In this document: positions 1 to 4,163 of the stretch, in pieces
Layout: each line of letters begins with the position of its first letter
Numbering within the stretch: the first letter of the stretch is position 1
Made by a program: the position numbers and the translations under genes
The notes under the pieces: model-generated
The model's input: only the letters and a program-made list of their open reading frames with translations
What the model was told of the DNA's origin: nothing
The model's database searches: none
IMG/VR virus record: IMGVR_UViG_2778261179_000007
Coordinates: 1-4,163 of that record
Length of the DNA stretch: 4,163 bases
Reading direction: 5' to 3' (one strand)
Source: a virus
Lineage: Duplodnaviria > Heunggongvirae > Uroviricota > Caudoviricetes

Positions 1-1760
1 GCCTCATTGCGTCGCTTTTTGCTGTCCCACAGTATTTTTTTCCTGCCATCCACCCATTTTTCGACCTGCTCTTCAGCAGTCAGCTGCTGCGCTTCGGTCA
101 GATCAAAAATATCCGGGTTATTCGGGAAGTGAACGGCACCGGGAAGCGGTTCATCCCCTTCCGGCGTCAGTGTGAAGCGGTTATAAATCTGCTCTTTCGC
201 GGTATCCGTACCGATTTCGGTAAGGTAAACCCCGTTTTTGTTTCGCTTACGTGGCATGCTGGCCACCGGCTTTCCGTAGACGGATGCCCCTTTAATGGGG
301 ATCACCCGGAACAGCCCATGTTTTTTCGAGCGTTCATACACAATGGTCGGGTCAATCCCGCCAGTATCCCAGCAGATACGGGATATCGACATTTCTGCAC
401 CATTCCGGCGGGTATAGGTTTTATTGATGGCCTCATCCACACGCAGCAGCGTCTGTTCATCGTCGTGGCGGCCCATAATAATCTGCCGGTCAATCAGCCA
501 GCTTTCCTCACCCGGCCCCCATCCCCATACGCGCATTTCGTAGCGGTCCAGCTGGGAGTCGATACCGGCGGTCAGGTAAGCCACACGGTCAGGAACGGGC
601 GCTGAATAATGCTCTTTCCGCTCTGCCATCACTTCAGCATCCGGACGTTCGCCAATTTTCGCCTCCCACGTCTCACCGAGCGTGGTGTTTACGAAGGTTT
701 TACGTTTTCCCGTATCCCCTTTCGTTTTCATCCAGTCTTTGACAATCTGCACCCAGGTGGTGAACGGGCTGTACGCTGTCCAGATGTGAAAGGTCACACT
801 GTCCGGCGGCTCAATCTCTTCACCGGATGACGAAAACCAGAGAATGCCATCACGGGTCCAGATCCCGGTCTTTTCGCAGATATAACGGGCATCAGTGAAG
901 TCCAGCTCCTGCTGGCGGATGACGCAGGCATTATGCTCGCAGAGATAAAACACGCTGGAGGGGTCATCCGGCGTCCATTTGAGGCCAAACGGCGTCTCTT
1001 TGTCGCCAAATTTAAGATACTGCTCCTCCCCGCAGTGCGGGCAGGCAACATGAAAACGCATAAAATGCGGGGATTCACTGGCTGCACGCTCAATCTGGCA
1101 GGTGCCTCTCACTTTGGGCGTGGAGCCACGGATGGACTTTGGCCAGACCGAGCCTTCAATACGCTTGTCGCCCAGGAACGTCGGAGAGCCTTCCTGTTCA
1201 ATATCCTCATCAAAGGCAGCAAGTTCATCATAACCCGCCACATCCACCGACTTTTCACGGTAGTTTTTTGCCGCTTTACCGCCCAGGCACCAGAAGCCAC
1301 GACCATTGGTGAAACGCTTCATGGTGAGCGTGTTATCCCGGTGCTTTTTGCCATACCACGGGGCCAGCGCCAGCAGCGACGGAATATCACGAATAGTCGG
1401 CTCAACGTGGGTTTTCATGAAGTTCTCGGCATCACCATCCGTCGGCAACCAGATAAGGGTGTTACGCTGTTTATGCTCTATGAAGTAGGCATAAACACCC
1501 AGCAGCATTTTGGAATAACCGACACGGGCAGACTTCACCACATTCACCTCACGGATGTAGTCGCTGCCCATCGCATTCATGATGGCCCGCTGAAAGGGCA
1601 GTGTTTCCCAGCGCCCTTCCTGGTATGCGGATTCTTTCGGGAGATAGTAATTAGCATCCGCCCATTCAACGGCGGTCTGTGGCTCCGGCCTGAACAGGGC
1701 ACGAAGCCCGGCGCGGACAAAATGCCGCAGCCTGTCAACCTGACTGTTCGATATATTCAC
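1..1760 (-). CDS. A: Terminase large subunit (lambda gpA-like), N-terminal ~586 codons; C-terminal end runs off the window at position 1
   Basis: Reverse-complement translation from GTG (complement of 1758-1760) reads MNISNSQVDRLRHFVRAGLRALFRPEPQTAVEWADANYYLPKESAYQEGRWETLPFQRAIMNAMGSDYIREVNVVKSARVGYSKMLLGVYAYFIEHKQRNTLIWLPT..., matching the lambda gpA N-terminus as I recall it. The first ~340 nt of the window, reverse-complemented, also match the distal part of lambda A. The ORF track lists no minus-strand ORF in this frame, which is expected for a reading frame that exits the window. The GTG start overlaps the end of Nu1 by 26 nt, as in lambda. Confidence 0.93.
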   Translation of the reverse strand, partial: MNISNSQVDRLRHFVRAGLRALFRPEPQTAVEWADANYYLPKESAYQEGRWETLPFQRAIMNAMGSDYIREVNVVKSARVGYSKMLLGVYAYFIEHKQRNTLIWLPTDGDAENFMKTHVEPTIRDIPSLLALAPWYGKKHRDNTLTMKRFTNGRGFWCLGGKAAKNYREKSVDVAGYDELAAFDEDIEQEGSPTFLGDKRIEGSVWPKSIRGSTPKVRGTCQIERAASESPHFMRFHVACPHCGEEQYLKFGDKETPFGLKWTPDDPSSVFYLCEHNACVIRQQELDFTDARYICEKTGIWTRDGILWFSSSGEEIEPPDSVTFHIWTAYSPFTTWVQIVKDWMKTKGDTGKRKTFVNTTLGETWEAKIGERPDAEVMAERKEHYSAPVPDRVAYLTAGIDSQLDRYEMRVWGWGPGEESWLIDRQIIMGRHDDEQTLLRVDEAINKTYTRRNGAEMSISRICWDTGGIDPTIVYERSKKHGLFRVIPIKGASVYGKPVASMPRKRNKNGVYLTEIGTDTAKEQIYNRFTLTPEGDEPLPGAVHFPNNPDIFDLTEAQQLTAEEQVEKWVDGRKKILWDSKKRRNE

Positions 1761-2280
1761 TCAGCAACCCCGGTATCAGTTCATCCAGCGCGGCTGCTTT
1801 GTTCATGGCTTTGATGATATCCCGTTTCAGGAAATCAATATGCCGGTTATCCAGCTCAGGAAAACGTCGCTGCACCGACAGAGGAATACCGTCGAGAATA
1901 CTGGATATTTCCCTTGCTATACGCGACAGCACGAAAGTACAGAATGCGGTTTCCACCACTTCAGCCGATTCTTTGGCATTTTTCAGTTCCTGCGCCGTCG
2001 CCTGAGCACGAGTCAGGCGATGGCGCTCAAATTCAAGTGTTCCTGGGTGAAGATCTGCCTCGCTGGCCTGCCGCAGTTCTTCAACTTCCCGGCGCAGCTT
2101 TTCGTTCTCAATTTCAGCATCCCTTTCGGCATACCATTTTATGACGGCGGCAGAGTCATAAAGCACCTCATTACCCTTGCCACCGCCTCGCAGAACGGGC
2201 ATTCCCTGTTCCTGCCAGTTCTGAATGGTACGGATACTCGCACCGAAAATGTCAGCCAGCTGCTTTTTGTTGACTTCCAT
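1735..2280 (-). CDS. nu1: Terminase small subunit (lambda Nu1-like), 181 aa, N-terminal winged helix-turn-helix that binds the cosB R elements
   Basis: ORF-track protein MEVNKKQLADIFGASIRTIQNWQEQGMPVLRGGGKGNEVLYDSAAVIKWYAERDAEIENEKLRREVEELRQ... is near-identical to lambda Nu1 as recalled, with a handful of conservative substitutions. Length matches (181 aa). It sits immediately downstream of cosB, as in lambda. Confidence 0.95.
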   Translation of the reverse strand: MEVNKKQLADIFGASIRTIQNWQEQGMPVLRGGGKGNEVLYDSAAVIKWYAERDAEIENEKLRREVEELRQASEADLHPGTLEFERHRLTRAQATAQELKNAKESAEVVETAFCTFVLSRIAREISSILDGIPLSVQRRFPELDNRHIDFLKRDIIKAMNKAAALDELIPGLLSEYIEQSG

Positions 2281-2301
2281 TGTTCATTCCACGGACAAAA
2301 A

Positions 2302-2419
2302 CAGAGAAAGGAAACGACAGAGGCCAAAAAGCCCGTTTTCAGCACCTGTCGTTTCCTTTCTTTTCAGGGGGTGTTTTAAATAAAAACATTAAGTTACGAC
2401 GAAGAAGAACGGAAACGCC
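2302..2419 (-). promoter_or_regulatory. cosB: cosB: Nu1-binding elements R1 (~2302-2320), R2 (~2343-2360), R3 (~2400-2419) and the intervening AT-rich IHF site I1 (~2370-2398)
   Basis: Three copies of the CGTTTCC / GGAAACG core are visible: gaaaggaaacgacag (R1), cacctgtcgtttcctttc (R2) and cgaagaagaacggaaacgcc (R3). R2 is inverted relative to R1 and R3. An AT-rich stretch gtgttttaaataaaaacattaagttacgac lies between R2 and R3. Order and spacing match lambda cosB as recalled. Confidence 0.8.
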
Positions 2420-2457
2420 TTAAACCGGAAAATTTTCATAAATAGCGAAAACCCGCG

Positions 2458-2469
2458 CGCCTTCCGCCC
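2458..2469 (-). other. cosN: cosN cohesive-end 12-mer; minus-strand sequence GGGCGGAAGGCG (lambda: GGGCGGCGACCT)
   Basis: Plus strand 2458-2469 is cgccttccgccc, whose reverse complement is GGGCGGAAGGCG. Both flanks (..CTACG on one side, CGCGGGTTTTCGC on the other) align to lambda. Five of the six positions in the 3' half of the 12-mer differ from lambda as I recall it. Confidence 0.7.
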
Positions 2470-2758
2470 CGTAGCCTGCCGGATCGCCGGAAAGGACCCG
2501 CAAAGGTGAGAATAATTATCACTTGCATTAATATCCGGCTTCTTCCACCATCGCACCGGACGGGCGACTATGAGGGACAAAATCGCGCACCATAAACGCG
2601 GTAAAAACCCGGTGTGCATCGTTTTTGATTATTCCCGCACACTCGCGCAGAAGGAGTTCCCCGTCGGGCTACGGTCATGGTTAATGCGGAAATACGGCGA
2701 CGATGCAGCGCGGTATTTAATGTGCGACCACGGTCGCAAACGAGAAACAAAGAGATTT

Positions 2759-3070
2759 TTATGCTACAGAGGAACAAGCTGGCGGGTAATTCAGCGTAGT
2801 GAATACCTGCATCTCCATCTTGTATGCGTAATGATACTCAGCAGTTGCTCCAGCAGACGCTTTCCAGCCAGGAAGCATCAAAATAGCATCAGCACAACGA
2901 AGCATTGCAAAGCAAATATCCATGTATTCACGTTGTGTCAGACCATTAGGCAAAGTGGCTGGATTCAAGACAGAGTGACCATGTCGTGACAAACGATCTG
3001 CCTCTTTATTAAAGGCGTCACGATTAAAGTTCTCATATCCCGTCATTGGCCCGGCAATATAAATTTTCAT
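2759..3070 (-). CDS. Small (103 aa) nucleoside 2-deoxyribosyltransferase-like protein (DUF4406-type); accessory gene between Rz and cos
   Basis: ORF-track protein MKIYIAGPMTGYENFNRDAFNKEADRLSRHGHSVLNPATLPNGLTQREYMDICFAMLRCADAILMLPGWKASAGATAEYHYAYKMEMQVFTTLNYPPACSSVA. The N-terminal KIYIAGP loop and the C-terminal block AILMLPGW..SAGATAEYHYA resemble the N-terminal loop and the catalytic-Glu motif (here Glu78) of nucleoside 2-deoxyribosyltransferase / Rcl-type enzymes as I recall them. Same strand as the late genes, with a weak Shine-Dalgarno (GGATAGTGA before ATG). GC content is about 45% in four of its five 60-nt blocks that I counted, against about 58-62% in two 60-nt blocks sampled from A. 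The family assignment is from memory, not a search. Confidence 0.65.
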   Translation of the reverse strand: MKIYIAGPMTGYENFNRDAFNKEADRLSRHGHSVLNPATLPNGLTQREYMDICFAMLRCADAILMLPGWKASAGATAEYHYAYKMEMQVFTTLNYPPACSSVA

Positions 3071-3111
3071 TCACTATCCAACAAATTGAGCTCGTTTTTG
3101 ATACAGAGGGA

Positions 3112-3570
3112 TTAATTCAGGCATTGCGTCTTGATGTATTCCTGCAAGTAGTTAACCTGCGCAGTTATCCTGTCGATCCCACTTCGGAGACGGTAATAAT
3201 TGAGTTCAGCATCTGCTGTAAGTCTTGGGCTTTCTCCATTGCCCATGCCGCTGGCTCCGGTCGTTGACTTTGCACAGGTGGCGGCGACTTGCAGGCGCTT
3301 ACGGCCAGCGGCAACATCAGCGCGCAGAGTTTCATTTTCAGCTTTCGCATTGGCTAATTCTCTCGAGTACTTTGCATCGAGCGCAGCAACATCACGCTGA
3401 CGCTGCTGCATGTCAGCGATGGTGGCGATCGCCTTCTCCAGTTCACTGGCCTTGTTATCGCGCTGCTCCTTGTAGGCGATTGCGTTATCACGGTAATGAT
3501 TAACAGCCAATGACAGGCAGACGATGATGCAGATAACCAGAGCGGAGATAATCGCGGTTACTCTGCTCAT
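3112..3570 (-). CDS. Rz: Rz, inner-membrane spanin subunit (i-spanin), 152 aa
   Basis: Translation [93 protein letters not shown]... matches lambda Rz as recalled, with an N-terminal transmembrane helix and a coiled-coil periplasmic domain. I place the start at the ATG (complement of 3568-3570) that overlaps the R stop as ATGA, not at the upstream GTG (3582) used by the ORF track. Confidence 0.9.
3165..3350 (-). CDS. Rz1: Rz1, outer-membrane lipoprotein spanin subunit (o-spanin), embedded in the +1 frame of Rz
   Basis: 61-aa [64 protein letters not shown]. It has a signal peptide with lipobox (..AVSA|C, Cys20) followed by a proline-rich mature region, and lies entirely inside Rz in another frame. 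This is the classic lambda Rz/Rz1 arrangement and the sequence pattern is similar to lambda Rz1. Confidence 0.85.
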
Positions 3571-4064
3571 TGTTGCCCCCACAAACAGACTTCACGCTCA
3601 ATCTCACGACGAGTCATCAGGCCTTTCCATTGCTTACCGCCAGCGTATATCCAGCGACGTAGCTGGTCACATGCGCCTTTAATATCGCCCTGGTTTATTT
3701 TGCGAAGAAGCGTCGATGTTCTGAAATTGCCAGCACCCACGTTGTAGACGAACGAGTAAAGAGCGCCGCGCGTTGTTTCCGGTATATCGACTTTGATGTA
3801 CGGGTTAATTTGTCTGGCAACCGTGGCAAGGTCTTTATTCAGGAGGGCTTTGCATTCTGCTTTGGTATACGTTTTACCGAGCATGATGTCTTTTCCGGTG
3901 TGTCCGTGACATACAGTCCATACGCCAACGATATCTTTGTATGGTACGTAGCTGACACCTTCCAGACCATCGTTACCACTTGGGCCAGTGATTAACACAG
4001 ATGCTATGGCAATAGCCCCGCCACCAATAGCAGCAGCAACGGCTTTTCGTAATGATGGAGGCAT
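3567..4064 (-). CDS. R: SAR endolysin (phage 21 R-type lysozyme, T4-lysozyme-like glycosidase family), 165 aa
   Basis: Translation [61 protein letters not shown]... is essentially the phage 21 endolysin as I recall it. It has a Gly/Ala-rich N-terminal signal-anchor-release helix and the catalytic triad E35-D44-T50. A GAGGTG Shine-Dalgarno precedes the ATG, and the start overlaps the holin stop (TAATG). Confidence 0.95.
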
Positions 4065-4163
4065 TATTCACCTCTCGCAGCCTTTCTTCTGTCTTCTCTG
4101 ATTTTGAAGTACAGATTCGTCAGGTAAGTCAGAAAGCCCAGAACCAGACTTCCCAGCACACCA
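4064..4163 (-). CDS. S: Holin, phage 21 S-type pinholin, C-terminal 32 codons only (5' end outside the window)
   Basis: Reverse complement of 4064-4162 translates to [32 protein letters not shown], matching the C-terminus of the phage 21 pinholin as recalled. The TAA stop overlaps the R start codon by 1 nt. Confidence 0.85.

Follow-up and report, generated by a model that had tools for sequence, protein, structure and literature searches.

The closest described system for the locus analysed here is the cohesive-end site (cos) of phage lambda with its terminase, made up of the small subunit TerS (Nu1) and the large subunit TerL (gpA). TerS bound at R3 anchors TerL, and the terminase measures its cut from R3 (Feiss et al., 2015, PMC4669245; PMC9026076), at a distance given as 47 +/- 2 bp (Higgins and Becker, 1994, as cited in Feiss et al., 2015). 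The nicking site cosN is read unevenly. As cited in Feiss et al. (2015), mutations in base pairs (bp) 7-12 have minimal effect, whereas symmetric mutations in the left half are severe (Xu and Feiss, 1991); G2C cuts the yield about tenfold, C11G is without phenotype (Xu and Feiss, 1991), and this left/right asymmetry is cosB-dependent (Hang et al., 2001). With lambda TerL, the burst is the same for the cosN of lambda and that of N15 (Feiss et al., 2015). Natural sites conserve cosQ and the CG pair at each nick, and their variation follows the right-half pattern (Feiss et al., 2015). Several natural variants illustrate this pattern. N15 and phiD326 carry GGGCGGCGTCCG, which we confirmed in the N15 sequence and which departs from lambda at bp 9 and 12 while left half and CG flanks are kept; Gifsy-1 varies at bp 8, 9 and 11 (Feiss et al., 2015), and the mEp213/LLS sequence, published later as GGGCGGCGCGCT, likewise varies within bp 7-12. 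The published mutational data concern single or few changes, and a test of five simultaneous right-half changes was not found in our literature search. A study by Vahanian and colleagues from 2017 (Virology 509:140) reportedly deals with natural right-half variation and the natural history of cosN.

We describe here a cos site in which five of the six right-half positions are changed at once. The window, which is the whole stretch of DNA analysed (4,163 nucleotides), very probably contains, as judged from its sequence, a functional cohesive-end site of the lambda type (cosQ-cosN-cosB, Nu1 and A) in which the 12-nt sequence is a natural allele. It represents a lambda-like late region on the minus strand, in the order R, Rz/Rz1, a DUF4406 gene, cos, Nu1 and A. 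The endolysin gene R lies at 3567-4064 and Rz at 3112-3582. A 61-aa open reading frame at 3165-3350 (minus strand), in the +1 frame within Rz and with a lipoprotein-type signal (…LPLAVSAC…), has the usual layout of an embedded Rz1 o-spanin. The interval between lysis cassette and cos holds the DUF4406 gene (2759-3070, minus strand, 103 aa; Pfam E 2.5e-34). Here the window differs from lambda, which has bor/lambdap78-79 and a different lysis-to-cos interval, and resembles N15, in which a DUF4406 gene (gene 57) lies near the right end. Directly upstream of cosQ, on the opposite strand, is a small open reading frame (2570-2746, plus strand; MRDKIAHHKRGKNPVCIVFDYSRTLAQKEF...) that corresponds to a 58-aa 'hypothetical protein' of Escherichia phage PhiR46_1; in the window it extends to 139 aa, and it has no Pfam match. 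On the other side of cos, Nu1 (1735-2280, minus strand, 181 aa) matches Pfam Phage_Nu1 with E 2e-96. The A gene (1-1760, minus strand) begins with GTG and runs off the window, so that residues 1-586 of 641 are covered; these match the Pfam families GpA_ATPase and GpA_nuclease, the latter at residues 322-586 (profile positions 2-272 of 294).

The cos region itself, all on the minus strand, has the complete set of lambda-type elements: cosQ, CG pairs at both nicks next to GGGCGG, the R3-I1-R2-R1 spacing and adjoining Nu1 and A genes. The cosQ heptamer GGGTCCT, the packaging-termination signal, is present as an exact motif at 2493-2499, at the lambda distance from the nick (-29 to -23). The 16-bp cosN core, CG|GGGCGGAAGGCG|CG, spans 2456-2471 in an ungapped alignment to the lambda/DE3 record with annotated cos, and the predicted nicks, placed from the CG steps, which are conserved, and from the distance to R3, which is unchanged, would fall at 2470/2469 on the top strand and 2458/2457 on the bottom strand. 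The spacer between cosN and R3 (I2 region, 2418-2455) is lambda-like and aligns without gaps, its length unchanged. R3 (2402-2417), a TerS binding site with the core CGTTTCCGTTCTTCTT, has the exact lambda sequence and spacing. It is followed by the I1 region with the IHF site (2374-2390, boundaries approximate), whose sequence AATGTTTTTATTTAAAA is that of lambda in the alignment and whose label was assigned from the published R3-I1-R2-R1 order. The inverted element R2 (2346-2361) and R1 (2305-2320) match the lambda sequences AGAAAGGAAACGACAG and CTGTCGTTTCCTTTCT exactly. No insertion or deletion separates window and lambda/DE3 between cosQ and the start of Nu1.

In this setting, the minus strand from 2485 to 2440 reads ...GGCAGGCTACG|GGGCGGAAGGCG|CGCGGGTTTTCGCTATTTATG, with the 12-mer at 2458-2469. 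The lambda 12-mer GGGCGGCGACCT, the canonical allele that anneals with the ends of lambda, 21 and phi80, occupies the same alignment columns, and the window departs from it at five of 12 positions. The left half, GGGCGG (bp 1-6, 2464-2469), is that of lambda, whereas the right half (bp 7-12, 2458-2463) is AAGGCG against CGACCT in lambda, so that bp 7, 8, 9, 10 and 12 differ and C11 alone is common to both. The right flank, CGCGGGTTTTCGC, is the same as in lambda, the left flank has one difference in 5 nt (CTACG against TTACG), and 5 differences from lambda occur in the 190 bp to the right of the 12-mer. Chance is of no concern here, because this is a plain sequence difference in a site that outside the 12-mer changes is about 95% identical to lambda. 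A preliminary description of the window had placed a variant 12-mer with five right-half differences and a conserved left half among lambda-like flanks, cosB and Nu1, and the alignment bears this out; the lambda cosN it had given agrees with the annotated DE3/lambda cos. It had further counted 10 of 22 positions in twofold symmetry, built from different base pairs than in lambda. Our recount gives the same number for both sequences, though in the 16-bp core defined by the Feiss laboratory lambda has 10 symmetric positions and the window 8.

Compared with the described natural variants, the window is thus the more extreme case of a known phenomenon, with 5 of 6 right-half positions changed between flanks that are otherwise those of lambda. 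N15 has two changes, a different cosB in which R3 is single, and a TerL with 65% identity, whereas the window has five changes next to the cosB and TerL of lambda, and the two alleles differ from each other at bp 7-10. Gifsy-1 and mEp213/LLS have different sequences in more divergent cos and terminase contexts, unlike the window allele, whose flanks can match those of lambda-allele sites at 100% identity. In searchable phage papers (the 2017 study by Vahanian and colleagues lay outside this search) GGGCGGAAGGCG was not found, and its sole literature match was a chance one in a paper on Ginkgo.

The preliminary description had called the element a prophage. A lambda-type element it is, but it may be of the linear plasmid type, as its closest relatives are N15-like telomere phage-plasmids. 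Over its whole length the window is best matched by plasmid records of 46-48 kb, with about 96.5% identity. One relative is PhiR46_1 (PV340565.1, 1-46290; locus L223 of our survey), in which telL and telR sites, ParA/ParB and a large primase-like protein are annotated, and in which the first open reading frame has all four protelomerase Pfam domains (TelK/ResT). Its gene content marks PhiR46_1 as a telomere phage of the N15 kind whose packaging, head and tail genes are of the lambda type. More generally, the window is closest to linear-plasmid prophages of about 46-48 kb in which lambda-type packaging, head and tail genes (>99% gpA identity) replace those of N15, and such relatives were found in E. 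coli, Shigella sonnei, E. albertii and E. fergusonii. The 4.2-kb window lies outside the protelomerase, telL/telR and ParAB regions and is compatible with both a linear plasmid and an integrated prophage. The PhiR46_1 record names ECOR13 as host; a paper describing the ECOR-derived PhiR phages was not found in our literature search. From the deposition as a phage with a named host we infer that PhiR46_1 is packaged through the variant cos.

The preliminary description had proposed to look for recurrence of the 12-mer in related cos sites. The variant does recur, yet it is the rare form. In the phage collection GGGCGGAAGGCG occurs in two records, Escherichia phage PhiR46_1 and YDC107_1, and all other lambda-like records have the lambda 12-mer. 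IMG/VR was searched with pattern scans anchored on the conserved flanks, which are complete for sites that lack lambda's base at bp 7 or bp 12. Two such complete scans and a direct scan for the variant place GGGCGGAAGGCG at about 83 lambda-type cos loci, whose left flanks fall into at least 8 haplotypes; the carriers are mostly contigs derived from prophages. The general scan gave at least 117 lambda-allele and at least 3 variant sites among the matches listed, and these are not unbiased frequencies, since alleles with C7 and T12 (changes at bp 8-11 only) were sampled solely among the matches listed. Rarer alleles are GGGCGTCAGGCG at about 12 loci, GGGCGGCAGGCG at 4, GGGCGGCAGACG at 3 and GGGCGGTGACCT at 2, together with several singletons. 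The left half (bp 1-6) is invariant except in about 15 of the roughly 230 cos sites surveyed. About 13 lambda-type cos loci (e.g. L212, L183, L221 and L211) have GGGCGTCAGGCG or GGGCGTCAGACG, which begin with GGGCGT and combine a change at bp 6 with right-half changes; this bp 6 change falls in the half that is reported to be under selection. A 56-kb contig, IMGVR_UViG_3300045988_113976, shows the variant cos at two loci (L138 and L142), with the matches on opposite strands within their loci; these may be one site fetched twice. A cos query of 73 bp found matches in 4151 complete E. coli genome records, 40 at ≥99% and 29 at 95-99% identity, bands that comprise the variant and near-variants, and 2829 at 90-95%, the band expected for the lambda allele. 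About 1-2% of the lambda-type cos sites in these genomes hence have the variant. Integrated chromosomal prophages whose lambda head module is complete also carry it, as do about 24 complete plasmid records (42-91 kb) of E. coli, Shigella sonnei, E. albertii and E. fergusonii. In the GTDB species-representative genomes one of 11 matches has the variant (Escherichia sp. E1V33). A donor with the 12-mer in a non-lambda cos was not found; elsewhere the 17-mer ACGGGGCGGAAGGCGCG gave about 10 unrelated, GC-rich chance matches.

Lambda-allele cos sites were also found in assemblies of unrelated organisms, namely Raphidiopsis, Aeromicrobium and Archangium (L232, L233, L234 and L235) as well as 39-49 kb 'plasmids' of Alicyclobacillus, Paenibacillus and Rahnella (H190, H192 and H193). 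At three of the four genome loci, Archangium excepted, the 15 bases left of the 12-mer match lambda. These sites are most likely lambda control or vector DNA that contaminates the assemblies.

A 12-mer this different from that of lambda could call for a gpA or Nu1 of altered specificity, in other words a new packaging specificity that arose by co-evolution of terminase and site. In the window, gpA residues 1-586 are more than 99% identical to lambda/DE3, from which they differ only by N9D, S21A and D185E, and the nuclease domain (residues 322-586) is identical. The complete gpA of PhiR46_1 likewise has three differences from lambda (N9D, S21A and T466I). Nu1 has 11 substitutions, and because all of them lie in residues 78-148 its N-terminal DNA-binding domain is that of lambda, as is cosB. 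We compared 92 full-length gpA sequences that adjoin a lambda-type cos, 47 at loci with the lambda allele and 39 at loci with the variant. None of their residues separates the two classes, and no gpA or Nu1 residue that tracks the allele was found. Residues 9 and 21 of gpA do differ weakly in frequency between the allele classes, as co-evolution would have it, but they lie in the N-terminal Nu1-interaction region, outside the nuclease, and each allele is found with either state. A divergent clade of gpA, which shares about 64-66% identity with lambda, likewise occurs with both alleles, and so does each of four gpA proteins at 100% identity, that of lambda/DE3 among them, and even one identical pair of Nu1 and gpA. 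In published data, moreover, the lambda and N15-hybrid terminases show no cosN specificity (Feiss et al., 2015). At the level of sequence, the terminase did not co-evolve with the allele, and the idea that it did is largely refuted and extremely improbable.

The five changes might also be damage that has inactivated cutting in a defective prophage, so that nothing is packaged from this site. Many E. coli lambdoid prophages are indeed cryptic, and the window by itself cannot show viability. Decay, however, would be expected to leave a spectrum of products, while one exact 12-mer is found at about 83 loci. The left half, CG flanks, cosQ, R3 and the spacing, which make up every position with a known role, are all intact, Nu1 and A are intact as well, with full-length gpA at 39 variant loci, and the allele is found in a phage deposited with its host named and in the complete phage-plasmids of four species mentioned above. 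We therefore regard a decayed site as highly improbable. A further alternative is that the nicks fall elsewhere and the 12-mer is not the true overhang, for example through a shift of register along the GCGCGCG run at the right nick. The variant does produce a brief stretch of alternating G and C where the bottom strand would be nicked (...GGCG|CGCGGG), and end mapping is absent from the phage records, with none in the phage collection beginning at the variant 12-mer, as a record with mapped ends might. Against such a shift stand the conserved CG steps, which are in place, and the R3-cosN spacing, which is unchanged while the cut is measured from R3. Nicks at other positions thus seem very unlikely.

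The reading we prefer is that of a rare, recurrent natural allele that is changed only in the half known to be tolerated, and which confirms known biology. Cutting would then proceed as in lambda. TerS (Nu1) would bind R3, R2 and R1, with IHF at I1, and TerL (gpA), anchored in this way, would nick at the conserved steps CG|G and G|CG, which lie 12 bp from each other, so that GGGCGGAAGGCG and its complement remain as 5' overhangs. Selection would act on the flanking CG pairs and on the left half of the 12-mer, both of which would be read, whereas the bottom-strand nick would be insensitive to bp 7-12 because cosB positions TerL, so that the right half could vary freely without a compensating change in the terminase. 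The right half does not seem to be entirely unconstrained, however: across the lambda-type cos loci tallied, hardly any natural allele has lost C11, yet C11G is neutral in laboratory tests. This retention suggests a weak constraint that is invisible to burst-size assays. The preliminary description had seen in the window a natural test case for how much of cosN is read by gpA. A lambda-like gpA does go together with the variant, but the question was largely answered before by the tolerance of bp 7-12 and by the cutting of the N15 site (Feiss et al., 2015), and the natural pairs described below add to that answer.

Whereas cutting would hardly be affected, the compatibility of cohesive ends between phages would be. 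Duplex stabilities from DNA nearest-neighbour parameters predict a dG of -18.6 kcal/mol for the variant with itself and -19.0 kcal/mol for lambda with itself. For lambda with the variant, where GGGCGG alone pairs, the predicted value is about -9.6 kcal/mol, and for lambda with N15 about -15.2 kcal/mol; the latter pair of ends is viable in experiments, with an about fourfold loss of yield. It is reasonable to assume that, if the nicks are as in lambda, variant ends would anneal poorly with lambda ends, at about half the predicted stability. Within one phage both virion ends would always match each other, because both derive from the same allele in the concatemer, and hence the allele would be without cost on its own.

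A near-isogenic pair bears on how such an allele comes to lie in a lambda background. PhiR46_1 and the IMG/VR contig 3300045988_154548, which has the lambda allele, show no difference between -165 and +733 (about 900 bp, counted from base 1 of the 12-mer) other than those at bp 7, 8, 9, 10 and 12, and 8 more mismatches follow in the next 2.5 kb. By a rough estimate, 13 random differences over about 3.4 kb would put 5 of them into 6 bases with p ~1e-8, and the allele difference therefore arose or moved in one block of very limited extent. A difference that looks local may also result when the conversion tract is longer but the donor has identical flanks. It would appear that the allele passes from one background to another that is otherwise the same through very local exchange, most probably when a chromosome packaged between two different cos alleles is resolved, or else by short-tract conversion. 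If the two cosN alleles that bound a packaged chromosome differ, its ends are mismatched, yet it can still cyclise, and the mismatch can survive replication to give both alleles (Feiss et al., 2015). Together these findings supply a mechanism for exchange confined to 12 nt, and we infer that it may apply to the variant allele.

As a natural confirmation, with five positions changed at once and a nearly unchanged lambda TerL, the locus would support that bp 7-10 and 12 are not read, which genetics had shown earlier; its mechanistic weight is little. There are practical consequences, since tools keyed to the canonical 12-mer miss about 1-2% of E. coli lambda-type cos sites, and cos-based vectors or oligonucleotides made for lambda sticky ends would fail on variant-allele phages. 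PhiR46_1 and its lambda-allele relatives are ready material for measuring the mismatch tolerance of cohesive-end cyclisation. Beyond this, it is a speculative idea, possible but on balance rather unlikely, that the right half of cosN acts as an exchangeable 'cohesive-end cassette' that defines compatibility groups. It may be compatible with the identical pair of about 900 bp, the many flank haplotypes and the halved heteroallelic stability. If true, alleles like GGGCGGAAGGCG would jump between genomes that are otherwise the same, through packaging across two different cos alleles and resolution of the 12-nt heteroduplex, and the five-mismatch incompatibility with the lambda allele, which is the majority form, would penalise recombinants and hetero-concatemers and partly isolate lineages. 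This would explain why these phages have a few discrete cosN alleles instead of a neutral cloud.

Follow-up and report, generated by a model that had tools for sequence, protein, structure and literature searches.

Between the lysis gene Rz and the cos site of this viral DNA lies a single small gene, which raises the question of what it encodes and whether it represents accessory cargo or a regular component of its phage group. The window, i.e., the whole stretch of 4,163 nt that was analyzed, comprises the features listed below; the flanking genes (Rz, cos, terminase) are as first described and all located on the minus strand.

1 to 1738, minus strand: lambda A-type gene for the large subunit of terminase, of which only the 5' part is included before it runs off the window (open frame and annotated homologs)
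1735 to 2280, minus strand: Nu1, lambda-type terminase small subunit, the first gene past cos (Pfam Phage_Nu1, 2.2e-96)
2458 to 2469, minus strand: cosN-equivalent 12-mer GGGCGGAAGGCG (alignment to the lambda-like phage mEp332)
2722 to 2739, plus strand: partition-site-like sequence GTGCGACCACGGTCGCAA (17/18 match to the phiKO2 "putative plasmid partitioning site")
2759 to 3070, minus strand: DUF4406 gene (103 aa) with a predicted minimal fold of the nucleoside 2-deoxyribosyltransferase (NDT) superfamily; ortholog of N15 gene 57, phiKO2 gp58, and PY54 ORF64
3071 to 3111, minus strand: spacer of 41 nt from the Rz stop codon to the DUF4406 start codon
3112 to 3582, minus strand: Rz spanin gene (Pfam Phage_lysis, 5.6e-41; PHROG 13); the likely true ATG at 3570 overlaps the R stop codon
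3165 to 3350, minus strand: Rz1, embedded in Rz (Pfam Rz1, 2.7e-20)
3567 to 4064, minus strand: endolysin, an RrrD-type phage lysozyme (Pfam Phage_lysozyme, 1.6e-45)

The open reading frame claimed at 2759 to 3070 is exact. It starts with an ATG on the minus strand and encodes 103 aa (MKIYIAGPMTG...SAGATAEYHYA...), with the IYIAGP motif at residues 3–8 and the AEYHYA motif, whose glutamate is E78, at residues 77–82. This 103-codon frame is a genuine gene, and the evidence is far beyond chance. The protein matches PHROG 355 (E=1.4e-44), a word-index search retrieved 254 homologs, and the mostly phage-borne DUF4406 family amounts to 19,475 representatives of 50% identity clusters that reach E<=1e-3 and to 556 phage records. 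A comparison of the alleles of the window, N15, and phiKO2 yielded a pN of 0.05–0.09 versus a pS of 0.79–0.87, which are given in place of dN/dS because the synonymous sites are saturated; for the window allele compared with the other two, pN is 0.075–0.09 and pS 0.80–0.87. The protein is one residue (Q88 for P88) off the allele shared by PhiR46_1, YDC107_1, and the plasmid pZ1323HEC0355-3, which is labeled in RefSeq as a DUF4406 domain-containing protein (WP_001555423.1).

The earlier note regarded the gene as accessory cargo, a reading that ubiquity within the phage group would contradict. The patchy occurrence among lambda-like E. coli prophages agrees with this view, and only 38 E. coli genomes contain the DUF4406 gene versus 1398 that contain most of the window (the R-Rz-cos-Nu1-A module). 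The opposite holds true for the N15-type group, to which the window bears its closest resemblance and in which the gene is largely ubiquitous: orthologs with 66–99% identity are present in all 13 distinct enterobacterial protelomerase phages (N15/phiKO2/PY54-type) of the phage collection. Two separate counts in PLSDB gave 191 plasmids with the gene at an identity of at least 80% and 226 with TelN. In the three phages examined in detail, N15, phiKO2, and PY54, the ortholog (gp57, gp58, and ORF64; 82%, 84%, and 66% identity) directly follows holin-lysozyme-Rz in the same orientation and near the right end before cos, as in the window, and phiKO2 moreover shares the partition-site palindrome just past the gene. 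The slot of the window holds nothing else, whereas that of N15 also contains gp56, a C5 DNA methyltransferase, and gp59, and those of phiKO2 and PY54 contain further genes, HNH among them; the modules for lysis and packaging in these phages are of types other than those of the window. The N15 genome record already lists the ortholog as gene 57. The cargo reading is right only in part: the DUF4406 gene is a catalogued family member that is common to all N15-type phages checked, not newly acquired cargo.

The cosN-equivalent at 2458 to 2469, with the counterparts GGGCGGCGACCT in lambda and GGGCGGCGTCCG (sticky end) in N15, forms the boundary of the Rz–cos slot. That lambda-like phages carry bor in this slot was confirmed; in mEp332, with which the window has the cos/Nu1 region in common and whose homology stops at about 2711, the slot is occupied by bor and a DUF3950 (ylcI-like) gene. 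Bor is an unrelated lipoprotein encoded on the opposite strand, in contrast to the DUF4406 gene, whose co-orientation with the late genes had been described correctly. It lies at the end of the late (lysis) cluster and has its own ribosome-binding site, to judge from the Shine-Dalgarno-like GGA at 3077–3079, 6 nt 5' of the ATG. A promoter or terminator of its own, which is a typical trait of morons, was not found: a consensus scan of its strand from 2740 to 3120 revealed no promoter-like or terminator-like sites. In most other phages the DUF4406 gene is located outside the late operon, within early regions (replication, nin, or ea), and late timing in the window would thus be atypical for a replication-linked function.

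The base composition had been taken as a sign of separate acquisition. The GC content of about 45% is correct for the DUF4406 gene (44.2%, GC3 38.5%), but the 58–62% given for terminase was too high; the terL part has 54.5% overall, and only two segments of 200 nt reach 59–59.5%. The values of the other genes are 51.1% (Nu1), 52.2% (Rz), and 49.2% (R). The saturation of synonymous sites in comparison with N15 and phiKO2 is indicative of an old resident and not of a recent pick-up. Accordingly, a recent acquisition could not be upheld, and only the low GC content of the window allele is atypical (44% versus 51–54% in the N15 and phiKO2 orthologs).

The 103-aa protein is a minimal member of the nucleoside 2-deoxyribosyltransferase superfamily and belongs to Pfam DUF4406 (PF14359; E=2.5e-34, 118 bits versus a cut-off of 22), with residues 1–90 covering positions 1–90 of the 91 profile positions. 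Matches below the threshold were obtained for PF05014, DUF1937, and PF15891, all of which are NDT-like by name. PF05014, the nucleoside 2'-deoxyribosyltransferase proper, scored 18.5 bits versus a cut-off of 28.8. DUF1937 (PDB 1t1j, a structural-genomics protein) is a separate Pfam family, and its likeness adds no mechanism since its function is likewise not known. The search of NCBIfam gave no match, the PADLOC collection of defense proteins, which includes the retron NDT effector, contained no family at E<=1, and phmmer with the single protein found no match in the PDB. The family assignment is already present in public annotation, namely, as "DUF4406 domain-containing protein" in RefSeq and as "nucleoside 2-deoxyribosyltransferase" for phiKO2 gp58 and PHROG 355, and the analysis adds no new finding on the sequence itself.

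The NDT/Rcl-type fold proposed in the earlier note was upheld by the structural model, which predicts a Rossmann-like alpha/beta architecture with a parallel sheet. About 90 residues are structured, with four strands and three helices; the structured part stops at residue 91 and is followed by a 12-residue tail of low pLDDT. The narrow profile A1 reached only E about 0.1 against the PDB, and the broader family profile A3 was required to reach the NDTs of T. brucei (E=3.1e-6) and L. mexicana (8.6e-4). The structural matches comprise 125–165 residues, and the C-terminal third of NDT and DNPH1 is missing in the DUF4406 protein. In NDT and DNPH1 this C-terminal segment helps to complete the active site of the neighboring subunit. 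A Pfam scan of 38 longer family members (167–358 aa) detected no second domain, and their extensions may represent gene-calling artefacts or unidentified domains.

The key residues of the protein are Y4, the loop G7-P8-M9-T10-G11, N16, F20, N36-P37, Y49, C53, W69, S72, G74, and E78. Seven of them (G7, F20, P37, Y49, S72, G74, and E78) are invariant in 78 diverse members of the family. All reference sequences used for the mapping were verified against the PDB. The mapping leans on motif register and fold, because hhalign gave only weak scores (E about 0.1) when single sequences were compared. The NDT superfamily is defined by a Tyr/Asp(Asn)/Glu triad (PMC12884076). Glu78 appears to occupy the nucleophile position at the start of the helix that follows the xGxxxE loop, as previously proposed, because in sequence and profile alignments it matches E98 of LlNDT, E104 of DNPH1, and the glutamates of TbNDT, BlsM, and BcmB. 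Y4 corresponds in hmmsearch and hhalign to the triad tyrosine at the end of strand 1 (Y7 in LlNDT, Y24 in DNPH1), and its column holds Y in 71 and F in six of the 78 members. The triad Asp/Asn (D72 in LlNDT, D80 in DNPH1) is replaced by C53 in both hhalign alignments. In this column, 50 members have C, 12 have D, and six have G; conservation of the nearby D51 is restricted to the enterobacterial subgroup and not family-wide.

The third informative position is S72, the equivalent of D92 in LlNDT, of S98 in DNPH1, and of the serine of "SPGTHVE" and "SPGTHIE" in BlsM and BcmB, followed by G74 (G94 in LlNDT, G100 in DNPH1; hmmsearch, hhalign). The 5'-OH is held by Asp/Asn in NDTs, and in nucleotide hydrolases this position is taken by small uncharged residues (PMC12884076). 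The stretch S72-A-G74-A-T-A-E78 aligns with S98-L-G-V-G-Y-E104 of DNPH1 and hence contains the serine of the nucleotide hydrolases. Judged from these alignments, Ser-x-Gly-x-x-x-Glu shares its register with DNPH1 and the CMP N-glycosidases and not with the nucleoside transferases, which have Asp-x-Gly-x-x-x-Glu. The likeness to NDTs therefore stands for the fold, Glu78, and Tyr4, but not for the triad Asp (Cys53), the 5'-OH-binding Asp (Ser72), and the C-terminal third.

A comparison with characterized enzymes shows how far each likeness extends. The NDTs (L. leichmannii NDT, T. brucei and L. mexicana PDT, C. thermalis NDT) share the core fold and the aligned catalytic Glu, and the best sequence link is that to T. 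brucei NDT with its identical IYIAGP start. DNPH1/Rcl, a 2'-deoxynucleoside 5'-phosphate N-hydrolase, is about 50 residues longer at the C-terminus and lacks significance at the sequence level (hhalign E=0.08). In the hmdUMP-bound DNPH1 chain 8qhq, position 104 is a Gln. MilB, BcmB, and BlsM, the CMP or hydroxymethyl-CMP N-glycosidases, reach an E of only 0.11–2 against the DUF4406 profile; they serve in antibiotic biosynthesis, are longer, and are equipped with extra base-recognition elements. DmtZ of the Z-genome phages (NAR 2026, PMC12884076) resembles the DUF4406 protein in being a phage-encoded member of the NDT superfamily and acts on a dNMP, but it has about 145 aa, five strands, and a Tyr/Asn/Glu triad and is tied to PurZ0 phages, a pathway that is absent from the window.

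Our best guess, which is tentative and falls somewhat short of an even chance, is that the DUF4406 product represents a late-expressed nucleoside-5'-monophosphate N-glycosidase. The protein would bind a nucleoside 5'-monophosphate and hold its phosphate with Ser72, Gly74, and the G7-P8-M9-T10-G11 loop. Glu78 would then attack C1', the base would be released via a covalent sugar–enzyme intermediate, and water would resolve the latter, which would make the enzyme an N-glycosidase (hydrolase) and not a base-exchanging transferase. The replacement of the general-acid Asp by Cys53 implies that leaving-group activation must differ from that of DNPH1 and NDT. While phage DNA is being synthesized, the enzyme might serve to eliminate or recycle one particular (d)NMP, possibly downstream of dNTP pyrophosphatases where such enzymes occur. 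This guess gains support from other phages, in which DUF4406 is fused or linked to dNTP pyrophosphatases. One example is Mycobacterium phage Baka gp170, in which DUF4406 is fused to a MazG/PRA-PH-like domain. Another example is a lambdoid nin region, where a PF04447 dATP/dGTP pyrophosphohydrolase is encoded three genes downstream of the DUF4406 gene, and the fold neighbors in BFVD are described as dATP/dGTP diphosphohydrolase domain proteins. DmtZ, which hydrolyzes dAMP (PMC12884076), is in a comparable way often fused or adjacent to a dUTPase-like dNTP pyrophosphatase. No pyrophosphatase or other gene of nucleotide metabolism is visible within the 4.2-kb window. Our literature search found incidental mentions of DUF4406 only, with no functional study or assay of any DUF4406/PF14359 protein, and nothing that joins protelomerase phages and deoxyribosyltransferase.

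A true nucleoside 2'-deoxyribosyltransferase, exchanging bases between deoxynucleosides for salvage, is suggested by the name of PHROG 355 and many GenBank records, by transferases as the top matches in both the PDB sequence search and Foldseek (TbNDT, E=3.1e-6; Foldseek rank 1), and by the identity of IYIAGP in TbNDT and LmNDT. These names derive from homology only, however, and the PF05014 score stays below its cut-off (18.5 versus 28.8). Moreover, DUF4406 has an invariant Ser where the NDTs bind the 5'-OH by an Asp (D92 of LlNDT, the first residue of "DCGTAFE" in TbNDT), the triad Asp/Asn is a Cys, and the C-terminal elements are absent, and we therefore regard a transferase as unlikely. 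The precedent of DmtZ would also allow for a phosphodeoxyribosyltransferase that supplies a non-canonical base with deoxyribose 5-phosphate taken from a canonical dNMP, or for the clearance of methylated dNMPs in concert with phage DNA methyltransferases. Gene 57 of N15 overlaps the C5-cytosine DNA methyltransferase gene 58 by 20 nt, a metagenomic prophage exhibits a 4-nt overlap with a Dam-type methyltransferase gene, and N15, phiKO2, PY54, and PhiR46_1 encode a DNA methyltransferase 5' of the lysis cassette. But this linkage is absent in the window and in most contexts, PurZ or other base-modification genes were not present in any context examined, and DmtZ is only a distant fold match (Ghobes protein, E=7.4e-4, TM 0.57). 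In addition, we know of no report of substituted bases in N15-type phages, and we rate both variants of this proposal as quite unlikely.

A further candidate is a counter-defense enzyme or sponge that would cleave or sequester a nucleotide-type immune signal (NAD-derived or another) or NAD+/NMN itself; the good leaving group of such substrates makes a general acid dispensable, as in TIR-type glycohydrolases. We consider it improbable: NDT, MilB, and DUF1937 outscore any TIR, PADLOC gives no match, our literature search found no anti-defense report for deoxyribosyltransferase-type proteins, the fusion partners seen are dNTP pyrophosphatases and not immune-related domains, and the fixed place in all N15-type phages rather resembles a housekeeping phage function. 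There is a similarly small chance that DUF4406 constitutes a distinct minimal class of N-glycosidases, with Glu78 and Tyr4 kept, Cys53 instead of the general-acid Asp, and a substrate with an activated leaving group (NAD-derived or an alkylated/methylated nucleotide). If so, the protein might be a nucleotide-pool sanitizer tied to phage DNA methyltransferases or act in counter-defense against nucleotide-based immunity, which would account for its retention in every N15-type phage. Very unlikely, finally, is a non-catalytic nucleotide-binding or regulatory protein with a role in, e.g., plasmid-prophage maintenance. The triad is incomplete, the protein is very small, and the partition-site-like palindrome lies about 20 nt 3' of the stop codon in the window and 16 nt downstream of the gene in phiKO2. 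Yet the Glu, Ser, and Tyr at the catalytic positions are (nearly) invariant across thousands of divergent members, which include integrating prophages and lytic actinophages without a partition system.

DUF4406 is a very large family with what looks like a clear catalytic signature, and its conservation in each enterobacterial telomere phage-plasmid examined, its recurrent adjacency or fusion to dNTP pyrophosphatases and DNA methyltransferases, and the Cys in place of Asp make it a well-defined target for biochemistry, which is strengthened by the recent demonstration of dAMP hydrolysis by DmtZ. N15 and the inducible phage PhiR46_1 are knockout-tractable systems.

The 17/18 match of the partition-site-like sequence compares with 0.01 expected by chance; the phiKO2 record annotates its "putative plasmid partitioning site" twice, and the core of the sequence is also present in related loci. 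Two further open reading frames of the Rz–cos slot were rejected as genes, an antisense frame of 139 aa (2570–2989, plus strand) and one of 69 aa (2568–2777, minus strand), both without a Pfam match. In PhiR46_1 and YDC107_1 the DUF4406 gene is followed by a pair of hypothetical genes (of 286 and 149 aa), which have no Pfam matches and are lacking in the window. The "hypothetical protein" of 73 aa that the record of pZ1323HEC0355-3 lists downstream is without a Pfam match as well, and a 1-bp indel between the window and this plasmid is located inside the span of its reading frame.

The genes of the window form a single run in which every gene is located on the minus strand:

Gene layout of the window, in the order of the gene run
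Minus strand, first in the run: holin gene, end portion only
3567-4064, minus strand: endolysin, RrrD-type (Pfam and PHROG)
3112-3582, minus strand: Rz, with the ATG likely at 3570
3165-3350, minus strand: Rz1, embedded in Rz
2759-3070, minus strand: DUF4406 gene, 103 codons, ATG start
Between the DUF4406 gene and the cos site: about 290 nt of non-coding DNA
Between the non-coding DNA and Nu1: cos site
1735-2280, minus strand: Nu1
1-1738, minus strand: large terminase gene, start portion

The 103-codon ORF that the earlier note had placed between Rz and cos was confirmed and is, on sequence grounds, a real gene. Its product matches the DUF4406 Pfam model end to end (E=2.5e-34) as well as PHROG 355 (E=1.4e-44), and the comparison with the N15 and phiKO2 orthologues revealed a pN of 0.075-0.09 versus a saturated pS of 0.80-0.87. 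Public databases already list the gene under DUF4406 or, less strictly, under the name “nucleoside 2-deoxyribosyltransferase” (NDT). A GGA is present 6 nt upstream of its ATG. A spacer of 41 nt separates the gene from the stop codon of Rz, which is on the same strand, and our scan found no promoter-like or terminator-like site bracketing the gene, so that late co-transcription with the lysis genes would be the simplest inference.

The GC content of the gene (44.2%; GC3 38.5%) is lower than that of the terL part (54.5%), Nu1 (51.1%), Rz (52.2%) and R (49.2%). The dip reported in the earlier note is hence real, but its value of 58-62% for the terminase holds only for the two 200-nt windows with the highest GC. 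The low GC is a property of the window allele when compared with the orthologues of N15 (51%) and phiKO2 (54%), while that of PY54 has 44%, and these differences suggest that related phages exchanged alleles, rather than that the gene was newly acquired. The sole difference from the common allele of PhiR46_1, YDC107_1 and plasmid pZ1323HEC0355-3 is Gln88 for Pro88 (codon 88; 2807-2809), located past the last helix at a position that varies among family members.

The best matches of the window are 46-48-kb plasmids and N15-type Ravinvirus phages (YDC107_1, PhiR46_1, pCAVP367-48). Across the slot between Rz and cos, plasmid pZ1323HEC0355-3 has 99% identity, and N15 gene 57 represents an orthologue with 82% identity. 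The gene directly follows holin-lysozyme-Rz in N15, phiKO2 and PY54, and the genes beyond are variable. Intersecting the tblastn matches for protelomerase and for the DUF4406 protein in the phage collection located the gene in all 13 distinct enterobacterial protelomerase phages (N15, MStein-2023a, PhiR46_1, YDC107_1, phiKO2, KpLi5, NAR688, 48ST307, 020009, Kpn74, Kpn_R1, PY54, P840). PLSDB harbors 191 plasmids with the gene (at least 80% identity) and 226 with a protelomerase, which are separate counts and not an intersection. Of 5426 complete E. coli genomes, 38 have the window allele and 1398 have most of the window, and the gene is therefore accessory relative to lambda-like prophages, as the earlier note had proposed; within the N15-type group, however, its ubiquity largely removes the accessory-gene reading. 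A recent accessory acquisition is only partly supported.

The equivalent slot of the lambda-like phage mEp332 contains bor on the opposite strand and a DUF3950 gene instead of the DUF4406 gene. Homology to mEp332 stops at about 2711, and this position marks the recombination joint in the slot. On the cos side of the DUF4406 gene, a stretch of about 175 bp (2537-2711) is common to the window and lambda-like phages, and within this cos-side stretch mEp332 exhibits a 330-bp insertion with the DUF3950 (ylcI-like) gene. The segment with the DUF4406 gene is also present in a small number of chromosomal lambdoid prophages whose head modules are unrelated, which is ordinary phage mosaicism. PhiR46_1, YDC107_1, pCAVP367-48 and one chromosomal prophage carry two extra co-oriented genes of 286 aa and 149 aa between DUF4406 and cos (1505-2938 in L008, same region in L001 and L002, all loci of this set), which gave no Pfam match and are missing in the window. 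A 1-bp indel at 2651 relative to pZ1323HEC0355-3 falls inside a 73-aa “hypothetical protein” of this plasmid, which is probably not a gene.

The sequence GTGCGACCACGGTCGCAA (2722-2739, plus strand) is located about 20 nt past the DUF4406 stop codon and shares 17 of 18 bases with the “putative plasmid partitioning site” of phiKO2, which carries this annotation twice and has a like arrangement. This match suggests that the window descends from a linear plasmid-prophage lineage. The core GCGACCACGGTCGC is also found in YDC107_1, PhiR46_1, pCAVP367-48, pZ1323HEC0355-3, N15 (annotated as a terminator stem-loop) and one chromosomal lambdoid prophage; PhiR46_1, YDC107_1, pCAVP367-48 and the chromosomal prophage with the two extra genes harbor two cores 220 bp apart between DUF4406 and the first of these genes. 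The cohesive-end equivalent GGGCGGAAGGCG (2458-2469, minus strand) differs from that of lambda, GGGCGGCGACCT, in five of the last six bases and from that of N15, GGGCGGCGTCCG, although the cosB/Nu1 flank is lambda-like.

The NDT/Rcl-type fold suggested previously is supported by a confident AlphaFold2 model (56 homologues; pLDDT 94, pTM 0.87), which predicts four strands and three helices in 91 residues and disorder in the last 12 residues, which form a tail. Foldseek against the PDB returned nearly exclusively NDT, MilB, BcmB and DNPH1 (TM about 0.7), and a family profile built from 78 diverse members matched the NDTs of T. brucei (E=3.1e-6) and L. mexicana (8.6e-4). The sequences of human DNPH1 and L. 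leichmannii NDT (LlNDT) were checked against PDB chains and aligned to the family profile.

Aligned residues of the window protein, LlNDT and human DNPH1
Tyr4; Tyr7; Tyr24
Cys53; Asp72; Asp80
Ser72; Asp92; Ser98
Gly74; Gly94; Gly100
Glu78; Glu98; Glu104

The motifs IYIAGP and AEYHYA correspond to residues 3-8 and 77-82. Glu78, Ser72 and Gly74 do not vary within the family, and Tyr4 hardly does. Sequence and profile alignment together with the fold support the earlier note's assignment of Glu78 to the position of the catalytic Glu. Ser72 is aligned with the Ser of “SPGTHVE” (BlsM) and “SPGTHIE” (BcmB).

The characterised NDT/DNPH1 enzymes have a C-terminal third that the window protein lacks, and its PF05014 score is under the family threshold. 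Cys53 replaces the triad Asp/Asn; of the 78 sequences, 50 have Cys in this column and just 12 have Asp, and the nearby Asp51 is conserved in the enterobacterial subgroup only. The replacement of Asp by Cys and the retention of the gene throughout the N15-type phage-plasmids are the only points that were even mildly unexpected. The 5'-OH is held by Asp/Asn in NDTs, but in nucleotide hydrolases the residues at this position are small and uncharged (PMC12884076), and by this rule the invariant Ser72 points to a putative 5'-phosphorylated substrate. A true nucleoside transferase, with which the profile matches would agree but Ser72 would not, is unlikely.

Several links lead to nucleotide metabolism. 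Mycobacterium phage Baka gp170 is a fusion of DUF4406 with a MazG/PRA-PH-like pyrophosphatase, viral fold neighbors include proteins named dATP/dGTP diphosphohydrolase domain proteins, and a PF04447 dATP/dGTP pyrophosphohydrolase is encoded three genes downstream of DUF4406 in one nin region. DmtZ of Z-genome phages belongs to the NDT family, hydrolyses dAMP and frequently forms a fusion with a dUTPase-like pyrophosphatase (PMC12884076); it is a direct phage precedent for NDT-family nucleotide hydrolysis. Taken together with Ser72, these observations make an N-glycosidase the most likely, albeit tentative, function: Glu78 would be the nucleophile cleaving a nucleoside 5'-monophosphate, and the protein would be made from the late transcript. 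A role in counter-defence, as an enzyme or sponge acting on nucleotide signals or NAD, is just as unlikely as the transferase. N15 gene 57 overlaps the C5-cytosine DNA methyltransferase gene 58 by 20 nt (L016 4234-5542), and a family member of a metagenomic prophage (L022) shares 4 nt with a Dam-type methyltransferase gene; a functional coupling with DNA methylation is possible. A DmtZ-like transferase or methyl-nucleotide sanitiser, for which these overlaps speak, is slightly less probable still. The least probable alternative is a non-catalytic binder, with Cys53 on its side and the invariant Glu78 on the other. The literature searches turned up no experiment on any DUF4406 protein.

At E<=1e-3 the DUF4406 family comprises 19,475 cluster representatives (7,973 at E<=1e-10), and it occurs in 556 phage records, chiefly of phages that infect Vibrio, Mycobacterium, Gordonia and Arthrobacter. 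In lambdoid and P22-like prophages of the integrating type, the gene belongs to early accessory regions: it follows the replication genes (DnaT/P or DnaB), is flanked by DUF977 and DUF4752, or is part of the ea region, and translational coupling to a neighbor is frequent there. Homologues with 57-63% identity are found in phage D6 and on numerous plasmids from E. coli, Salmonella and Shigella. These plasmids measure about 80-95 kb, and we take them to be P1/D6-like phage-plasmids from their size and the D6 match alone. The plasmid matches are predominantly non-mobilizable (353 of 364).
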